A stretch of DNA of 64,000 nucleotides from Candidatus Stercoripulliclostridium sp. Lineage in GTDB: Bacteria; Bacillota; Clostridia; Christensenellales; DTU072. The translations under genes were made by a program, and so were the position numbers. This document shows, one piece after another, positions 1 to 64,000 of the stretch (positions are counted from its first letter, which is position 1; the number at the start of each line of letters is the position of its first letter). The notes under the pieces were generated by a model. It was not told the origin of the DNA. It was given only the letters and a program-made list of their open reading frames with translations, and searched no databases. The stretch is taken from positions 130,007 to 194,006 of the forward strand of contig JAZNIY010000025.1 in NCBI GenBank assembly GCA_045577735.1, given 5' to 3'.

Positions 1-2
1 CT

Positions 3-1322
3 CAAAGCCTATTTATGAGCCTTCTCCCCAGAATTTATCAAATCATCAAGGAGATCAACCAACGTTATTGTGCAGACCTTTGGAACGTATTCCCCGGTGA
101 CTGGAACAGAATTGCAAATAACGCAATCTTGAGCGATTTTGAAATTAGAATGGCAAATCTTTGCCTAGTAGCATCACATACCGTAAACGGCGTTTCTCAA
201 CTTCATAGCGATATTTTGAAGAATGACGTATTCGCTGATTACTATAAAGTAGCTCCCGAAAAGTTCACCAACGTAACCAATGGTATTACCCATCGTCGTT
301 GGCTAGCAGAGGCAAACCCCTTGCTCACTGCATATCTAAAAGAACTAATAGGGGACAAATTCCTTAAGGACGCAAGCGAACTTGAAAACTTGATGAAGTA
401 TCAAGGAAACAAACAAGTTTTGGACAGATGGGCAGAAATTAAGTTTAAGAACAAGGAGCGTCTTGCAGAATACGTTAAGAAGTCCAACAACGTTATACTC
501 GATCCCAACTCTATTTTCGACGTACAAGTTAAGAGATTGCACGAGTACAAGCGTCAACTTCTTAATGCACTACAAATATTGTACCTATACAATCGCTTGA
601 AGGAAAATCCCGACCTTGATATTACGCCTAGAACCTTCATATTCGGAGCTAAAGCTGCAAGTAGTTACTACGTTGCAAAGCTCATTATGCGCCTCATCTA
701 TATGATTGGTGAAGTGGTTAACAACGATAAGTCCATTAAAGGAAAACTTAAAGTTGTATTCCTAGAAAACTACCGTGTTTCACTTGCAGAAATCATTATG
801 CCCGCAGCTGAAATTAGTGAACAAATTTCCACAGCCGGTAAAGAAGCAAGTGGTACCGGCAATATGAAGTTTATGATTAACGGTGCCGTTACACTAGGCA
901 CGATGGATGGCGCTAACGTAGAAATCCACGAAAGAGTAGGTGACGAGAACATCTTCATTTTCGGTTTGTTAACCGAAGAAGTAGAAAAGTTGCGTGCAAA
1001 CTATAACCCCACTGAGTACTACTCTAAAGATATGCGCATCAAGCAAATTATCGACCAATTAAGAGTGGGTATTGGTGGCGTAAGTTTTGCTGAACTTGCC
1101 GACAACCTCACCCGTGGTCGTGGTGGTGCAGATCCCTATATGGTACTAGCTGACTTTGGTTCCTACGTAGATGCTCAAGCAAGAGTAGACAGCACCTATA
1201 AAGACAAATATCGTTTCCAAAAGATGAGCTTGGTTAATACTGCTAAAGCAGGTTTCTTCGCAGCTGACCGTAGCGTTGAAGAGTATGCAAAGCGTATTTG
1301 GGGACTCAAAAGCGTTAAATAG
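3..1322 (+). CDS. glgP: glycogen/maltodextrin phosphorylase, C-terminal ~440 aa (5' end outside window)
   Basis: Frame is open from the window edge. It contains the GT35 pyridoxal-phosphate lysine motif EASGTGNMKFMINGA and the conserved C-terminal phosphorylase core. Stop is TAG at 1320-1322. Confidence 0.9.
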   Translation, partial: QSLFMSLLPRIYQIIKEINQRYCADLWNVFPGDWNRIANNAILSDFEIRMANLCLVASHTVNGVSQLHSDILKNDVFADYYKVAPEKFTNVTNGITHRRWLAEANPLLTAYLKELIGDKFLKDASELENLMKYQGNKQVLDRWAEIKFKNKERLAEYVKKSNNVILDPNSIFDVQVKRLHEYKRQLLNALQILYLYNRLKENPDLDITPRTFIFGAKAASSYYVAKLIMRLIYMIGEVVNNDKSIKGKLKVVFLENYRVSLAEIIMPAAEISEQISTAGKEASGTGNMKFMINGAVTLGTMDGANVEIHERVGDENIFIFGLLTEEVEKLRANYNPTEYYSKDMRIKQIIDQLRVGIGGVSFAELADNLTRGRGGADPYMVLADFGSYVDAQARVDSTYKDKYRFQKMSLVNTAKAGFFAADRSVEEYAKRIWGLKSVK

Positions 1323-1340
1323 GACACCATAACGACACAA

Positions 1341-3050
1341 ATGCTTAAGTTTAATTCACGTGATACAACATACAAAACACCCTTTGGTGCGGTAGCAACC
1401 CACCAAAGGGTGAACCTTTTATTCCCGGTAGATAAAACCCTAGGTGCTATTGGGGTTGTTCTTGTTGTGCGTGGGGGTGAAACTTGGAAATTCGACATGC
1501 ATTACTCTGGAAGTGATGCTGGTTATGACAACTACAAGATAGAATTCATCTTGCCTAACGCTGGAATCTATTACTATAGGTTTGAAGTCGTTACCTCCAA
1601 AGGCATGTTGTTCGTTGGCAAGGACGAGAGTGGTAAAGCCATTATTGGTGATTGGCTACCGGAGTGGCAACTAACTTGTTACGATAACGCTTTTAGCACT
1701 CCCAGCTGGTTAAAGGGTGGCGTTATATACCACATTTTCCCCGATCGCTTTAATAGAGAAGAGGATGGTGTAAGACCGGTTAAAGGACCTTTTAAGGAAT
1801 GGGACGAACCGTTGACGATTGTGGATCCGGACGGAGTCTATCGCGCAAACGATTTTTATGGTGGTAACGCTCGAGGGGTTATGGCAAAGTTACCATATTT
1901 AAAAGACTTGGGCATTACTTGCATATACTTTTCTCCCGTATTCGAGTCCTACTCCAATCATCGATACGATACTGCAGACTACACGAAGATAGATAGGCTT
2001 TTTGGTAGCGAAGAAGACTTCAAAGCTCTAATCGATGAAGCTCAAAAGTATGGTATCAATATCATATTGGATGGTGTTTTCAACCATACAGGAGCAGACT
2101 CTATTTACTTTAATAAATTTGGTACTTACCCGGGAAAAGGGGCATATCAGTCCAAAGACAGCAAGTACTACGATTGGTTTACTTTTGAGGAGTTCCCTGA
2201 CGTTTACGATTGTTGGTGGGGATGCACCGTAGTGCCAACGGTATCTAGAAAGGCAAAGCCATTTCAAGATTTTATAACCGGAGAGGGTGGAGTAATAGAC
2301 AAATGGACGAGGCTTGGCGTTAAAGGCTGGAGGCTGGACGTTGTCGACGAGCTCTCTACACCCTTTGTAAGGTCCATAAGAGAGGCAACGAAGCGTGTAA
2401 ATAATGAAATCGCAGTAATAGGCGAGGTATGGGAAGACGCTAGCACAAAGGAGAGCTACGGCGAGAAGCGTACCTATTTCCTAGGCAAAGAACTCGATGG
2501 CGTTATGAATTATCCCTTCCGTACGGCAATAATAAATGCCGTTACTAAAAAGGATGGATTGGCGTTTAAGAATGCTGTTTATGACATAATGGAAAACTAC
2601 CCTAAGTGCGCTCTTGACTGCTGTATGGGGCTTGTAGGGACTCACGATACCATTAGAATATTAAACGTACTCGCTGAGGTTGAAGTGCCCCAAACCAAGC
2701 AAGAAAAGTTGGATTACGTACTTACCCGAGAGGAGTATGAAAAGGGCGTTAGAAGGGTAAAGATGGCTTCTGCGTTACAATTCTTCCTCCCCGGTGTGCC
2801 TACAATTTACTATGGTGACGAGATTGGAATGGATGGATTTGAAGACCCAATTAATCGTAGACCATATGCTTGGTCCAACCCTAATTTAGAGTTACTGGAG
2901 CATTACAAAATGCTAGGTAAAATGCACAAGGAATTTGGACTAGAGGATTGCGTTATAAATGCATTAAAGGGGATAATCGAAATTAAACGTGGTGATTATT
3001 ACTTGACTGTAAACCTTGAAGAAGAAATTTTCAAGATAGAAAAAAGATAA
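1341..3050 (+). CDS. GH13 alpha-amylase family enzyme (neopullulanase/cyclomaltodextrinase-like)
   Basis: GH13 conserved regions are present: GVIYHIFPDRF, DGVFNHTG (region I), GWRLDVVDE (II, nucleophile Asp), EVWED (III), VGTHDT (IV). It starts 18 nt after glgP. Confidence 0.85.
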   Translation: MLKFNSRDTTYKTPFGAVATHQRVNLLFPVDKTLGAIGVVLVVRGGETWKFDMHYSGSDAGYDNYKIEFILPNAGIYYYRFEVVTSKGMLFVGKDESGKAIIGDWLPEWQLTCYDNAFSTPSWLKGGVIYHIFPDRFNREEDGVRPVKGPFKEWDEPLTIVDPDGVYRANDFYGGNARGVMAKLPYLKDLGITCIYFSPVFESYSNHRYDTADYTKIDRLFGSEEDFKALIDEAQKYGINIILDGVFNHTGADSIYFNKFGTYPGKGAYQSKDSKYYDWFTFEEFPDVYDCWWGCTVVPTVSRKAKPFQDFITGEGGVIDKWTRLGVKGWRLDVVDELSTPFVRSIREATKRVNNEIAVIGEVWEDASTKESYGEKRTYFLGKELDGVMNYPFRTAIINAVTKKDGLAFKNAVYDIMENYPKCALDCCMGLVGTHDTIRILNVLAEVEVPQTKQEKLDYVLTREEYEKGVRRVKMASALQFFLPGVPTIYYGDEIGMDGFEDPINRRPYAWSNPNLELLEHYKMLGKMHKEFGLEDCVINALKGIIEIKRGDYYLTVNLEEEIFKIEKR

Positions 3051-3071
3051 TAATGTTGTATTTATTAAAAC

Positions 3072-3100
3072 AAAAAAGGGAACTTAGCGTTCCCTTTTTT
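3072..3100. terminator. bidirectional Rho-independent terminator between convergent genes
   Basis: A6-GGGAAC-TTAGC-GTTCCC-T6 hairpin flanked by A and T runs. Confidence 0.7.
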
Positions 3101-3119
3101 ATTACGATATAGTCTGTAA

Positions 3120-4787
3120 TTATTTGGTGTCTTTAAATATGAAATTGTTATTTTCGATACCCAAAGTCTTCTTTGCCATATCACGAAGTACGAATTTTTG
3201 GATTTTTCCACTTGCCGTCATAGGCATCTTGCTTATGAATTCAACGTAGGAAGGAACCTTGTGACGAGCCATGTTGTTTGCAACGTAGTTTTGAATATCT
3301 TTTTCGGTAACGGTGCTACCAGCTCTCTTGGTAACGAAAGCATAGGCTTCTTCGCCATATTTTTGGCTGGGTACAGCTACGATTTGAACGTCAACAACGT
3401 CGGGGTGTGTATAAATGAAGTCTTCAATTTCTTTGGGGAAGATGTTTTCACCACCACGTATAATCATATCCTTTAGTCTGCCGGTAATTCTATAGTAGCC
3501 GTCGTCATCTTTAACTGCAATGTCACCGGTGTGTAGCCAACCGTCTTTATCAATAGCCGCAACAGTTGCTTCGGGCATTTTGTAGTAACCCTTCATAACG
3601 TTATAGCCACGAACGACGAATTCGCCGGGGGTGCCGTTGGGTACGTCTTCGCCGGTGTCGGCATCAACGATTTTTGTTTCCATAAAGGGAAGTTCTTTAC
3701 CTACGGTTGCAACACGATGTTCAAAGGTTTCATCGGTGGTGGTCATAGTGCAAGCAGGGCTAGCTTCGGTTTGACCATAGGTGATGGTGATTTCCTTCAT
3801 GTTCATCTTGTCTATAACGTCTTGCATAACCTTAATAGGGCAGGGAGAACCAGCCATAATACCGGTACGCAAGGAGCTAAAGTCATAGCGGTTAAAGTCG
3901 CGGTGCTCTAACATTCTAATATACATTGTGGGAACGCCGTGAACAGCCGTGCACTTTTCGTATTCTATAGCGTGCATAACTTTCATGGGTGTATACCATA
4001 GCAATGGAACCATTGCCGTGCCGTGGGTGACGCTAGCCATAATTGCTAGAACCATACCGAAGCAATGGAAGAAGGGTACGGGAATACAAAGCTTATCTTT
4101 GTCGGTAAACTTCATGCAATTACCAATGGCAAGGCCGTTATTAACTATGTTGTTATGAGTAAGCATAACGCCTTTTGGGAAACCGGTGGTACCCGAAGTA
4201 TACTGCATATTTACAACGTCATCAGGATGAACGGCATCCTTAATGGCTTGGAATTCGGCATCGCTAATAAGAACGCCAAAGTGAGGAACTTGTGACCAAT
4301 GGTACATACCTTCGTACCAGTTATCGAAGCTTACAACGTATTTCAAGAAGGGGAGGGTTGCATTGTTAAGTTCACCGGGCTTAGAAGTGCGTAACTCGGG
4401 GCAAACGGAATATATAATCTTTTCGCAGTCGATATCTTTAATACCATCACAAATAAATAGTGCTTTACTATCGGAGTTTGAAAGTAGGTATTCAAGTTCT
4501 GCTTCCTTGTAGTTGGTGTTAACGGTAACTAGGACGGCACCAATTTTTGCAGTAGCGAAGAACAGAATCATCCATTCCGGATAGTTTGTTGCCCATACTG
4601 CAACGTGATCGCCGGGCTTGATGCCCATGCCTAGAAGGCCTCTAGCATAATCATCAACTTCTGCATTAAACTGGTAATAAGTGCGTTTGTAGTTAACTTC
4701 AATGTACTTTATTGCCAAGTTGGTTGGGTATTTGGACGCGATATCTTCAAGCATTTGTCCAACTGTGACGTTAAGTAATTTGTCCAT
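3120..4787 (-). CDS. AMP-dependent acyl-CoA synthetase/ligase (fatty-acid-CoA ligase-like)
   Basis: Contains the AMP-binding signature YTSGTTGFPKGV, plus GEFVVRGYNVMKGYY, GWLHTGD and GKIQK motifs typical of the ANL superfamily. Confidence 0.85.
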   Translation of the reverse strand: MDKLLNVTVGQMLEDIASKYPTNLAIKYIEVNYKRTYYQFNAEVDDYARGLLGMGIKPGDHVAVWATNYPEWMILFFATAKIGAVLVTVNTNYKEAELEYLLSNSDSKALFICDGIKDIDCEKIIYSVCPELRTSKPGELNNATLPFLKYVVSFDNWYEGMYHWSQVPHFGVLISDAEFQAIKDAVHPDDVVNMQYTSGTTGFPKGVMLTHNNIVNNGLAIGNCMKFTDKDKLCIPVPFFHCFGMVLAIMASVTHGTAMVPLLWYTPMKVMHAIEYEKCTAVHGVPTMYIRMLEHRDFNRYDFSSLRTGIMAGSPCPIKVMQDVIDKMNMKEITITYGQTEASPACTMTTTDETFEHRVATVGKELPFMETKIVDADTGEDVPNGTPGEFVVRGYNVMKGYYKMPEATVAAIDKDGWLHTGDIAVKDDDGYYRITGRLKDMIIRGGENIFPKEIEDFIYTHPDVVDVQIVAVPSQKYGEEAYAFVTKRAGSTVTEKDIQNYVANNMARHKVPSYVEFISKMPMTASGKIQKFVLRDMAKKTLGIENNNFIFKDTK

Positions 4788-4811
4788 TTTTTGAGTTCTC
4801 CTAATGTATAT

Positions 4812-5909
4812 CTAGAATAATAATTGTTTGATGATATGGAATACGTCGGTGTTATCGAGTAGGGCGGGAAGACCCTCGGTGCCTACACCGTAAGCGTAAT
4901 AATGTATGTTTTGGGGAGTATGGCCGGAACTGTGGAACCAGTCGTTTGAAATATCTTCAGCTTTTGCTTCGGCGGGAATCTTGAGATTGCCGGTTTCGTG
5001 GTCTGCAAGGACTATAACGGTGGTGTTACCATTCTTTTTTGCCCAGGCAACGGCTCTTGAAACAGCAGCATCAAAACCATTAAGTTCGTCTATCATTTTG
5101 TTGATTTCGTTGGTGTGTGAATAGCTATCAATCTTGGAGCCTTCAACCATAAGGAAGAAGCCGTTCTCATTTTCCAATTTAGAGAGAGCGGTATCGGTTA
5201 AGGAAGCGAGGGTGTTTCTACCGATGTTGGGGATATCTTCGTCCAATAAACCAAAGATTTTTTCGGAAGTAGAAGCATTAATCTCTTCAAAAGAGGTGCA
5301 ATAATCACGATCGTTGGTTTGAATTGAGCTTGCTAGAGCTTTTAATTCATTGTTATTAAGACCAAACAAAACGTCTACGTCGCTAGCAACAATTTGTGAA
5401 GCGATTTCAGCTGTGTTGTTACGGCTTTTGCTGTGAGCAAGGAATGCTGCGGGGGTAGCATCGGTTACTGGTTTCGTTGCAATTATGCCTACTTTCTTGC
5501 CGTTTTGCATTGCAAGTTCTGCAATAGTAGGGATGTTTTTGCCGTCAAGATAGGAAAGCCTACCATTGTAGGTTTTAACACCCGTAGCGTAGGTGGTTGC
5601 AGAGGCGGCGGAATCGGTTGCACCGGCAGACAAACTTCTCGTCATAATCTCACCGGTAACGTTAAGCTTTCTCATATTTAATAGGGAGCCGTTGTTGTAA
5701 AGTTCTGCCGTCTTAATATGGTTTAATCCCATACCGTCACCAATTAGCAGAATGACGTTTTGAGCATTTTCTTCCACAACGGGATCGGTACCATAATTAA
5801 AAAAGTACACGCCGAAAAGGGTAAGACTGCCTGCGATAGTAACAAGTAGTACGCAACTAATGACTATCCATAGTATTTTCTTTTGCTTCTTTAAATCAAT
5901 TTCTTTCAT
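4812..5909 (-). CDS. alkaline phosphatase family protein, N-terminally membrane anchored
   Basis: Motifs LLIGDGMG and TDSAASATTYATG (active-site Ser context). N-terminal hydrophobic helix ILWIVISCVLLVTIAGSLTLFGVYFF. Confidence 0.8.
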   Translation of the reverse strand: MKEIDLKKQKKILWIVISCVLLVTIAGSLTLFGVYFFNYGTDPVVEENAQNVILLIGDGMGLNHIKTAELYNNGSLLNMRKLNVTGEIMTRSLSAGATDSAASATTYATGVKTYNGRLSYLDGKNIPTIAELAMQNGKKVGIIATKPVTDATPAAFLAHSKSRNNTAEIASQIVASDVDVLFGLNNNELKALASSIQTNDRDYCTSFEEINASTSEKIFGLLDEDIPNIGRNTLASLTDTALSKLENENGFFLMVEGSKIDSYSHTNEINKMIDELNGFDAAVSRAVAWAKKNGNTTVIVLADHETGNLKIPAEAKAEDISNDWFHSSGHTPQNIHYYAYGVGTEGLPALLDNTDVFHIIKQLLF

Positions 5910-5917
5910 TTCTACTC

Positions 5918-6904
5918 CTAATATATTTCAAAGCAAGCAAGCTCATAGGTGGGAATTGTTTCTTTAAAAGGATTATTCTTAACTCTGCTACCTTGTCCAA
6001 AACATATTAATATTAGTTCTCTTTCGGAAATGGCGAAGCCTTCTGAAAGGGTGGTGGTAAGGTTGGAGAAACGTCCTGCCTTAACAATTAGTTTATAGTT
6101 TACTTCATCTATCTTGAAAACCACTTCACCACTTACTTTGTTGTAGGGAATGGTTTTTAAGAGTTCCTCGTAGGAAAGAATAGCCCCCATGGAGTAGTCA
6201 ACGTTTCCGCCAAACAGGGGAATGGTGTAGCCCTTTGGTAGAGGGGCCCCGGCGAAGAGTTCTTCTCTCTTTGCAAGTGCTTCTACACATACTCCGTCTT
6301 CACACCAAATGTAACCACAAGGGATACTGTTTTCATAAATTAGGTAACCGAAACCGCCGTGTTTTAGCGAGTTGCCAATTAGTAACTCGCATTCATTTAG
6401 GGTACGAATTCTATAACCAACGTAAGTCGAAATAATTTGGTTATAAAGTTCCGAAACAAGGGGTAAATCATCCGCTTGCATTTTCCTAAAAACAACGTTG
6501 TCCAATGCTGTCTTGGTGGGCGTTATTCTTGTTACGTAATTTATTGTTTCAAACCCCAATTTCCTGTAAAAATCGTGGTTGAATGGGTGTAGTAGTACGA
6601 AGGGGTATCCTTCTTTTTTTAGCTCTGCTTTGGCCTTTTCTACGACCTCTCTGGCAAAGCCTTTGTAGCGATGAAGAGGGGAGGTTGCGACGCCGGTTAG
6701 AAAAGGAATTTTAACAACCTTTCCGTTTAGTGCTAGGTCGAAGAAACGGGCGTAGCAAGCAGAAACGATTACTCCCTCGCTTTCAACGAGATAGGCTTTA
6801 CACTGTGGCATGCGATTTTCAAAGAAAAACTCGGCGTAATCTCCGTCGTTAAAGCAGACCTTATGCAACGCTATGAGTTGGTTTTTTTGTTTTTCATTCA
6901 ACAT
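5918..6904 (-). CDS. GNAT family N-acetyltransferase, Eis-like (GNAT plus SCP2-like C-terminus)
   Basis: GNAT motif A region VATSPLHRYKGFAREVV. The 328-aa length and beta-rich C-terminal third resemble Eis-type enzymes. Identified by eye only. Confidence 0.55.
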   Translation of the reverse strand: MLNEKQKNQLIALHKVCFNDGDYAEFFFENRMPQCKAYLVESEGVIVSACYARFFDLALNGKVVKIPFLTGVATSPLHRYKGFAREVVEKAKAELKKEGYPFVLLHPFNHDFYRKLGFETINYVTRITPTKTALDNVVFRKMQADDLPLVSELYNQIISTYVGYRIRTLNECELLIGNSLKHGGFGYLIYENSIPCGYIWCEDGVCVEALAKREELFAGAPLPKGYTIPLFGGNVDYSMGAILSYEELLKTIPYNKVSGEVVFKIDEVNYKLIVKAGRFSNLTTTLSEGFAISERELILICFGQGSRVKNNPFKETIPTYELACFEIY

Positions 6905-7016
6905 TTTCTTCCGTCAACCGCAAAATGTGTAAATTTCGGGATGTTAGTATGTTAACAAAATTTTATTATAAATGCAAGCGCTCGCGTGTAATTTTAGTAA
7001 ATAATTAAAAAAGGTC

Positions 7017-7045
7017 TTGCCAAAAGACGCTCTTTATTATATTAT
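7017..7045 (+). promoter_or_regulatory. putative sigma-A type promoter of the giant surface protein gene
   Basis: TTGCCA (7017-7022), 17-nt spacer, TATTAT (7040-7045). This would leave a leader of about 60 nt before the SD AAGAGG. Confidence 0.4.
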
Positions 7046-7113
7046 ATATGTGCACACGCGAGAGGACGAGTGCGAACGTCTAATCGCAAAACAGCAAAAA
7101 GAGGTTTATTACA

Positions 7114-10100
7114 ATGACAAACAGGCTTAAATTTCCAGTTCTAATGCTAACGATTATAGCTCTTACCCTTGCAGTATTGGTCTCGTGTACTTCTGTAGGG
7201 ATTGCTTCCGTACAAGTTAAGGAAGGTTGCGAATATAAAACTGAATACGTCATTGGTGATGAACTCGATTTAACGGGTATTGAACTCGTCGTTACTCGCA
7301 CGGACGGCGAAGTTTACACCGTACTTGCAACCGACGTAAGAACGGACATAAAAGTTATGAACTTCAAAACCGACGTTGCTCAAGAGGCTTTGAACGTAGT
7401 CATAGAATACAAAGGCACGGCAACCAGCATTTTGATTAACGTTCGTGACAAGGCCGGTTCCGTTGCGAAGTACACTGTTTCTTTCAGCACGGGTGAAGGA
7501 CAGAGAGTAGAGCCAATTATGGCGGGTGAATTCGAGTCCATTACTGCCCCCGAAGATCCCACCAGAGAGGGATACGTCTTTGACGGTTGGTACAAGCAAT
7601 CAACGTTGAACGACAAATGGGATTTTAACATCGACAAGGTGGTAGCTGATACCACCCTTTATGCTAAGTGGTCAAAACTTTACAGCATAACTTTCAAACA
7701 CGACCAAAATTACACTCCCGGTAGGGAAGACGTCGTTAAATACGTTAAAGCCGGTGCAAACCTAACGGATATCCCAACCGTTCCTCCCATTGAAGGTATG
7801 GTAGGTAGCTGGGACAGAACAAACTTTACCGACATATATAGCAATATAGTAGTTAACGCTCAATACAAAGTTGCAACTTTTAGAGTTGCCTTCTACTACA
7901 TGGATTCCGACGGCGTTACACCCATTGAACTAATGGTGTTTGAAAACGTTCCCTATAAGACCAATCTTGCCGAGGTTTATGCTGACGAAATCGAAAGACT
8001 TAATACCCAAGAAGTTCCCAAATATAGTGAGGACGGAACAAGACACTTTTCGGGCAAGTGGTCACAAAGTTTTACCGAGATAGTTTCCGATCTTAACATT
8101 GAAGCGTTGTATGAAATAAACAAATACGACGTAACCTTCCTGAGAAACTACGAAGAGGATACGGATCCTGATTTTAATCCCGTTTATGAAGTAGCAACGG
8201 GTATTACTCATAATAACCCCGTTAATAGTCCTACGAAAGGAGCGCCCGAGCGTCCCGGATACGTTTTCGACGGCTGGTACAAGAATGCCCAATGCACCGA
8301 CGGCTACAATTGGAACTTCGATACGGATCGCGTTACTGGAAACATTAATATTTACGCAAAATGGACAAAACTATTCTACGTTCGCTATTGGTTGAGCGAG
8401 GATGAGCTATATCAAACCGTAGAAGTTAGAGAGCATGGTAACGCTGTTCGCGCACCATTGCCGGTAAAAGAAGGTCACAGCGCAGAATGGGTTATTATTA
8501 GTAATGAGCAACAAGATCCAATCACGAACAACACGCTTGAAAACGTTATGTCCGACCTAAATATATATGTTAGGTTCACCATTAACACCTATAGGGTTAC
8601 GTTTTATAACTACAACGGTGAAAAAGTTAACGAGCAAACCGTAGAGTATGGTAAAGATGCCACCAGTCCCGAAGAGAAACCTAAAAGATTAGGTTATAAG
8701 TTCGTAAGCTGGGGACAAGATGAAAACGAATATAAAAACATCAAAATGGATACCGACGTAACTGCTAGGTTTGAAGCCGATGGCTTTAAAGTATCCGTTG
8801 TTCCCAACGTACTAGGATTGGAAACCACCTTTAGTATTGTGGCCTCATATGATGCAACCATTGCATCTAATAGGGACAATGCAACCAAGTTGGAGCTTAA
8901 CTACGATGGTTATCATTTTGACGGCTGGTATACCGATACTGCTTGGACAAAGCCTTGGAACGTTAACACCACCGTATTCAACGTTAATTCCGTTGTTACC
9001 AATACACCCAATAGGGACAACCAATCAATGGAAGACAAGACGGCTGAGGTAGAAAATAGATTCTCTAATAACCAAAACGTTATTATGACGATATACGCCA
9101 AGTGGTCCAAGATACATACAATTTTATTGTATGATGAGAACGATACGCCCTTTGATCAAATGGCTATTGTTAACGGCGAAATTCTACTAGAAGAGAGCCT
9201 TCCCGAAATAGAAAAGAAAGAAGGTAAAACCGGTGCTTGGTGTGAACGCAACAGCGAGGTACCCTTCGATTTCACGAGTCCCATTTTTAATGACGTAGCA
9301 CTATCCATCGTCTACACAACCAACGTATATACCGTTTCTTTCTACAAAGGCATAGGTGATTTCCACCATAGCGTACAAGTTGAGCACAACGGTAGGGTAG
9401 AAGGAGCCATTCCCGATCCCGTAGTAGAAGGAAAGGTCTTTAAAGGATGGGACAAGAGCCTAGACCAACTCATAGTTGAAAATACCGACTTTATGGCATT
9501 GTTTGATCCTATGTACTATACCGTTCTTTGGATTTACAATGGCATAACTTATGCCACTACGGAGGTTGAGCACGGCACTCAAGCCATATTCCCTGCCGGA
9601 GTAGATTTGCCCGTAAGAGAAGGGTATAAGTTGACTCAATGGACTACTTCCGACGTTGACTTGAATGGTAATGCATTAGACGTTAACAGCGTTAAGGCAA
9701 ATATGAGGGTCTATCCCGAATGGAGCATAAATATTTATGACGTGGAGTTTAGGGATAGAGATACGAACGACATATACCTCCAATATGACGGCGTTACCTA
9801 CCACGAATTACAACGTAAGAGGTATGGAGATGCGATTGAAGTTGACGTAACCGTACCTAACCCGGTTAAGGAAGGCATGGACTTTATCGGTTGGACCATT
9901 GGCACGCTAACCGTTAGTTATGACAATGAACTCGCTTCTTGGGTATTGACGAGAGAGAGCGGTGAAGAGGGCGTACATTCCTTCAATACCAATAGTGTAT
10001 CCTTCATTTTAAGAGGAAACAAATACTATTATTCCTATGAAACTCCCACGAATATTGCAAATATGATTGCAAGCAACTGGGATGCAAGTAAGATCTTTGA

Positions 10101-13100
10101 AATACAAGCAACCGAGGACGGCTGGAAACAAGTTTCTACCGATTCTATTTTGTCAAATAAGAATCAAATAGCATTTAACGGTAGCTTCTTCTTGGTTGCA
10201 ACCTCTAACGTGGTATTCTATTCTAATCACAAAACCTCTAACTACGAAGTAAGCTACGTAACCAATACTAATGTCGACATAGAGGCAAGGACCTATGCTC
10301 ACGGTATGCCCAGCGTTGAGCCTACCGACGTATTGTTCAAGGAAGAAATCGTTGATGAGGAAACAATAGAATACGTATTCATAGGTTGGTATACCGAACC
10401 CGAATTTAGAAACAAGTACGTATTCGGCACACAAGTTACTTCCGATCTTACCCTTTATGCTAGATGGGAAGCAAAGAGGGAGTACACCGAAGGCCTAATC
10501 TATACTTTGAATGAAAACGGAACGGCATATACCTTGACCGGTTTGGCAGAGGGCTTTGACAAAGATAGCGTAGTAGTTGCAAACTTCTACGGTAATCCCG
10601 GCTTGCCTGTTGATTCCATCGGGGCAGAAGCATTCGCAGGCAATACCACGATAAAGACTATTGACCTCCCCAATACTTTGGTTAACATCGGTCCCGGGGC
10701 CTTTATGGGAATGACGGCTCTTACAACCATCGATATACCTTCTGGTATTAAGATTATTCCCGACAATGCATTTAATGGTGATAGCGCTCTTGAAACGGTA
10801 ATCTTTGGCGATTATCCCATGGTTACTACAATAGGTAAGAATGCATTTGCAAAGAATAGCTCGTTGAAATATTCAGTTATAAACGGCGAAAAGAAGGCAT
10901 TTGCACTTCCTGATAGTTTGACTACTATTGAGAGTGGTGCGTTCTATAATTGTACAGCACTCACCGAAATATATATTCCCGAAAACGTAATTTCGATTGG
11001 GGATAATGCTTTTGCCGGTGCAAACGGCATTAGATACGCAGTCTTCTCGAGAGGTACTCCTGCAAATCTTGGAGCTAACGCATTCCAAAATTATACTTCT
11101 CTACAAAATGCATTTAGAGTTTACGTTCCCAACGTAACCTTGTATACCTCTGGTGCTGCTAACGCAAATTGGAAGTTATTAAAAGACAAGATTTACGACG
11201 TTGATAATATCATTAGAGTGGATGGTAAGGCAGAATGGGCATACACTTTGTCAATCGATAGCAAGATCATCCTTGTTCAATATCTTGGTGAATTGACGGA
11301 AGTCACAGTTCCCAACTCGGTTTCCATTCCTGCAATTAGTGCTAACCCAATTAACGTAGCATCAATAGGCGACTATGCATTTGATGGCAAGATTACTTCC
11401 ATTTCTATGGATACATTAGTAGGAATTAGTGCAAGAACCTTTGATACGGCAGAAAGCCTATATAACCTATCCATTACCGTAAGTACCACAAATGCTATTA
11501 ACGCAAATCATATTTACGATGCATATTCTAACGTAGCAAGCCTTAATACGTTAAGCATTTCTCCCAATACCACCATTTCCGAACTGTTCGGTGGTTCTGC
11601 ACCTACGGCTCTTACCATTGTTAAGACTCTTGCCGGCGCAAACAACGTTATGAATCCCAACTTCCTTGCAAACTGTGTTTACGTTAAGGAAGTAGTCATT
11701 AGTGGTAGAACGGAAAACGTCAGCTCAGAAGCATTCTTGAATTGTACCGCTCTCGAAAAAGTTGTATTCGACAATAGAGTTTACACGAGAGATCTTAAGA
11801 CGATAGGGGCTAACGCATTTAATGGTGCAATTTCACTTGCTACCTTTGAAATTTGGACAAATTCCGGCAATTCCTATGGTATACCTCAAAGCGTGAACAG
11901 CATTGGTGCAAACGCATTTGACGGCACCAAGTGGCTAAGAGCTAACGATAGCGATATGATCATTGTTGGTAATGGTATTCTATATCGCTATAACGGAAGC
12001 GAAGAAATAGTATCTATTCCCGCAAGTGTAACCTCTATTACTGCAAACGCATTTAACGGCAATGCTAAGATAAGACAGGTTTACGTAACCGATATTGAAA
12101 ACTCAATGCTTGTTGAAATTGGGGATAACGCATTTGCAAATTGCGTAAACCTCGAATCGGTAATCTTGCCCGCAAGCTTGGAAAAGATTGGTGCTAGCGC
12201 ATTTGAAAGTGACAATAAACTTGCAACGGTAGTTCACTTTGGCGACGGCGAGCCACAAAACGTAGGTAGCTACGCATTTAATAATACGCACTCTGAAATG
12301 AAGGTTTACCTACAATCATCTGCAAACGCTTGGTCAAACGCATACGTTAGCATGAAAGTGGGCACCCTTTCATTATTCGAAGAAGTAAAGATGAATGGTG
12401 ATACCGAAGAAAAATGGGTATGGGTTTATGGTAACTCAAGCGATGGAAACGGCATAATGATCGTTAAGGTACTAGGCATGATCGGTAGCAACGTCAACGT
12501 TGTTGTACCCGAACAATTAAATGGCCGTGACGTATATGAAATAGCAGACTATGCTCTACCTAGAACCACTCAAAAACTAGATTACTCAACCTTCATTAAG
12601 AACGTTGGCGATAAGCCATTTGGTGGCATTACCTTCCTAAAGGAAATAACCATTAGAAACAGCTACAACAACCATAGAACAGTGGCAAGCGCTATGATGA
12701 GCCTATTTACTCAAAATGAAGACGTAAGCCTGCTTAACACTATGGCAAGCATCTCAATTAAAGAGTTGATAGGTGGTATTCTTCCTGCGAACGTAAAGAC
12801 GGTTAATATTATTGATAGTGCAAACTCGATTGCAGACTCCTTCTTGGAAGACAACGCATACGTTGAAAACATTACTTTAACGGTATATGAAAAAGAAGGC
12901 GATGAGTTAAAGAATGCTACTGTAGTAGCCCTTGAAGACACGGCTACTATGGACAAGGCTCATAAGTTTGTTTCAATTGGTGCAAAGGCATTCCGCAATA
13001 CTGCTTGGATGAGTAACTATGCAAACGAATACGTAATTGTACTTAATGGTAATTTGGTTGATTACAAGGGCGCAAACAGCATCCTCGATATTCCTGAAAC

Positions 13101-16100
13101 CGTACAAAGCATTAATGGCAATATTTTCGAAAACGATCAATTTATAGAGGTTGTTAACATTCCTGCAAGTGTAACGACCATTGGTGATTTCGCATTCTTT
13201 GGCGCAAGCAAACTTACTAAGGTATTCATTAGTGGCGACAAGGCTCCCAGCATTGAAGCCGGCACCTTTGAAACCAACGTATTGAATGAAAGAGGTATCG
13301 AAATTTACGTTTCTGATACTGCGTTGAATGATGTAAATTCCGGTTACAGCTCTAACGCATGGTCAGGATTCAACCTATTGAGCGACAAGGGCATAGTTCA
13401 CATTAAGAATCAAGTTTCCACCAATGTTTACGAAGAGTATATCGTAAATAGCCAAACCAGCCAATTGTTACTATCTCGTAAGTACAAGGTGACCTATAGT
13501 GGAGATTCGGTATCCGAAATCGTGGAATATACTACCGTTACAGCACCTGTTTCCATTACTAATAAATCAAACGGATTGGTTTACGATATAATGGTACTTG
13601 GTAACAACGTATTTATGAGTGCAGTAAAGAATATTACGCTCGATATTGATCAATCCGTAGGCGCTCTAACGTTCAAAAACCTCGGAGACCTCGATACCGT
13701 TACTATATCTAACAATAATAGCATTTCCTTGGGATCACGCAGGTTGTTTGGTAGTGATATCGTTAATGTATTTAATGCTCACAACGCACTCACCATTGCT
13801 TATGACGGCTCCGTAACGTTAAGCGAACTCGTGGGACAAACGGGTGGAATAAATACTCTAGTAGGTGTTAAGATCGTTGACGGAGTTAAGGAAACCGTGG
13901 ACGAGCTACTAAAAGACTGGACGAACATTTCCAAAGTAACCTTCCCGCAAAGTATAGAAAAAGTTGGTATTCTTTCTCTTGAAGATACCGCTTGGTACAA
14001 AGATTATACCTCTCAAACCTATGGTAACGACTTCGTTGTAGTTGGTGGCTCCTTACTATATAAATATAAGGGCTCAACCAATCCCATTGTAATACCTAAC
14101 GAAGTAGAAATTATTAATACCGGTGCATTCAGTAATTATAGTGGTGGCGTATGGAGTTCCTCACTTTACGTAAAACAAATCAGATTTGAAAGTGGCTCCA
14201 AGGCACACACCATTTTGGATTATGCTTTTAGTGGATGTGCTCAACTTGGTAGTATTTTGTTGCCCACCTCTATGAGCAACATTGCTCCCAACGCCTTTGA
14301 CGGCACCAAGTTTAACGTAACTAACGGTATGCTCATAGTAAGTGGCGACAATGGTCAAGAAGCAACTCTCGTTAAGTTTACGGGCGATGAAAACGATCTC
14401 GTTGACGGCGTACTTACCATTCCTGCAAACGTTAAGAAGATTGCATCGGGAGCATTCCAAGACGTAACCGTAATTAAGAAGATTAATTACACAAGTAACT
14501 CTATCCTATCCATAATTTGCGAGGATGCATTTAATGGTGCAACTGCACTTGAAGAAGTACAATTGCCCTCTACGGTAGTATCAATCGGCAAGAATGCGTT
14601 CTACAACACCTTGTGGCTAGGCAAGGCAATTAATAGTGGTGCCGACGTTATGATTGGTAACGTACTATATCAAAAAGTTTTACCCGGCTCCACCTACACT
14701 TTGTATGATAACGTTATCTCCATCGTAGAAGGAGCACTTGCTCCAATAGTACCATTTACCATTGGTGGCTTAACCTATTCTACTATGGAAGAAGTAAGAG
14801 TAACATCGTTCGAAATTTCGGACGGCGCAATGCTACCTCAAGCAGAACTCCATTACATACTATCACAAGAATGGATGACCTCCGTACGTACCAATGGACA
14901 AGTAACCTTAAGTGGTCTAATTGGCTCTAGTGAACCCCTTGATAACATTACTAGCTTGAGCTTCTTGCCCGGTATTACCTCCATTGTTGCAGGATATGCA
15001 GAGAATTGGACCTCGGTAAACGACGTTTATAGCATAACTGCAAGCGTAACCGAAATTGGTGAAAACGCATTTAGAGGAACGGCGTGGTTCAATAACCAAA
15101 ATTACCCAGGATTCAATTATGCCGGTGAAAGCAAGGTTATTATCAAGTACGTTGGCGAAGAGGAGGACATAGTGATTGGTGCTCATGCCGGTGAACAAGC
15201 AACCGGTATAACGGCAGATGCCTTCAGAGATAACCCGTTTATTAAGAGCGTAACCTTCGGAGAATACTCCTCGATAAGCAAGATTCCTCAAGGAGCATTT
15301 AGTGGCTGTGTAAATCTCGCAACTGTAGTCTTTAATGATTACGTAACCGAATTTGGCGACGATGCATTTGCAGGCACTGCTTGGCTTGCAAATTACAACA
15401 ATGACTTTGTTATTATCGACGGAGCATTAATTGAATACAAGGGCGAGGGTGGTGACATTATAATTCCTAAGGAAGTAGAGAAGATTTACCCCTACGTATT
15501 CCGTGGAAACGAAACGATTACAAGCGTAACCTTCCATCCCAATTGCTTGATTAGTGCAATTGAAGCAAACATCTTCCGTGATTGTGTAAATCTTGCAGAA
15601 ATCAACATTAATGAAAACATCCTAAGTGTTGAAAGAAGTGCACTTGAAGGAACCGAGTGGTTGAAGACGGCATCCCAAAACAATGGTGTTCTCTACTATG
15701 AAAATACTTATTACGGCATTAAGCGTGCTGTATTGTACGTAGGTACTGCTTCCACGTTTACCCTACAAAACACCGTTACCGAAATTATGCCTAACGCATT
15801 TAGAGGGGTTACCACTCTAACACAACTTGTAATCAATGAAGGCAAGTTGACAAACATTCCCGACGGCGCATTCGAAGGATGTACTTCACTAAGCGAAGTA
15901 ACCATACCTACTAGTGTTTCCTACGTTGGTGAAAATGCATTTACCGGTACTCCTTGGCTTGCAAAACAAACGGCAGAGTTTGTAATTAGAAATGGTATCC
16001 TTATTAAATATAATGGAACTGCAACTAACGTTATTATCCCCGAAAACGTAACTATGATCGAAAGGGGAGTATTCGAAGGCACTTCCATTACCTCAATCGA

Positions 16101-17967
16101 TATGAGTGGCGCAAATATCGTACGCATACTCGATGGTACTTTCAAGGGACTCACAACTCTTCAAAGCGTAGTATTTAGTAGTGCAACAACCTACGTCGGA
16201 GAGGGCGCGTTCGAAGGCACCGCATACTTGAACAATGCTCCTAGTGGCTTGCTCATTGTAAACGACGTTGCACTAATTGCATACGTTGGTTCAGAATCTG
16301 ACGTAACCATACCTGCAACCGTAAGATACGTTAACAGTGACGTATTCCAAGGAAACGGCGCTCTAACCAACCTAACCCTTCTAGGCGAAATAGAGATTGC
16401 TCCTTATGCCTTTGTAGGTACCGCACTTGCAACCATAACCGGTGCAGAAAACATGACTGCAATAGGAACGGGCGCATTTGACGGAACTCCTTATGAAAAC
16501 AGCCAAACGAATGATGGATTTGTGGTTGTAGACGGATATTTGGTCGAATACCAAGGAACGGCTACCGAAATCATCATTCCTGCGAACGTAAATTACATTC
16601 CTGAAGGCGTATTTAGTGGCAATAAGAAGATTACCTCAGTTGACTTTAGCGCAGTAGGCGAAGCATCATCACTAATTATTGAAGCAAACGCATTCCGCAA
16701 CGCTATCAACTTGAGTAACGTAGTATTTAGCGATCGTATTGACTCAATAGGTGCACGTGCGTTCTACAATACTGCCTGGTTGAATGGCTACAATGAATCT
16801 CTCATAATCGCAAACGGCAAACTTCTTGCATACGTAGGCGAGGGCAATACCGTAACCATACCCAATACGGTTAAGACCTTTGCACAAAACGTATTCAAGG
16901 GCAACACCAACCTTACCACCCTACAATTCACAAGTGGAAGTGAAGTAGAGATTCCCGCTGAAGCATTCAAGGATTGTACCTCACTACTAAACATAACCTT
17001 TAACGGATCGTTGAAGATAGGTAAGGATGCATTCCTAAATACCGAGTGGTACAAGGAAGAAGCGAAGAAGACTGCAAATAAGGGCTTCATAGTTGTTAAT
17101 GGCATGCTCATTGCTTATGCCGGAACGGCAACAGAAATAGAAATTCTCTCCAAGATAACCTATATTTACGATTACGTATTCCGTGGCAATGAAAACATTA
17201 CCTCATTAAGCTTTGCAAGTGGCTCCGGCGTAACTTCCATTACCGGTGAAGCATTCGTAGGATGTTCACAACTACTAAACGTAAGATTCAACGCTAACCT
17301 CGTTGAACTTGATATGGGCGCATTCGAGGGCACTCCTTGGAAGGCAAGCCTAACTAGTGACTTCATAGTCGTTGGCAACAAACTTCTAGCTTACGTTGGC
17401 ATGGGTGGCGACGTTGTAATTCCTTCCGGCGTTGATGGTAATAGCATCCTAGAAATCTCCCCCAACGCATTCCAAGGAAACACGAGCATAACCTCCATCA
17501 GCTTTGGAGCAGGCTCATACCTCAACCGCATACCAGCATACGCATTTGCCGGCTGTGTAAACCTCGAAAAGGTAATCTTGCCCACTTCTATCGAGTACGT
17601 AGGAGTAAATGCGTTTGAGGGCACTAAGTGGCTTGCAAACGTAAAGGACGGTAATATTAGTGCTGAAGAGGGAAGCCTCGTAGGTGACGCTTTCGTATAT
17701 GACGGCAAGATGTTGTTCTACGTTGGTGAAGCAAGCACCTTTGAATTCCAACAAAGCGCTGGTATAACCCGCGTTACCAAGGGTGCTTTTGAAGGCTCAA
17801 CCGTAACGATAGTAGTAGCATACTTTGAGGATCCCGGTGCAGTTATCATAGACGAAGACGCCTTTGATTCCATAACTCGCATCTACGTAGCAGATGAAAT
17901 GGTTGAAATTTATCGTCTATATTGGAGCGATTATGCCCTCAAGATATTCGCCATAAGCGAAATGTAA
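7114..17967 (+). CDS. giant (3,617 aa) surface lipoprotein: Ig-like module, ~12 Listeria-Bacteroides (Flg_new) repeats, ~2,450 aa of BspA-type leucine-rich repeats
   Basis: Signal peptide with lipobox LVSC (Cys25). Recurrent G(Y/H)xFxGWY repeat motif across aa ~120-1120. Recurrent AFxGCxxLxxIxIPxSVxxIGxxAF (LRR_5/BspA) from aa ~1120 to ~3560. The 10,854-nt frame is uninterrupted and has an SD. Confidence 0.9.
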   Translation: MTNRLKFPVLMLTIIALTLAVLVSCTSVGIASVQVKEGCEYKTEYVIGDELDLTGIELVVTRTDGEVYTVLATDVRTDIKVMNFKTDVAQEALNVVIEYKGTATSILINVRDKAGSVAKYTVSFSTGEGQRVEPIMAGEFESITAPEDPTREGYVFDGWYKQSTLNDKWDFNIDKVVADTTLYAKWSKLYSITFKHDQNYTPGREDVVKYVKAGANLTDIPTVPPIEGMVGSWDRTNFTDIYSNIVVNAQYKVATFRVAFYYMDSDGVTPIELMVFENVPYKTNLAEVYADEIERLNTQEVPKYSEDGTRHFSGKWSQSFTEIVSDLNIEALYEINKYDVTFLRNYEEDTDPDFNPVYEVATGITHNNPVNSPTKGAPERPGYVFDGWYKNAQCTDGYNWNFDTDRVTGNINIYAKWTKLFYVRYWLSEDELYQTVEVREHGNAVRAPLPVKEGHSAEWVIISNEQQDPITNNTLENVMSDLNIYVRFTINTYRVTFYNYNGEKVNEQTVEYGKDATSPEEKPKRLGYKFVSWGQDENEYKNIKMDTDVTARFEADGFKVSVVPNVLGLETTFSIVASYDATIASNRDNATKLELNYDGYHFDGWYTDTAWTKPWNVNTTVFNVNSVVTNTPNRDNQSMEDKTAEVENRFSNNQNVIMTIYAKWSKIHTILLYDENDTPFDQMAIVNGEILLEESLPEIEKKEGKTGAWCERNSEVPFDFTSPIFNDVALSIVYTTNVYTVSFYKGIGDFHHSVQVEHNGRVEGAIPDPVVEGKVFKGWDKSLDQLIVENTDFMALFDPMYYTVLWIYNGITYATTEVEHGTQAIFPAGVDLPVREGYKLTQWTTSDVDLNGNALDVNSVKANMRVYPEWSINIYDVEFRDRDTNDIYLQYDGVTYHELQRKRYGDAIEVDVTVPNPVKEGMDFIGWTIGTLTVSYDNELASWVLTRESGEEGVHSFNTNSVSFILRGNKYYYSYETPTNIANMIASNWDASKIFEIQATEDGWKQVSTDSILSNKNQIAFNGSFFLVATSNVVFYSNHKTSNYEVSYVTNTNVDIEARTYAHGMPSVEPTDVLFKEEIVDEETIEYVFIGWYTEPEFRNKYVFGTQVTSDLTLYARWEAKREYTEGLIYTLNENGTAYTLTGLAEGFDKDSVVVANFYGNPGLPVDSIGAEAFAGNTTIKTIDLPNTLVNIGPGAFMGMTALTTIDIPSGIKIIPDNAFNGDSALETVIFGDYPMVTTIGKNAFAKNSSLKYSVINGEKKAFALPDSLTTIESGAFYNCTALTEIYIPENVISIGDNAFAGANGIRYAVFSRGTPANLGANAFQNYTSLQNAFRVYVPNVTLYTSGAANANWKLLKDKIYDVDNIIRVDGKAEWAYTLSIDSKIILVQYLGELTEVTVPNSVSIPAISANPINVASIGDYAFDGKITSISMDTLVGISARTFDTAESLYNLSITVSTTNAINANHIYDAYSNVASLNTLSISPNTTISELFGGSAPTALTIVKTLAGANNVMNPNFLANCVYVKEVVISGRTENVSSEAFLNCTALEKVVFDNRVYTRDLKTIGANAFNGAISLATFEIWTNSGNSYGIPQSVNSIGANAFDGTKWLRANDSDMIIVGNGILYRYNGSEEIVSIPASVTSITANAFNGNAKIRQVYVTDIENSMLVEIGDNAFANCVNLESVILPASLEKIGASAFESDNKLATVVHFGDGEPQNVGSYAFNNTHSEMKVYLQSSANAWSNAYVSMKVGTLSLFEEVKMNGDTEEKWVWVYGNSSDGNGIMIVKVLGMIGSNVNVVVPEQLNGRDVYEIADYALPRTTQKLDYSTFIKNVGDKPFGGITFLKEITIRNSYNNHRTVASAMMSLFTQNEDVSLLNTMASISIKELIGGILPANVKTVNIIDSANSIADSFLEDNAYVENITLTVYEKEGDELKNATVVALEDTATMDKAHKFVSIGAKAFRNTAWMSNYANEYVIVLNGNLVDYKGANSILDIPETVQSINGNIFENDQFIEVVNIPASVTTIGDFAFFGASKLTKVFISGDKAPSIEAGTFETNVLNERGIEIYVSDTALNDVNSGYSSNAWSGFNLLSDKGIVHIKNQVSTNVYEEYIVNSQTSQLLLSRKYKVTYSGDSVSEIVEYTTVTAPVSITNKSNGLVYDIMVLGNNVFMSAVKNITLDIDQSVGALTFKNLGDLDTVTISNNNSISLGSRRLFGSDIVNVFNAHNALTIAYDGSVTLSELVGQTGGINTLVGVKIVDGVKETVDELLKDWTNISKVTFPQSIEKVGILSLEDTAWYKDYTSQTYGNDFVVVGGSLLYKYKGSTNPIVIPNEVEIINTGAFSNYSGGVWSSSLYVKQIRFESGSKAHTILDYAFSGCAQLGSILLPTSMSNIAPNAFDGTKFNVTNGMLIVSGDNGQEATLVKFTGDENDLVDGVLTIPANVKKIASGAFQDVTVIKKINYTSNSILSIICEDAFNGATALEEVQLPSTVVSIGKNAFYNTLWLGKAINSGADVMIGNVLYQKVLPGSTYTLYDNVISIVEGALAPIVPFTIGGLTYSTMEEVRVTSFEISDGAMLPQAELHYILSQEWMTSVRTNGQVTLSGLIGSSEPLDNITSLSFLPGITSIVAGYAENWTSVNDVYSITASVTEIGENAFRGTAWFNNQNYPGFNYAGESKVIIKYVGEEEDIVIGAHAGEQATGITADAFRDNPFIKSVTFGEYSSISKIPQGAFSGCVNLATVVFNDYVTEFGDDAFAGTAWLANYNNDFVIIDGALIEYKGEGGDIIIPKEVEKIYPYVFRGNETITSVTFHPNCLISAIEANIFRDCVNLAEININENILSVERSALEGTEWLKTASQNNGVLYYENTYYGIKRAVLYVGTASTFTLQNTVTEIMPNAFRGVTTLTQLVINEGKLTNIPDGAFEGCTSLSEVTIPTSVSYVGENAFTGTPWLAKQTAEFVIRNGILIKYNGTATNVIIPENVTMIERGVFEGTSITSIDMSGANIVRILDGTFKGLTTLQSVVFSSATTYVGEGAFEGTAYLNNAPSGLLIVNDVALIAYVGSESDVTIPATVRYVNSDVFQGNGALTNLTLLGEIEIAPYAFVGTALATITGAENMTAIGTGAFDGTPYENSQTNDGFVVVDGYLVEYQGTATEIIIPANVNYIPEGVFSGNKKITSVDFSAVGEASSLIIEANAFRNAINLSNVVFSDRIDSIGARAFYNTAWLNGYNESLIIANGKLLAYVGEGNTVTIPNTVKTFAQNVFKGNTNLTTLQFTSGSEVEIPAEAFKDCTSLLNITFNGSLKIGKDAFLNTEWYKEEAKKTANKGFIVVNGMLIAYAGTATEIEILSKITYIYDYVFRGNENITSLSFASGSGVTSITGEAFVGCSQLLNVRFNANLVELDMGAFEGTPWKASLTSDFIVVGNKLLAYVGMGGDVVIPSGVDGNSILEISPNAFQGNTSITSISFGAGSYLNRIPAYAFAGCVNLEKVILPTSIEYVGVNAFEGTKWLANVKDGNISAEEGSLVGDAFVYDGKMLFYVGEASTFEFQQSAGITRVTKGAFEGSTVTIVVAYFEDPGAVIIDEDAFDSITRIYVADEMVEIYRLYWSDYALKIFAISEM

Positions 17968-18046
17968 GTCTTGGAACAAAAAAGAGTTAATCGGATTTAT
18001 CCGTTGACTATATAGCAAAAAAATAACAAAATAGGAGAAAAACGTT

Positions 18047-20788
18047 ATGAAAACAAAATTGCTAATTACTTTATTAGTTATTGCGTTAGTAGCATCCGTT
18101 GCATTCGGCGTTGTTGCATGTACCCCTAAAAATCAAGGTGACGGCGATAAAGACACCGGCAAGAATACGATTGTTATCGAAACGCTACCTGACATGGTTG
18201 ACTATGGCGCAGACCAAAAGTATTATGCAGATGGCACAATGGGCTATTCTGACAGCAAGGTGCTTGAATGGACTGGCGAACTAGAAACCAAACAAGACGA
18301 AGAACGCGTAAAGTGGATTGACTCTGAAGATGCTAGTGCTTGGCCGGATACCGTTGAGGAAATGAAAGAGTTCTACGTTACCTTCGGTGCTTATTCAACT
18401 TCTTACGATGATCCTGAAAACGTAAAACTACAATCTGCAATAGGTTACTTTGACGTTGATGGAAACTGGGTTGACGACGAATCTGCTTCTACTATCCAAC
18501 GTTTGTTTGCCTACTCAACCGCTGAAGGCTTCATCAACAGAATGGATTCTGCACGTGTTGACGAAACTAAAACCGATGCTTTGATTAAGTACATCGTTCG
18601 TGACGATAGCGATTACGTTTTGGAAGATGGTAAAAAACGCTCTAAGAATGATTATGAGTTCCGTCTAGGCTTTGCAAGTGCTCTTGAAGACTACGATCAA
18701 CTTGACGAGCTACAAACCATTTACGACGACTTTACCGAGTACGAAATGGATGATTCCTATCCCGAACCTCGTTTTGAAACCGAAGAAGAAGTACAAGATT
18801 ACCTCAATCGTAAAAAGAGAAAGATTTATGGCGAAATCTTCACCATATTCCAAGACAAGGCTGACCAATTTGCACGTTGTGCTATCCAACTTGTAAGCTA
18901 CGGCATCGAAATCATAGACGACGTTATGATGGATGCTTACGATTACAACGAGGCTGATGGTTCTCACGTTGAATTTGAAGATTATCTACGCTATGAAATG
19001 TTCGACCATGAAACCCTAAGCTACTTCCTAGCATTCATGGATGGCAACATCACTTCCTTCAACATGAACACCTACCAAGCAACCAACAAGAAGACCATGA
19101 TGAGTCTTTATGGTTACTACTATCAATATCAAAAACGTGATTACGAAGTATTCGACGATAGCAAGACCGTTTCTAACAATAGAATAGGCGTTGTTACCGA
19201 ATATGAAGACTTCCTAGAACTAAATCACAAAGATTACTTTGATACCAACGACGAAGCTCTTCGTTATCGTGATTACGACAGAAGACAATACAAAGAAGCA
19301 TATCGTTACTCCTATGCTTGTTACAAAAAATATTATGAAGTCCAACTAACCTTCCAATCTGTTCAAGAAGAAAAAGACCTTGAAGTTTACGTTGGTGGTG
19401 CAGGTGCTATTGGCAATTCATTGGTAAACGGTCAATATGGTACCGCAAAGCTTAATGGTCTAGATCCAGTTGGCGCAGACCTTACTTACTCCTCAGAAAT
19501 GAGAACCGGTTGCTCTATGGGTCTTGAAAGCAGTCTTAAACTTTCCGACGTTAACTGGGAATACAGTGGAGTAGATACCAATGCTCTTCGTTACAACACC
19601 AAAGCAAAGGCATGGAACGGATTGGATGAAACCGCACAAGATTCACCCTCTAACAAGATTAAGAAGGTTGAATACGAAATCGTTCAACTTGAAAGTCAAC
19701 AATATGCAATTACCCACAAGACCATTGAACATTCCGATTTGACCAAGGCTCTACAATACCAAATCTATTCTTACAGCGCAGACTCCATTCGTTCAATCCA
19801 AGCTGCAAAGAAAGACGAAGTTACTTACTATCTTGCAATCGACCGCTTCTTGAGCGTAGTTGCTCCCACCTATGACGAAATCGTTTCTGGTGCTATTCCC
19901 GGCAATGAACATATGGAAAAAGCTCTTGCAGAACTTGAAGAAGATGCAGGAAGAAACGATGCTAAGTTTGTAAACCTTGATGCAAACTATAGTAAGAACA
20001 CCGCTCGTGAACAAGCAAACCAAGCTAACAACGCTGACTGGGCAGGCATTAAAGATAACATTGCTCAAACCCTAGCAACCGACTTTAACGCTTATGACAA
20101 ATCTCCCGCAGCTGCTAACAAGGCTGTTGATATCTACTTCGAAGACACCCTCATTAAGAAGGTTATGTCCTGTGGCGCAGATATGGACGAAGCATGTCTA
20201 AATGGCACCAGCCACTTAGAGTGTGAAGAAGAATATGACACCGACTGGGCACTTTCTCGTCTACTCGACACCCACGAAGTAGTTCTTCGTTACATGGCAG
20301 GTCAAGCAGTAGTAACCTTCAAGAACGTTACTATGGGCGACTTTACCGATCCTACAAAGTTCCACAAAGATATTAAGTCCATGCCTTCAGGCACCATCGT
20401 TACTGCTACCGAAGCAAAGAAAGCAAATAAGTATAGCATGACTTACATTGATTCCAAGGCTACCGTAACCCTAGGAACTAGTGATGAAATCGGTGAAGCT
20501 TGCTGTAACGGTAAAGATAATAACGGCAACTATCCCGTTGCCGGCGCACCTAGCCAATACTGGGATAACGTACCCGTATACAGCACCAACCAATTCACTT
20601 GTGTAACGGAATCTGGTAAGGTAAACACCGGTAGAATTACCGTAACCATTGATGGAGTAGAATACGTTTACTCATTCATCGGCTGGTACGTTGATGAAAA
20701 CTTCAAGTACGGCGTACTACTAGACGAAACCTATAATTACGACATTAAGTTGTATCCCGGATACAGACTCGAAAAAATCGTAAAATAG
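18047..20788 (+). CDS. 913-aa acidic lipoprotein of unknown function with one C-terminal Flg_new-like repeat
   Basis: SD AGGAG. Signal peptide MKTKLLITLLVIALVASVAFGVVAC (lipobox VVAC). C-terminal YSFIGWYVDENFKYG repeat motif. I recognise no other domain. Confidence 0.8.
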   Translation: MKTKLLITLLVIALVASVAFGVVACTPKNQGDGDKDTGKNTIVIETLPDMVDYGADQKYYADGTMGYSDSKVLEWTGELETKQDEERVKWIDSEDASAWPDTVEEMKEFYVTFGAYSTSYDDPENVKLQSAIGYFDVDGNWVDDESASTIQRLFAYSTAEGFINRMDSARVDETKTDALIKYIVRDDSDYVLEDGKKRSKNDYEFRLGFASALEDYDQLDELQTIYDDFTEYEMDDSYPEPRFETEEEVQDYLNRKKRKIYGEIFTIFQDKADQFARCAIQLVSYGIEIIDDVMMDAYDYNEADGSHVEFEDYLRYEMFDHETLSYFLAFMDGNITSFNMNTYQATNKKTMMSLYGYYYQYQKRDYEVFDDSKTVSNNRIGVVTEYEDFLELNHKDYFDTNDEALRYRDYDRRQYKEAYRYSYACYKKYYEVQLTFQSVQEEKDLEVYVGGAGAIGNSLVNGQYGTAKLNGLDPVGADLTYSSEMRTGCSMGLESSLKLSDVNWEYSGVDTNALRYNTKAKAWNGLDETAQDSPSNKIKKVEYEIVQLESQQYAITHKTIEHSDLTKALQYQIYSYSADSIRSIQAAKKDEVTYYLAIDRFLSVVAPTYDEIVSGAIPGNEHMEKALAELEEDAGRNDAKFVNLDANYSKNTAREQANQANNADWAGIKDNIAQTLATDFNAYDKSPAAANKAVDIYFEDTLIKKVMSCGADMDEACLNGTSHLECEEEYDTDWALSRLLDTHEVVLRYMAGQAVVTFKNVTMGDFTDPTKFHKDIKSMPSGTIVTATEAKKANKYSMTYIDSKATVTLGTSDEIGEACCNGKDNNGNYPVAGAPSQYWDNVPVYSTNQFTCVTESGKVNTGRITVTIDGVEYVYSFIGWYVDENFKYGVLLDETYNYDIKLYPGYRLEKIVK

Positions 20789-20805
20789 TTTAAACCAACA
20801 AAATG

Positions 20806-20837
20806 GAATTCGGCGCTAGTCGCCGAATTCTTTTTTT
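20806..20837 (+). terminator. Rho-independent terminator closing the two-gene surface module
   Basis: Perfect 10-bp stem GAATTCGGCG/CGCCGAATTC, 5-nt loop, T7 tract. Confidence 0.85.
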
Positions 20838-20967
20838 GTGAAAAAATGAGGGCAAAAAATTTCATTTTAGTTGTATTTTGGATTTCTTATTTGCGAACAA
20901 AGGGAAACCAAATGAGGGTTTATATTATTAAGTAATCAACGCAAGATAAGATGCATAAAATTATAGT

Positions 20968-21912
20968 ATGCTTCAAAACCTACTTTCTCTTTTTTCGGGA
21001 ATAGGGACATTCTTGTTGGGGATGAAACTAATTTCCACGCGCCTTCAAAAAGTGGCAGGGGGCAAGATTGAACGGCTGTTTAATAGGTTGTCAAACTCTA
21101 AACTTGCCTCCGTGGGGGTGGGGGTAGGTAGTGCCGCCGTTTTACAAAGTTCGTCGGCAACTACGGTAATATTAGTTTCGCTCGTTAATAGCGGAATAGT
21201 CACTCTTTTCCAAGCTACTTGCATTATTATGGGTGCAAATATTGGTACGACTTTTACTGCCCTCATAATTTCATTTAACTATCTTCCCATAGGCGAACTC
21301 TTTGCCTTTTTGACCTTTGTTGGAGTTATGCTGGTAATGGTGGACAAAGGAGAGAAAGTTAGTGCTACCGGTTGGATTATAGGTAGTTGTGGGCTTATGT
21401 TTATCGGATTAAATATCATTAAGGCTTCGGCGCAAACACTTAGTGAATTTTCCTCTTTTAACTCACTCTTTTCTTCAATAAATAGTCCATTTATTCTTCT
21501 TATTATGGGTGCCGTTTTTACTGCCGTAATTCAGAGTTCAAGCGCACTTACGGGCATTGTAATAACCTTTGCTCACCTTGGAATTATGCCGGCAACCGGC
21601 GCCTTCTATCTCATTATGGGGGGAAATATTGGCTCTTGTATGACGGCACTTTTGGCATCTATCGGTGGTAACGTTAACGCAAAAAGAACGGCACTTATCA
21701 ACCTTCTTTTTAATATGATAGGGGTAATAATTTTCTTGCCATTTGTTATCGTTTGGGGCAAAAAAGTGGTGGATTTTGCTAAAAACTTCTCAATTTCTGT
21801 CCTTATTGCCTACTTTCACATAATTTTTAATTTGATAACTACCATCGTTTTATTGCCATTTACTAGAAAACTTACGGATTTAAGTATGCTTTTTATCTCC
21901 GATAAAAAATAA
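20968..21912 (+). CDS. Na/Pi cotransporter family protein (short form, no PhoU-like tail)
   Basis: N-terminal LLGMKLISTRLQKVAGGKIERLF and two QSSSA(T/L)T repeats, typical of Na_Pi_cotrans domains. Polytopic hydrophobic profile. No clear SD. Confidence 0.75.
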   Translation: MLQNLLSLFSGIGTFLLGMKLISTRLQKVAGGKIERLFNRLSNSKLASVGVGVGSAAVLQSSSATTVILVSLVNSGIVTLFQATCIIMGANIGTTFTALIISFNYLPIGELFAFLTFVGVMLVMVDKGEKVSATGWIIGSCGLMFIGLNIIKASAQTLSEFSSFNSLFSSINSPFILLIMGAVFTAVIQSSSALTGIVITFAHLGIMPATGAFYLIMGGNIGSCMTALLASIGGNVNAKRTALINLLFNMIGVIIFLPFVIVWGKKVVDFAKNFSISVLIAYFHIIFNLITTIVLLPFTRKLTDLSMLFISDKK

Positions 21913-21985
21913 TAATATATACTTGTATTAGAATAAAAAGTGTAGTACAATATATGCGTATGATTTTAAATATTAGGAGAAAAGT

Positions 21986-22507
21986 ATGGAACTTGACACC
22001 AAAAATGTAGCTAGCTTTCAAATTGACCATACTAAACTAAAGTGTGGTTTGTTTGTAAGCAGAAAAGATATTTTCGGCTCTAACGTTATTACCACGTTCG
22101 ACATTAGAATGAAGCGTCCCTATCACGATGAGGTTATGGAAACAGGCTCCGTTCATGCTTTGGAGCACATTATTGCCACCTATCTTCGTAGTGATCCTTT
22201 GTGGGGGGATAAAGTTATCTACTTTGGACCGATGGGTTGCAGAACTGGTTTCTATCTAATTATGGCAGGTGACCTTGATTCACACGATATTTTGCCTCTT
22301 ATAGAAAGAACCTTCGACTTTGTTTCTGACTATGAGGGAGAAATCCCCGCCTCTACTCCTAAAGAATGTGGCTGTTGCTACGATATGGACCTCGAAATGG
22401 CAAAGGTAGACGCTACAATGTACTACAACGTTATTATTGCGCCCAAGAAAGAAAACTTGGTTTATCCCGTAAAGCGAGAACGCAAAAAAGCCACCCCAAA
22501 AGAATAA
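21986..22507 (+). CDS. luxS: S-ribosylhomocysteine lyase
   Basis: Metal-binding HALEH motif, GPMGCRTGFYL, conserved ECG region. Carries a short basic C-terminal extension. Confidence 0.85.
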   Translation: MELDTKNVASFQIDHTKLKCGLFVSRKDIFGSNVITTFDIRMKRPYHDEVMETGSVHALEHIIATYLRSDPLWGDKVIYFGPMGCRTGFYLIMAGDLDSHDILPLIERTFDFVSDYEGEIPASTPKECGCCYDMDLEMAKVDATMYYNVIIAPKKENLVYPVKRERKKATPKE

Positions 22508-22533
22508 AAAAATTGATATAAAGGAAGTAAAAA

Positions 22534-23649
22534 ATGGTTGACCAAAGAATTGAAAAACTCGCAAACGTACTAGTTAATTATTCATGCAATCTTCAAAAGG
22601 GCGAAAAGATTCTTATTGAAGCACGTGGCATAGATTATATGCTCGTAAACGCTATTGTTAAAGAAGTTTATAAAGTAGGTGGACTACCATTCGTTCACAT
22701 GGAAGACAATCGTGTGGCAAGAGCACTCCGTCTTGGCATGACCGAAGAGCTCGCTACCATGATGGCTAAGTTTGACGGCGCACGTATGGCAGAAATGGAC
22801 GCATACATTGGCATTCGTGGTGGTAATAACTGCTATGAACTCAGTGACGTAGATCCCGAACTTATGAGCATTTATAACCGTTGCTACAGCCATCCCGTAC
22901 ACCACGAACTTCGCGTTGCAAAGACCAAGTGGGTTGTTCTTCGTTATCCTAACGAAGGCATGGCAGAGCAAGCACGTATGTCTACCGATGCTTTCGAAGA
23001 CTTCTACTTTAACGTATGTAACCTTGACTACGCAAAAATGGACAAGGCAATGGATGCTCTCCAAGAGCTTCTTAACAAGACCGACAAGGTTCGTCTTACC
23101 GCAGTTGACACCGACCTCACCTTTAGTATTAAAGGTATTGGTTCTAAGAAGTGCGCCGGTCATATGAATATCCCGGATGGTGAAATATATTCTGCTCCCG
23201 TTAAAGATTCCGTTAACGGCTATATTCACTACAATGCGCCCAGCGTAGAAAACGGTATTGAATTCAAAGACGTTCGCTTGGAGTTCAAAGATGGTAAGAT
23301 AATTAACGCTACTGCAAACGATACTAAGGCTGTTAACGCCATTTTCGACACCGATGAAGGCGCTCGTTACGTTGGTGAATTTGCTCTTGGAGTCAACCCC
23401 TATATCAACAATCCTATGGGCGACATTCTCTTTGATGAAAAGATTGCCGGCTCTATTCACTTTACTCCCGGTAGTTGTTACGACGATTGCTACAATGGCA
23501 ACGTCAGTGCAGTACACTGGGACCTTGTACTAATCCAAACTCCCGAATATGGTGGTGGCGAAATCTATTTTGATGACGTTCTCATTCGTAAGGATGGTAG
23601 ATTTGTACTTCCCGAGCTTGAATGCCTCAACCCCGAAAATCTAAAATAA
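22534..23649 (+). CDS. M29 family aminopeptidase (AmpS/PepS-like)
   Basis: N-terminus IEKLANVLVNYSCNLQKGEKILI and C-terminal HWDLV motif with a 371-aa length, typical of thermophilic-type aminopeptidase family M29. Confidence 0.8.
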   Translation: MVDQRIEKLANVLVNYSCNLQKGEKILIEARGIDYMLVNAIVKEVYKVGGLPFVHMEDNRVARALRLGMTEELATMMAKFDGARMAEMDAYIGIRGGNNCYELSDVDPELMSIYNRCYSHPVHHELRVAKTKWVVLRYPNEGMAEQARMSTDAFEDFYFNVCNLDYAKMDKAMDALQELLNKTDKVRLTAVDTDLTFSIKGIGSKKCAGHMNIPDGEIYSAPVKDSVNGYIHYNAPSVENGIEFKDVRLEFKDGKIINATANDTKAVNAIFDTDEGARYVGEFALGVNPYINNPMGDILFDEKIAGSIHFTPGSCYDDCYNGNVSAVHWDLVLIQTPEYGGGEIYFDDVLIRKDGRFVLPELECLNPENLK

Positions 23650-24890
23650 TGAAAGAAAGACAAAAGACCGAAGACTTAAAGAATTTTGTGCCATCCAAAC
23701 CTAACAAATTCTTGTATCCATTACTTATTTTCGTAGGTAGGATACTCGGAAAAGTTTGGATTAACGCCAAATTCAAAAAAGACCCTGCAATTAAGGGAAG
23801 AAAGGGACCATTCGTTTGCATTGGTACCCACTCTTGCATAATGGACGTTGCAATGATGATGCTCACTATGAGCCCCGTTTCGTTGAACATCGTTTGTGGT
23901 CGTGACGTTATGACTTGGAACGTGCTTAAGCCTTTCGCAAAGGCCATTGGTCTTTTGCCAATAAACCAATTTGAAATGGACCTTGCATCTATTCGCTCTA
24001 TGAAAAGAGCGGTGGATCAGGGCTGTTCACTTGCTGTTTTCCCCGAGGGAAAATTCACACTTGACGGCAGGGGAATGTACTATATTCCGGAAAGCCTTGC
24101 AAAGCTTCTAAAGCTTCTAAAAGCCGACGTGGTATTCTGCCACAACAATGGTGGCTATTGTGCTCGTCCACGCTGGTACAAGGGCTTTAAGTACGGCACG
24201 GTAGTTAACGAAAGTACGTTACTATTTACAAAAGAACAGTTAGCCGAGTTGAGCGACAAAGAAATATATGCCGTATTAAAGGAAAAATTCAAGTTCAACG
24301 ATTGCAAATATCAACGCGACAATAACCTTCGCTTTAAGGCTAAAAATCCGGCAGAGGGACTCCATTATATTCTTTATAAGTGCCCAAAGTGTGGAGCTGA
24401 GTATGAAATGGTCAGTGACGAGCATTACGTTACTTGTGAAAGCTGTGGCAACAAGGTTGAGTACACCGAGTACGGTGAGCTAATACCTCAAGGCGATTCC
24501 ATAGCCTTTGAAAGAATAGACCTTTGGTACGAATACGAAAGGGAAGAAGTAAGAAAGGAAATAGAAGCTGAAGACTTTGAAATGCGTCATAGCGTGGTGT
24601 GGGAGCAAGCCGACGAAAACCACAATTACGTTGAGTTGGGCGAAGGAGAATTTTTCCTTAACCACGAGTATATTGGTTTTAAAGGTAAACGCTATGATAA
24701 TGGCGAAGAAGTACTAATTCAAGTACCTACTTTGAAACAGCCTACCATCGTACACAAGAATTCAGAGGCTATTGACCTAACTATCGATACGGTTGTCAAT
24801 CGTTTCTACTTCAAAGAGGTTAAGTATTCTTGCAAGTACAACATTGCAGTAGAAGAACTTTACAGAAAACACAAAAATTTACCACTCTAG
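23649..24890 (+). CDS. PlsC-like lysophospholipid acyltransferase with C-terminal zinc-ribbon region
   Basis: HX4D motif (THSCIMD) and FPEGK acyltransferase blocks. CPKCG...CESCG zinc ribbon. Start moved to the ATG at 23649, which overlaps the upstream stop (TAATG). The ORF-track extension from 23622 lies inside the upstream gene. Confidence 0.7.
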   Translation: MKERQKTEDLKNFVPSKPNKFLYPLLIFVGRILGKVWINAKFKKDPAIKGRKGPFVCIGTHSCIMDVAMMMLTMSPVSLNIVCGRDVMTWNVLKPFAKAIGLLPINQFEMDLASIRSMKRAVDQGCSLAVFPEGKFTLDGRGMYYIPESLAKLLKLLKADVVFCHNNGGYCARPRWYKGFKYGTVVNESTLLFTKEQLAELSDKEIYAVLKEKFKFNDCKYQRDNNLRFKAKNPAEGLHYILYKCPKCGAEYEMVSDEHYVTCESCGNKVEYTEYGELIPQGDSIAFERIDLWYEYEREEVRKEIEAEDFEMRHSVVWEQADENHNYVELGEGEFFLNHEYIGFKGKRYDNGEEVLIQVPTLKQPTIVHKNSEAIDLTIDTVVNRFYFKEVKYSCKYNIAVEELYRKHKNLPL

Positions 24891-24937
24891 TGGAAAATGG
24901 GGGAGCAATCCCTAAAATATAAGAAAGGAAGAGAAAT

Positions 24938-26173
24938 ATGTTCAAAAAATACGCAGATGAAACAATGGAGTTCATTAAGAAAATCGAAGCTGACGGCCCA
25001 CGTTTGCCCGGCACCGATGAAGAAAAGGCTGCTTGCGTTAAGATCCAAAAAGAGATTAACGATAGGGTTGGACTAGACACCAAAACCGAAGAGTTTACTT
25101 TTGCTCCTCGCGCTAGTATAGGCGGTATTTGCTATTTGGGTTATGCAGGTCTACTGGCCATAGCAATTTACTACATAGGTGGAATTTACGGCACGATTCT
25201 TGCAGGATTTATGTTTTGCTGTATTATGCTTTTCGTAGCCCTTCAAGTTATTCGTTATACCGGCACTTTCGATTTGCTATTCAAGCATGAGAAATCTTCC
25301 AATATCATTAGTGAAATCGCTCCTGCTAAGGGTGAAACAAAGTTTACCGTATATCTAGGAGCCCACTATGATAGCAGTTGGTGTTGGAAACTTTCCCTTA
25401 AAAATCCTAATACGGCTATTCCCAAGACAGCATACGGCATAGTTGGAGCAATTGCTATGATAGGAATTTCTGTTCTACGCCTTGTAAATTACTTTGTTTA
25501 TATTGGTGGTGAAGCTGATTTCATTATTGATATCTGCACCATGGTGCTTCCAATTTTATTCGTTCCCGGTTTATACTTTGTTTCCCAATACGTTAGTGGT
25601 GACAAGTCTATTGCAAGCCCCGGCGCAATGGATAACCTAACCGGTATCGGCTCCAATATGATGATAATGAAATACTTCAAGGAGCATCCCGAAGATATGC
25701 CCGAAGGTATGCGCCTGGTTAACATTTGTTTTGGCGCAGAAGAAGCCAGCTTGAAGGGTAGTCTAGACTACGTTAAAAGACACAAGGCTGAACTCCAAGA
25801 CGGACATAGTTACGTTCTTAACATTGACTCCATTGCCGACCCCGATTACTTCGAAGCAATCATAGGCGACTTACTACAAGGAACCAAATTTGATCCCACT
25901 TTGATTGGTTACGTACACGAAGCATACAAAGAATTGGGAATAGAAAATGCAAAATCTATCTATAACCCTGTTGGTGGATGTGATTCTACTCCCTTCCGTA
26001 ACGCAGACGTTCCTACCGTTACTATTGCAGCACAAAATCCCACAACCACCTATTACTATCACACCATGCACGACAAGTCGGAAAGATTTAGTACCGATAC
26101 TCTCGACAAAGGTTTGAACGTTATCTACAAGGTAATCAAAAAGATAGGTGAAAAGGAAAACGCAGGAAAATAA
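24938..26173 (+). CDS. M28 family metallopeptidase with internal multi-helix membrane region
   Basis: GAHYDS and FGAEEASLKGS metal-ligand blocks of M28. Several hydrophobic helices between aa ~60 and 210. Confidence 0.7.
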   Translation: MFKKYADETMEFIKKIEADGPRLPGTDEEKAACVKIQKEINDRVGLDTKTEEFTFAPRASIGGICYLGYAGLLAIAIYYIGGIYGTILAGFMFCCIMLFVALQVIRYTGTFDLLFKHEKSSNIISEIAPAKGETKFTVYLGAHYDSSWCWKLSLKNPNTAIPKTAYGIVGAIAMIGISVLRLVNYFVYIGGEADFIIDICTMVLPILFVPGLYFVSQYVSGDKSIASPGAMDNLTGIGSNMMIMKYFKEHPEDMPEGMRLVNICFGAEEASLKGSLDYVKRHKAELQDGHSYVLNIDSIADPDYFEAIIGDLLQGTKFDPTLIGYVHEAYKELGIENAKSIYNPVGGCDSTPFRNADVPTVTIAAQNPTTTYYYHTMHDKSERFSTDTLDKGLNVIYKVIKKIGEKENAGK

Positions 26174-26183
26174 GAAAAAGGTT

Positions 26184-26213
26184 AAAAAAGTCCCCGAGAA
26201 CGGGGACTTTTTT
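26184..26213. terminator. bidirectional Rho-independent terminator
   Basis: A6-GTCCCCG-AGAA-CGGGGAC-T6, between convergent genes. Confidence 0.8.
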
Positions 26214-26217
26214 ATGC

Positions 26218-26694
26218 TTACGATTCGTTTACTAACTTACCACACACGTGTTCCGGCGTTAATTCTAGGAGCATAGTCCTATGAATATTCTCTTTAATTT
26301 CTTTTTGAATGTACTCTTCGTCATTTGTGAACTTGTGGCTTAGCTTTGTCGTTACGTCTATAATCCTTTCGGGATCGTTTACAATCGTTATCTTTCCAAA
26401 CACGATTACGCTTTTAACGTTCAAAGCCCAATCATTGGGCTTTCTATATCCGTTATCGTAGGTGCAATAAGAAACCTTATCGTTCTTTTTTAGAGCATCT
26501 AGCCTATGTCCAATGGCTCCACAATGGAAATAGATTTTGCCGTCTTCCTCGTTGTACCAATGGTTCATGGGCATTCCGTATGGGTAGCCGTCATCTCCGT
26601 TAACGGAAAGGACGCCCCTGGTTTCCGTTTTAAGAACGTCAATACATTCTTCAAAGGATATCCGTCTATTTTTTCTTAATAATTCTCTAAACAT
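26218..26694 (-). CDS. pyridoxamine 5'-phosphate oxidase family (Nim-like flavin-binding) protein
   Basis: 158 aa with N-terminal pattern ECIDVLKTETRGVLSVNGDDGYPYGMPMN...YFHC, typical of the PNPOx-like split-barrel family. Confidence 0.7.
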   Translation of the reverse strand: MFRELLRKNRRISFEECIDVLKTETRGVLSVNGDDGYPYGMPMNHWYNEEDGKIYFHCGAIGHRLDALKKNDKVSYCTYDNGYRKPNDWALNVKSVIVFGKITIVNDPERIIDVTTKLSHKFTNDEEYIQKEIKENIHRTMLLELTPEHVCGKLVNES

Positions 26695-26718
26695 TTTGCT
26701 TCCGTTTATATTATTGGT

Positions 26719-28332
26719 CTATTTATATTTTGCAATTAGTGCTTTTAATTCTTCGTTTAGTTTGCGTAACTCTCTGTTTGCTCTACCTTCAAGAGTGGGA
26801 ATTAGCTTGTGGAATTCGTTTGCCGTTTGTCTTAGCGCTCCATATACGGTAGAGGTATTAAAGCGTTCATTGTCCTCTTGCCTACGGGTATTTTCCTTTT
26901 TAACGGTGTTTCCTAGGTATATGAATTCGTTTGCAATAAGATCGTATACGGCTCCGTTATAGGGGGCAACGGCTGGTATTTTATGTTCGCGCTCCAACGT
27001 TTTGGCAAAGGACTCTGCAACACTATCCTCACCGTGGGTAATAAAGACGCGAGTGGGGGAAGGAACCTCTTTAATCCAACTAATAAGGTGGTTGCGATCC
27101 GCGTGAGAAGAAGTACCTTCAAGCTTTCTTATTTTAGCCCTAACCTTTATTGTTTCATTGAATAGTTTGACCGTATCGGCACCCTCAAGCAATAGGTTAC
27201 CCAGCGTACCCTTTACTTGGTATCCAACAAATACGATAGTGCTCTCCTTGCGCCACAAATTATGTTTTAGGTGGTGACGAATTCTGCCTGCTTCACACAT
27301 TCCCGAGGCAGAGAGAATAACTTTTGATTCGTAACCTTTGTTAATGAGTTTGCTATCGTCTGCAGTTATGCTTACTTTTAATCCCCTAAAAGTAATGGGG
27401 TTAATACCTTGTTGTATTAATGCGCAAGTTTCATCGTCACAGCAGTCCTCAACGTTTTTATTATATATGTTCGTTGCTTCAACGGCTAGGGGGCTGTCTA
27501 CGTAAACGGGGAAATCGGGGAAATTTGGGCACAAGTTGCGAGTCTTTATCTCGCGTAGGAAATAGAGCATTTCTTGCATTCTGCCTACTGCAAACGTAGG
27601 AATTACAACGTTACCACCCATAGCAAAGGTTTCCTCAATTATCTTTGCAAGATTGGTAGCATAATCCGGATCGGTGCCGTGCGTTCTGTCGCCATAGGTG
27701 GATTCCATTACTACGAAGTTTGCACCGGGAACGGGGGAGGGACAACGAATTATGGGCTTGTTCTTGTTTCCTATGTCGCCGGAGAATAGTATTGTTTTGG
27801 TAATTCCATTTTCTATTGCCGTAACTTCAATATAACTGGAACCGAGTAGATGTCCGGCATCAATAAAGGTAGCGCGCACACCTTCGGTTACGTCAATCGG
27901 TTTATTATAATCTACGCCACGAAGATTTTTAATAATACCTTCTGCATCGGTTTTGGTATAGAGGGGAACGTACTCTTTGTGAGAGCCTCTTTTTGCTTTA
28001 CGATTTCTCCATTCCGCCTCGAATTCCTGAATGTGAGCACTGTCCAAGAGTAGTATTTTGGTCAAATCTTTGGTGCCACGCGTCATCAAAACCTTGCCAC
28101 GATACCCCTTTTTATAAATTAAAGGAAGAAGTCCGCTGTGGTCTATGTGTGCGTGGGTAATTAGAATAGCATCTATGCTACTCGGATTGACGGAAAGGGT
28201 TTGGTTTTCGTAGATGTCGGGACCTTGCTCCATACCACAATCGATAAGGATATTTTTGTTCCCAACTTTGAGTAAATAACAGCTTCCCGTTACTTCGCGT
28301 GCCGCGCCTAAAAAAGTCAGTTCCATAAGCAT
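26719..28332 (-). CDS. MBL-fold beta-CASP ribonuclease-like hydrolase
   Basis: HAHIDHSG metallo-beta-lactamase motif. The beta-CASP-like middle region and C-terminal SHAD motif resemble CPSF/RNase J-related proteins. Confidence 0.75.
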   Translation of the reverse strand: MLMELTFLGAAREVTGSCYLLKVGNKNILIDCGMEQGPDIYENQTLSVNPSSIDAILITHAHIDHSGLLPLIYKKGYRGKVLMTRGTKDLTKILLLDSAHIQEFEAEWRNRKAKRGSHKEYVPLYTKTDAEGIIKNLRGVDYNKPIDVTEGVRATFIDAGHLLGSSYIEVTAIENGITKTILFSGDIGNKNKPIIRCPSPVPGANFVVMESTYGDRTHGTDPDYATNLAKIIEETFAMGGNVVIPTFAVGRMQEMLYFLREIKTRNLCPNFPDFPVYVDSPLAVEATNIYNKNVEDCCDDETCALIQQGINPITFRGLKVSITADDSKLINKGYESKVILSASGMCEAGRIRHHLKHNLWRKESTIVFVGYQVKGTLGNLLLEGADTVKLFNETIKVRAKIRKLEGTSSHADRNHLISWIKEVPSPTRVFITHGEDSVAESFAKTLEREHKIPAVAPYNGAVYDLIANEFIYLGNTVKKENTRRQEDNERFNTSTVYGALRQTANEFHKLIPTLEGRANRELRKLNEELKALIAKYK

Positions 28333-28419
28333 CTCCTTTATTATATTTTTATTATATCATATTTTTTATTAATACAACCTTAATTTTTTCACACACTACC
28401 ATTAAGGAGATTACATTAT

Positions 28420-28944
28420 ATGCGTTCAACAGGAATTGTGAGAAGAATGGATGAGCTCGGTAGAGTGGTTATACCCAAAGAGTTGCGCCGTACAATGCGC
28501 ATCAAAGAGGGGGAGGAAATAGAGGTTATACAAAAGGATGATACCTTGATTTTGAAAAAGTATTCAGCGCTAAGCGAAATGCTAGATTTCCAAGCTGAGT
28601 ATGCAAGCAGTATATATCGCACTACTGGCTATACTGCTATTATTACCGATAACGACAGAATCGTTGCCATTAGTGGTGATTTGTGCAAGTGCACCGTGGG
28701 GTGTGGCGTGGACGAAAGACTACAAGAGGTCATAGAACTAAGACGAACCGAAGTGCTAAAGGACAGAGAGGTAATCCCTTTCTTTAACGGTAAGACGGAG
28801 GGCGTGAACGGGCAAGTTATCGTTCCTATTATGGTACGTGGTGACGTAATGGGTGCCGTTATATTATATTCTAAAAAAAGACCCGACGACACGCTAATTA
28901 AAACAGCCGAAACTGGCGCACACTTTTTGGGACAAAGGTTATAA
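28420..28944 (+). CDS. spoVT: stage V sporulation protein T (AbrB-family regulator)
   Basis: N-terminal SpoVT/AbrB swapped-hairpin motif TGIVRRMDELGRVVIPKELRRTMRI plus a GAF-like C-terminal half. The 174-aa length and conserved synteny with yabM/mazG-like genes downstream support the call. Confidence 0.85.
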   Translation: MRSTGIVRRMDELGRVVIPKELRRTMRIKEGEEIEVIQKDDTLILKKYSALSEMLDFQAEYASSIYRTTGYTAIITDNDRIVAISGDLCKCTVGCGVDERLQEVIELRRTEVLKDREVIPFFNGKTEGVNGQVIVPIMVRGDVMGAVILYSKKRPDDTLIKTAETGAHFLGQRL

Positions 28945-30500
28945 TGGAAAAATCTTTCGTAAAGAGTGGAATGGTTATGATGCTTGCCCTGCTTATTGCA
29001 AAGGTAATAGGGGCGTGTTACCGCATTCCTTTAACAAACGCACTAGGGGCCGAAGGTATGGGGCTGTACCAATTAATTTACCCGGTTTATGCCTTAATTC
29101 TCACCACGTCAAGTGGTGCGCTTCCTCTTGCAATTAGCGTTTTAGTTTCCGAAAATATTGCAAAAGGAAGCCTAAATGAGAATAAAAGATTGATCAAGGC
29201 ATCTTTTTACGCCCTCTTTGCGATAGGTATTGTGCTAAGTGTTGCGCTTGTTTTGTTAAGCGGGGTTATAGGCTCTTTACAGGGCGTGGATAATGCAAGA
29301 TTAGGATACGTTGCAATTGCGCCAAGCATAGTATTTGTGAGTGGTATTGCCGTTTTGAAAGGATGGTTTCAAGGAAATCACCAAATGTTTCCAAGTGCGC
29401 TTTCTGCCCTTATCGAAGCAGTAGTCAAATTGGTTGTAGGGCTTACTTTAGCCTTTGCACTAAAGGGATACGGCGTGGTACTGCAAGTGGCGGGTGCCCT
29501 TTTCGGTGTTAGTACAAGCGAAGTTGTAACATTTGTTATTCTTATGATAATTTACAAAAAGCGCAACAAACTTTCTAACGTAAAACTAGACTTTGACACA
29601 GCACGCGAAGAATACAAAAACATATTAAAAATCTCTCTTCCTATAACCATAGGGAGTATGGTTTTTCCATTGACCCAGTTTATAGATAGTTTTTTGGTGG
29701 TCAACATCCTAAAAAGTAGCCTTTCAAATAGTGTTGCAACTGCATATTACGGCGTTTTTTCAGGTCCGGTTAGCACGCTAATCAATTTACCCATCTCTTT
29801 AGCGTTAGCAATAGGGATTGCCGTTGTGCCTCATCTTTCCAAAGACAAGGAGGAAAGGAACCTTAAAGCTATCAGGCTAAAGACGTCTACTGCGATTAAG
29901 GTTGCCGTGCTAATTGGAGTGCCGTTTATGGTGTTGTTTATGGTTGCACCTCGTGAGATTTTGTCCTTTTTATACGGTAGACTTTCGACTAACGAATTAG
30001 AACTGGGTGCCGAATTATTAGTGATTTCCGCGCCCACCGTTTTACTTCTTGCCATAACTCAAATATGTACTTCCGTTTTGCAAGGTTTGAAGGATACTCG
30101 CGCACCTATTATCAACATGGCAATAGGTGGAAGTGTAAAACTAATTACTTCGGTTGTTTTGCTTTATACTTTAGGTATAAAAGGTATAGCATATGCCGGA
30201 CTAATTGCTTTTAGCGTTACTGCGCTTTTGAGTTTAGCATCTACGTTTAGGCTAATGGGTAAAAACGGAGAGATTATTAAAAATAGTGGCGTTATAGTAC
30301 TCTTTGGTGGTATAATGGGAATATGCTTGAGCTTCGCAGTTGCTTATTCACTTTCCATAATATGGATTTTGATGATAGCAGTTGTAAGTGGAATGGTATA
30401 CTTGTTCGTTATAATTGCATCAAGAGTGTTTACTAACGATGAAATAATGAGTTTACCATTCGGGCACAAAATACTAAAACTAAAAGGCAAAACGGAGTAG
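28944..30500 (+). CDS. MOP-superfamily polysaccharide/lipid II flippase-like protein (YabM/SpoVB-like)
   Basis: 518 aa with about 14 hydrophobic helices. N-terminus LIAKVIGACYRIPLTNALGAEGMGLYQLIYPVY is typical of the MurJ/Wzx family. Its position after spoVT matches Bacillus. Confidence 0.75.
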   Translation: MEKSFVKSGMVMMLALLIAKVIGACYRIPLTNALGAEGMGLYQLIYPVYALILTTSSGALPLAISVLVSENIAKGSLNENKRLIKASFYALFAIGIVLSVALVLLSGVIGSLQGVDNARLGYVAIAPSIVFVSGIAVLKGWFQGNHQMFPSALSALIEAVVKLVVGLTLAFALKGYGVVLQVAGALFGVSTSEVVTFVILMIIYKKRNKLSNVKLDFDTAREEYKNILKISLPITIGSMVFPLTQFIDSFLVVNILKSSLSNSVATAYYGVFSGPVSTLINLPISLALAIGIAVVPHLSKDKEERNLKAIRLKTSTAIKVAVLIGVPFMVLFMVAPREILSFLYGRLSTNELELGAELLVISAPTVLLLAITQICTSVLQGLKDTRAPIINMAIGGSVKLITSVVLLYTLGIKGIAYAGLIAFSVTALLSLASTFRLMGKNGEIIKNSGVIVLFGGIMGICLSFAVAYSLSIIWILMIAVVSGMVYLFVIIASRVFTNDEIMSLPFGHKILKLKGKTE

Positions 30501-30505
30501 GTGTT

Positions 30506-31534
30506 ATGAACTCATTTACATATTTTACCGGTGAAGATTTCATCCAAAGAAAGATTGCCAATTTTGAATGCAATATACCAATCGTTATTGACGGTATAGA
30601 TGAAGATATTTTTCCCAAAGTTAAAGAAAAACTATTGTTTTATTTTGGCAAGAATGCAACCACCATTATTCTTAACGGCAACGGCGAAAGTGAGGAAATA
30701 AGTGTAGAAAATCTCACTTATTATCCCCGTTTAATAGTAAAATGCTCCGATTTTGTCAGCCGTGATTACTATACGTTCGGTGACCTTGTGGAAATCATAC
30801 GTAGACTACGTGATCCCGATGGTTGTCAATGGGATAGGGCGCAAACCAATGAAAGTATTAGGGGCAACGCCATTGAAGAAGCATACGAATTAGTAGAAGC
30901 TGTTGACTTAAAAGACCGCGATAAAATGGTGGAAGAAAGTGGTGACGTGCTATTGCAAGGTCTTTTCCATGCATCAATTGCCGAAGAAAACGGACTTTTC
31001 ACCCCCGTTGACGTCATAAACGGTGTTTGTCATAAACTTGTTTCTCGCCATACCCACATTTTCGGTGAAAACAAAGCAAAGGATGCCGAAGACGCTTTGA
31101 AATTCTGGGAACAAGCTAAAGCTGTTGAAAAGGGGTATAGTGGGCTAGAAGACAAAATCAATTCCGTGCCGGTTACCTTCGGTTCACTTATGAGAGCTTA
31201 CAAGGTACAAAAGATAATTAAGAAATGTGGTTTTGATTTTGACGATGAAAAGGGAGCCCTTCAAAAGGTATACGAAGAGCTGGATGAACTAATGAGTGCA
31301 ACAACTCCCGGTGAGCAAGAAAAGGAGGCCGGTGACGTGCTATTTGCCGTACTAAACGTACTTCGTTTCCTAAAGGTTGACCCCGAACTTGCATTGAATG
31401 GTACCACTAATCGTTTCATTAAAAGGTTTTTATACGTTGACAAAAAATCACGCGAGCTAGGTTTTGAACTCAAGCGTGAGAATATGGACTTGATGGAAAA
31501 ATATTATCAAGAAGGTAAAAAAGTACTGGGATAA
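30506..31534 (+). CDS. mazG: MazG-family nucleoside triphosphate pyrophosphohydrolase (YabN-like)
   Basis: Tandem MazG motifs: CQWDRAQTNESIRGNAIEEAYELVEAV and a second EELDEL...EAGDVLF block. Synteny after the yabM-like gene. Confidence 0.8.
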   Translation: MNSFTYFTGEDFIQRKIANFECNIPIVIDGIDEDIFPKVKEKLLFYFGKNATTIILNGNGESEEISVENLTYYPRLIVKCSDFVSRDYYTFGDLVEIIRRLRDPDGCQWDRAQTNESIRGNAIEEAYELVEAVDLKDRDKMVEESGDVLLQGLFHASIAEENGLFTPVDVINGVCHKLVSRHTHIFGENKAKDAEDALKFWEQAKAVEKGYSGLEDKINSVPVTFGSLMRAYKVQKIIKKCGFDFDDEKGALQKVYEELDELMSATTPGEQEKEAGDVLFAVLNVLRFLKVDPELALNGTTNRFIKRFLYVDKKSRELGFELKRENMDLMEKYYQEGKKVLG

Positions 31535-32478
31535 TGGTGAAAATAGGGGATATTGAACTTAATTCGCCCTTTATCTTGCCCGCGATTGCAGGGTTTAGCG
31601 ATATTGGGCTTCGAGTTCTTGCTTACAGATATGGAGCAGGGCTTTGCGTTAGTGAAATGGTGTCGGCAAAGGGGCTGGTATATGGTTCGGAAAACACGGC
31701 ATCTCTTCTTGCAACCGATTCACGCGAACCCATCAAAGCTGTTCAATTATTTGGTGGTGAGCCGGAGTTTATAGAGAGGGCAATCTCACTAAAGGTGCTT
31801 AATAAGTTTGATATAATCGATTTGAATTTCGGTTGTCCAGTACCTAAGATAGTAAAAAACGGAGAGGGCTCTGCTTTAATGCGCGACCCATATAGAGTGG
31901 GTATGATAGTGCACTCGGCCGTTAAGAGCGCCGGAGATAGGCCCGTTACGGCAAAAATGCGTATTGGGTTTAATGAAAATGAGATAAACTGCGTGCGCGT
32001 TGCAAAGGAAATAGAGGAAGCTGGCGCTTGTGCTATTACCGTGCATGGTAGGACAAGGGAACAATTTTATAGTGGCAAGGTGAATCTTGATGCTATAAAG
32101 GCTGTTAAGGAAGCCGTAAATATCCCTGTTTTTGGCAATGGTGACGTAACGAGTTTGGACAAAGCAAACGAAATGTTTGGCGCCACTAACGTGGATGGAA
32201 TTGCAGTTGCTCGTGGCGCTGTTGGTAGACCCTATATTTTTACAGAACTCCAAGGTAGGGTTCCCGAATATGACATTACGGAACTCGTAACTGAACATTT
32301 TTCACTGTTAGAAAGCGTTATGCCGGAGCGTGTTGCAGTCAATTGTATTAAGAAACACGTGGCAGGGTATACCTATGGTTTAAGAGGTGGAAAGGAAATT
32401 AAAACTCGCGTTTTCCAAGCAACTACGCGCGAGGAAATTTTAGATATTGCAAAATCATTTAAAAATTTAAGCAAGTGA
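31534..32478 (+). CDS. dus: tRNA-dihydrouridine synthase
   Basis: FMN TIM-barrel motifs DLNFGCP, TVHGRT and GNGD. Stop is TGA. Confidence 0.85.
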   Translation: MVKIGDIELNSPFILPAIAGFSDIGLRVLAYRYGAGLCVSEMVSAKGLVYGSENTASLLATDSREPIKAVQLFGGEPEFIERAISLKVLNKFDIIDLNFGCPVPKIVKNGEGSALMRDPYRVGMIVHSAVKSAGDRPVTAKMRIGFNENEINCVRVAKEIEEAGACAITVHGRTREQFYSGKVNLDAIKAVKEAVNIPVFGNGDVTSLDKANEMFGATNVDGIAVARGAVGRPYIFTELQGRVPEYDITELVTEHFSLLESVMPERVAVNCIKKHVAGYTYGLRGGKEIKTRVFQATTREEILDIAKSFKNLSK

Positions 32479-32535
32479 TTTTTATAGGTTTTCAAGAGAA
32501 AAAGCAAAAAAATTATATTTTTTAAGGTTAAATAA

Positions 32536-32564
32536 TTGATTACACTACAGAGTAGTGTTATAAT
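32536..32564 (+). promoter_or_regulatory. pgk promoter with a palindromic spacer (candidate operator)
   Basis: TTGATT (32536-32541), then a 17-nt spacer that is exactly ACACTAC-AGA-GTAGTGT, then TATAAT (32559-32564). Confidence 0.6.
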
Positions 32565-32599
32565 ATTTATGCAAAAATTATTTTGTATAGGAGATAACT

Positions 32600-33871
32600 A
32601 TGAACAAAAAAACCATTAAAGACGTATCCGTAAAAGGCAAAAAATGTCTAGTTCGCGTTGACCTTAACGTTCCCATGAAAGGTGGCGTTATCACCGATGA
32701 AAACCGTATTAACGGCGCTCTCCCCACCATCAAGTATTTGATGGAACAAGGTGCAAAAGTTATTCTTTGCTCTCACCTTGGCAGACCCTATAACATTTTT
32801 AACGACAAAATTAAGAAGATTAAGCCCGAAGACGAAAGCAAGACCCGTGAAGAACTTGTAGCGCTTACTCTTAAAAAGTGCTCTCTTGCTCCCGTTGCAG
32901 CAAGACTTAACGAGCTACTAGATAACAAAGTTACCTTCGCTACCGACGTTATCGGCGATTCTGCAAAGGTAGCCGTTGCTAACCTCAAAGAAGGTGAAGT
33001 AGTTCTTCTTGAAAACCTACGTTTCCACCAAGAAGAAACCAAAAATGACGAAGAATTTTGCAAGGCTCTTGCTGAGTTCTGTGAAATTTACGTTAACGAT
33101 GCATTCGGCACCGCTCACCGTGCACACGCTTCCACCGCAGGTATTGCTCAATACGGTCTTTGCGAAGAAGCAGTTGCCGGTTTCTTGATCGGTAAAGAAC
33201 TTGACGTTATGGGTGGCGCACTCGAAACTCCCGTTCGTCCCTTCGTTGCTATCCTTGGTGGCGCAAAAGTTAGTGATAAGATCGGCGTTATCAACAATCT
33301 TCTCGAAAAGGTTGATACCCTTATTATCGGTGGCGCAATGGCATACACCTTCTTCAAGGCAAAGGGTTACGGCGTAGGAACCAGTCTTTGTGAACTTGAC
33401 AAGGTTGACCTTGCAAAAGAACTAATCGCTAAGGCAGAAGCTAAGGGCGTTAATATGCTTCTTCCCGTTGATACCGTTGTCGCAAGTGCTTTCCCCAACC
33501 CCATCGATGCTGAAATCGCTGTTGAAACCGTTCCTTCCAACGCTATTCCTGATGACAAAATGGGTCTTGATATTGGCGAAAAGACTCGTGCTCTCTATGC
33601 TGATGCAGTTAAGAGTGCAAAGACCGTTATCTGGAACGGACCTATGGGCGTATTCGAAAACCCCATTCTCGCAAAGGGAACCATTGCAGTAGCTAGCGCA
33701 CTTGCAGAAACCGATGCAACCACTATTATTGGTGGTGGTGACTCCGCAGCAGCTGTTAAGCAACTTGGTTACGCAGACAAGATGACTCACATCTCTACCG
33801 GTGGTGGCGCTTCTCTCGAGTTCCTCGAAGGACTAGAACTACCTGGTGTTGCTTGCCTAAATAACAAATAA
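32600..33871 (+). CDS. pgk: phosphoglycerate kinase
   Basis: Full-length match to PGK hallmarks: [36 protein letters not shown]. Has an insertion of about 25 aa after SHLGRP. Confidence 0.95.
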
Positions 33872-33894
33872 TCGAATTATCTACTTCGCTATAC

Positions 33895-33987
33895 TTCGCA
33901 AAGTTAAAAAACCCTGCGGGCGCAGTAGGCACACTACAGCCTCCCTTGAGTTTTTTAACTTTTGCTCGTCTAGCTCGCATCTAATTC
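33895..33987 (+). repeat. intergenic structured repeat, copy 1
   Basis: 13-bp outer stem AAAGTTAAAAAAC (33900-33912) / GTTTTTTAACTTT (33950-33962) encloses two small hairpins (CTGC-GGGC-GCAG, AGGC-N8-GCCT). The last 68 nt are identical to copy 2. Confidence 0.8.
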
Positions 33988-34015
33988 GATTATCCGCAAA
34001 AAAGCAACGGCTAGA

Positions 34016-34105
34016 TTGCAAAGCTAAAACCCTGCGTGCGCAGTAGGCACACTACAGCCTCCCTTGAGTTTTTTAACTTTTGCTCGTCTAGCTCGCATCT
34101 AATTC
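34016..34105 (+). repeat. intergenic structured repeat, copy 2
   Basis: 34038-34105 is identical to 33920-33987 (68/68). The 5' arm differs by a few substitutions or indels. Confidence 0.8.
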
Positions 34106-34144
34106 TTTCAACTCAAAAACAAATCCAAAAAAGGAGATACTATA

Positions 34145-34891
34145 ATGAAAAGACCTATTATCGCAGGTAACTGGAAAATGAACAATACCAACGCAACCAC
34201 CAAAACTCTTCTCCAAGAAATCGCTCCCTTGGTAGCAGATGCTAAGTGTGAAGTAGTAGTTTGCGTTCCCTATACCAACATCGATACTGCAAGAAAAGCT
34301 ATCCGTGGTACCAAGATTAAGCTTGGCGCACAAAACGTTGCTTGGGCACCCAAGGGCGCTTATACCGGTGAAATTTCTGCAGAAATGCTCAAAGAACTCA
34401 AGGTTGAATACGTTATTATTGGACATAGTGAACGTCGTCAATACTTTGGTGAAACCGACCAAAGCGTTAACGCAAGAGTTAAGGCTGCTCTTGAAGCAGG
34501 TCTTAAGCCCATCATTTGCGTAGGCGAAACCCTTGAAGAACGTGAAGCTGGCAAAACTGCAGAAGTTGTTATCCGTCAAACCAACGGCGCTTTCGAAGGT
34601 ATCGACAAGGCATACCTCAAGAGAATCGTTGTTGCTTATGAACCCGTATGGGCTATCGGCACCGGTAAGACTGCTACCGCTCAAGAAGCTAACGACACCA
34701 TCGCTATCATCCGTAAGGCTATTAGAAAGCTTTACAATAAGACCGCTGCTAACGCAATGCGTATCCAATACGGCGGAAGCATGAACGCTAAGAACGCAAG
34801 CGAACTTATGGCTATGCCCGAAATCGACGGCGGACTTATCGGTGGCGCATCTCTCAAGGCTGCAGACTTTGCAAAAGTTGTAAATTACTAA
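34145..34891 (+). CDS. tpiA: triosephosphate isomerase
   Basis: [25 protein letters not shown] and GGASL motifs. SD AAGGAG. Confidence 0.95.
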
Positions 34892-34894
34892 GAT

Positions 34895-36466
34895 ATGGAC
34901 AGACAAATCGTTTTAGTAGTAATGGATGGTATCGGCAAGTCCAAAACCGGACTTGGCGATGCCGTTACCGAAGCACGTACTCCCACGCTCGATAACCTTC
35001 TTGCTACTTGTCCCCACACCTATTTGAAGGCACACGGCACGGCTGTTGGTTTACCTTCTGATGACGATATGGGTAATAGTGAAGTTGGTCACAACGCTCT
35101 TGGCTGTGGTCAAGTTTACTCTCAAGGAGCAAAGCTTGTTAACGAATCCATAGAGAGTGGTGCAATATACGCTTCTAAAGCTTGGAAAGAATTAAAGGAC
35201 AACGTAGTAGAGAATAACTCTACGATGCACTTTATTGGACTACTTTCCGACGGCAACGTTCACTCCAACGTTTCCCACCTTATAGCCATGCTTAAAGAGG
35301 CAAAACAAGAGGGCATCAAAAAGGCAAGAGTGCACGTTCTTCTTGACGGACGTGACGTGCCTGCAACTAGCGCACTCACCTACGTTGATATGCTAGAAGA
35401 AACCCTTGCATCTTTAAACGACGCTAACTTTGACGGCAGAATTGCTTCAGGTGGTGGCAGAATGAAGATAACCATGGACCGTTACTGCGCTAACTGGGAT
35501 ATGGTTAAGAACGGATACAACGTTCACGTTCACGGCATAGGTAGAGGCTTTAACTCTGCAAGTGAAGCTATTAATACCTATAGAGAGGAAAACGCAGGCA
35601 TTATCGACCAAGATTTACCCGCTTTCGTTATTACCGAAAACGGTGCTCCCGTAGGTAAGATTCAAGACAACGATTCCGTTATTTTGTTCAACTTCCGTGG
35701 CGATCGTGCTATCGAAATTAGCATGGCTTTCGACAACGCTGACTTTGACGTTTTCGATCGTGGCAACGCGCCTAAGGTTATGTACGCAGGCATGCTCCAA
35801 TACGACGGAGACCTCCATCTTCCTGCTCGCTTCCTAGTAGAACCTCCTTGCATTAAAGATACTCTTAGCGAGTTCTTAGTAGGTAAAGGGGTATCTCAAT
35901 ATGCTGTTTCGGAAACCCAAAAGTATGGGCACGTAACTTATTTCTGGAATGGTAATCGTTCCGACAAGTTTAGTGAAGAACTCGAAACTTTTGAAGAAAT
36001 TCCTTCCGACAAAGTGTCCTTTGACGAACGTCCTTGGATGAAGAGTGCAGAAGTTACCGATGCACTAATTAACGCAATTAAATCCAACAAATACGGTTTC
36101 ATTAGATGTAACTATCCCAACGGCGATATGGTTGGACATACCGGTAGTTTTGAAGCAACCGTTATTGGTGTAGAATCCGTTGACTTGGCACTTTCTAGAC
36201 TTCTTCCAGTTATTGACGAAGCAAACGCAATTTTGCTCATTACTGCAGACCATGGTAACGCTGATGAAATGCTTGAAAAGAACAAGAAGGGTGCACTTCA
36301 ACCTCGTACTGCACACAGCCTTAATAAGGTCCCCTTCATCGTTTACGGCGTAGACGCAGAAATAGCAGAAAACGACAATGCTGGACTTGCAAACGTTGCT
36401 GCAACCGTTGTTAAATTAATGGGATATGAAGCACCTGCAAGTTGGGAAGCTTCCATAATCAAATAG
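34895..36466 (+). CDS. gpmI: 2,3-bisphosphoglycerate-independent phosphoglycerate mutase
   Basis: Contains DGIG, the SEVGHNALG catalytic Ser region, and ADHGNAD. It is 523 aa and starts 3 nt after the tpiA stop. Confidence 0.9.
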   Translation: MDRQIVLVVMDGIGKSKTGLGDAVTEARTPTLDNLLATCPHTYLKAHGTAVGLPSDDDMGNSEVGHNALGCGQVYSQGAKLVNESIESGAIYASKAWKELKDNVVENNSTMHFIGLLSDGNVHSNVSHLIAMLKEAKQEGIKKARVHVLLDGRDVPATSALTYVDMLEETLASLNDANFDGRIASGGGRMKITMDRYCANWDMVKNGYNVHVHGIGRGFNSASEAINTYREENAGIIDQDLPAFVITENGAPVGKIQDNDSVILFNFRGDRAIEISMAFDNADFDVFDRGNAPKVMYAGMLQYDGDLHLPARFLVEPPCIKDTLSEFLVGKGVSQYAVSETQKYGHVTYFWNGNRSDKFSEELETFEEIPSDKVSFDERPWMKSAEVTDALINAIKSNKYGFIRCNYPNGDMVGHTGSFEATVIGVESVDLALSRLLPVIDEANAILLITADHGNADEMLEKNKKGALQPRTAHSLNKVPFIVYGVDAEIAENDNAGLANVAATVVKLMGYEAPASWEASIIK

Positions 36467-36491
36467 GTTTCATAAACTTAATATTTAAGAA

Positions 36492-36516
36492 AGGTAGTTT
36501 TTAACTACCTTTTTTT
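36492..36516 (+). terminator. Rho-independent terminator after gpmI
   Basis: AGGTAGTT-TTT-AACTACCT followed by T7. Confidence 0.75.
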
Positions 36517-36561
36517 ATGTTCCGTTAACATTATTTTAACATTTCTTTTGGACTTTCTATA

Positions 36562-36590
36562 TTGACACGCGCGTATGTATGCGTTATAAT
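36562..36590 (+). promoter_or_regulatory. consensus sigma-A promoter of the ABC exporter operon
   Basis: TTGACA, 17-nt spacer (CGCGCGTATGTATGCGT), TATAAT. Confidence 0.65.
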
Positions 36591-36623
36591 ATATATTAAT
36601 ATTTTATAAAAGAGGATTTGGGA

Positions 36624-39600
36624 ATGTTCAAACTTTTCCGCAATTTGAAACCGATGGCTTGGATGATAGTAATTATCATCATTCTCGTCACGGGCCAAGC
36701 AATTGCAGAACTGTATTTGCCCGAAAAGATGTCCGAAATTATTGACGATGGTATATACATCGATTACGAGCCCTTGTACGAGCATTTGGAAATGGAAAAG
36801 CCCTCCAGCCTTTCCTCCGTTGACTCCGAAAAGACTCTTAAGGGTTATGATGAAGATACCATACCTGTCTTTGAAATGGTAGAAGGTTTCTCCACCTACG
36901 ACCTCGCGGCAGCAATCCAAGAGGAAGAGGGGGGAGACGTTACCATCGACTTCGTATTCCGTGACATTCCGGTTAAAGACAGCCAACAATTGTTTGACGA
37001 CGTAATGACTCCTTTCTTGGAAGGATTGAAACCTTACCAAGAAACTGCATTCGAGTGGCGTGACGCAAATGTTCCAGAAGACAAATGGGATGACTGGTCG
37101 CCGACTTTCTGGGGTGGATATTATACCAATGAAGACCGTGCTCGCATTGCAGAAGTTATTAATGCTCTTTTGGTTTTCGACATTGGTGACAATTACGAAG
37201 CCTCAAAGACCAACAAATCTTCCATTCAAATAGAGGGAGACGATGACGATATTACCGTTAACAGCCTTCTTAACCAAGATCCACGCGTTGACGAAGATGC
37301 AATGGCAAACGAGTCTAATCGTAGGATTTTGACGGCTTGCATAAGTCGTATGAAGCATTCCGAATACGGCAACCTTATGCCCATACCGATAGACAAGAAC
37401 GGCAATAGGCTTGCAACCGATAAGTTTGGTAGGGCGTTTGAAGACGATAAGTTGGTTTACGTATACAGTGATGCTGACGGAGAACAAGTGGAAACGGTAA
37501 AACAAAGTTATACCGGTAGAGCAGATCCCATGCCCGACTACGAAGTTATTATTTGTAACAACGTTTTGGGATATGCCTACAAGTATGAAGGTGCTAAATG
37601 GGTTGATACCTACCGTGGCATTACCGACGAAGATGCACAAACCCTTGCAAGCGAGTATAACGCAAATATTCTTATCGAGGCACTAATTACCAAGAATAGG
37701 CATCGTGATAAATTTACTGCCGATCAAGTAAAGTCAATAACGGATGACATCAATCGTATGTGCAAATGGTATGTTGAAGCCGACGATCATATCTTACTTG
37801 CAAACCTCTTGAACCTAAATAACAAAAAGCCCGAAAGAATAATAAAAGAACTTTCCAAATATTATCAAACGGAAAAGGATGAAAACGGACTAATAGTTTC
37901 CAAAACGCCACTTAAAGACAAGAGCACTTTTGGAAGCCAATGGAAACAATTTTGGATTAGAGTAGGCAACTATCTAACCCTTTCTGCTACCGGCACAAGC
38001 AAACAAGCTTTTGAAGACTCCGTTAAGTCCGGTAACATAACAAACTTTAGCATCGCTTTAGTAGAGTTTAAGACATACAAAGACATGATGCTTCCCGATG
38101 GTCAAACCACCCAAACAGACGACTTAACGTTCATCTTAAAGCGTGGTGGTACCATGTTGTTGCTAACCGTAGCTGCTTGTGGATGTGCAATCCTTGCAGC
38201 GTTACTCAGCTCCAAGCTCGCTTCCGAGTTTAGTGCTATTATTAGAAGTAAGGTATTCGGCAAGGTTGAAACCTTCTCCCTCATTGAGTTTGATAGATAT
38301 TCTACCTCCAGCCTTATTACACGTTCTACCAACGACGTTAACCAAATCCAACAAGTATTCTTGCTTATCCTAAGAACGGGACTTATTGCCCCCATTACCT
38401 TGATAGGCGGTACGATAATGTCAATAGAAAAGTCGTTCAAGATGACGGCAGTTATCTTCTACGATATTCCTATCCTAGTAATTGCTTCCGTTATGGCCGC
38501 AAAGGTTGTTTATCCTTTGTTCCAAACCATACAAAAGAAGGTTGACAAACTAACCCTTATTACCCGTGAAGGTCTAACGGGTATCCGTGTCGTACGTGCC
38601 TTCAATAAACAAGAAACCGAAAACGAACGCTTTAACGAGGTTAACCAAAGCCTCACCAAGACGGCTATTGCAGTTAACAGATGGTGTGCCGTGCTCGCTC
38701 CGTTGATCGCAGTTGTTATGAACTGCTCAATGGTTGGCGTTGTTTGGAGAGCAAGCGTACAAATTGCTAACAATGCGGACATCGACGTAGGCGATATGAT
38801 GGCGGTTATACAATATATGACCCAAATTATGATGGCTCTCGTTATGCTCGCAACCGTATTCGTTATGTTCCCGCGTGCTACTGCTTCTGCACTACGTATA
38901 AATGAAATACTTGCAACCGAGCCCGAACTAAAAGACCCCGAAACTCCAAATAATAATTATGATTCGGTTGGATCCGTTAAGTTCGAGAACGTAAACTTCA
39001 AGTATTCAGAGGAGGCGGAGAATTACATTCTCTCGGACATTAACTTCCACGCAGAAAAGGGCAAAGTCACCGCAATCGTAGGTGGTACGGGAAGTGGTAA
39101 GAGCTCGGTAATCAACTTGATACCTCGTTTCTACGATACTACCGAAGGTAACATTTTGGTTGACGGCGTGGACGTAAGAGAAATTCCCCAAGAAGAATTG
39201 CGCTTAAAGATTGGTTTCGTACCACAAAGAAGCGTGCTCTTTAGTGGAACTATTAGAGAAAATCTTTGCTATGGTAAAGTGGATGCAACCGACGACGAAT
39301 GTTGGGAAGCGCTTGAAATTGCTCAAAGCGATACCTTCGTAAGAGAGAAAGAGGGACAACTTGATGCAAGGGTAGAGCAAGGTGGAGGCAACTTCTCCGG
39401 TGGTCAAAAACAACGTCTTGCTATTGCTCGTGCAATCATCCGTAAGCCCGAAATACTTATATTTGACGATTCATTCTCCGCTCTTGACTTTAGAACGGAC
39501 AAGAACTTACGTCAAGCCCTAAAGAGAATTACTAGCGAAAGCGCAACTATAATAGTAGCACAACGTATTGGTACTATTATGGATGCCGACAATATCATTG

Positions 39601-39716
39601 TTTTGGACGGAGGCAAGATTGTAGGACAAGGTAAGCACGAATACCTAGTTCGCAACTGTGACGTTTATCGTGATATTGCACTTTCACAAATGAGCGAGGA
39701 GGAACTTGGACTATGA
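36624..39716 (+). CDS. ABC exporter permease/ATPase subunit (degenerate-site partner) with ~460-aa extracytoplasmic insertion
   Basis: Start set at the ATG 7 nt after SD AAGAGGA. TM1 is followed by a long acidic non-hydrophobic segment (aa ~45-505), then a normal type I exporter TMD. The NBD has Walker A GGTGSGKSS, signature SGGQKQ, Walker B ILIFDDS (Asp in place of the catalytic Glu) and an AQR switch (Gln in place of His). Confidence 0.85.
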   Translation: MFKLFRNLKPMAWMIVIIIILVTGQAIAELYLPEKMSEIIDDGIYIDYEPLYEHLEMEKPSSLSSVDSEKTLKGYDEDTIPVFEMVEGFSTYDLAAAIQEEEGGDVTIDFVFRDIPVKDSQQLFDDVMTPFLEGLKPYQETAFEWRDANVPEDKWDDWSPTFWGGYYTNEDRARIAEVINALLVFDIGDNYEASKTNKSSIQIEGDDDDITVNSLLNQDPRVDEDAMANESNRRILTACISRMKHSEYGNLMPIPIDKNGNRLATDKFGRAFEDDKLVYVYSDADGEQVETVKQSYTGRADPMPDYEVIICNNVLGYAYKYEGAKWVDTYRGITDEDAQTLASEYNANILIEALITKNRHRDKFTADQVKSITDDINRMCKWYVEADDHILLANLLNLNNKKPERIIKELSKYYQTEKDENGLIVSKTPLKDKSTFGSQWKQFWIRVGNYLTLSATGTSKQAFEDSVKSGNITNFSIALVEFKTYKDMMLPDGQTTQTDDLTFILKRGGTMLLLTVAACGCAILAALLSSKLASEFSAIIRSKVFGKVETFSLIEFDRYSTSSLITRSTNDVNQIQQVFLLILRTGLIAPITLIGGTIMSIEKSFKMTAVIFYDIPILVIASVMAAKVVYPLFQTIQKKVDKLTLITREGLTGIRVVRAFNKQETENERFNEVNQSLTKTAIAVNRWCAVLAPLIAVVMNCSMVGVVWRASVQIANNADIDVGDMMAVIQYMTQIMMALVMLATVFVMFPRATASALRINEILATEPELKDPETPNNNYDSVGSVKFENVNFKYSEEAENYILSDINFHAEKGKVTAIVGGTGSGKSSVINLIPRFYDTTEGNILVDGVDVREIPQEELRLKIGFVPQRSVLFSGTIRENLCYGKVDATDDECWEALEIAQSDTFVREKEGQLDARVEQGGGNFSGGQKQRLAIARAIIRKPEILIFDDSFSALDFRTDKNLRQALKRITSESATIIVAQRIGTIMDADNIIVLDGGKIVGQGKHEYLVRNCDVYRDIALSQMSEEELGL

Positions 39717-41650
39717 ACGAATTAGAAAAAATTAGCTCCAACGAACAACCTCAACAAGGACTAGACTTAGGCCGTGCTCTAGGTGTAGGTGGCCCCGAAA
39801 TTAAAGAAGTCGATAAAGCCGAAAACTTTAAGGCTACGCTTGTTAGACTTGTCAAATATCTAAAACCCCAATACCCCATGCTCATAGCAATGATTTTGAT
39901 TGCTGCAATAGGTGCTTGGTTTGCTATTTGGGTTCCCGATATTATGAAGAAAGTTACCAATGCGTTGGTAGACAGTATTCAATACTTTGTCGACATTAGG
40001 AGACCTCCACAAGGTAACGGACAGCTTTATACCTACATTGCTCCCGTACTTTGGACGTGCGCAATATTGTACGTATTAAACGCCTTGTTCCAATTTACCT
40101 CTGGACTAATCGCAGCATCTATGAGCCAAAGAGTTGTTAGACGTATGCGTACCGACGTTAAGTTAAAACTTGACAAGGTACCACTTTCATACTTTGACGG
40201 AACACCTCTAGGCGACGTACTCTCTCGTTTTACCATCGATATCGAAATGATATCGCTAACGCTACAAGACTCCATTAACCAAATTATAACGGGCGTAATG
40301 ACGGTAGCAGGCGTATTCATTATGATGGTTCGTATCGACTGGCTTCTAGCGATTATTGCTCTTGTAAGCTTGCCAATACTATTAATTGTTTCTAGCGTTA
40401 TAGTTAAACGCTCACAAATTGAATTTGCCCGTCAACAAAAACGCATAGGTCAACTTAACGGACACATTGAAGAAATGTACACGGGGCACCGCGTAATTAA
40501 ACTTTATGGTCACGAAGAAGAAAGTATTTTGACCTATGAGCAAATCAATAAGGAGCTTAAGAAAGCAACTAGACGCTCACAATTCCTTGCCGGTGTAATT
40601 TTGCCTAGCATTAAGTTTATTGATAACTTAGTATACGTAGGCATCTGTGTGGGCGGAGGTATTAGAGCTGGTACGGGTCTTGTAACAATAGGTGACATCC
40701 AAGCGCTACTATCCTATACCAGACAGTTTGCTCAACCTATTGAGAACATTTCCAACATTGCAAACACCATTCAATCTTCCATTGCGGCAGCAGAGCGTGT
40801 ATTCCAAGTATTCGACCTTCAAGAAATGACCCCTGAAGGCAAAAGAAGTATTTCTGTTGAAAATTGTATTGGTACTGTTGATATTGAACACGTTGAATTT
40901 AGCTACACCAAGGATAAGCCTCTTATTACCGACCTAAGCTTGCACGTTAATGCAGGTGATAGCATAGCAATAGTAGGTCCCACCGGTGCAGGTAAGACAA
41001 CCCTCGTTAACTTGCTAATGAGGTTCTACGACATTAATTCCGGACGCATTCTCATTGACGGTGTAGACATTAACGAATACAGCCGTAACGACTTGCGTAG
41101 CTTGTATGGAATGGTTCTACAAGACACTTGGTTGTTTAACGGTACGGTAGCCGAAAACATTGCTTACGGCAACCCGAACGCAACGAGAGAAGAGATAATC
41201 GAAGCAGCAAAGGAAGCTTACGCCGACCAATTCATACAAACGATGGAACACGGCTACGATACCGTTCTTAAGGAAGATGCCGCTAACATTAGTGCCGGTC
41301 AAAAGCAACTCTTGACCATTGCTCGTGCAATACTCAAGAAGCCTAGAATCATCATACTTGACGAAGCGACGAGTTCGGTTGATACACGTACTGAAAAGTA
41401 CATTCAAAGCGCAATGCTTGCTATGACGGAAGGCAAGACCAACTTCGTTATTGCACACAGACTTTCCACCATCAAGCACGCTCAAGTAATACTAGTTATG
41501 AATCATGGTGACGTTGTAGAGCAAGGTAACCACGAAACTCTAATGGCTAAGAAGGGATTCTATTACGAACTTTATAACTCACAATTTGCCGGTGTTACCG
41601 ACGACAACAAGGACGACGATACGGCAAGTTCAAGATTTATTCAATCATAA
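39713..41650 (+). CDS. ABC exporter permease/ATPase subunit (consensus-site partner)
   Basis: Overlaps the upstream stop (ATGA). Walker A GPTGAGKTT, Walker B IIILDEATS, H-loop AHR, but a degenerate signature SAGQKQ. The TMD has 6 helices. Confidence 0.9.
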   Translation: MNELEKISSNEQPQQGLDLGRALGVGGPEIKEVDKAENFKATLVRLVKYLKPQYPMLIAMILIAAIGAWFAIWVPDIMKKVTNALVDSIQYFVDIRRPPQGNGQLYTYIAPVLWTCAILYVLNALFQFTSGLIAASMSQRVVRRMRTDVKLKLDKVPLSYFDGTPLGDVLSRFTIDIEMISLTLQDSINQIITGVMTVAGVFIMMVRIDWLLAIIALVSLPILLIVSSVIVKRSQIEFARQQKRIGQLNGHIEEMYTGHRVIKLYGHEEESILTYEQINKELKKATRRSQFLAGVILPSIKFIDNLVYVGICVGGGIRAGTGLVTIGDIQALLSYTRQFAQPIENISNIANTIQSSIAAAERVFQVFDLQEMTPEGKRSISVENCIGTVDIEHVEFSYTKDKPLITDLSLHVNAGDSIAIVGPTGAGKTTLVNLLMRFYDINSGRILIDGVDINEYSRNDLRSLYGMVLQDTWLFNGTVAENIAYGNPNATREEIIEAAKEAYADQFIQTMEHGYDTVLKEDAANISAGQKQLLTIARAILKKPRIIILDEATSSVDTRTEKYIQSAMLAMTEGKTNFVIAHRLSTIKHAQVILVMNHGDVVEQGNHETLMAKKGFYYELYNSQFAGVTDDNKDDDTASSRFIQS

Positions 41651-41659
41651 CAAAGCGGA

Positions 41660-41688
41660 GGCGGAGCGAAATGCTCCGCCTTAATTTT
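41660..41688 (+). terminator. Rho-independent terminator after the ABC operon
   Basis: GGCGGAGC-GAAAT-GCTCCGCC followed by a T-rich tract. Confidence 0.7.
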
Positions 41689-41741
41689 ATGAAGGTATTA
41701 TTTTGTAAATAATACTTAATTATAATGTTAAGGTATTTTAA

Positions 41742-41770
41742 TTGCTAATAAATTTTGCCTATGCTATAAT
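41742..41770 (+). promoter_or_regulatory. putative sigma-A promoter
   Basis: TTGCTA, 17 nt, TATAAT, about 30 nt upstream of SD GGAGGA. Confidence 0.55.
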
Positions 41771-41803
41771 TAGCGTATAATTTATGGTACAACGGAGGAA
41801 GTT

Positions 41804-42955
41804 ATGCCCACATTTTTTACTGAAGTTTTTAACGATGCATCACCCGTTGCCCCTTTGGGACTAATAGTTTTAGAAGGCGCAAAAGACCTCGGCAAAAAAG
41901 TCGACGATTATCTAGTTAAATGGTATAACCAAGACGTTGGTAATCGTAATCCCAGATTCAAAAAGAAATCATTCATCGTAGATTCCGTATGTCCTCGTTT
42001 CACCTCTGGTGATGGTAAAGGTATGATTAACGATTCTGTTCGTGGAGATGACCTTTATATTATATGTGACGTTGGTAACTACACTTGCACCTATACTTTG
42101 TTTGGAGAACAAAACCATATGTCTCCCGACGACCATTATGCAGACCTTAAACGTGTTATTGCTGCTGCCGGTGGTAAAGCAGAAAGAATCACCGTAGTAA
42201 TGCCCATGCTTTACGGTGGTAGACAACATCGCCGTAATGGTAGAGAATCTCTTGACGGCGCCCAAATGCTACAAGAACTATACGAAATGGGAGTTAAGGA
42301 TATTATTACCTTTGACGCTCACGATCCTCGTATCCAAAATGCAGTTCCTCTAATGGGATTTGACAACTTCTTGCCTACCTACCAAATAATGAAGGCACTT
42401 CTTGCAAGCTATCCTAACATCAATCTTGACAAAGACCACTTTATGATAGTTTCTCCCGATGAAGGCGCAATGGCACGTAACGTTTACTATGCATCTGTTC
42501 TTGGTGTAGACCTTGGTATGTTCTACAAACGCCGTGATTATACTAAAATAATTAATGGTAAGAATCCTATAGTTGCTCACGAATACATTGGTACCGACGT
42601 TGCCGGCAAGGATATCCTTGTAGCAGACGATATTATTGCAACCGGTGACTCCGTTCTTCGTCTTTGCAAGGAACTAAAAGAAAAGGGCTGTGGCAAAATC
42701 TTCTTAACTGCTACCTATGGCTTGTTTACCGAAGGCTTTGACAAATTTGACAAAGCGCACGAAGAGGGACTATTTACCGCCGTTCTTTCTACCAACCTTA
42801 CCTACAATCGTCCCGAATTGCTTGCTAAACCTTGGTACGTAGGCGCAGACCTCTCCAAGTTTATAGCATATATCATTTCAAGTTGTAACCAAAACAAGTC
42901 CGTAACTCCTCTTATGAGTTCTGCGGATAGAATACACGAATTGCTTGGCAAATAA
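41804..42955 (+). CDS. ribose-phosphate pyrophosphokinase family protein, long atypical form
   Basis: Aligns by eye to Prs blocks: RFTSGDGKGMINDSVRGDD, TFDAHDPRIQ, IVSPDEGA, LVADDIIATGDS. The ARQDRK block reads GRQHRR, and the protein has N-terminal and loop insertions (383 aa). Confidence 0.7.
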   Translation: MPTFFTEVFNDASPVAPLGLIVLEGAKDLGKKVDDYLVKWYNQDVGNRNPRFKKKSFIVDSVCPRFTSGDGKGMINDSVRGDDLYIICDVGNYTCTYTLFGEQNHMSPDDHYADLKRVIAAAGGKAERITVVMPMLYGGRQHRRNGRESLDGAQMLQELYEMGVKDIITFDAHDPRIQNAVPLMGFDNFLPTYQIMKALLASYPNINLDKDHFMIVSPDEGAMARNVYYASVLGVDLGMFYKRRDYTKIINGKNPIVAHEYIGTDVAGKDILVADDIIATGDSVLRLCKELKEKGCGKIFLTATYGLFTEGFDKFDKAHEEGLFTAVLSTNLTYNRPELLAKPWYVGADLSKFIAYIISSCNQNKSVTPLMSSADRIHELLGK

Positions 42956-42995
42956 TTTGCTATTGCAATTTTAGGAAGAATATCATATAATAAAT

Positions 42996-43415
42996 ATGGA
43001 CGGGCGACTTACAATTACTACCGCAAAAAACGAAATATACTTCTATACAAATTGTAATTATGCGTATACTAAAAGTGATACAGCGCAAATTAGTTTTGTA
43101 TATGAAAGCGATTTTCGTAAATATAATATAGTAATTGGTGTCAACCATGATAAAGTTGCTCTTAACATCACATCTTTTGACGTGGATGAAGTAGCAGAAA
43201 GTACCTTTAACGTTTTGACCTTCGCGCGTGGTGCTTCACCAAGAAACACCACCGTGGAGTTCGAGTATCTCAAGTTCACATTTGTACCAGAAGACGTTTT
43301 TGTTGATTACGGCAAGGATTTTGCAGACTTAGTTTTACGTTGTTCTTATTCCACTCTTACCCAAAATCCACGTTCGACAGTAATGAAAATTTCAGTTAAG
43401 ATTCCTACCGAATAA
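42996..43415 (+). CDS. hypothetical protein (139 aa, beta-rich; possibly DUF1934-like)
   Basis: The ORF lies between well-supported genes on the same strand. I recognise no motif confidently. There is no SD, and a -10 box lies 4 nt upstream. Confidence 0.5.
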   Translation: MDGRLTITTAKNEIYFYTNCNYAYTKSDTAQISFVYESDFRKYNIVIGVNHDKVALNITSFDVDEVAESTFNVLTFARGASPRNTTVEFEYLKFTFVPEDVFVDYGKDFADLVLRCSYSTLTQNPRSTVMKISVKIPTE

Positions 43416-43425
43416 AGGAGCATAT

Positions 43426-44079
43426 ATGAAAATTGAATGGCTAGGTCATAGTTCTTTTAAACTCACCGAAAGCACCGGTACTACCATAGTTACCGACCCC
43501 TACGAAGAAGATCGCGTTGGTGTTAAGTTCCCTGACGTCACAGCTAGCGTAGTAACGGTTAGTCACGACCACTTCGACCATAATTGCGTTAAAGCAGTTA
43601 AAGGGGTGGAAACCGTTATTGATAGCGCTGGATTTAACGATCTTGACGGCGTGGAAATTTATGGCTTCAAGAGTTATCACGATGAGAAAAAGGGGGCACT
43701 TCGTGGCAAAAACATAGTTTTTCGTTATAGAATGGACGGCGTAGAGATTTGTCACCTTGGAGACATCGGCGAGCCCCTTAGCCCCATGCTTGCAGAACTG
43801 ATTGGTTCCATAAACGTGCTATTAATTCCCGTTGGTGGTAAGTTTACTATCGATGCCGAACAAGCAAAGGAATACGTGGATCTTCTAATGCCGGACGTTG
43901 TTATTCCTATGCACTATATGTGTGATGGATACGTTACCCAATTTGACGATCTTGATGATTTCCTGGATTTGTTTGAGAAAAAGGACGTTGAATATGCAGA
44001 AGGCACCGAATTAGAATTTGACAGAACCGATTTTGACGGGGAACGCACTAGAGTTATTGTTCCCATTAAAGTACAATAA
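43426..44079 (+). CDS. MBL-fold metal-dependent hydrolase (UPF0173-like)
   Basis: MKIEWLGHSSFKL N-terminus, SHDHFDH motif, 217 aa. Confidence 0.75.
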   Translation: MKIEWLGHSSFKLTESTGTTIVTDPYEEDRVGVKFPDVTASVVTVSHDHFDHNCVKAVKGVETVIDSAGFNDLDGVEIYGFKSYHDEKKGALRGKNIVFRYRMDGVEICHLGDIGEPLSPMLAELIGSINVLLIPVGGKFTIDAEQAKEYVDLLMPDVVIPMHYMCDGYVTQFDDLDDFLDLFEKKDVEYAEGTELEFDRTDFDGERTRVIVPIKVQ

Positions 44080-44154
44080 TATTTTTAATTTTGTAAATAA
44101 TTTGCCCCTGCGTTTTGTGGGGGCAGAAAAAATATATTTTTTTAGGAGATTTTT

Positions 44155-45732
44155 ATGAAAGTTGAATACACCGCAAAACAGTTGGATGATTTATCCATTT
44201 TTGCACTCCGTGATTTAGCACGAGAATGCGGTCATAACAGCCCTACAAACAAGAAAAAGAGTGAGCTTGTCGAGTTTATTTTAGGCTGTAAGGGCGAAAA
44301 CGTTGTTAACGGAGAAGAGGAAACCCCCAAAAAACGTCGTGGTCGTCCTCCAAAGAAGAGCACTACCCAAGCACTTTTGGAAGAAAAAACCGTGAATGCT
44401 GTGGCAGAGCCCAAAGAACAAGATATCGTTGAAGATAACAAAGAAGAAAAAACCGGTTTTAAAACCACCTATTTTGATAAAAAAGGAAACGCAACTAACG
44501 GCCGTTTCAATTTGAACAAAGCAAGCAAACAAAACTCAGAAAGCGAAAAAGAAGAAAGCAAGGAAAAAGCCCCCGAAACTAACGAACAATTAGAAATCAG
44601 AGAGGGTGTACTAGAAATTTGCCCCGATGGTTATGGATTCTTGCGCGCAAACAACTATGAGCAAGGTGACGGTGATGCTTATATTGCTGCTCCTAAAATT
44701 CGCAAGAGTGGGTTGAGAAAGGGCGACTACGTAAAAGCATACGTTAAAAAACTTGCAGAAAACAGACCTATGAGCGTACAAGAGATTATTTCCATTAACG
44801 GAGATAGCCCAGACAAAGCTTTTAGCAGACCTGTTTTCGAAAGCTTAATTCCCATATATCCCGATGAAAGATTCAAGCTTGAGCTTGCAACCAGCAAAAA
44901 GGATTTTGCAATTAGAGCTATAGATCTTGTTGCACCAATAGGTAAAGGGCAACGTGCTATGATCGTTAGCCCGCCTAAAGCCGGTAAGACAACCCTTTTA
45001 AAGAAGATTGCAAACTCCGTTTCATCCAACTATCCCGATGCTCACCTTATGGTACTACTAGTTGACGAGCGTCCCGAAGAAGTTACCGATATGCAACGTT
45101 CCATTAAAGGAGAGGTAATATTTAGTACCTTCGACGAAATGCCCGATCATCACACCAAAGCAAGTGAAATGGTTTTGGAAAGAGCAAAGCGTTTGGTAGA
45201 GCTCGGTCAAGACGTCGTTATATTGATGGACTCCTTAACAAGACTTGCACGTGCATATAACTTGGTTATTACTCCTACCGGCAAGACTTTGTCCGGTGGT
45301 ATCGATCCCGGTTCATTGTACCTTCCTAAAAAATTCTTTGGTGCGGCACGTAACATCGAAAACGGTGGTTCGCTTACCATTATTGCAACTGCACTTGTAG
45401 ATACCGGCTCACGTATGGACGACGTTATCTATGAAGAGTTTAAGGGCACGGGTAACATGGAAATACACCTTGACAGAAAGCTTTCCGAAAAGCGCATATT
45501 CCCTGCAATCGACCTCGCAAGAAGTGGAACGAGAAGGGAGGAATTACTACTTTCCGAAGAAGAGCTACTTGGCATATTCGCTGTTCGCAAGATGTTAAGC
45601 ACGGGCGACGTACAAGAGTCAACGGAAAAATTAATTTCTATGATGATGGGCACGGACACCAACAAAGACTTTATCCAAATGCTCACCATTCAAATGAAAG
45701 AACTTCAAAAGAAAGGTTATAACTTTGTATAA
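44155..45732 (+). CDS. rho: transcription termination factor Rho with ~100-aa N-terminal insertion domain
   Basis: Rho_N helix-hairpin (LDDLSIFALRDLAREC), cold-shock-like RNA-binding domain (GVLEICPDGYGFLR), Walker A PPKAGKTTLL. A charged insert carrying KKRRGRPPKK lies between Rho_N and the CSD. Confidence 0.9.
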   Translation: MKVEYTAKQLDDLSIFALRDLARECGHNSPTNKKKSELVEFILGCKGENVVNGEEETPKKRRGRPPKKSTTQALLEEKTVNAVAEPKEQDIVEDNKEEKTGFKTTYFDKKGNATNGRFNLNKASKQNSESEKEESKEKAPETNEQLEIREGVLEICPDGYGFLRANNYEQGDGDAYIAAPKIRKSGLRKGDYVKAYVKKLAENRPMSVQEIISINGDSPDKAFSRPVFESLIPIYPDERFKLELATSKKDFAIRAIDLVAPIGKGQRAMIVSPPKAGKTTLLKKIANSVSSNYPDAHLMVLLVDERPEEVTDMQRSIKGEVIFSTFDEMPDHHTKASEMVLERAKRLVELGQDVVILMDSLTRLARAYNLVITPTGKTLSGGIDPGSLYLPKKFFGAARNIENGGSLTIIATALVDTGSRMDDVIYEEFKGTGNMEIHLDRKLSEKRIFPAIDLARSGTRREELLLSEEELLGIFAVRKMLSTGDVQESTEKLISMMMGTDTNKDFIQMLTIQMKELQKKGYNFV

Positions 45733-45792
45733 TAGGTAACCGTATTTGGCGCTTTAGAGAGCCAAATATTGAAATTACCAAACAAACAATGC

Positions 45793-45825
45793 AAAAGCCA
45801 TCACGAATTTCGCGATGGCTTTTTT
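45793..45825 (+). terminator. Rho-independent terminator after rho
   Basis: GCCATCACGAA/TTCGCGATGGC stem with one mismatch, flanked by A4 and T5. Confidence 0.7.
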
Positions 45826-45868
45826 GTTAGGATAGGGTGTAAAATTGTACTTGTAGAAAAAAAGGGTA

Positions 45869-45897
45869 TTGACAAAAAGCGCACTTTAATGTATAAG
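45869..45897 (+). promoter_or_regulatory. sigma-A promoter driving the riboswitch leader
   Basis: TTGACA (45869-45874), 17-nt spacer ending in TG, TATAAG (45892-45897). Confidence 0.65.
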
Positions 45898-45941
45898 TTT
45901 ATTATATAGTAATATAAATAATAATCTTAAAAGTTAAGCAA

Positions 45942-46036
45942 GGTATATGCTCTTAATATGGAAGAGCGTTTCTACCAACCACCGTTAATGGTTGACTACC
46001 GAGGCAAAGGATGCCTTATGGTCAGCTATTTTTTTT
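45942..46036 (+). promoter_or_regulatory. purine riboswitch, guanine class (C at specificity position), with overlapping intrinsic terminator
   Basis: P1 GGUA/UACC. P2 GCUCUU/AAGAGC with L2 AAUAUGG. J2-3 GUUUCUAC is identical to B. subtilis xpt. P3 CAACCA/UGGUUG with L3 CCGUUAA. J3-1 is AC. The terminator stem spans 45989-46028 and is followed by U8 (46029-46036). Confidence 0.85.
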
Positions 46037-46103
46037 CGATAGCAATCATAAAAGCATTGTAATTCTTTTGTCCTTAATGCATAACATAGAAAGGATGGTA
46101 CTT

Positions 46104-47810
46104 ATGAATTTAATTATAGAAGGTCATAGCATTACTCCAAGACCCGATACATCTCTTTTTACAATGGTCCAAGAGCTGGGATTGTTTAGTGGCAAGCTTT
46201 CTTCCGACCCCATTGTTGCAAAAATTGCCGGTAGAGTTTTTACCCTTAATTACGTGCCCGTTAGAAGCAAAGATTTAGCACCCGAGCGTGGCTCCATTCG
46301 TAAAGCTATGGCGGCGTCTGACGGCACAGTGGAGTTAATAAGGTACGATTCTCCCATAGGTCGTGACGCATACACTAGAACGGCTCAGTTCGTTATGTTT
46401 TATTCTTTGTATCAATTGTGGCCAAGAGCTAAGGCGCAAATGGCATGTACTATTGGAGCAAGCCTCTACGTTAAAGTGACGAACTGCCCCGAGTTTGACG
46501 TTGAGAAGTTTAAGGAAGAAGTACAAAAGACGGCAAACGAAAACTTTCCGTTGCATCGTCGCAGAATAACCATTCAAGAGGCAATGGATTATTACAATGC
46601 AACAGCCCAAGAGGACAAGGCACGACTGCTTTCTTATCGTAAAAAGCGCACGTTGGACGTTTATGAAAAAGACGACTTTTGTGACTACTTCTACGGAGAA
46701 ATGGCACCCACAACCGGCTTTTTGCGTTCGTGGGATATATTGCCCGCGGAAGAAGGATTCATATTTGTATTCCCCGATATGAATAATCCCGACAGGGTTT
46801 CAACCTACAAAGAAATGCCCAATTTCTTTAACGTGTACAACGAAGGCAAGAGGTGGGGAGCACTAATGGAATGTGAAACCATAGCGGACCTAAACGAGCT
46901 AACCGAGAGCGGAAAGATACGTGAACTTATTCGTGTTAACGAGGCATTACACGAAAAGAGATTCTCTGCCGTTGCAGATATGGTTTGTGAAATGGGGGCA
47001 AGGGTTGTGCTTCTTGCAGGGCCCAGCTCGTCGGGAAAGACCACGTCTGCAAATCGTCTAGCAACCCAGTTGCGCACACACGGCAAGAAGCCAATTTTAA
47101 TGAGCCTTGACGATTATTACATCGATCGTGACAAAATTCTTCCGGGTCCTGATGGTAAGGTTGACCTAGAACACATAAATACCCTTGATACGGCTTTGTT
47201 TAGTGAGCAACTCCAACAACTTCTTTTGGGACAAGAGGTGGAAATTCCCACGTTTAATTTTAAAAAGGGAAAGCGCGAATGGATAGGACACAAAATGAGA
47301 TTAGAGGACAGCTCTATCATTATAATGGAAGGTATTCACGCCTTGAACCCACAATTGCTCCCCGAAAACTTGGATGCTAATTTGATATTTAGGATTTATG
47401 CAAGTCCTTTAATACCATTAAACATGGATGACCATAACAGAATCAACACCAGCTTTTTAAGGTTGCTTCGTAGGACTGTGAGGGATTTTGAATCGCGTGG
47501 CTCTTCCGTTGAGAACACCCTCGATATGTGGCCTTCCGTAAGGCGTGGCGAGGAAAAATGGATATTCCCATACCAAGAGAATGCCGACGTAATATTCAAT
47601 ACTTCTACGCTTTATGAACTTGCCGTTATTAAGAAATTCATCTATCCGTTACTTTTGAAGGTGGAACCGGGTGACGAATGTTATGACCAAGTTAGAAGCA
47701 TGGTAAAGGTATTAAATTACATTACTGAAGCTGACGTAGAGGATGAAATACCCCCAACGAGCATCGTGCGTGAATTTATTGGAGGCAACACTTTCTATCG
47801 TAAAGATTAA
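46104..47810 (+). CDS. long Udk/PRK-family P-loop kinase with TGS-like N-terminal region (nucleoside kinase-like)
   Basis: Start moved to the ATG at 46104, 7 nt after SD AAAGGATGG. The ORF-track start at 46011 lies inside the terminator. P-loop LLAGPSSSGKTT followed by LDDYY and IIMEGIHALN blocks, typical of the uridine kinase/phosphoribulokinase family. Confidence 0.7.
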   Translation: MNLIIEGHSITPRPDTSLFTMVQELGLFSGKLSSDPIVAKIAGRVFTLNYVPVRSKDLAPERGSIRKAMAASDGTVELIRYDSPIGRDAYTRTAQFVMFYSLYQLWPRAKAQMACTIGASLYVKVTNCPEFDVEKFKEEVQKTANENFPLHRRRITIQEAMDYYNATAQEDKARLLSYRKKRTLDVYEKDDFCDYFYGEMAPTTGFLRSWDILPAEEGFIFVFPDMNNPDRVSTYKEMPNFFNVYNEGKRWGALMECETIADLNELTESGKIRELIRVNEALHEKRFSAVADMVCEMGARVVLLAGPSSSGKTTSANRLATQLRTHGKKPILMSLDDYYIDRDKILPGPDGKVDLEHINTLDTALFSEQLQQLLLGQEVEIPTFNFKKGKREWIGHKMRLEDSSIIIMEGIHALNPQLLPENLDANLIFRIYASPLIPLNMDDHNRINTSFLRLLRRTVRDFESRGSSVENTLDMWPSVRRGEEKWIFPYQENADVIFNTSTLYELAVIKKFIYPLLLKVEPGDECYDQVRSMVKVLNYITEADVEDEIPPTSIVREFIGGNTFYRKD

Positions 47811-47848
47811 CAACTTTTTATTTGTATTGTGACGTTATTGGTAAAATG

Positions 47849-47874
47849 AGGCCACGGGTTATTCCCATGGCCTT
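47849..47874. terminator. bidirectional terminator hairpin between convergent genes
   Basis: AGGCCACGGG-TTATT-CCCATGGCCT (one mismatch) with flanking A/T-rich runs. Confidence 0.6.
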
Positions 47875-47879
47875 AAAAT

Positions 47880-48113
47880 TTATTCTTCAAAATCATTAAA
47901 ATAATCTTTATTAAAAAATTCTGACAAAGTAATGCCTGCCCCTTGGCAAAAAGCTTTTATGGTGGATACTTTGGAGCATTTTGTTCTGCCTTTAATCAAA
48001 TCGTATATGGCAGATGGAGATTTACCACCATTTAATGAAGCTTCACATACGTTTAAATTTTTATCCTTGCAGATTTCTTCAATCCGATTAACGATTGCAT
48101 CATTCAAGTTCAT
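47880..48113 (-). CDS. XRE-family helix-turn-helix transcriptional regulator (77 aa)
   Basis: HTH_3-like pattern: N-terminal RIEEICKDKNL...SAIYDLIKGR...TIKAFCQGAGITLSEFF. SD AAGGTG. Confidence 0.75.
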   Translation of the reverse strand: MNLNDAIVNRIEEICKDKNLNVCEASLNGGKSPSAIYDLIKGRTKCSKVSTIKAFCQGAGITLSEFFNKDYFNDFEE

Positions 48114-48122
48114 ATAATCACC

Positions 48123-48250
48123 TTCGTGGAGTTTCTTATCGCTATTCCACGAAAGTATTATATGAATTGTTTAAAAATTTATCTCGTGGAGTTCCACGAA
48201 ATTGACAGAGTTAAATGGATTTTTGTATAATTATTTGTGGAGTTCCACGA
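48123..48250. promoter_or_regulatory. three copies of a TTCGTGGA / TCCACGAA inverted-repeat operator in the divergent control region
   Basis: O1 is 48123-48153, with halves 15 nt apart. O2 is 48184-48199 (TCGTGGA-GT-TCCACGA), abutting the -35. O3 is 48235-48250 (TTGTGGA-GT-TCCACGA), between the -10 and the SD. Confidence 0.7.
48202..48231 (+). promoter_or_regulatory. promoter of the SLOG-like gene
   Basis: TTGACA (48202-48207), 18 nt, TG-TATAAT (48226-48231). Confidence 0.6.
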
Positions 48251-48268
48251 AAAAAGCAGAGGTGGAGT

Positions 48269-48769
48269 ATGAAGGTTTGTTTTATTGGTCACAAAAATAT
48301 ACAAAAAGACGATGAACTTGAAATGTTATTAGAACAAACAGTAATAAAGCTCATAAAAAGTGGAGCTAAGACTTTTCTTTTTGGTAGCATGAGTGAGTTT
48401 GACGATTTTTCATGGGGAGTCGTTACAAAATTAAGACTACAGTTCCCCTGGATTAAACGAGTATACGTTAGGGCGGTTAATCAGAATATAGATGTTTTAT
48501 ACGAAAAATATTTGCTTGAATCTTATGAAGAAACGTTTTTTCCATCAAAGTTAGAAAAAGCGGGTAGACATTCTTACGTGGAGCGAAACTTTGAGATGAT
48601 TGACAATGCCACGTATTGTATATTTTATTATAACGAAAACTACGTTCCGGTTGGTTTGCGTGAACGAAAGAGTGGTACAAAAATTGCTTATAACTATGCA
48701 ATTAAAAAGAAGAAAAAAATAATCAATTTGTATAGGGATAAAATTTTTTGTCAAAAAGATTGGAAATAA
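48269..48769 (+). CDS. SLOG/DUF1273-like (YpsA/YoqJ-like) protein
   Basis: Start moved to the ATG at 48269, after SD GAGGTGGAG. The MKVCFIGHKN N-terminal strand, FLFGSMSEFD and ERNFEMIDNATYCIFYY pattern resemble the Rossmann-like SLOG fold. Identified by eye only. Confidence 0.5.
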   Translation: MKVCFIGHKNIQKDDELEMLLEQTVIKLIKSGAKTFLFGSMSEFDDFSWGVVTKLRLQFPWIKRVYVRAVNQNIDVLYEKYLLESYEETFFPSKLEKAGRHSYVERNFEMIDNATYCIFYYNENYVPVGLRERKSGTKIAYNYAIKKKKKIINLYRDKIFCQKDWK

Positions 48770-48777
48770 AGTGTAAG

Positions 48778-48806
48778 AAAAAAGGAACTCTTTCGAGTTC
48801 CTTTTA
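48778..48806. terminator. bidirectional Rho-independent terminator
   Basis: A6-GGAACTC-TTTC-GAGTTCC-T4, between convergent genes. Confidence 0.75.
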
Positions 48807-48817
48807 CTTTTGGTATA

Positions 48818-49753
48818 TTAGTTGAAAGCCTTTCCACTGCAACCAAGAACGTTTTGGATCTTGTGTTTTACGATTTCTTTTACGCGTTCTCTAGCAGGTC
48901 CCAAGTATTGACGGGGGTCAAAGTGGGAGGGATTTTCGTTGAAGTACTTACGTAGGGTTGCAGTCATAGCCATACGAAGGTCGGAGTCGATGTTGATCTT
49001 ACATACTGCCATGGTAGCTGCTTGACGAAGCATTTCTTCCGGAACACCCTTTGCACCGGGCATGTTGCCACCGTAACGGTTGATTTCTTCTGCAAGATAT
49101 TGGGGAACAGAGCTTGCACCGTGAAGAACGATGGGGAAGTTGGGAAGGCGACGGCCTACTTCTTCAAGGATATCGAAACGAAGTTTTGCTTCGCCCTTGA
49201 ACTTGAATGCGCCGTGGCTGGTTCCGATAGCGATTGCCAAGCTGTCAACGCCGGTCTTTTCTACAAATTCTTGTACTTGGTCGGGATCGGTATAGCAAGC
49301 ATCAGCTGCAGATACGTTAACGTCATCTTCGATACCTGCAAGTTTACCAAGTTCAGCTTCAACAACTACACCGTGGTCGTGTGCATATTCAACAACGTTG
49401 CGGGTAATTTTGATGTTGTCTGCAAAACTCTTGCTGGAAGCGTCGATCATAACGGAAGTGAATCCTTTGTCTACGCAATCTTTACAGAGTTCGAAAGAAT
49501 CACCGTGGTCGAGGTGTAAGCAGATGGGAAGACCGGTGTCTTCTACTGCTGCTTCAACGAGCTTTTTGAGATAGGTGGGGTTTGCATATTTACGAGCACC
49601 GGCACTTACTTGAAGGATAAGGGGAGCATTTTCTTCCTTACCTGCAGCAACGATACCTTGGATGATTTCCATGTTGTTAACGTTAAAAGCACCGATTGCA
49701 TAACCGCCTGCATAGGCTTTTTCAAACATTTCTTTACTGGTTACTAAAGGCAT
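48818..49753 (-). CDS. fba: class II fructose-1,6-bisphosphate aldolase
   Basis: GAFNVNN, HLDHG, GTSHGAFK and LHGASS motifs. Start set at the ATG 6 nt after SD GGAGGA (MPLVTSKEMF). Confidence 0.9.
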   Translation of the reverse strand: MPLVTSKEMFEKAYAGGYAIGAFNVNNMEIIQGIVAAGKEENAPLILQVSAGARKYANPTYLKKLVEAAVEDTGLPICLHLDHGDSFELCKDCVDKGFTSVMIDASSKSFADNIKITRNVVEYAHDHGVVVEAELGKLAGIEDDVNVSAADACYTDPDQVQEFVEKTGVDSLAIAIGTSHGAFKFKGEAKLRFDILEEVGRRLPNFPIVLHGASSVPQYLAEEINRYGGNMPGAKGVPEEMLRQAATMAVCKINIDSDLRMAMTATLRKYFNENPSHFDPRQYLGPARERVKEIVKHKIQNVLGCSGKAFN

Positions 49754-49782
49754 AATTGGTCCTCCATTTTGTAATTGCATAT

Positions 49783-49811
49783 ATTATACAACGAAAAAAT
49801 TGTAATGTAAA
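49783..49811 (-). promoter_or_regulatory. fba promoter
   Basis: On the minus strand: TTTACA, 17 nt, TG-TATAAT. Confidence 0.55.
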
Positions 49812-49842
49812 ATAAATAATTAAAGTTTGGAAATTATATTAC

Positions 49843-49871
49843 TTGTTAAAAATATAGTTTTACTATATAAT
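49843..49871 (+). promoter_or_regulatory. promoter placed immediately before the methyltransferase start codon
   Basis: TTGTTA, 17 nt, TATAAT (49866-49871). The ATG lies only 6 nt downstream and there is no SD. Confidence 0.5.
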
Positions 49872-49877
49872 TTAGAT

Positions 49878-50600
49878 ATGCTGTTACAAAATGAAGAAAT
49901 ATTTGACCTTGAGTGTCACGGATTAAAAATTATTCAGTCTACCAAAGGCTACGCATTCACGACCGATGCCGTGCTTCTTGCCAATACCGTTAAGGCCTAC
50001 AGAAACGAAACGGTAGTTGAGCTTGGTGCCGGTAGCGCCGTTATAAGCCTACTTCTTTCTAAAAAAACGCCCGCAAAGGAGATCGTTGGCATAGAACTTC
50101 AGCCAAGGCTTGCCGATATGGCTACGCGCTCCGTTGAGTTAAACCAGCTTGCCGACAGGGTGAGGATAATTAATTGCAATATGAAAGAGGCTCATTTGCA
50201 TCTAACGAAGAGTGTTGACGTCGTTTGCGTTAATCCCCCTTATATGGAGTATGACGGCGAAGTGGAGAACGCCAGCGAAATAGATATTTGTAAACGTGAG
50301 GTTTATATCACCCTAAAAGAAGTAGTGGAGTGCGCAAGTAGAATTTTAAAATATGGTGGTAGATTCTATCTTATCGTTAAGGCAGAGAGGCTAACCGACC
50401 TCATTAGTGCTATGCGTGAGTATAAAATTGAGCCCAAGGCACTAATTCCCGTGCAACCCACTTTGAAGAAGGACATAGATACGATTATAGTCGAGGGTAG
50501 AAAAAACGGCAATAACGGCATAAAGATTTATAAACCCCTTGTTATTTGTAACGAGGACGGCAGTTATACTAAAGAAGTAGAGGAGATGTACAGGAAATGA
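49878..50600 (+). CDS. class I SAM-dependent N6-adenine methyltransferase (TrmN6/YfiC-like)
   Basis: SAM motif VELGAGSAV and catalytic NPPY. Start set at the ATG at 49878; the ORF-track TTG at 49827 is an AT-rich extension. Confidence 0.7.
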   Translation: MLLQNEEIFDLECHGLKIIQSTKGYAFTTDAVLLANTVKAYRNETVVELGAGSAVISLLLSKKTPAKEIVGIELQPRLADMATRSVELNQLADRVRIINCNMKEAHLHLTKSVDVVCVNPPYMEYDGEVENASEIDICKREVYITLKEVVECASRILKYGGRFYLIVKAERLTDLISAMREYKIEPKALIPVQPTLKKDIDTIIVEGRKNGNNGIKIYKPLVICNEDGSYTKEVEEMYRK

Positions 50601-51403
50601 GTAAAGGTATTCTCTACGTAGTAGGTACACCCATAGGTAATCTACAAGACATAACCTTAAGAGCGCTTGAAACGCTTAAATCGGTCGATATGATAGCTTG
50701 CGAGGACACTCGTCACACTCGCATTTTACTTGATAGATACGAAATCAAAAAGCCACTTGTAAGTTACTATAAGCAAAAAGAGCGCGAGGGCACGGAAAAA
50801 ATTGTTTCCGATCTAGAAAATGGTGCGAACGTTGCTTTGGTTACCGATGCCGGTACGCCTTGCATATCCGATCCCGGCGCAATTCTGGTTGCAAAGTGTA
50901 TTGAATTAGGAATAGAGGTACAATCCGTTCCCGGCCCCAGTGCAGTGGCGACGGCAATGAGTGTTGCCGGCGTTTACTCGCCTAGGTTTGCTTTCATTGG
51001 CTTTTTGCCCGAAAAGAAGGGTGACAAAGACAAATTAGTCGATGAGATTAAGGGATATGACCTGCCTCTTGTATTCTACTGCGCTCCCCACGATTTGGAA
51101 AGGGTAATATCATACCTTTATGAAAAGATGGGCGACAGACCATTAACCGTTGTTAAGGAGCTAACTAAACTGCATGAAACCGTTTACAAGGGCACGCTTG
51201 GGAACATCGAGATTTTAAACGATAAGGGTGAATTCGTGCTAATTGTAGAGCCCCTAGAAGAAGAAAAAGAGGACGTTGACGTAGAGCAGGAGCTTCTAAA
51301 CTTAATCAATAGTGGAGTAAGCAAAAAAGAGGCTGTAAAAATTGTTTCTAGCAAATACAACTTGCCTAAAAACGAGGTTTACGCAGTAGCCGTTAAACTA
51401 TAA
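50597..51403 (+). CDS. rsmI: 16S rRNA (cytidine1402-2'-O)-methyltransferase
   Basis: LYVVGTPIGNLQDIT, EDTR and DAGTPCISDPG tetrapyrrole-methylase-fold motifs. ATGA overlap with the upstream gene. Confidence 0.9.
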   Translation: MSKGILYVVGTPIGNLQDITLRALETLKSVDMIACEDTRHTRILLDRYEIKKPLVSYYKQKEREGTEKIVSDLENGANVALVTDAGTPCISDPGAILVAKCIELGIEVQSVPGPSAVATAMSVAGVYSPRFAFIGFLPEKKGDKDKLVDEIKGYDLPLVFYCAPHDLERVISYLYEKMGDRPLTVVKELTKLHETVYKGTLGNIEILNDKGEFVLIVEPLEEEKEDVDVEQELLNLINSGVSKKEAVKIVSSKYNLPKNEVYAVAVKL

Positions 51404-51899
51404 GTCTTGCTAATGCGCAAGCAACTAAGGTGCCAATAAAAGAACTAAACAGGGCAATAGGAATAGCAAGCCCTGTTTTTTTGTCTTCTTGAGTAGAAAA
51501 GTATACGCTTATTACGTAAAAAATGGTTTCCGTTGACCCCATAATTATGCTGGCAGTTACACCAATAAAGGAATCTGCTCCGTATTTAAGGTAAATGTTT
51601 TCTAGTAGCGCAAGACTTCCACTTCCCGAAAGTGGGCGTAAAATAATCAGTTCCAGTAGCTCTTTCGGTATCCCAAGATACGAAAATATGGGTGCAACAA
51701 CGCTTGCGAGCATTTTGCTTACACCGCTTTGTTGCATTAGTGATATTGCAATAAAAACGGCAATTAGGTTGGGAACAAGTTTAATAGTTAGTGTTAGTGC
51801 CTCGGAAATGCCGGCAGTTAGGCTTTCAAGAAAATTCACCCGTTTTATTGCAGAAAGAATAAAGACGGAAAGCAGAATTAATGGTGCCAAATAGTTCAT
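51393..51899 (-). CDS. spmB: spore maturation protein B (nucleoside-recognition GATE domain membrane protein)
   Basis: 168 aa and polytopic. Paired and overlapping (ATGA) with the spmA-like gene. Confidence 0.7.
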   Translation of the reverse strand: MNYLAPLILLSVFILSAIKRVNFLESLTAGISEALTLTIKLVPNLIAVFIAISLMQQSGVSKMLASVVAPIFSYLGIPKELLELIILRPLSGSGSLALLENIYLKYGADSFIGVTASIIMGSTETIFYVISVYFSTQEDKKTGLAIPIALFSSFIGTLVACALARLIV

Positions 51900-52426
51900 T
51901 TTTTAACAAGCAATTTAACGAGTATTATGCCAATGGACGTAGTTATTATGGTGGCAATTAAAGAAGGGAGTACAATATCTATTATAGCGCCCTTACTGGA
52001 GCGCATCGCTATTACCGTTGTGGGTACCAGTTGAATGGAAAGGGAGTTAATTACCACCAGCATAGTTTTATTCTTTTTCGAGGTCATGTTTTCCATGGCG
52101 TTTAGTCCACTAGGCGTAGATGCGCCACCTATTCCCAGAAGGTTTCCACTAAGGTTTATGGAAAGATGTTCGTAGGTTTTTTCTTTTTCATTAGGAAAAA
52201 GAAATTTGTTTACCGGAAGCAATAGTTTTTGGCTTTTTTTACTAATACCACTTTTTTCTAGCATCTTGGTCGCCGGTAGCCAAACGCAGTATGAAGCAAA
52301 AAGAATGGGTAAAAATTTAATGGTATTTTCACACCCTGCCATTATGCTGGGTATAAGGTCGTTTGGTTGCTCAAAAATAATGACTAGCGAACAACCTATG
52401 TAGATAAGGAGAAGCACAACGTTCAC
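51896..52426 (-). CDS. spmA: spore maturation protein A
   Basis: NLLGIGGASTPSGLNAM and VINSLSIQLVPTTVIAMR blocks are typical of SpmA. GTG start. Confidence 0.7.
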   Translation of the reverse strand: MNVVLLLIYIGCSLVIIFEQPNDLIPSIMAGCENTIKFLPILFASYCVWLPATKMLEKSGISKKSQKLLLPVNKFLFPNEKEKTYEHLSINLSGNLLGIGGASTPSGLNAMENMTSKKNKTMLVVINSLSIQLVPTTVIAMRSSKGAIIDIVLPSLIATIITTSIGIILVKLLVKK

Positions 52427-52470
52427 AATAAAATTTTATTCGCGCGCGTAATATTTTATTACAATGGGTA

Positions 52471-52499
52471 TTGATTTACGTTTTTCGGTGTGTTAAAAT
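52471..52499 (+). promoter_or_regulatory. uxuA promoter abutting the start codon
   Basis: TTGATT, 17 nt, TAAAAT (52494-52499). The ATG lies 6 nt downstream and there is no SD. Confidence 0.45.
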
Positions 52500-52505
52500 A
52501 TAGTT

Positions 52506-53546
52506 ATGAAAATGACGTTTAGATGGTATGGTCCTAGTGACAGTATATCAATTGAGAGTATATCCCAAATCCCTGCAGTTGAAGGTGTAGTTTCAGCTGT
52601 ATATGGGGTGCCCGTTGGCGAGGTTTGGAGTGAAGAGGCGATTCTTACTCTAAAAAACACCGCAAACGCCAATGGCCTTACCTTTGAAGTGGTAGAATCG
52701 GTGCCCGTTCACGAAGATATTAAACTTGGTGCACCGACTCGTGATAGATTAATAGCAAACTATTGCGAAAATATAAGACGTCTTGCCAAGCACGGCGTTA
52801 AATGTATTTGCTACAACTTTATGCCAGTTTTCGATTGGCTACGTAGCGAAATGGAGCGTCAACTTGCAGATGGTTCCAATGCGCTTGCATACGATGAAGA
52901 AACCGTTCTCGCACTCAATCCATTAAATACCACTCTTTCTCTTCCCGGTTGGGACGAGAGTTATACTCACGAAGAGATGGTTGGGCTTTTGAATGCTTAC
53001 AAAGACATTGACGAGGACAAACTTTTTGAAAACTTGAAGTATTTCCTAGATAGAGTCATTCCCGTTGCAGAGGAGTGCGACGTAACCATGGCTATTCACC
53101 CCGACGATCCACCGTGGGGTATCTTTGGTTTACCTAGAATTATCACCGACAAAAACAACCTCAAGAGGTTCCTTGATTTGTATCCCAGCAAGTACAACGG
53201 CGTGACCTTTTGTACGGGCAGTTGGGGTGCAAGCGTAGATAACGATCTTATCGAAATGATAAACGTTGCTAAGGGTAGAATTCATTTCGTACACTTGCGC
53301 AACATCAAGCACACGGGATATAGAAGGTTTGAAGAATCGGGACACCTAACGTCCAAAGGAAGTTTGGATATGTACAAAATAGTAAAGGCGCTAGTGGACG
53401 TTGGCTTTGACGGATACGTTCGTCCCGACCATGGTAGAATGATTTGGGGCGAAACCGGTAAGCCCGGATACGGCTTGTACGATAGAGCTCTTGGCGCAAT
53501 GTATCTATACGGACTCATAGAAGCCGTTGAACAAGAAAATAAATAA
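52506..53546 (+). CDS. uxuA: mannonate dehydratase
   Basis: The MKMTFRWYGP N-terminus, CYNFMPVFDW, AIHPDDPP, and FVHLRN blocks match UxuA. Confidence 0.85.
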   Translation: MKMTFRWYGPSDSISIESISQIPAVEGVVSAVYGVPVGEVWSEEAILTLKNTANANGLTFEVVESVPVHEDIKLGAPTRDRLIANYCENIRRLAKHGVKCICYNFMPVFDWLRSEMERQLADGSNALAYDEETVLALNPLNTTLSLPGWDESYTHEEMVGLLNAYKDIDEDKLFENLKYFLDRVIPVAEECDVTMAIHPDDPPWGIFGLPRIITDKNNLKRFLDLYPSKYNGVTFCTGSWGASVDNDLIEMINVAKGRIHFVHLRNIKHTGYRRFEESGHLTSKGSLDMYKIVKALVDVGFDGYVRPDHGRMIWGETGKPGYGLYDRALGAMYLYGLIEAVEQENK

Positions 53547-53563
53547 TCCATTTAGGAGAAAAT

Positions 53564-54409
53564 ATGAATCGTTATAACGTGGATTTAAGTGGTAAAAACG
53601 TTGCCATTACCGGCGCTGCCGGTGCAATATGCGCCGAATTCGCAGTTGAAATGGCAAAGGTTGGAGCAAGAGTTGCTCTATTAGATATCAATTTGGACAA
53701 GGCGCAAGAAGTTGCCGATAAAATTAATGCAAGCGGTGGCTTTGCACGTGCATATTATGCTAACGTACTTGATCGCGCTTGTCTTGACGAATGTTACGAA
53801 AAGGTGGTAGCAGATTTTGGTTCCGTTAATATTTTGGTTAACGGTGCAGGTGGTAACCATCCTAGCGCAACCACTACCAAAGAATATTACGAAGCAGGGG
53901 ATATTGCCGATGAGAGCGTAAAGAGTTTCTTCGACCTTCCCAACGCACCCATTTCTAAGATATTCGACCTTAACTTCACCTCTATTCTTTTAACTACCCA
54001 AGCATTCGCAAAGGGAATGGTAGAAAACGGTGGAAATATAATTAACATTTCATCGATGAACGCATATCGTCCTTTAACGAAGATTCCCGCATATTCTGCA
54101 GCGAAATCGGCAGTTTCCAACTTTACCGAGTGGTTAGCAGTTCACTTTGCAGGTGTAGGCATTAGAGTAAACGCTATCGCCCCCGGCTTCTTTGTAGGTA
54201 ACCAAAATAGGGGACTTCTTTATACCGAGGACGGTCAATTGACCCCTCGCTCACACAAGATTATTTCCCACACACCCATGGGCAGATTTGGTGAGCTAAG
54301 TGAACTTGTCGGCACCCTTATGTGGCTTGCAGACGATGAGTTTAGCGGGTTCGTAACCGGCATAGTTGTTCCCGTTGATGGTGGATTTAGTGCATATTCC
54401 GGCGTATAG
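53564..54409 (+). CDS. SDR family oxidoreductase (mannonate/fructuronate reductase-like)
   Basis: Contains the cofactor motif ITGAAGAICAEFA, catalytic YSAAKSAV, and the tail PVDGGFSA. Confidence 0.75.
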   Translation: MNRYNVDLSGKNVAITGAAGAICAEFAVEMAKVGARVALLDINLDKAQEVADKINASGGFARAYYANVLDRACLDECYEKVVADFGSVNILVNGAGGNHPSATTTKEYYEAGDIADESVKSFFDLPNAPISKIFDLNFTSILLTTQAFAKGMVENGGNIINISSMNAYRPLTKIPAYSAAKSAVSNFTEWLAVHFAGVGIRVNAIAPGFFVGNQNRGLLYTEDGQLTPRSHKIISHTPMGRFGELSELVGTLMWLADDEFSGFVTGIVVPVDGGFSAYSGV

Positions 54410-54439
54410 TCGTCATTTATTAACGATGGAGGAGAGAAA

Positions 54440-55366
54440 ATGAAAGTCACAATTTCGGGCTTTTATGATGAAGTTAGCCTAAAACTAGATAAACAAATAG
54501 CATTACTAAACGAACTGGGCGAAAAATACATGTGTCCTCGTATGTTGGACGGCAAAAACATCGCCGATTATACCCTAGAAGAGTTTGTTAGCAACGTTAA
54601 GCCACGCCTTGACGAGCACGGCATCAAATTCAGTTCTATCGGCAGTCCCATTGGTAAGGTGGACATCAATGACGAGGCAGGTTTTGAAAAACAATTAAAA
54701 CAACTTGAAGAACTTGTTAAGATTTGCGAAGTTATGAACTGCAAATACATAAGAATGTTCAGCTTCTTTATGCCTAAAAATTGCGATCCCCAAAAGTATC
54801 GCGACAAGGTACTGGAAAAACTTGCTAAATTCTTGGACGTCGTGGAAAATAGCTCCATAATCCTACTTCACGAAAACGAGAAAGAGATTTACGGTGACGT
54901 ACACGAGCGTTGTCTGGACCTATATCACACTTTAAATCATCCTCAATTCAAACTCATTTACGATGCTTCCAACTTTATTCAAGTAGGATGTAATCCTAAC
55001 GTAGCGTATGAAGCTGTAAAAGAGTACGTTGTATACTATCATATGAAAGATTGTGATGCGGAAACCAACGTAGAAATGCCTCTTGGGTTGGGATTTACCG
55101 ATTATAAGGCAATTTTTAAAGATTTGGAAGAGCGTGGTTACGAAGGCTTTATGACTTTGGAGCCTCACACCCAAAAATATGCCCTCGGTAGAAGAGTGAT
55201 GGGCTTCTTGCCTTTCTTGAAATTCGTTAAACCCGACTTTTACAAGGGGTTCCGCAAGATAGACAAGAAACTAGGCGTTTCCTTGTTTAAGAAAATAACG
55301 CCCAAAGACGTATTCATTATGCAATACGAAAACTTGAAGAAATTCCTAGAAGAAGCAGGTAGATAA
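54440..55366 (+). CDS. sugar phosphate isomerase/epimerase (xylose isomerase-like TIM barrel)
   Basis: YIRMFSF, LLHENE, HMKD and TLEPH metal-ligand pattern of the AP_endonuc_2 fold. Confidence 0.7.
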   Translation: MKVTISGFYDEVSLKLDKQIALLNELGEKYMCPRMLDGKNIADYTLEEFVSNVKPRLDEHGIKFSSIGSPIGKVDINDEAGFEKQLKQLEELVKICEVMNCKYIRMFSFFMPKNCDPQKYRDKVLEKLAKFLDVVENSSIILLHENEKEIYGDVHERCLDLYHTLNHPQFKLIYDASNFIQVGCNPNVAYEAVKEYVVYYHMKDCDAETNVEMPLGLGFTDYKAIFKDLEERGYEGFMTLEPHTQKYALGRRVMGFLPFLKFVKPDFYKGFRKIDKKLGVSLFKKITPKDVFIMQYENLKKFLEEAGR

Positions 55367-55367
55367 T

Positions 55368-56519
55368 ATGGAAAAGTTAAGATATGGTATAATTGGCGTT
55401 GGTAAACAAGGTTCTAAGTATGCTTTAATTCTTACCACCGGACTTATAAAGAATGCCACTCTTAGCGCCGTATGTGACGTTGATGAGGGGCGCATTAAGT
55501 GGGCAAAGGAAAAATTGGAGCCCAAAGGCATAAAGGTTTTTACCGACTATAAAGAAATGATTGATAGTGGATTGTGCGATGCCGTTATGGTAGAAACTCC
55601 TCACTATGATCACCCCACGATTGCAACCTATTCTTTGAGTAAGAATATTCACACTCTAATCGATAAGCCGGCTGGCGTATATACCAAAGCAATTAGAGAA
55701 CTTAACGAATATGCTGAAGAAAAGGCAAAAGAGGGCGTTAAGTTTGGTATTATGTATAACCAACGTACCAATCCTTTGTATAAGTATGCAAAAGAACTTG
55801 TAGAAGCCGGTAGAATAGGTGAGTTAAAGCGCATTAACTGGATTATTACCGATTGGTATCGTCCCCAAGCATACTATGACCAAGGTGGTTGGAGAGGAAC
55901 TTGGGAAGGTGAAGGCGGCGGGGTTTTAATTAACCAATGTCCTCACCAACTAGACCTATTCCAATGGCTGGGTGGAATGCCCAGTAGCATACGTGGCTAT
56001 GCTCAAGTGGGCAAAAATCGTAACATAACCGTTGAAAACGACGTCACTGCATATATGGAATATGCAAATGGTGCAACGGGCTTGTTTATAACTTCTACTC
56101 ATGATTTCCCCGGTACTAACAGGCTGGAAATCGATGGTAACAAGGGTAAGTTGGTAATAGGAGGCAATCGCCTAGAGTTCACTGAGCTTGAAGTAGGCGA
56201 AACCGAATTTAATGCAACAAACAAGAAGTTTATGCCCAAAATCCCCTCCAAAAAGATTGTTAAGAAGATGAGCAAACTTAGAGAGGGTTACATGTATATT
56301 AAAGAACAACACGCAGGAATTATGAAGAATTTCACCAATCACGTTTTGAATGGTGAAAAGCTCATAGCTCCCGGACAAGAGGGCATAAACGGACTAACCA
56401 TATCCAACGCGATTCATCTTTCAAGTTGGCTAGGTAAGGAAGTTAAACTTCCCATTGACGAGGACCTTTATATTGAGGAACTCAATAAACGTATCGAAGA
56501 AGAAAAAAATAACAAATAA
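55368..56519 (+). CDS. Gfo/Idh/MocA family oxidoreductase
   Basis: N-terminal Rossmann LRYGIIGVGKQG, EKP-like DKPAG motif, C-terminal alpha/beta domain. Confidence 0.8.
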   Translation: MEKLRYGIIGVGKQGSKYALILTTGLIKNATLSAVCDVDEGRIKWAKEKLEPKGIKVFTDYKEMIDSGLCDAVMVETPHYDHPTIATYSLSKNIHTLIDKPAGVYTKAIRELNEYAEEKAKEGVKFGIMYNQRTNPLYKYAKELVEAGRIGELKRINWIITDWYRPQAYYDQGGWRGTWEGEGGGVLINQCPHQLDLFQWLGGMPSSIRGYAQVGKNRNITVENDVTAYMEYANGATGLFITSTHDFPGTNRLEIDGNKGKLVIGGNRLEFTELEVGETEFNATNKKFMPKIPSKKIVKKMSKLREGYMYIKEQHAGIMKNFTNHVLNGEKLIAPGQEGINGLTISNAIHLSSWLGKEVKLPIDEDLYIEELNKRIEEEKNNK

Positions 56520-56540
56520 AAAACATTATAAGGAGTAAAT

Positions 56541-58235
56541 ATGAAGACCGGTTGGTACAAAGACGCAGTTTTTTATCAAATCTATCCCAGAAGCTTTTGC
56601 GATTCTAACGGCGATGGTATTGGCGATATTCGTGGTATCATTTCCAAGCTTGACTATCTAAAAGACCTTGGCGTTAACGCTGTATGGCTCTCTCCCGTTT
56701 ACAAGACCCCAAATGACGATAACGGCTACGATATTTCCGACTATCGTGACATCAATCCCGAATTTGGTACTCTTGACGACTGGAAAGAAATGATAGCAGG
56801 AATGCACGAGCGTGGCATTAAGCTAGTTATGGACCTCGTTGTAAACCATACCTCTGACGAGCACGCTTGGTTCCAAGAATCAAAGAAGAGCAAGGACAAT
56901 CCTTATCGTGATTACTATATTTGGAGAAAGGGCAGAGGCAAAGACGGCAAACGTCCTCCAAACAATTGGTCATCTCGTTTCGTAGGTCCCGCTTGGGATT
57001 ATGATGAAACCACGGGTGAATGGTATCTTCACTTGTTCAGCAAAAAGCAACCCGACCTCAACTGGGAAAATCCTAAAGTTAGACAAGAAGTTATAGACAT
57101 TTGTAACTATTGGTTTGAACTCGGCGTAGATGGTTTCCGTTGTGACGTTATTACCTATATCAGCAAGGTTGAGGGCCTACCTAACGGCAAATGGAATCCC
57201 GTAATGTGTGGTGACGAACATTTTGTTCTTGGTCCAAACATTCACGAATATCTTAACCAAGTCAACCGTGAAGCATGGTCAAAGTACGACACTATGATCG
57301 TTGGTGAAGCTATTGGCTGTAAGTACGTTGATGCTCCTTCCATCATTGCAGAGAGCCGTCACGAACTCGATAGCGCCATTACCTTCGAACTAATGGAAGT
57401 TGATATGTGGATGAACTTCTTCCCCTTGAAGCTCAACCTTCCCAAGTTCAAAGCGGTACAACGTGGATGGCAAAATCTACCCAAGGAGTGCTGGAATACC
57501 TTGTATTATGAAAACCACGATCAACCTCGTTCCATCACCCGTTATGGTAATGGCCGTGGCATATACAGAAAGGAACTTGGCAAGATGCTAGCAGTTTCCT
57601 ACTTTATGCTTCGTGGTACTCCTTACGTTTATGAGGGTCAAGAAATTGGTATGACCAATATCGACCTCAAGCAAGAGGAATACGTTGACATTATGGCAAC
57701 CCGTATATTCAGTATTATTGGTAAGGTAGCACCCTTCCTAATGCCTATTGCACGTTGGGCAATGAGTAAGCGCGCAAGAGACCATGCAAGAACACCTATG
57801 CAATGGGAAGATAAGACTGGCGCAGGCTTTACTACCGGTAAACCTTGGATGAAGATTAACCGTAACCTTGGTGAAATCAACGTTGCACACGATCTTAAGA
57901 ATCCCAATTCTATTTTGAACTTCTACAAAGAACTTATTGCATTTAGAAAGGGCAATGAAGTTATCCGTGATGGTGAATTCATTGAATACTTTGAAAAACA
58001 TAGAAAGGTATATTGCTACGAAAGAAACCTTAATGGACATCGCTACATAGTAATTTGTAACTTTGCAGAAAAGAACGTAAGCCTAAACGTAGATACCATT
58101 CCCAATGCTAAAGAAGCAGAACTTATAATTCATAACTGGGAAGGTCAACAACAAAAGTTGGGAGATAGTATTCGTTTGCGTCCTTATGAAGCCGTCGTAT
58201 ACGAGATTGGTGGAGTATCGAAGTGTGAAAAATAA
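56541..58235 (+). CDS. GH13_31-type alpha-glucosidase (oligo-1,6-glucosidase/glucan 1,6-alpha-glucosidase-like)
   Basis: WYKDAVFYQIYPRSF, DLVVNHTSDEH, GFRCDVI, VGEA and YENHDQPR conserved regions. Confidence 0.85.
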   Translation: MKTGWYKDAVFYQIYPRSFCDSNGDGIGDIRGIISKLDYLKDLGVNAVWLSPVYKTPNDDNGYDISDYRDINPEFGTLDDWKEMIAGMHERGIKLVMDLVVNHTSDEHAWFQESKKSKDNPYRDYYIWRKGRGKDGKRPPNNWSSRFVGPAWDYDETTGEWYLHLFSKKQPDLNWENPKVRQEVIDICNYWFELGVDGFRCDVITYISKVEGLPNGKWNPVMCGDEHFVLGPNIHEYLNQVNREAWSKYDTMIVGEAIGCKYVDAPSIIAESRHELDSAITFELMEVDMWMNFFPLKLNLPKFKAVQRGWQNLPKECWNTLYYENHDQPRSITRYGNGRGIYRKELGKMLAVSYFMLRGTPYVYEGQEIGMTNIDLKQEEYVDIMATRIFSIIGKVAPFLMPIARWAMSKRARDHARTPMQWEDKTGAGFTTGKPWMKINRNLGEINVAHDLKNPNSILNFYKELIAFRKGNEVIRDGEFIEYFEKHRKVYCYERNLNGHRYIVICNFAEKNVSLNVDTIPNAKEAELIIHNWEGQQQKLGDSIRLRPYEAVVYEIGGVSKCEK

Positions 58236-58260
58236 TGTTTCTATATTAAAATAAACCTAA

Positions 58261-58282
58261 AAGCCACTCGCAAGAGTGGCTT
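58261..58282. terminator. terminator hairpin H1
   Basis: AAGCCACTC-GCAA-GAGTGGCTT followed by TCTTTT. Confidence 0.7.
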
Positions 58283-58286
58283 TCTT

Positions 58287-58391
58287 TTAATAATCTTTTC
58301 TTCCTAATAGGAAATCAATAGAAACGTCAAAAAAGTCTGCAATCGCGCATAAATCAGATAAAGAAGGCTCGATTTTGCCACTTTCAAGGTA
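58287..58391 (-). pseudogene. remnant of an XRE-family HTH gene (C-terminal ~35 codons only)
   Basis: The minus-strand translation ISYLESGKIEPSLSDLCAIADFFDVSIDFLLGRKDY-stop is the typical C-terminal half of an HTH_3 domain. It is preceded by an in-frame stop and has no N-terminal helices. Confidence 0.6.
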
Positions 58392-58405
58392 TGAAATTTA
58401 TTAGA

Positions 58406-58566
58406 ATGCCATTATGGTTGGCAATATTATTAGTATTTATAGTTGATATACCACTTTTAATTTTTGGCATAAGAGTGGTGGAGAGTTACTTACAACATCT
58501 ATTATTGTTTTGGTAATAAACGTAGTAATGATAATTTATAAATTAGTTAAAAGCAGATTTTATTAA
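58406..58566 (+). pseudogene. possible frameshifted small two-helix membrane protein gene
   Basis: MPLWLAILLVFIVDIPLLIFGIRVVESYLQHLLLFW-stop runs over 58406-58516. A second hydrophobic segment, SIIVLVINVVMIIYKLVKSRFY-stop, continues in another frame to 58566. Confidence 0.35.
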
Positions 58567-58578
58567 GCATAACAAAAA

Positions 58579-58598
58579 AGCCACTCTAATGAGTGGCT
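58579..58598. terminator. terminator hairpin H2 (near-duplicate of H1), serves gap
   Basis: A6-GCCACTC-TAAT-GAGTGGCT-CTCTTTTTT. Confidence 0.7.
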
Positions 58599-58620
58599 CT
58601 CTTTTTTAGTTTGAACTTAA

Positions 58621-59640
58621 TTATTTGAGTTCGCTGAAGTACTTGATGGTTCTAACCATTTGGCTGGTGTAGCTGTTTTCGTTATCGTACCAAGATACTA
58701 CTTGAACTTGGCTGTTGCCATCTTCCATGTTCATAACCATGGTTTGGGTTGCATCGAAGATTGAACCATAGGTGCTACCGATGATGTCGCTGGAAACGAT
58801 TTGGTCTTCGTTGTAAGCATAAGATTCGGTTGCAGCTGCCTTCATAGCTTCGTTGATGCCTTCCTTGGTTACGGTGCCTTCAACAACAGCGATAAGGATG
58901 GTGGTGGAACCGGTAGGGGTGGGAACGCGTTGTGCGGAACCGATGAGTTTGCCGTTTAGTTCGGGGATAACAAGACCGATAGCCTTTGCAGCGCCGGTGC
59001 TGTTGGGAACGATGTTAACTGCGCAAGCTCTGGAACGACGAAGGTCACCCTTTCTTTGAGGACCGTCAAGAGGCATTTGGTCACCGGTATAAGCGTGAAC
59101 GGTGGTCATGATACCGCTCTTGATAGGAGCATAATCGTTAAGAGCCTTAGCCATAGGAGCAAGACAGTTGGTGGTGCAAGATGCAGCACTGATGATGTTG
59201 TCTTCTGCGGTAAGGGTGGTGTGGTTTACGTTATAAACGATGGTGGGTAGGTCGTTGCCTGCGGGAGCAGAGATAACAACTTTACGAGCACCTGCGTCGA
59301 TGTGTGCTTGAGCCTTTGCCTTGGAAGTATAGAAACCGGTACATTCCAATACTACGTCAACCTTGAGTTCGCCCCAGGGAAGTTCTGCAGCGTTAGCTTT
59401 AGCATAAATGGTGATTTCTTTGCCATCTACGATAATGCTGTTATCGGTAGCTTCTACTTTGTGAGAATTAGCATAGTTGCCTTGGGTGCTGTCATACTTT
59501 AGAAGATGAGCGAGCATTTTGGGGCTGGTTAGGTCGTTGATAGCTACAACTTCATAACCTTCTGCGCCGAACATTTGTCTGAAAGCCAAACGGCCGATTC
59601 TGCCGAAGCCATTGATAGCAACTCTTACGTTATTTGCCAT
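58621..59640 (-). CDS. gap: type I glyceraldehyde-3-phosphate dehydrogenase
   Basis: INGFGRIGR, the SCTTNCLAP catalytic Cys motif, and WYDNE. SD GGAGGA. Confidence 0.95.
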
Positions 59641-59677
59641 ATTGATTGTCCTCCATAGAGTTTATTATTGATTTTGA

Positions 59678-59715
59678 TTATAGATATTATATCTATAAAG
59701 AAAAGGTTTTTGCAA
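59678..59715 (-). promoter_or_regulatory. gap promoter with a perfect 21-bp palindrome over the -10 box
   Basis: On the minus strand: TTGCAA (59710-59715), 18 nt, TATAAT (59686-59691). The palindrome TTATAGATAT-T-ATATCTATAA spans 59678-59698. Confidence 0.55.
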
Positions 59716-59756
59716 CTGTTTTACACAAGTTACTCAAACCTTTTCGCATTTTTTAA

Positions 59757-62159
59757 TTATTTTGCTACGATATTAATAATCTTATCTTTTACGTAGATTA
59801 TTTTCATTACGGTAAGTCCGTCTAGAACGTGTAGTTCGTTTACCTTTTCCATTACTTCGTCTTGACTTGCGCCACGAGCAACTGTTACTCTTCCCTTTAG
59901 CTTGCCCATTACTTGAACGGGGATTTCAATGCTGTCTTCAACAAGCTTTGCAGGGTCGAATTTGGGCCAGCTTGCCTTTTCTAGTTTTTCGCCGGTTACG
60001 ATTTCGTAAACTTCACTAGTTAGGTGAGGGGCAACTGGGTTTAGGAGCAAGCATAGGGTAGTGAGCTCTTTCTTGGTAACCTTGCCACGTGAAGATATGG
60101 TGTTAAGAGCAGTCATTATCTTTGCAATAGCAGTATTAAACTTGCAAGCTTCGTAATCGTCACTAACTGCTTTAACAAGTGCATCAAGGTTAAGGTCGCT
60201 GGTGTCGCAGTTGTCAACTAGTAGGTCTTGTAAGGTCCAGAATCTTTGGTGGAAGCGGTTGCAACCCTTAATGCCTTCTGCACTCCAAGGAGCGGGCTTT
60301 TCATAGTCGCCTATAAACATAATGAATAGACGAAGAACGTCTGCACCATATTGCTTTACTACGTCGTCGGGGTTAACTACGTTACCACGAGATTTACTCA
60401 TCTTTTCGCCGTCTGCACCTAGTATTAAGCCTTGGTAGGATCTTCTAACGTAGGGCTCTTCGTGTGCTACAACACCGATGTCGTAAAGGAATTGGTTCCA
60501 GAAACGGCTGTAGATAAGGTGGCGAGTTACGTGTTCCATACCACCGTTGTACCAGTCTACTTGTCCCCAATATTTGTGTGCATCGGGGTTAACGACGTGG
60601 TTGTTATCTTTGGGGCTTTGGTAGCGTAGGAAGTACCAACTTGAACCAGCCCATTGTGGCATGGTGTCGGTTTCACGCTTGGAGGGAGCACCACAAATAG
60701 GACAGGTGGTGTTTACCCAATCAGTGCACTTGGTAAGAGGACTGGTGCCGTCGTCGGTGGGAGTAAAGTCTTCAAGGGTGGGGAGGGTTAAAGGTAGTTC
60801 ACTTTCGGGAACGGTAACTTGACCACAGTGAGGACAATTAATAATAGGAATAGGTTCGCCCCAGTATCTTTGACGGTTGAAAGCCCAGTCTTTCATCTTG
60901 TAATCGGTCTTAGCGTGACCAACGCCAAGTTCTTCCATTTTTTCTATCATCTTAGCAATAGCAGGCTTTACTTGAAGTCCGTTGATGAAATCGCTGTTTA
61001 CCATAACGCCTGCGCCTTCTTTTGCACAGTAAGGTTCTTCTTGAACGTCAACGTCACTCTTAATAACTTCTATGATAGGAAGATTATATTTCTTTGCAAA
61101 ATCCCAGTCGCGTTTGTCGTGTGCGGGAACGGCCATAATAGCGCCGGTACCGTAATCCATCATTACGTAGTCTGCGGTGAATAGTGGGATTTCGGCTCCC
61201 GTAATTGGGTTAATGGCAACCATACCTTCAACCTTAATACCGGTTTTGTCCTTGTTTACTTGTACGCGGTCAAACTCTTTCTTTAGCTTTGCAGCTTCTT
61301 GGTATGCGCTAACTTCTTCACTGTTAACAATATATTCTTTGTTGTCGCGAAGTAGGGGGTGTTCTGGGGAAACTACTAGGAAGGTAGCACCAAAAATGGT
61401 GTCGGGACGAGTGGTATAAACTACCAAGGGATACTCGTTGTTACCATACTTAACTTTGAATGTAACTTCAGCACCTTGGGATTTGCCGATCCAGTTTTGT
61501 TGCTCGGTTTTAATTCTTTCGGGGAAGTTTACGTTTTCTAGACCGGTAAGTAGTCTTTCTGCATAGTCACGAATTTTTAGGAACCAAACGTCTTTTTCCT
61601 TTTGAACTACTTCTGCACCACAACGGTCACAAATGCCTCCTTGGCTTTCTTCGTTTGCAAGAACGACCTTGCATTTTGGACAGAAGTTAACGGTAGTGGT
61701 TGCTTTGTAAGCAAGGCCCTTTTTGAAGAGTTGAATGAAAATCCATTGCGTCCACTTGTAGTAATCAGGGTCGGTGGTATCAATGGTACGTGCCCAATCA
61801 AAGCTGTAACCAACTTGCTTTAGTTGCTTTTCGAATTGTTTAATATTTCTATCGGTAACGATACGGGGGTGTTGCTTGGTTTGCATAGCATAGTTTTCGG
61901 TGGGTAGACCGAAAGCGTCGTAACCAATGGGGAACAATACGTTGTAACCTTCAAGACGCTTTTTCCTTGCAATAACTTCCATGGAAGAGAAAGCTCTTAT
62001 GTGTCCAACGTGCAAACCTGCACCGCTGGGATAGGGAAACTCGATTAGACCATAAAACTTGGGCTTAGAGGGGTCTTCATCGGTTTCAAAAACCTTACCG
62101 TCGTACCAGTAATCTTGCCATTTTTTCTCGACTTTAGAAAAATCGTATTTTTGTGCCAT
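59757..62159 (-). CDS. leuS: leucine-tRNA ligase
   Basis: HVGH (HIGH) and KMSKS class I motifs, CP1 editing domain, zinc-binding CxxC pairs, 800 aa. Confidence 0.95.
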   Translation of the reverse strand: MAQKYDFSKVEKKWQDYWYDGKVFETDEDPSKPKFYGLIEFPYPSGAGLHVGHIRAFSSMEVIARKKRLEGYNVLFPIGYDAFGLPTENYAMQTKQHPRIVTDRNIKQFEKQLKQVGYSFDWARTIDTTDPDYYKWTQWIFIQLFKKGLAYKATTTVNFCPKCKVVLANEESQGGICDRCGAEVVQKEKDVWFLKIRDYAERLLTGLENVNFPERIKTEQQNWIGKSQGAEVTFKVKYGNNEYPLVVYTTRPDTIFGATFLVVSPEHPLLRDNKEYIVNSEEVSAYQEAAKLKKEFDRVQVNKDKTGIKVEGMVAINPITGAEIPLFTADYVMMDYGTGAIMAVPAHDKRDWDFAKKYNLPIIEVIKSDVDVQEEPYCAKEGAGVMVNSDFINGLQVKPAIAKMIEKMEELGVGHAKTDYKMKDWAFNRQRYWGEPIPIINCPHCGQVTVPESELPLTLPTLEDFTPTDDGTSPLTKCTDWVNTTCPICGAPSKRETDTMPQWAGSSWYFLRYQSPKDNNHVVNPDAHKYWGQVDWYNGGMEHVTRHLIYSRFWNQFLYDIGVVAHEEPYVRRSYQGLILGADGEKMSKSRGNVVNPDDVVKQYGADVLRLFIMFIGDYEKPAPWSAEGIKGCNRFHQRFWTLQDLLVDNCDTSDLNLDALVKAVSDDYEACKFNTAIAKIMTALNTISSRGKVTKKELTTLCLLLNPVAPHLTSEVYEIVTGEKLEKASWPKFDPAKLVEDSIEIPVQVMGKLKGRVTVARGASQDEVMEKVNELHVLDGLTVMKIIYVKDKIINIVAK

Positions 62160-62193
62160 AATTTTTACTTCCTATTAAAAATTTATCCTAAAT

Positions 62194-62222
62194 AGTATAC
62201 AATAAAGGCGTTTTTTTAGCAA
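62194..62222 (-). promoter_or_regulatory. leuS promoter
   Basis: On the minus strand: TTGCTA, 17 nt, TATACT. The leader of about 35 nt carries SD AGGAAG. Confidence 0.5.
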
Positions 62223-62292
62223 GTATTTGTACTCTATTTCTAATTTTGCACGCGCGTAGGCGCGAATTCACTAAAACAACACATTTTTTATA

Positions 62293-62322
62293 TTGCTTTT
62301 ACACGCGCAAGTAGTGTATAAT
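62293..62322 (+). promoter_or_regulatory. promoter abutting the start codon of the 513-aa gene
   Basis: TTGCTT, 18 nt, TG-TATAAT (62317-62322). The ATG lies 7 nt downstream and there is no SD. Confidence 0.45.
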
Positions 62323-62329
62323 TGCATAT

Positions 62330-63871
62330 ATGGCGAAAATATTCAACTCTCGTATAATTATGCTTACCATTGCTACGATATTGATTATCGCGCTTATTGT
62401 TGCGTGTGTTTTGGTGAGCATTAAGCCCAAGAGCGAATATAAGGGAGTGCTAGAGGTTGACGAGGTCATAAAAACGGACAACGTCCTTTATAGTTTGGAA
62501 ACGGAAAAACAATTCAAAGGGGACGTGGGCGACTTTTTGGAGAAGATGCTGGCATCTTTTTTCGACAGGTTTGAAATTGATGGAGAGAAGATAGATTTTG
62601 ACGTAGAAATTAAGAATTCTTCCATTGTTGCCAATCCCTTGCTTTCCATTTTTTCAAAAGCAGCAATCCCTTCTGATAAGTTGCTTAATTTTTCTTCTTA
62701 TCTGAAAGGGTTGAATACCGATGATGCGGTCGTAGAAATATGGCTCTTCTTAATAAAAATTGAAGAGGATCCTAATGGAGAAGGCTACGTAGCACGTTTT
62801 TCAACTCCGGCAGAACTTGCCGAGATTTTTACTGGTAAAGTGAATTTAACGTATGCCATAAACGAGATGGTTGCAAACACCGCCCTTACGGCAGAAGAGG
62901 CCGGTAGACTACTCTATGAATTGGTATATTATTTTGCCGACGTTGAACAGCAAGAGGTGCTTGCTAGCATAGGTAGGGCAAGTTTTGTTTCCATATTCGT
63001 TTCCATAACGACTATATATGAAGCATACGCAGAGTTCAGCTTGGTTGGTGGCACTCTTACGGAAGCAAGAATGCTTGGTGAACTTGCCTATGAAACGGGT
63101 GCAAATCTTGACGAATTAATAGAGAGTCACGGTGTACAAACCTTGCTTACTGCTTTGTGGCTTAATAGCGACAACGTTGTGGACGATTCAAAACTTAAAG
63201 ATTTTATTGGCTCTATTAATAATCCCGGAGGCGATTCTAACGTTTCAGGAGAGGTTGATACCTCCAATCTTGCTGACATTCAAGCTGTTAATAACGCGCT
63301 CAAGCAAGGTATAAACGTTGCTGAATTTGCAATATATTTTGCTCGCACTACACTTATGGAAGTAGGAAATGCTCCCTTTGAACATCTTGCAAATTTTTAT
63401 GCTAACGAAAGTGATAACTCGGAATATTACCTTTATCTACATCAAATAACCCTTGCCCGTGCTATTGCAAGTGGCATTGACGATGCTCTTGCGAAAGGTA
63501 GCGTTATTACGGAAAAAGAGGATCTCATAGAAAAACTCGCCAACTTCAAACTAACCGTTGAAGAGGTCGAGGCCCCAATAGATGACCATGCGACCAGAGT
63601 GAATGAGATAAAAGCTTATCTGAGAGAGTATTTCGACACGATATACGCGCTAAGCAATGAGTTTGAGGGCGTAATAGACGTAGAAGACGTAGCAAACCTT
63701 AACGCAGAAGACAGGAATAAACTAATTGGTTATTCTACTACTTTAACCGATATCAATTATAACGAGTTAATGATTGGCGCCGATAGTTTGGCCTCAACGT
63801 TACTAATAAATATAACCTTTAATATTATGAGCCAGGTGATGGAAGACGCGCTTGGTAGCGTAGTAAGCTAG
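62330..63871 (+). CDS. hypothetical N-terminally anchored (TM or lipoprotein, IVAC) alpha-helical protein, 513 aa
   Basis: One N-terminal hydrophobic segment, IIMLTIATILIIALIVACVLV. The remainder is acidic and predicted helical by composition. I recognise no motif. Confidence 0.6.
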   Translation: MAKIFNSRIIMLTIATILIIALIVACVLVSIKPKSEYKGVLEVDEVIKTDNVLYSLETEKQFKGDVGDFLEKMLASFFDRFEIDGEKIDFDVEIKNSSIVANPLLSIFSKAAIPSDKLLNFSSYLKGLNTDDAVVEIWLFLIKIEEDPNGEGYVARFSTPAELAEIFTGKVNLTYAINEMVANTALTAEEAGRLLYELVYYFADVEQQEVLASIGRASFVSIFVSITTIYEAYAEFSLVGGTLTEARMLGELAYETGANLDELIESHGVQTLLTALWLNSDNVVDDSKLKDFIGSINNPGGDSNVSGEVDTSNLADIQAVNNALKQGINVAEFAIYFARTTLMEVGNAPFEHLANFYANESDNSEYYLYLHQITLARAIASGIDDALAKGSVITEKEDLIEKLANFKLTVEEVEAPIDDHATRVNEIKAYLREYFDTIYALSNEFEGVIDVEDVANLNAEDRNKLIGYSTTLTDINYNELMIGADSLASTLLINITFNIMSQVMEDALGSVVS

Positions 63872-63879
63872 GAGAAAAT

Positions 63880-64000
63880 ATGGCAGTATTATCTTGCTTG
63901 AACGTAACTAAATATTTTGGCGAGAACAGAGTGTTAAACGACGTTTCGCTGGAAATAGAAAAGGGGAGCTTTGTTTCCATTGTTGGGGCATCTGGCTCGG
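63880..64000 (+). CDS. ABC transporter ATP-binding protein, N-terminal 40 aa (3' end outside window)
   Basis: SD AGGAG. LNVTKYFGENRVLNDVSLEIEKGSFVSIVGASGS runs into Walker A. Confidence 0.8.
   Translation, partial: MAVLSCLNVTKYFGENRVLNDVSLEIEKGSFVSIVGASGS

What the first reader, a model, noticed from the sequence alone, without database searches (positions are those of the whole stretch)
36756..38140. ~460-aa extracytoplasmic domain inserted between TM1 and TM2 of a type I ABC exporter
The N-terminus (MFKLFRNLKPMAWMIVIIIILVTGQAIAELYLPEKMSEIIDDGI) is a normal TM1 of a Sav1866/MsbA-type exporter. The usual short first external loop is replaced by about 460 residues of acidic, non-hydrophobic sequence with no motif I recognise. 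TM2 then resumes (GGTMLLLTVAACGCAILAALLSSKLASEF).

This makes the subunit 1,030 aa, against roughly 580-650 aa for typical homologs; the partner subunit here is 645 aa. Large ectodomains are known in MacB-type and eukaryotic ABCA/ABCG transporters. They are not a standard feature of this fold, which suggests substrate capture, a receptor role or a cell-wall-facing function.
Basis: partly seen in the sequence, partly recalled or inferred. Interest (0 to 1): 0.55.

Follow-up and report, generated by a model that had tools for sequence, protein, structure and literature searches.

The report
ABC exporter with big orphan ectodomain
One half of an otherwise ordinary two-gene ABC export pump in uncultured gut Clostridia carries a conserved, acidic domain of about 450 residues on the outside of the cell; it resembles no known protein family or solved structure, it is about five times larger than the only comparable add-ons known in this pump class, and its function is unknown.

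Summary
The ORF at 36624-39716 encodes a 1030-aa half-transporter. About 453 residues (aa 45-497) are inserted cleanly into extracellular loop 1, between TM1 and TM2. With the insert deleted in silico, the protein aligns colinearly with MsRv1273c (8wcw_A) and TM287.

The insert is not an assembly artefact. It is intact in 21 species-level genomes and 6 metagenome contigs at a syntenic locus. At least 113 further protein clusters (880-930 aa) carry a shorter homologous version of 311-360 aa. dN/dS is 0.04-0.08. Every version is acidic (pI 4.05-4.61) and none has a hydrophobic segment.

It has no Pfam, NCBIfam or PDB sequence match. An exhaustive profile search of 1.84 billion representatives found it only in this architecture. 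A confident AlphaFold2 model (pLDDT 82.8) has no Foldseek neighbour in PDB or BFVD.

There are precedents for small ECL1 ectodomains in this fold: BmrD (a small β-rich domain) and MsRv1272c (48 aa). Both sit on the consensus-site subunit. This one sits on the degenerate-site subunit.

I read it as an exit cap or substrate hand-off domain coupled to TM1/TM2 movement. The function is inferred, not shown. It is a new variant of a known kind.

The parts
36562..36590 (+). Sigma-70-type promoter of the two-gene ABC operon (TTGACA, 17 nt, TATAAT)
   Evidence: 12 of 12 consensus match, the best in the region. It lies downstream of a hairpin plus T-run that follows gpmI (read from the sequence).
36624..39716 (+). 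ABC_A: 1030-aa half-transporter (TMD plus NBD) carrying the ectodomain. This is the degenerate-site subunit, like TM287 and MsRv1273c.
   Evidence: ORF. RBS AAGAGGA 8 nt upstream of the ATG. PF00664 and PF00005 matches. Best PDB matches are 8wcw_A and 3qf4_A.
36654..36722 (+). TM1 (about aa 11-33), preceded by the cationic elbow segment MFKLFRNLKP and followed by the conserved IIDDGI motif (aa 39-44)
   Evidence: Hydropathy peak 2.26 at aa 2-34. Aligns to TM1 of 8wcw_A once the insert is removed.
36756..38114 (+). Ectodomain inserted in extracellular loop 1 (aa 45-497, about 453 aa). It is acidic, has no TM segment and belongs to an orphan family.
   Evidence: No Pfam, NCBIfam or PDB sequence hit. 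179 of 461 columns invariant in 22 orthologs. dN/dS 0.04-0.08. AlphaFold2 pLDDT 82.8, pTM 0.79. No Foldseek neighbour. Junction mapped by in-silico deletion.
37677..37922 (+). Clade-specific sub-module of the ectodomain (insert residues 308-389, protein aa 352-433). It is mostly helical and is absent from the ~900-aa relatives.
   Evidence: Under 20% occupancy in 112 short-type relatives. Helices 322-338, 342-354 and 359-367, plus two short strands at 371-383, in the model. Coincides with a dip in GC to 0.36-0.37.
38058..38114 (+). Conserved neck returning to TM2 (…KDMMLPDGxTxQT…, protein aa 479-497)
   Evidence: P447, D448, G449, T451 and Q453 (insert numbering) are at least 90% conserved in 122 sequences.
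38142..38903 (+). TM2-TM6 of the ABC_A transmembrane domain
   Evidence: PF00664 profile positions 42-274 at aa 506-739. Hydropathy peaks.
38904..39713 (+). Nucleotide-binding domain of ABC_A with degenerate catalytic residues: Walker A 39081-39104, signature FSGGQ 39393-39407, Walker B ILIFDD (Asp in place of the catalytic Glu) 39453-39470, H-loop IVAQR (Gln in place of His) 39552-39566
   Evidence: PF00005 match. Motif coordinates. MsRv1273c has the same substitutions: IFDDAFSALD and SQRIS in the alignment, and Asp497/Gln528 in PMC12038006.
39713..41650 (+). ABC_B: 645-aa partner half-transporter, the consensus-site subunit. It has Walker B IIILDE, H-loop AHR and a non-canonical signature ISAGQ, an N-terminal extension of about 50 aa, and an ECL1 I estimate to be about 20-25 aa longer than in TM288.
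   Evidence: ORF overlapping the stop of ABC_A. PF00664 and PF00005 matches. Best PDB matches are 8wcw_B and 3qf4_B. Motifs. The ECL1 comparison is my own reading of the sequence and was not computed.
41658..41682 (+). Intrinsic terminator closing the operon
   Evidence: 11-bp stem with 7 GC pairs and a T-rich tail, 8 nt after the ABC_B stop.

Best explanation
**Shown.** The locus is a bicistronic operon for a heterodimeric type IV (Sav1866/TM287-288-type) ABC exporter with one degenerate ATP site. A folded, strongly acidic domain is inserted exactly into extracellular loop 1 of the degenerate-site subunit. It is about 453 aa here and 311-360 aa in most relatives. It belongs to an orphan sequence family with no solved structural neighbour. 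It is inherited vertically at a syntenic locus across a deep clade of uncultured gut Clostridia (Stercoripulliclostridium and Christensenellales-like MAGs).

**Inferred.** The domain hangs from the outer ends of TM1 and TM2, and these helices move during the inward-to-outward transition. It therefore sits over the exit of the translocation pathway and is mechanically coupled to the ATP cycle. The most likely role is an exit cap or substrate-receiving and hand-off chamber. Its negative surface would favour cationic or metal-associated cargo. This would be a greatly enlarged, independently evolved counterpart of the small ECL1 ectodomains of BmrD and MsRv1272c. The transported substrate is unknown.
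For: **Architecture and operon**
- Architecture.
- Operon signals.
- Clean insertion at IIDDGI^(T)DD.
- Degenerate and consensus motif pattern.

**A real, selected domain**
- Intact in 21 genomes and 6 metagenome loci with conserved pgk-tpi-gpmI-A-B-prs synteny.
- At least 113 further clusters carry a homologous insert.
- 179 of 461 columns invariant, dN/dS 0.04-0.08.
- Family-wide pI 4.05-4.61.

**Orphan status**
- No Pfam, NCBIfam or PDB sequence hit.
- The profile search of 1.84 billion representatives returns 14 proteins. The long ones match from residue 45, directly after TM1, and the four I read are this architecture or fragments of it.
- Confident model (pLDDT 82.8) with no Foldseek hit at E<=0.001 in PDB or BFVD.

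**Cap or hand-off analogy**
- The BmrD ECD caps the gate, moves between the inward- and outward-facing states, and its deletion abolishes substrate-stimulated ATPase (10.1101/2021.03.13.435271; PMC12644906).
- The ECL1 hairpin of MsRv1272c lies on the release path (PMC12038006).
- The segments nearest the membrane (YxDYEPxY after TM1, PDGxTxQ before TM2) are among the most conserved.
Against: - No substrate, phenotype or expression data exist.
- The gene neighbourhood is housekeeping and uninformative.
The position of the domain over the exit is therefore deduced from topology, not observed.
- The known small ECDs sit on the consensus-site subunit, while this one sits on the degenerate-site subunit. 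The analogy is therefore not exact.
- A 330-460-aa domain with nearly invariant Cys/His/Asp/Glu positions is larger and more elaborate than a passive cap needs to be. This leaves room for an enzymatic, binding or mechanotransducing role.
- AlphaFold DB could not be searched, so "no structural neighbour" holds only for PDB and BFVD.
Confidence: 0.5

Rival explanations
1. Mechanotransmission or extracytoplasmic work. The type IV transporter is used as an ATP-driven motor whose TM1/TM2 movements drive a reaction or a binding-and-release cycle in the ectodomain, as in MacB, LolCDE and FtsEX. Alternatively, the ectodomain is a fused capture domain for an exporter-fold importer such as YbtPQ. In this reading the ectodomain is the business end, not an accessory cap.
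For: - The domain is large (330-460 aa), independently folded and carries nearly invariant polar or nucleophilic residues: C195, H201, D261, E263, C267, plus a frequent CxxC.
- It is tethered by two conserved neck segments to helices that move in the transport cycle.
- It is kept over deep divergence even though the core alone would make a complete exporter.
- Type IV-fold importers are known (PMC7002159, listed).
Against: - No Pfam or Foldseek similarity to any enzyme, binding protein or MacB/FtsX periplasmic domain.
- No partner gene such as an adaptor, hydrolase or two-component system in the conserved neighbourhood.
- The conserved Cys and His are not spaced like any catalytic dyad I could match (own reasoning).
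- The core is most similar to drug-efflux-type pumps.
Confidence: 0.25
2. Surface-exposed structural or shielding appendage. The ectodomain mainly protects, spaces or anchors the pump in the cell envelope (for example contact with wall polymers, or a surface that varies under phage or host pressure). It has no direct role in the transport cycle.
For: - The insert evolves faster than the core (39% against 63% mean identity to the window).
- It gains and loses loops and a whole 82-aa sub-module between clades.
- It is uniformly highly acidic, as many Gram-positive surface proteins are (own knowledge).
Against: - dN/dS is as low as in the NBD.
- About 70 positions are at least 90% conserved across 122 sequences, which is more constraint than a spacer needs.
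- No cell-wall-binding repeats or known anchoring domains are present.
Confidence: 0.15
3. Artefact or selfish insertion. The segment is an assembly chimera, a frameshift-fused neighbour, an intein or a mobile-element remnant, and not part of the functional protein.
For: - Some public fragments of the family are chimeric or frameshifted (P0002, P0003, P0006, P0008, P0015, P0016).
- NCBI annotations start the gene inside the insert.
- GC dips over the clade-specific sub-module.
Against: - The same in-frame architecture appears in 27 independent assemblies and in at least 113 protein clusters.
- Selection is purifying.
- No intein or Hint hit in Pfam, and the junction residues (Y at +1...TQT at the end) lack intein splice-site residues (read from the sequence).
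- No repeats or transposase flank it.
- The clipped annotations sit inside intact ORFs of 1025 and 1031 aa.
Confidence: 0.02

Closest known systems
BmrCD (YheI/YheH) of Bacillus subtilis: the extracellular domain of BmrD (PDB 7M33, 8FHK, 8T1P)
   Same: - A heterodimeric type IV ABC exporter with one degenerate ATP site.
- An extra folded domain inserted between TM1 and TM2, on the outside, above the extracellular gate.
- Acidic patches are present.
- That domain moves with the ATP cycle and is needed for substrate-stimulated ATPase (10.1101/2021.03.13.435271; PMC12644906).
   Different: - The BmrD ECD is small. I estimate about 90-100 aa from the 673-aa chain and the alignment offsets. It is mostly β-stranded, described as a PBP4 C-terminal-domain fold (PMC11466899), and it sits on the consensus-site subunit.
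- The window's domain is about 453 aa, mixed α/β, and sits on the degenerate-site subunit.
- There is no sequence similarity. Foldseek found no match at E<=0.001 in the PDB library, whose cut-off of April 2026 is later than the BmrCD structures.
- The window's partner matches BmrD only from TM2 onward.
MsRv1273c/MsRv1272c mycobacterial isoniazid efflux pump (PDB 8WCW and related entries)
   Same: - The closest solved relatives of both subunits.
- Identical degenerate-site substitutions: Walker B Asp, H-loop Gln.
- The partner has an N-terminal extension.
- An ECL1-derived "ECD" caps the exit and is proposed to help substrate release (PMC12038006).
   Different: - The mycobacterial ECD is a 48-residue helical hairpin on MsRv1272c, the consensus-site subunit.
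- MsRv1273c, the counterpart of the window's big subunit, has only about 2 residues where the window has about 453.
TM287/TM288 of Thermotoga maritima (PDB 3QF4, 4Q4A)
   Same: The same heterodimeric architecture and degenerate site. The insert-deleted protein aligns over residues 14-579 of TM287.
   Different: No ectodomain at all.
MacB/FtsX-type (type VII) and BceAB-type ABC transporters with large periplasmic domains
   Same: A large extracytoplasmic domain held between two TM helices of an ABC transporter and potentially driven by their movement. In MacB it also lies between TM1 and TM2 (PMC5985334).
   Different: A completely different transmembrane fold (4-TM FtsX, PF02687, with MacB_PCD, PF12704). 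None of these families matched; the TMD here is PF00664.

Membership tests
Type IV (Sav1866/MsbA/ABCB-type) ABC exporter half-transporter | Six-helix ABC_membrane TMD (PF00664) fused N-terminal to an ABC_tran NBD (PF00005) on one polypeptide | tested here: met
   PF00664 E=1.1e-35 (aa 506-739) and PF00005 E=6.5e-30 (aa 803-951). TM1 is recovered once the insert is removed; the alignment covers 8wcw_A residues 14-576.
Heterodimeric type IV exporter with a degenerate nucleotide-binding site (TM287/288, BmrCD, MsRv1273c/72c group) | Two adjacent, co-transcribed half-transporter genes | tested here: met
   The stop of A overlaps the start of B at 39713-39716. One promoter and one terminator. The pair is conserved in every locus long enough to show it.
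Heterodimeric type IV exporter with a degenerate nucleotide-binding site (TM287/288, BmrCD, MsRv1273c/72c group) | One subunit has Asp for the catalytic Walker B Glu and Gln for the H-loop His. The other subunit has canonical catalytic residues and a deviant signature motif. | tested here: met
   A has ILIFDD and IVAQR. B has IIILDE, VIAHR and signature ISAGQ. MsRv1273c shows the same substitutions in the alignment and in PMC12038006.
Heterodimeric type IV exporter with a degenerate nucleotide-binding site (TM287/288, BmrCD, MsRv1273c/72c group) | ATP-dependent export of a substrate | not testable with these tools
   No functional data exist for these uncultured organisms.
BmrD-type ECL1 extracellular domain | Folded domain inserted between TM1 and TM2 on the extracellular side | tested here: met
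   Insertion mapped to ECL1. No TM segment inside it.
BmrD-type ECL1 extracellular domain | Located on the consensus-site (BmrD/TM288-like) subunit | tested here: not met
   The insert is on the subunit with Walker B Asp and H-loop Gln, which matches the TM287/MsRv1273c chains best.
BmrD-type ECL1 extracellular domain | Small β-rich domain homologous or structurally similar to the BmrD ECD (PBP4 C-terminal-like fold) | tested here: not met
   No PDB sequence hit at E<=10 with either the single sequence or the profile, apart from one chance uL22 match. No Foldseek hit at E<=0.001 against PDB, and no ABC transporter chain among the 50 matches listed. The model is mixed α/β and 461 aa long.
MacB/FtsX (type VII) transporters with a periplasmic domain | FtsX 4-TM permease fold (PF02687) with MacB_PCD (PF12704) | tested here: not met
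   Neither family appears at E<=1 for the protein or at E<=0.1 for 33 diverse inserts.
Intein or mobile insertion | Hint/intein domains, with Cys/Ser/Thr at the N-junction and His-Asn at the C-junction | tested here: not met
   No such Pfam hit. The insert starts with Y and ends with ...TQT.

The most novel reading that the evidence does not exclude
The ectodomain is a new fold that turns a type IV ABC "exporter" into an ATP-driven extracytoplasmic machine. TM1/TM2 movements would power a binding, release or catalytic cycle at a conserved Cys/His/acidic site outside the cell, for example metal or cationic-ligand handling, or envelope remodelling. That would be a MacB/FtsEX-like mechanotransmission principle evolved independently in the Sav1866 fold, in a widespread group of gut Clostridia.
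Probability: 0.2. Interest if true: 0.8.

Novelty: new variant of a known kind. Interest (0 to 1): 0.55.

Why it matters
**For transporter mechanism.** Type IV ABC exporters are the best-studied ABC fold, and they are usually treated as having bare extracellular loops. BmrD showed that a small ECL1 domain can gate and tune transport. This family shows that the same site can host a domain of 330-460 residues with no detectable relative, on the opposite (degenerate-site) subunit, kept for a long evolutionary time. It offers a natural system for asking how far extracellular appendages take part in release, specificity or mechanotransmission in this fold.

**For protein-family catalogues.** It adds an uncatalogued domain family from abundant but uncultured gut Clostridia.

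**For genome annotation.** Public pipelines often start the gene at an internal ATG, which hides the domain. Length-based and homology-based start selection can systematically erase lineage-specific insertions in this way.

Tried and rejected
1. **Insert-only searches of the 5.8-billion-protein index** returned only 10-15 fragments and suggested a tiny family. This was misleading. The word-index prefilter missed the ~900-aa relatives, which appeared only when the core was used as the query and then proved to carry a homologous insert.
2. **First AlphaFold2 run** on a 16-sequence alignment gave pLDDT 49 and was discarded.
4. **Profile against PDB sequences** gave only a chance uL22 match at E=0.71.
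5. **Weak sub-threshold hits** were inconsistent across members and I treat them as noise: DUF7083, DUF2533, and NCBIfam PRK08356 at 20 bits against a cutoff of 189.
6. **Internal duplication** was tested by hhalign between five segments and none was found. The single high score comes from deliberately overlapping segments.
7. **Catalytic Cys-His dyad** (papain-, NlpC/P60-, sortase- or C39-like) was considered for C195, H201 and C267 (insert numbering). I rejected it on spacing and order, and because Foldseek found no similarity. A metal or redox site remains possible but untested.
8. **Intein, chimera and cytoplasmic-loop readings** were rejected (see the rival explanations).
9. **Neighbourhood-based function inference** led nowhere. 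The neighbours are glycolysis genes, PRPP synthetase and an MBL-fold protein.
10. **Geometry of the model** could not be inspected, because coordinates are not exposed. This includes N-to-C terminus distance and clustering of conserved residues.
Full report
**1.
- The + strand ORF at 36618..39716 has an AAGAGGA ribosome-binding site 8 nt before the ATG at 36624. That start gives 1030 aa.
- The next ORF (39713..41650, 645 aa) starts inside the stop codon of the first.
- Pfam places ABC_membrane at aa 506-739, but only from profile position 42. ABC_tran is at aa 803-951. Nothing significant matches aa 45-505. NCBIfam likewise matches MsbA-like models only from about aa 500 onward.
- The hydropathy maximum inside the insert is 0.99, against 1.9-2.4 for the six TM segments. 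The insert has 86 acidic and 49 basic residues, pI 4.4.

**2. The insertion site is exact.**
- The intact protein matches the solved chains 8wcw_A and 3qf4_A only from aa 499-500.
- I deleted aa 45-497 in silico. The remaining 577 aa aligned colinearly with 8wcw_A residues 14-576, with one 1-residue gap at the junction...IIDDGIT-DDLTFILKRGG... against ...IIDDGVAKGDTARIVELGA.... The score rose from 457 to 479 bits.
- So about 453 residues replace about 2 loop residues of extracellular loop 1 (ECL1).
- The +3 charge before TM1, the acidic stretch after it, and the known topology of the solved homologs all place the insert outside the cell (PMC12038006).

**3. It is not an artefact.**
- A genome scan found the full-length insert, in frame, in 21 species-level genomes at 59-88% identity. 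All are Candidatus Stercoripulliclostridium or unnamed Clostridia MAGs from animal guts.
- Gene order is conserved: pgk, tpi, gpmI, ABC_A, ABC_B, PRPP synthetase, MBL-fold protein.
- Six metagenome loci extend this to a much more divergent lineage (pgk about 68% identical). The core there is about 60% identical and the insert 33-41% identical, still at the same locus.
- Within the close clade, 179 of 461 insert columns are invariant. Pairwise dN/dS in the insert is 0.04-0.08, like the NBD; dS is near saturation, so this is an upper-level indication of purifying selection.
- GC content is continuous across both junctions.

**4. The family is larger than it first looked.**
- Insert-only searches of the 5.8-billion-protein index gave only 10-15 fragments.
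- An exhaustive HMMER profile search of 1.84 billion 50%-identity representatives gave 14 proteins. The long ones match from residue 45, directly after TM1, and the four I read are this architecture or fragments of it.
- Searching with the core (TM2 to the C-terminus) changed the picture. The 120 best relatives (61-94% identical) are almost all 880-930 aa long. Inspection shows the same insert motifs.
- In 113 such proteins the insert is 311-360 aa (median 336). It is about 39% identical to the window's insert, while the core is about 63% identical.
- The window's clade has the long form at 461 aa, and P0017 is intermediate at 422 aa.
- The extra length comes mainly from an 82-residue sub-module (insert residues 308-389) plus a few loops.
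- None of the 120 closest core relatives lacks the insert. The few short entries are fragments or clipped gene calls.
- Source names are generic, such as "ABC transporter ATP-binding protein" or "subfamily B multidrug efflux pump", from Clostridiales or Christensenellales MAGs.

**5. What the domain is.**
- It has no Pfam, NCBIfam or PDB sequence relative, whether I search with the window's sequence, with 33 diverse members, or with a profile.
- It has no internal repeat.
- Every member is acidic: pI 4.05-4.61, net charge -19 to -54.
- Across 122 sequences, about 70 positions are at least 90% conserved, in these blocks:
  - YxDYEPxY, directly after TM1
  - IPVFEMxDGFSTxD
  - FxFxDIxVxxSxxLF...PF
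  - C195...MKHSxxGNxxPIP
  - DYExxxCNxVxGxAxKYxxxKW
  - PDGxTxQ, directly before TM2
- With that 122-sequence alignment, AlphaFold2 gave a confident mixed α/β model: mean pLDDT 82.8, pTM 0.79, above 85 for most of residues 1-370, and low only around residues 380-440 and the tail.
- An earlier run with 16 sequences was useless, at pLDDT 49.
- Foldseek found no match at E<=0.001 in PDB (best E=1.3, query TM-score 0.13 or less) or in BFVD.
- AlphaFold DB was not available. The claim is therefore "no solved or viral-predicted neighbour", not yet "new fold".

**6. The transporter around it.**
- A perfect TTGACA-17-TATAAT promoter (36562-36590) and a strong terminator (41658-41682) frame a two-gene operon.
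- The big subunit has Walker B ILIFDD (Asp instead of the catalytic Glu) and H-loop IVAQR (Gln instead of His).
- The partner has IIILDE, AHR and a deviant signature ISAGQ.
- This is the pattern of TM287/288 and MsRv1273c/72c, the best PDB matches for the two subunits respectively (PMC12038006).

**7. Comparison with what is known.** Small ECL1 ectodomains exist in this fold.
- BmrD of BmrCD has a mostly β-stranded domain between TM1 and TM2. It caps the extracellular gate and moves in the inward-to-outward transition. Its removal abolishes substrate stimulation of ATPase (10.1101/2021.03.13.435271; PMC12644906; PMC11466899).
- MsRv1272c has a 48-residue helical hairpin on the release path (PMC12038006).
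- Both are on the consensus-site subunit.
- The domain here is about 5 times larger, is unrelated in sequence and predicted fold, and sits on the degenerate-site subunit.
- MacB/FtsX-type periplasmic domains share the idea of an ectodomain driven by TM helices, but they belong to a different fold and did not match.

**8. Mechanism.**
- *Shown:* architecture, topology by homology, selection, distribution and orphan status.
- *Inferred:* the domain hangs from the outer ends of TM1 and TM2 through two highly conserved neck segments. It must therefore lie over or beside the exit, and it must feel the opening of the TM wings.
- I consider an exit cap or substrate hand-off chamber the most likely role, by analogy with BmrD and MsRv1272c. 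The acidic surface would favour cationic or metal-bound cargo.
- Its size, together with nearly invariant C195, H201, D261, E263 and C267 (insert numbering; plus a frequent CxxC that the window itself lacks), keeps open a more active role. That could be binding, redox or metal handling, or mechanotransmission. I rate this at about 0.2-0.25.
- A purely structural surface appendage is less likely, given the level of constraint.

**9. Verdict.** This is a real, conserved and previously undescribed ectodomain family in a known transporter class. It is a new variant of a known kind and of moderate interest (0.55). Its function is unresolved and testable by the experiments listed under next steps.

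Noticed in passing
L004 (ORF 2974-6051) and L009 (ORF 896-3991); proteins P0009, P0010, P0027: NCBI MAG annotations call this gene as 604, 589 and 545 aa "ABC transporter ATP-binding protein". For P0009 and P0010 the call starts at an internal ATG (residues 422 and 443) of uninterrupted ORFs of 1025 and 1031 aa, so TM1 and the ectodomain are missing from the public protein records. P0027 begins just before TM2 of a P0017-like gene and looks like the same clipping, but its source contig was not among the fetched loci, so this was not verified.
   Followed up: yes
window 37206-37556 (protein aa 195-311, which contains insert residues 195-267): C195, H201 and C267 (insert numbering) are at least 90% conserved family-wide. 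Most relatives also have C198, giving CxxCMKH, but the window has Arg there. This may be a metal or redox site. The spacing does not fit a known Cys-His catalytic dyad.
   Followed up: partly
window 37650-38100: GC drops to 0.36-0.37 and AT skew rises to about 0.27-0.29. This overlaps the clade-specific 82-aa sub-module (37677-37922) that the ~900-aa relatives lack. It could reflect a later acquisition, or just a Lys/Asn/Ile-rich composition.
   Followed up: no
P0002, P0015, P0016 (ENA contigs); P0003, P0006, P0008, P0013: Several public fragments of this family are chimeric: P0002 is fused to an AMP-binding C-terminal domain, and P0015 and P0016 continue into high-GC junk. Others are frameshifted. 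I cannot tell whether these are assembly or sequencing errors or real pseudogenes.
   Followed up: no
L024:2274-3806, L025:2202-3737, L027:4122-5624 versus window 34895-36466: In the divergent lineage, pgk and tpi are about 70% identical to the window's genes. The gpmI at the same position is only 37-38% identical. This suggests a non-orthologous or highly diverged phosphoglycerate mutase at a syntenic position.
   Followed up: no
L024:4038-5751, L025:3983-5757: The divergent lineage has two extra genes between gpmI and the ABC operon: a CitMHS-family permease and an XRE-HTH plus cupin regulator. Both are absent from the window.
   Followed up: partly
window 42996-43415: A 139-aa ORF between the PRPP synthetase and the MBL-fold gene has no Pfam hit. 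It is much less conserved than its neighbours (55-88% identity) and was not detected in the more distant loci.
   Followed up: partly
window 39713-40030 (ABC_B aa 1-106): The partner subunit has an N-terminal extension of about 50 aa. By my own reading of the sequence (not computed), its ECL1 is about 20-25 aa longer than in TM288. This is reminiscent of the N-terminal extending loop and ECL1 hairpin of MsRv1272c, but the region does not align by sequence (the match starts at aa 108).
   Followed up: partly
window 36470-36520: A hairpin plus T-run (aaaggtagtt-tttaactacc-ttttttt) directly after gpmI looks like an intrinsic terminator. It would separate the glycolytic genes from the ABC operon. 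The consensus scan did not list it, probably because it has too few GC pairs.
   Followed up: no

What the first reader, a model, noticed from the sequence alone, without database searches (positions are those of the whole stretch)
45869..46106. Guanine-class purine riboswitch wired as a probable ON switch
Nucleotides 45942-46000 fit the purine aptamer almost base for base against B. subtilis xpt. The J2-3 sequence GUUUCUAC is identical. L2 is AAUAUGG and L3 is CCGUUAA, preserving the loop-loop motifs. J3-1 is AC, with C at the specificity position (the C74 equivalent), which indicates guanine or hypoxanthine rather than adenine.

The only intrinsic terminator is the stem at 45989-46028, followed directly by U8 at 46029-46036. 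Its 5' arm is made of the 3' strands of P3 and P1 plus J3-1. The folded aptamer and the terminator are therefore mutually exclusive.

That is the logic of the pbuE adenine ON switch. Most guanine riboswitches are OFF switches that need a separate antiterminator. P1 is only 4 bp, which would make the decision strongly kinetic.
Basis: partly seen in the sequence, partly recalled or inferred. Interest (0 to 1): 0.7.

Follow-up and report, generated by a model that had tools for sequence, protein, structure and literature searches.

The report
Guanine-type riboswitch wired as ON switch
This is a genuine purine-sensing RNA switch with a guanine-type pocket, and its built-in transcription stop signal can form only when the sensor is unfolded, so the purine should turn on the downstream nucleoside-kinase gene; the same design recurs in dozens of uncultured gut and rumen Clostridia.

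Summary

**Aptamer.** Rfam RF00167 (Purine) hits 45921-46018 at 60.3 bits (gathering score 37). The core at 45942-46000 has canonical guanine-I junctions, with C74 at 45996. P1 is only 4 bp and P2 is 6 bp.

**Terminator.** The only intrinsic terminator is 45989-46028 followed by U8 at 46029-46036. Its 5' arm is made of the 3' strand of P3, J3-1 and the 3' strand of P1. Aptamer and terminator are therefore mutually exclusive, which is pbuE-type ON logic. A hairpin at 46001-46017 can form in both states and looks like pbuE's toehold.

**Comparative support.** The same subtype occurs in 59 distinct aptamer sequences. At least 59 of 61 distinct leaders have the overlapping terminator. All six P2 pairs covary.

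**Regulated genes.** The subtype precedes three gene sets:
- a Udk-family "nucleoside kinase", often behind a half-size YgjV-like membrane protein;
- an FAD oxidoreductase;
- a DUF1349 fragment.

**What is not shown.** Ligand identity and the direction of regulation are inferred, not measured.

**Literature.** The papers I could search describe guanine-I switches as OFF, and report ON logic only for pocket variants (guanine-II, xanthine-II, 2'-dG-III, 8-oxoG).

I file it as a new variant of a known kind, of moderate interest.

The parts
45869..45897 (+). Probable sigma-A promoter: TTGACA (45869-45874), 17-nt spacer, TATAAG (45892-45897). The transcription start is inferred near 45904.
   Evidence: Read directly from the sequence. 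Equivalent TTGACA-17-TATAAT promoters sit upstream of the aptamer in L001, L002, L003 and L006. The scanner did not list it because it requires T at hexamer position 6. The upstream rho gene has its own terminator at 45793-45823.
45942..46000 (+). Purine aptamer core with guanine-I-type junctions. P1 45942-45945/45997-46000; J1-2 45946-45948; P2 45949-45954/45962-45967; L2 45955-45961; J2-3 45968-45975; P3 45976-45981/45989-45994; L3 45982-45988; J3-1 45995-45996 (C74 = 45996).
   Evidence: RF00167 at 60.3 bits over 45921-46018. Subclass model R1 scores 89 bits. Pair identities verified. All six P2 pairs covary in relatives.
46001..46017 (+). Hairpin that can form in both states (GAGGCA / AAGGA loop / UGCCUU). 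It is the upper part of the terminator and the probable toehold for strand invasion, equivalent to pbuE P4/L4.
   Evidence: It forms both in the unconstrained MFE and in the aptamer-enforced fold. In isolation it folds at -6.3 kcal/mol (that value does not depend on the coordinate error in that call). The role of P4/L4 in pbuE is described in PMC7707468.
45989..46028 (+). Intrinsic terminator hairpin. The lower stem 45989-45998 / 46019-46028 uses the P3 3' strand, J3-1 and three of the four nucleotides of the P1 3' strand (45997-45998 in the helix; 45999-46000 in the CC/A internal loop).
   Evidence: It is the MFE structure of the leader. The isolated hairpin folds at -18.6 kcal/mol. The same overlap is present in 59 of 61 distinct leaders.
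46029..46036 (+). U8 tract of the terminator, directly after the stem.
   Evidence: Sequence.
46090..46095 (+). Ribosome-binding site AAAGGA, 8 nt before the start codon. It is not part of the switch.
   Evidence: Sequence. It lies 54 nt downstream of the U-tract.
46104..47810 (+). Regulated gene: a 568-aa 'nucleoside kinase'. It has a C-terminal PRK/uridine-kinase-family domain (residues about 300-508) and an N-terminal region resembling the threonyl-tRNA synthetase N-terminus.
   Evidence: Pfam PF00485, E 2.5e-15. NCBIfam uridine-kinase models match but fall below their cut-offs. PDB 3ASY/3W8R at E about 5e-12 and 1NYQ at E 2e-3. Sources name homologues 'nucleoside kinase'.

Best explanation
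This is a transcriptional ON riboswitch built from a guanine-I-type purine aptamer.

Transcription starts from its own promoter near 45904. Once the RNA reaches about 46000 the three-way junction can fold. The hairpin 46001-46017 then forms whatever the ligand state.

If no purine is bound, the next 11 nucleotides (46018-46028) invade P1, J3-1 and the 3' strand of P3 from that hairpin. This completes a long terminator stem directly in front of U8, and RNA polymerase terminates.

If guanine (or hypoxanthine) is bound, the junction and its base triples lock the P1-proximal pairs and block the invasion. Only the small hairpin exists, 11 nt away from the U-tract. Polymerase then reads through into the nucleoside-kinase gene.

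Because P1 is only 4 bp and the decision window is about 30-36 nt of transcription, the switch should be kinetically controlled, as pbuE is.

Shown here: the aptamer's family membership, the mutually exclusive pairing, and its conservation and covariation. Inferred: ligand identity, the direction of regulation, the strand-exchange pathway and the kinetics.
For: - RF00167 at 60.3 bits against a gathering score of 37; all pocket and triple positions are canonical, including C74.
- The terminator is the MFE fold and uses 45989-45998 of the aptamer.
- No other + strand terminator was found in 45500-46400.
- Counted from the inferred start, the aptamer fold is within 0-2.2 kcal/mol of the MFE until the 3' end reaches 46022. 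The terminator state then wins by 8.9 kcal/mol at 46036 (-33.9 against -25.0). That gap is comparable to the measured binding energy of a related guanine aptamer (-10.8 kcal/mol, PMC12445698).
- Conservation: the subtype is found in the window and 11 kinase loci and in 69 of 76 metagenome stretches.
- 59 of 61 distinct leaders place at least 4 aptamer nucleotides in a hairpin that ends no more than 2 nt before the U-run, against 29% of shuffles.
- A contiguous helix of at least 8 bp is present in 38 of 61 leaders, against about 3% of shuffles.
- The terminators differ in loop, length and register.
- P2 covaries at 6 of 6 pairs, with 74 double-change cells and 0 of 500 shuffles reaching that.
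- P1 is 4 bp across the whole subtype.
- Twelve representatives pass Rfam's threshold independently.
- The mechanistic template is experimentally established for pbuE (PMC7707468). The same terminator-overlap logic is used to call guanine-II, 2'-dG-III and 8-oxoG switches ON (PMC9295807, PMC10556655).
Against: - There are no binding or transcription data.
- P1 (4 bp) and P2 (6 bp) are shorter than the family consensus, and position 24 is U. Any of these could weaken or alter binding.
- The regulated genes (Udk-family kinase, YgjV-like protein, FAD oxidoreductase) are atypical for guanine switches. In the Breaker laboratory's experience that often signals altered specificity.
- The metagenome set was collected with a pattern that fixed GTTTCTAC and GGTTGACTACC. 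Invariance of those segments in that set is therefore partly by construction. Only the 12 kinase-derived loci are unbiased.
- The sequences are phylogenetically related, so the counts are not independent events.
- The weak overlap criterion is met by 29% of shuffles.
- Secondary-structure energies ignore tertiary structure and kinetics.
Confidence: 0.75

Rival explanations
1. The architecture and ON logic are the same, but the natural ligand is not free guanine or hypoxanthine. The subtype would have shifted specificity, for example towards xanthine, a modified purine or a nucleoside-derived signal, as happened in xanthine-II, 2'-dG-III and 8-oxoG variants of the same scaffold.
For: - The gene associations are atypical for guanine-I: nucleoside kinase with or without a YgjV-like membrane protein, an FAD oxidoreductase, and DUF1349.
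- The subtype has its own conserved peculiarities: a 6-bp P2, a 4-bp P1, position 24 as U, A or G, and the first P3 pair unpaired in 29 of 55 sequences, mostly A opposite G.
- Atypical gene context was the clue that led to every known specificity variant (PMC9295807, PMC10556655).
Against: - All nucleotides that contact the ligand or form the flanking triples in guanine-I are unchanged, and J2-3 has no insertion or deletion.
- Every known specificity variant carries junction changes (PMC9295807, PMC10556655).
- With U51 and a canonical J2-3 there is no obvious room for a ribose at N9. This point rests on my knowledge of the xpt structure and was not tested here.
Confidence: 0.15
2. It is an ordinary OFF switch. 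An unrecognised antiterminator would exist, and ligand binding would promote termination.
For: Most described guanine-I riboswitches are OFF (PMC9295807 section 5, PMC11477304, PMC12445698).
Against: - The U8 tract directly follows a stem whose 5' arm is the aptamer's own P3 3' strand, J3-1 and P1 3' strand. A folded aptamer therefore removes the terminator.
- With the aptamer enforced, only the 6-bp hairpin 46001-46017 remains, 11 nt from the U-tract.
- No second terminator lies before the start codon.
- The overlap is conserved in at least 59 of 61 distinct leaders.
Confidence: 0.04
3. It is a decayed or non-functional aptamer next to a constitutive attenuator or leaky terminator, with no ligand control.
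For: - P1 is very short and P2 is shortened.
- One relative (L007) has the aptamer interrupted by about 140 nt.
- One relative (L140) lacks a terminator.
Against: - Junction nucleotides are strictly conserved in 59 distinct sequences, P2 has compensatory changes at all six pairs, and the L2 GG and L3 CC are preserved.
- The design is retained in front of three unrelated gene sets.
- Rfam scores are above threshold in all 12 representatives tested.
Confidence: 0.05

Closest known systems
Bacillus subtilis pbuE (ydhL) adenine riboswitch: transcriptional ON switch
   Same: - Same three-way-junction purine aptamer fold.
- The terminator's 5' arm is made of the P1 3' strand, J3-1 and the P3 3' strand.
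- A hairpin between aptamer and terminator 3' arm can form in both states (pbuE P4/L4; here 46001-46017), and strand exchange can start from it.
- No separate antiterminator is needed.
- Kinetic control is expected (PMC7707468).
   Different: - The specificity nucleotide is C here (guanine class), not U.
- P1 is 4 bp here.
- There is no hexa-U pause tract on the 3' side of the toehold hairpin.
- The regulated gene is a Udk-family nucleoside kinase, not a purine efflux pump.
Guanine-I riboswitch (B. subtilis xpt-pbuX type; Rfam RF00167)
   Same: - The junction sequences are identical (J2-3 GUUUCUAC, J3-1 AC, U22, C74).
- The L2 GG and L3 CC needed for the loop-loop contact are present.
- It passes the Rfam model at 60.3 bits.
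   Different: - Guanine-I switches are described as OFF devices with a separate antiterminator, controlling purine synthesis, salvage and uptake (PMC9295807, PMC12445698).
- This one has ON wiring, a 4-bp P1, a 6-bp P2, position 24 = U, and a different regulon.
Guanine-II riboswitch (Paenibacillus PRT genes)
   Same: It is guanine-responsive and predicted ON through a terminator that overlaps the aptamer. The rationale is substrate-induced salvage (PMC9295807 section 7, PMC12445698).
   Different: Guanine-II has a nucleotide insertion in J2-3 and other core changes. It is narrowly distributed, mostly in Paenibacillus, and controls phosphoribosyltransferases. The element here has an unmodified guanine-I core.
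2'-dG-III and 8-oxoguanine riboswitch variants
   Same: - Same scaffold with ON-type terminator overlap.
- 2'-dG-III controls a nucleoside-metabolism gene, a purine nucleoside hydrolase (PMC9295807 section 8).
- In 8-oxoG switches the terminator cannot form when P1 and P3 are formed (PMC10556655).
   Different: Both carry junction changes: 2'-dG-III in all three junctions, and 8-oxoG a deletion of U47. None of these changes is present here.

Membership tests
Purine riboswitch aptamer (Rfam RF00167) | Score at or above the curated gathering threshold of the covariance model | tested here: met
   60.3 bits against 37, E 5.9e-8, full-length match to model positions 1-102. Twelve relatives score 38.2-57.8 bits.
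Purine riboswitch aptamer (Rfam RF00167) | Three-way junction P1-P2-P3 supported by base pairing and covariation | tested here: met
   All pairs in the window are Watson-Crick. P2 covaries at 6 of 6 pairs, 94.7% of cells are paired, and 0 of 500 shuffles reach the observed value. P1 and P3 are invariant, so they neither support nor contradict the fold.
Purine riboswitch aptamer (Rfam RF00167) | L2-L3 loop-loop interaction (G37-C61 and G38-C60 equivalents) | tested here: met
   L2 ends in GG (59 and 58 of 59 sequences) and L3 begins with CC (57 and 59 of 59). This shows sequence compatibility only; the tertiary contact itself cannot be tested.
Purine riboswitch aptamer (Rfam RF00167) | Consensus helix lengths (P1 of 6 bp or more, P2 of 7 bp) | tested here: not met
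   P1 is 4 bp and P2 is 6 bp in the window and throughout the subtype. These are typical rather than strictly defining features, and the model still scores well above threshold.
Guanine-I class (guanine/hypoxanthine specificity) | C at position 74, with U22, U47 and U51 and an unmodified 8-nt J2-3 | tested here: met
   C45996, J2-3 GUUUCUAC at 45968-45975, and U at 45946. These are conserved in 58-59 of 59 subtype sequences.
Guanine-I class (guanine/hypoxanthine specificity) | Selective high-affinity binding of guanine or hypoxanthine | not testable with these tools
   This needs in-line probing or ITC.
Guanine-I class (guanine/hypoxanthine specificity) | Typical regulon (purine biosynthesis, salvage, transport) and OFF direction | tested here: not met
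   The downstream genes are a Udk-family kinase, a YgjV-like protein, an FAD oxidoreductase and a DUF1349 fragment, and the wiring is ON. These features are typical of the class rather than part of the aptamer's definition.
pbuE-type transcriptional ON expression platform | Intrinsic terminator (stem plus U-tract) whose 5' arm overlaps the P1 3' strand, J3-1 and P3 3' strand | tested here: met
   45989-45998 pairs with 46019-46028, followed directly by U8. The overlap is conserved in 59 of 61 distinct leaders.
pbuE-type transcriptional ON expression platform | Ligand-independent nucleator (toehold) hairpin between the aptamer and the terminator's 3' arm | tested here: met
   46001-46017 forms in both the MFE and the aptamer-enforced fold. 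Many relatives have an equivalent inner hairpin, while others have a simple loop instead.
pbuE-type transcriptional ON expression platform | Ligand-dependent increase in readthrough | not testable with these tools
   This needs single-round transcription or reporter assays.
Guanine-II / xanthine-II / 2'-dG-III / 8-oxoG variant classes | Class-specific junction changes: J2-3 insertions (guanine-II, xanthine-II), U51C (xanthine-II), deletion of U47 (8-oxoG), or changes in all three junctions (2'-dG-III) | tested here: not met
   None of these changes is present in the window or in the subtype consensus (class definitions from PMC9295807 and PMC10556655).

The most novel reading that the evidence does not exclude
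The element would represent a previously undescribed, conserved subclass of purine riboswitch in uncultured gut and rumen Clostridia. Despite its canonical-looking pocket, it would respond to a signal other than free guanine, or to guanine or hypoxanthine acting as a proxy for available purine nucleosides. It would switch on an unrecognised uptake-and-trap nucleoside salvage module: a half-size YgjV/Pnu-like channel plus a long-form Udk-family kinase, analogous to PnuC-NadR. It would also switch on an uncharacterised FAD oxidoreductase.
Probability: 0.2. Interest if true: 0.7.

Novelty: new variant of a known kind. Interest (0 to 1): 0.5.

Why it matters
**Ligand and regulatory direction are separable.** If confirmed, the most common guanine aptamer (guanine-I) is used in nature not only to repress purine supply genes but also to activate genes. 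It does this with the pbuE solution, so the pocket would not need to change for the regulatory sign to be inverted.

**An engineering template.** The subtype is a natural, compact guanine-responsive ON switch of about 95 nt, with a 4-bp P1. Grafting the xpt guanine aptamer onto the pbuE platform failed until the aptamer was mutated (PMC7707468). The shortened P2 and mismatched first P3 pair of this subtype may be nature's answer to that problem.

**Unstudied genes linked to purine status.** It ties three poorly understood gene families to purine status:
- the widespread long-form Udk-like "nucleoside kinase";
- a half-size YgjV-like membrane protein;
- an FAD oxidoreductase.

This gives a testable handle on their function in abundant, uncultured gut and rumen Clostridia.

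Tried and rejected
- **Typed-in seed alignment.** MAFFT misaligned the P1 5' strand relative to J1-2, so I dropped it. I built the model from seven genuine relatives instead.
- **Wrong constraint coordinates.** The first constrained-fold run used P2 and P3 coordinates that were off by one, so its constrained energies are invalid. It was redone. Only the isolated-element energies are used.
- **Wrong reading frames.** The first family scans used 46105 as the start. The correct start is 46104. The first translation of the small ORF in L001 was also out of frame and was corrected.
- **Kinase specificity.** I asked whether the riboswitch-associated kinases differ from riboswitch-free homologues at the base-recognition motif (window 'PTFNFKKGKRE', aligned to Thermus Udk Tyr88/Tyr93). 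They do not. The Phe is kept throughout the long-form family, including Bacteroidales, and the position equivalent to Tyr93 varies in both groups. No substrate inference can be tied to the riboswitch.
- **Group B neighbourhoods.** These showed no conserved operon partners and gave no pathway clue.
- **Partner genes in the window.** tblastn found neither the YgjV-like protein nor the FAD protein elsewhere in the window.
- **Literature.**
  - I found no paper linking a guanine riboswitch to a nucleoside or uridine kinase.
  - I found no description of guanine-I ON switches.
  - The Singh and Sengupta 2012 survey could not be retrieved.
  - Barrick and Breaker 2007 was not checked, so prior mention there cannot be excluded.
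- **Alternative pairing of the P1 5' strand.** In the OFF-state MFE, GGUA pairs with UACC of J2-3/P3. I considered this as a functional anti-P1 helix. I rejected it as a conserved feature because the fourth pair exists only where position 54 is C, which is 23 of 59 sequences.
Full report
**Observation**

Scanning the whole 64-kb window against Rfam gives one hit at gathering level: RF00167 (Purine) at 45921-46018 on the + strand, 60.3 bits against a threshold of 37, E 5.9e-8.

The aptamer elements, with pairs verified base by base, are:

| Element | Coordinates | Sequence / note |
|---|---|---|
| P1 | 45942-45945 / 45997-46000 | GGUA/UACC |
| J1-2 | 45946-45948 | UAU |
| P2 | 45949-45954 / 45962-45967 | 6 bp |
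| L2 | 45955-45961 | AAUAUGG |
| J2-3 | 45968-45975 | GUUUCUAC |
| P3 | 45976-45981 / 45989-45994 | 6 bp |
| L3 | 45982-45988 | CCGUUAA |
| J3-1 | 45995-45996 | AC; specificity position C at 45996 |

Beyond the four P1 pairs come A.G and A.A mismatches. The Rfam alignment marks these as non-canonical. It also shows one deleted position on each side of L2 and of L3; P2 is one pair shorter than in xpt, whereas P3 matches xpt (xpt sequence from memory).

The leader's minimum-energy fold (-35.1 kcal/mol, z = -3.07 against dinucleotide shuffles) keeps P2. It places 45989-45998 into a long hairpin with 46019-46028, capped by 46001-46006/46012-46017. That hairpin ends directly at T8, 46029-46036.

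**Transcription unit**

- The upstream gene (44155-45732) is transcription termination factor Rho: NCBIfam equivalog, 568 bits.
- Rho has its own hairpin terminator at 45793-45823.
- A near-consensus promoter follows: TTGACA, 17 nt, TATAAG at 45869-45897, read by eye. Equivalent TTGACA-17-TATAAT promoters precede the aptamer in relatives.
- The regulated ORF starts at ATG 46104, behind AAAGGA at 46090-46095.
- The longer ORF from ATG 46011 (599 aa, also protein P0001) begins inside the terminator and is an over-extended gene call.

**The regulated gene**

- The 568-aa product has a C-terminal PRK/uridine-kinase-family domain: Pfam PF00485, E 2.5e-15.
- NCBIfam uridine-kinase equivalogs match, but far below their cut-offs.
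- In the PDB it resembles Thermus uridine-cytidine kinase 3ASY/3W8R (E about 5e-12). Residues 71-215 resemble the N-terminal region of threonyl-tRNA synthetase 1NYQ (E 2e-3).
- Sources call the homologues "nucleoside kinase".
- The residues that read the pyrimidine base in classical uridine-cytidine kinases are not conserved: Phe and Gly occupy the positions of Thermus Tyr88 and Tyr93. The Phe holds for the whole long-form family, whether or not a riboswitch is present, and the second position varies in both groups. The substrate is therefore simply unknown.

**Mutually exclusive folds**

I counted from the inferred start at 45904.

- The aptamer fold is within 0-2.2 kcal/mol of the MFE for every transcript ending between 46000 and 46022.
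- As 46019-46028 emerges, the terminator state pulls ahead. It wins by 8.9 kcal/mol at 46036 (-33.9 against -25.0).
- With the aptamer enforced, only the 6-bp hairpin 46001-46017 forms. It lies 11 nt from the U-tract, so it cannot act as a terminator.
- No other terminator-like site lies on the + strand before the start codon.
- The 8.9 kcal/mol gap is of the order of the binding free energy measured for a related guanine aptamer (-10.8 kcal/mol by ITC, PMC12445698). This is the balance expected of a working switch. The comparison is an inference.

**Comparative evidence**

Kinase-based search:
- A protein-based scan of one genome per species returned 80 loci encoding relatives of the kinase, from 70% down to 36% identity and from Clostridia to Bacteroidales.
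- Exact-protein look-ups added three closer loci.
- A covariance model built from seven of the aptamers finds the element in the window and 11 loci. All of these carry kinases at least about 66% identical to the window's.
- It finds none in the more distant homologues. The association is therefore specific to one clade.
- In each of the 11 loci with an intact aptamer, the MFE fold places the aptamer's 3' segment into a hairpin that ends at a U-run.
- The terminators differ in loop sequence, in the presence of an inner hairpin, and in how far they reach into P3.

Metagenome search:
- A DNA pattern specific to the subtype (GTTTCTAC, 13-15 nt, GGTTGACTACC) found 76 metagenomic stretches.
- 69 of these are real aptamers by the model, and 7 are chance matches.

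Pooled results:
- Among 61 distinct leaders, 59 place at least 4 aptamer nucleotides into a hairpin ending within 2 nt of the U-run, against 29% of spacer-shuffled controls.
- One of the two exceptions (L087) is an artefact of my U-run picker. The other (L140) has no terminator.
- With a stricter measure, 38 of 61 leaders have a contiguous helix of at least 8 bp between the aptamer's last 14 nt and the 14 nt before the U-run, against about 3% of shuffles. 56 of 61 have at least 6 bp, against 26%.
- On the 59 distinct aptamer sequences, all six P2 pairs show compensatory changes: 74 double-change cells, 0 of 500 shuffles, and a collapse to 22-43% pairing when the partner column is slid.
- P1 (GGUA/UACC) and the 3' strand of P3 are essentially invariant. 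This is what one expects of a segment that has to satisfy both the aptamer and the terminator. For the metagenome set it is also partly imposed by my search pattern.
- Candidate fifth and sixth P1 pairs are unpaired in 37 and 39 of 59 sequences, so the 4-bp P1 is a property of the subtype.
- Twelve representatives from all gene contexts pass Rfam's own threshold, at 38-58 bits.

**Regulon**

The subtype sits in front of three gene sets.

- **(A) Nucleoside kinase.** In most loci the kinase is preceded by a 75-95-aa hydrophobic protein. That protein matches the C-terminal half of Pfam Imp-YgjV (26.3 bits against a cut-off of 23.5 for one member, 19.2 bits for another). In the window, L003, L006 and several metagenomic loci, the riboswitch precedes the kinase directly.
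- **(B) FAD protein.** A roughly 455-aa FAD/NAD(P)-binding oxidoreductase with no equivalog model. It is monocistronic and has no conserved neighbours.
- **(C) DUF1349 fragment.** In human-gut contigs, a 90-aa ORF that matches only the last third of DUF1349.

The window encodes neither the YgjV-like protein nor the FAD protein elsewhere.

**Mechanism**

The anatomy maps one-to-one onto the experimentally dissected pbuE adenine switch (PMC7707468). There, a hairpin that forms in both states (P4/L4) acts as a toehold. Its 3' flank strand-exchanges through P1, J3/1 and P3 to complete the terminator. Ligand-dependent base triples at the two junction-proximal P1 pairs block the exchange.

Here the corresponding parts are:
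- the toehold hairpin, 46001-46017;
- the invading strand, 46018-46028;
- the junction-proximal pairs, U45944-A45998 and A45945-U45997.

All partners of the flanking triples are present: U49, C50, A52 and A73 equivalents. I therefore expect ligand-dependent antitermination under kinetic control, with only about 30-36 nt of transcription between completion of the aptamer and the decision point.

PMC7707468 also reports that xpt-pbuE chimeras failed until the aptamer's ligand-independent tertiary structure was weakened. The shortened P2, and the first P3 pair that is unpaired in 29 of 55 sequences (mostly A opposite G), may play that role here. This is speculation.

**Physiological rationale (inferred, low confidence)**

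- One possibility is substrate- or product-induced salvage. Guanine or hypoxanthine released from imported purine nucleosides would signal that nucleosides are available. This would induce a channel-plus-kinase trapping module, analogous to PnuC-NadR.
- The alternative is purine-pyrimidine pool balancing, if the kinase acts on pyrimidine nucleosides.

**Comparison with what is known**

- The element is a member of RF00167, and by its junctions it belongs to the guanine-I class.
- The literature I could search describes guanine-I as repressing (PMC9295807 section 5, PMC11477304, PMC12445698).
- ON logic is reported for adenine (pbuE) and for pocket variants: guanine-II, xanthine-II, 2'-dG-III and 8-oxoG (PMC9295807, PMC10556655).
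- None of those variants' junction changes is present here.
- I found no paper linking a guanine riboswitch to a nucleoside or uridine kinase.
- I could not access Singh and Sengupta 2012, and I did not check Barrick and Breaker 2007. An earlier passing mention of guanine-type ON switches cannot be excluded.

**Verdict**

- The element is a conserved, apparently undescribed ON-wired subtype of the guanine-I riboswitch with an unusual regulon. It is a new variant of a known kind, not a new class.
- Interest is moderate (0.5). The mechanism is a known one. The combination is not: canonical guanine pocket, minimal P1, ON logic, and control of unstudied nucleoside-metabolism genes in abundant uncultured gut bacteria. 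That combination would draw a riboswitch specialist's attention, and it is directly testable.

Noticed in passing
L001:2720-2998, L002, L007, L009, L015; metagenome loci such as L087, L090, L097, L122, L155: A small ORF lies between the riboswitch and the kinase gene in most relatives. It encodes a 75-95-aa hydrophobic protein ('LLEIFGYIG..VISMMM.S..KLRI.N..G..IS..Y....WP..VLN') that matches the C-terminal half of Pfam Imp-YgjV. This suggests a half-size SemiSWEET/Pnu-like channel paired with the kinase. The window lacks this gene.
   Followed up: partly
L085, L091-L093, L098, L116, L119, L126, L135, L141, L149, L150, L158 (group B); L094, L102, L105 and others (group C): The same ON-wired aptamer subtype also precedes two other gene sets. 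One is a monocistronic FAD/NAD(P)-binding oxidoreductase of about 455 aa with no equivalog model. The other, in human-gut contigs, is a 90-aa ORF matching only the last third of DUF1349, so probably a gene fragment.
   Followed up: partly
L007:2415-2640: The aptamer appears to be interrupted. The 5' part ends within L3 (…CCGAUAAUG), and the 3' part (AUGGUUGACUACC plus terminator) resumes about 140 nt later. This suggests an insertion, or a MAG assembly artefact, inside the riboswitch.
   Followed up: no
L004:341-399: This relative has GUCUACC instead of GACUACC. That is an A73-to-U change in J3-1, which would alter the U22-A52.A73 triple. The overlapping terminator is retained.
   Followed up: no
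window 46011-47810: The longest ORF, and the public gene call P0001 (599 aa), start at an ATG inside the terminator hairpin. The real start is almost certainly ATG 46104, behind AAAGGA. Automated annotation therefore hides the leader. P0013 and P0015 (684 aa) may be similarly over-extended.
   Followed up: partly
window 47880-48769: Two small genes with no Pfam match lie between the kinase and the class II fructose-bisphosphate aldolase gene: 77 aa on the - strand and 184 aa on the + strand. In the otherwise syntenic L081 (kinase 89% identical), the aldolase gene follows the kinase directly. This looks like a local insertion.
   Followed up: no
window 45942-45945 with 45973-45976: In the terminator-state MFE, the P1 5' strand GGUA pairs with UACC of J2-3 and the first P3 nucleotide. 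The sequence CUACC occurs twice, at the J2-3/P3 boundary and at the J3-1/P1 boundary. The fourth pair is possible in only 23 of 59 subtype sequences, so the pairing is probably incidental.
   Followed up: partly
window 44155-45732: Rho is 525 aa long and has a long, Lys/Glu-rich insert of low complexity (roughly residues 45-150) ahead of the RNA-binding domain.
   Followed up: no
L118 (about 100 nt downstream of the riboswitch terminator): A group B-type leader is followed not by the FAD gene but by an ORF that begins with a helix-turn-helix and recombinase-like sequence (MNTPNITNYKPKDFAELLGVSVKTLQRWDREG…). This may be a mobile-element insertion behind the riboswitch.
   Followed up: no
L015:2481-2650: A direct repeat of about 100 nt (TTTTTGGAAAAAATTTTCCCAAACCCTTTCAAAAACTTTCGG.ACAAAATGCCGATTTTTCAGGAAAAC…) lies between the riboswitch terminator and the small membrane-protein ORF.
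   Followed up: no
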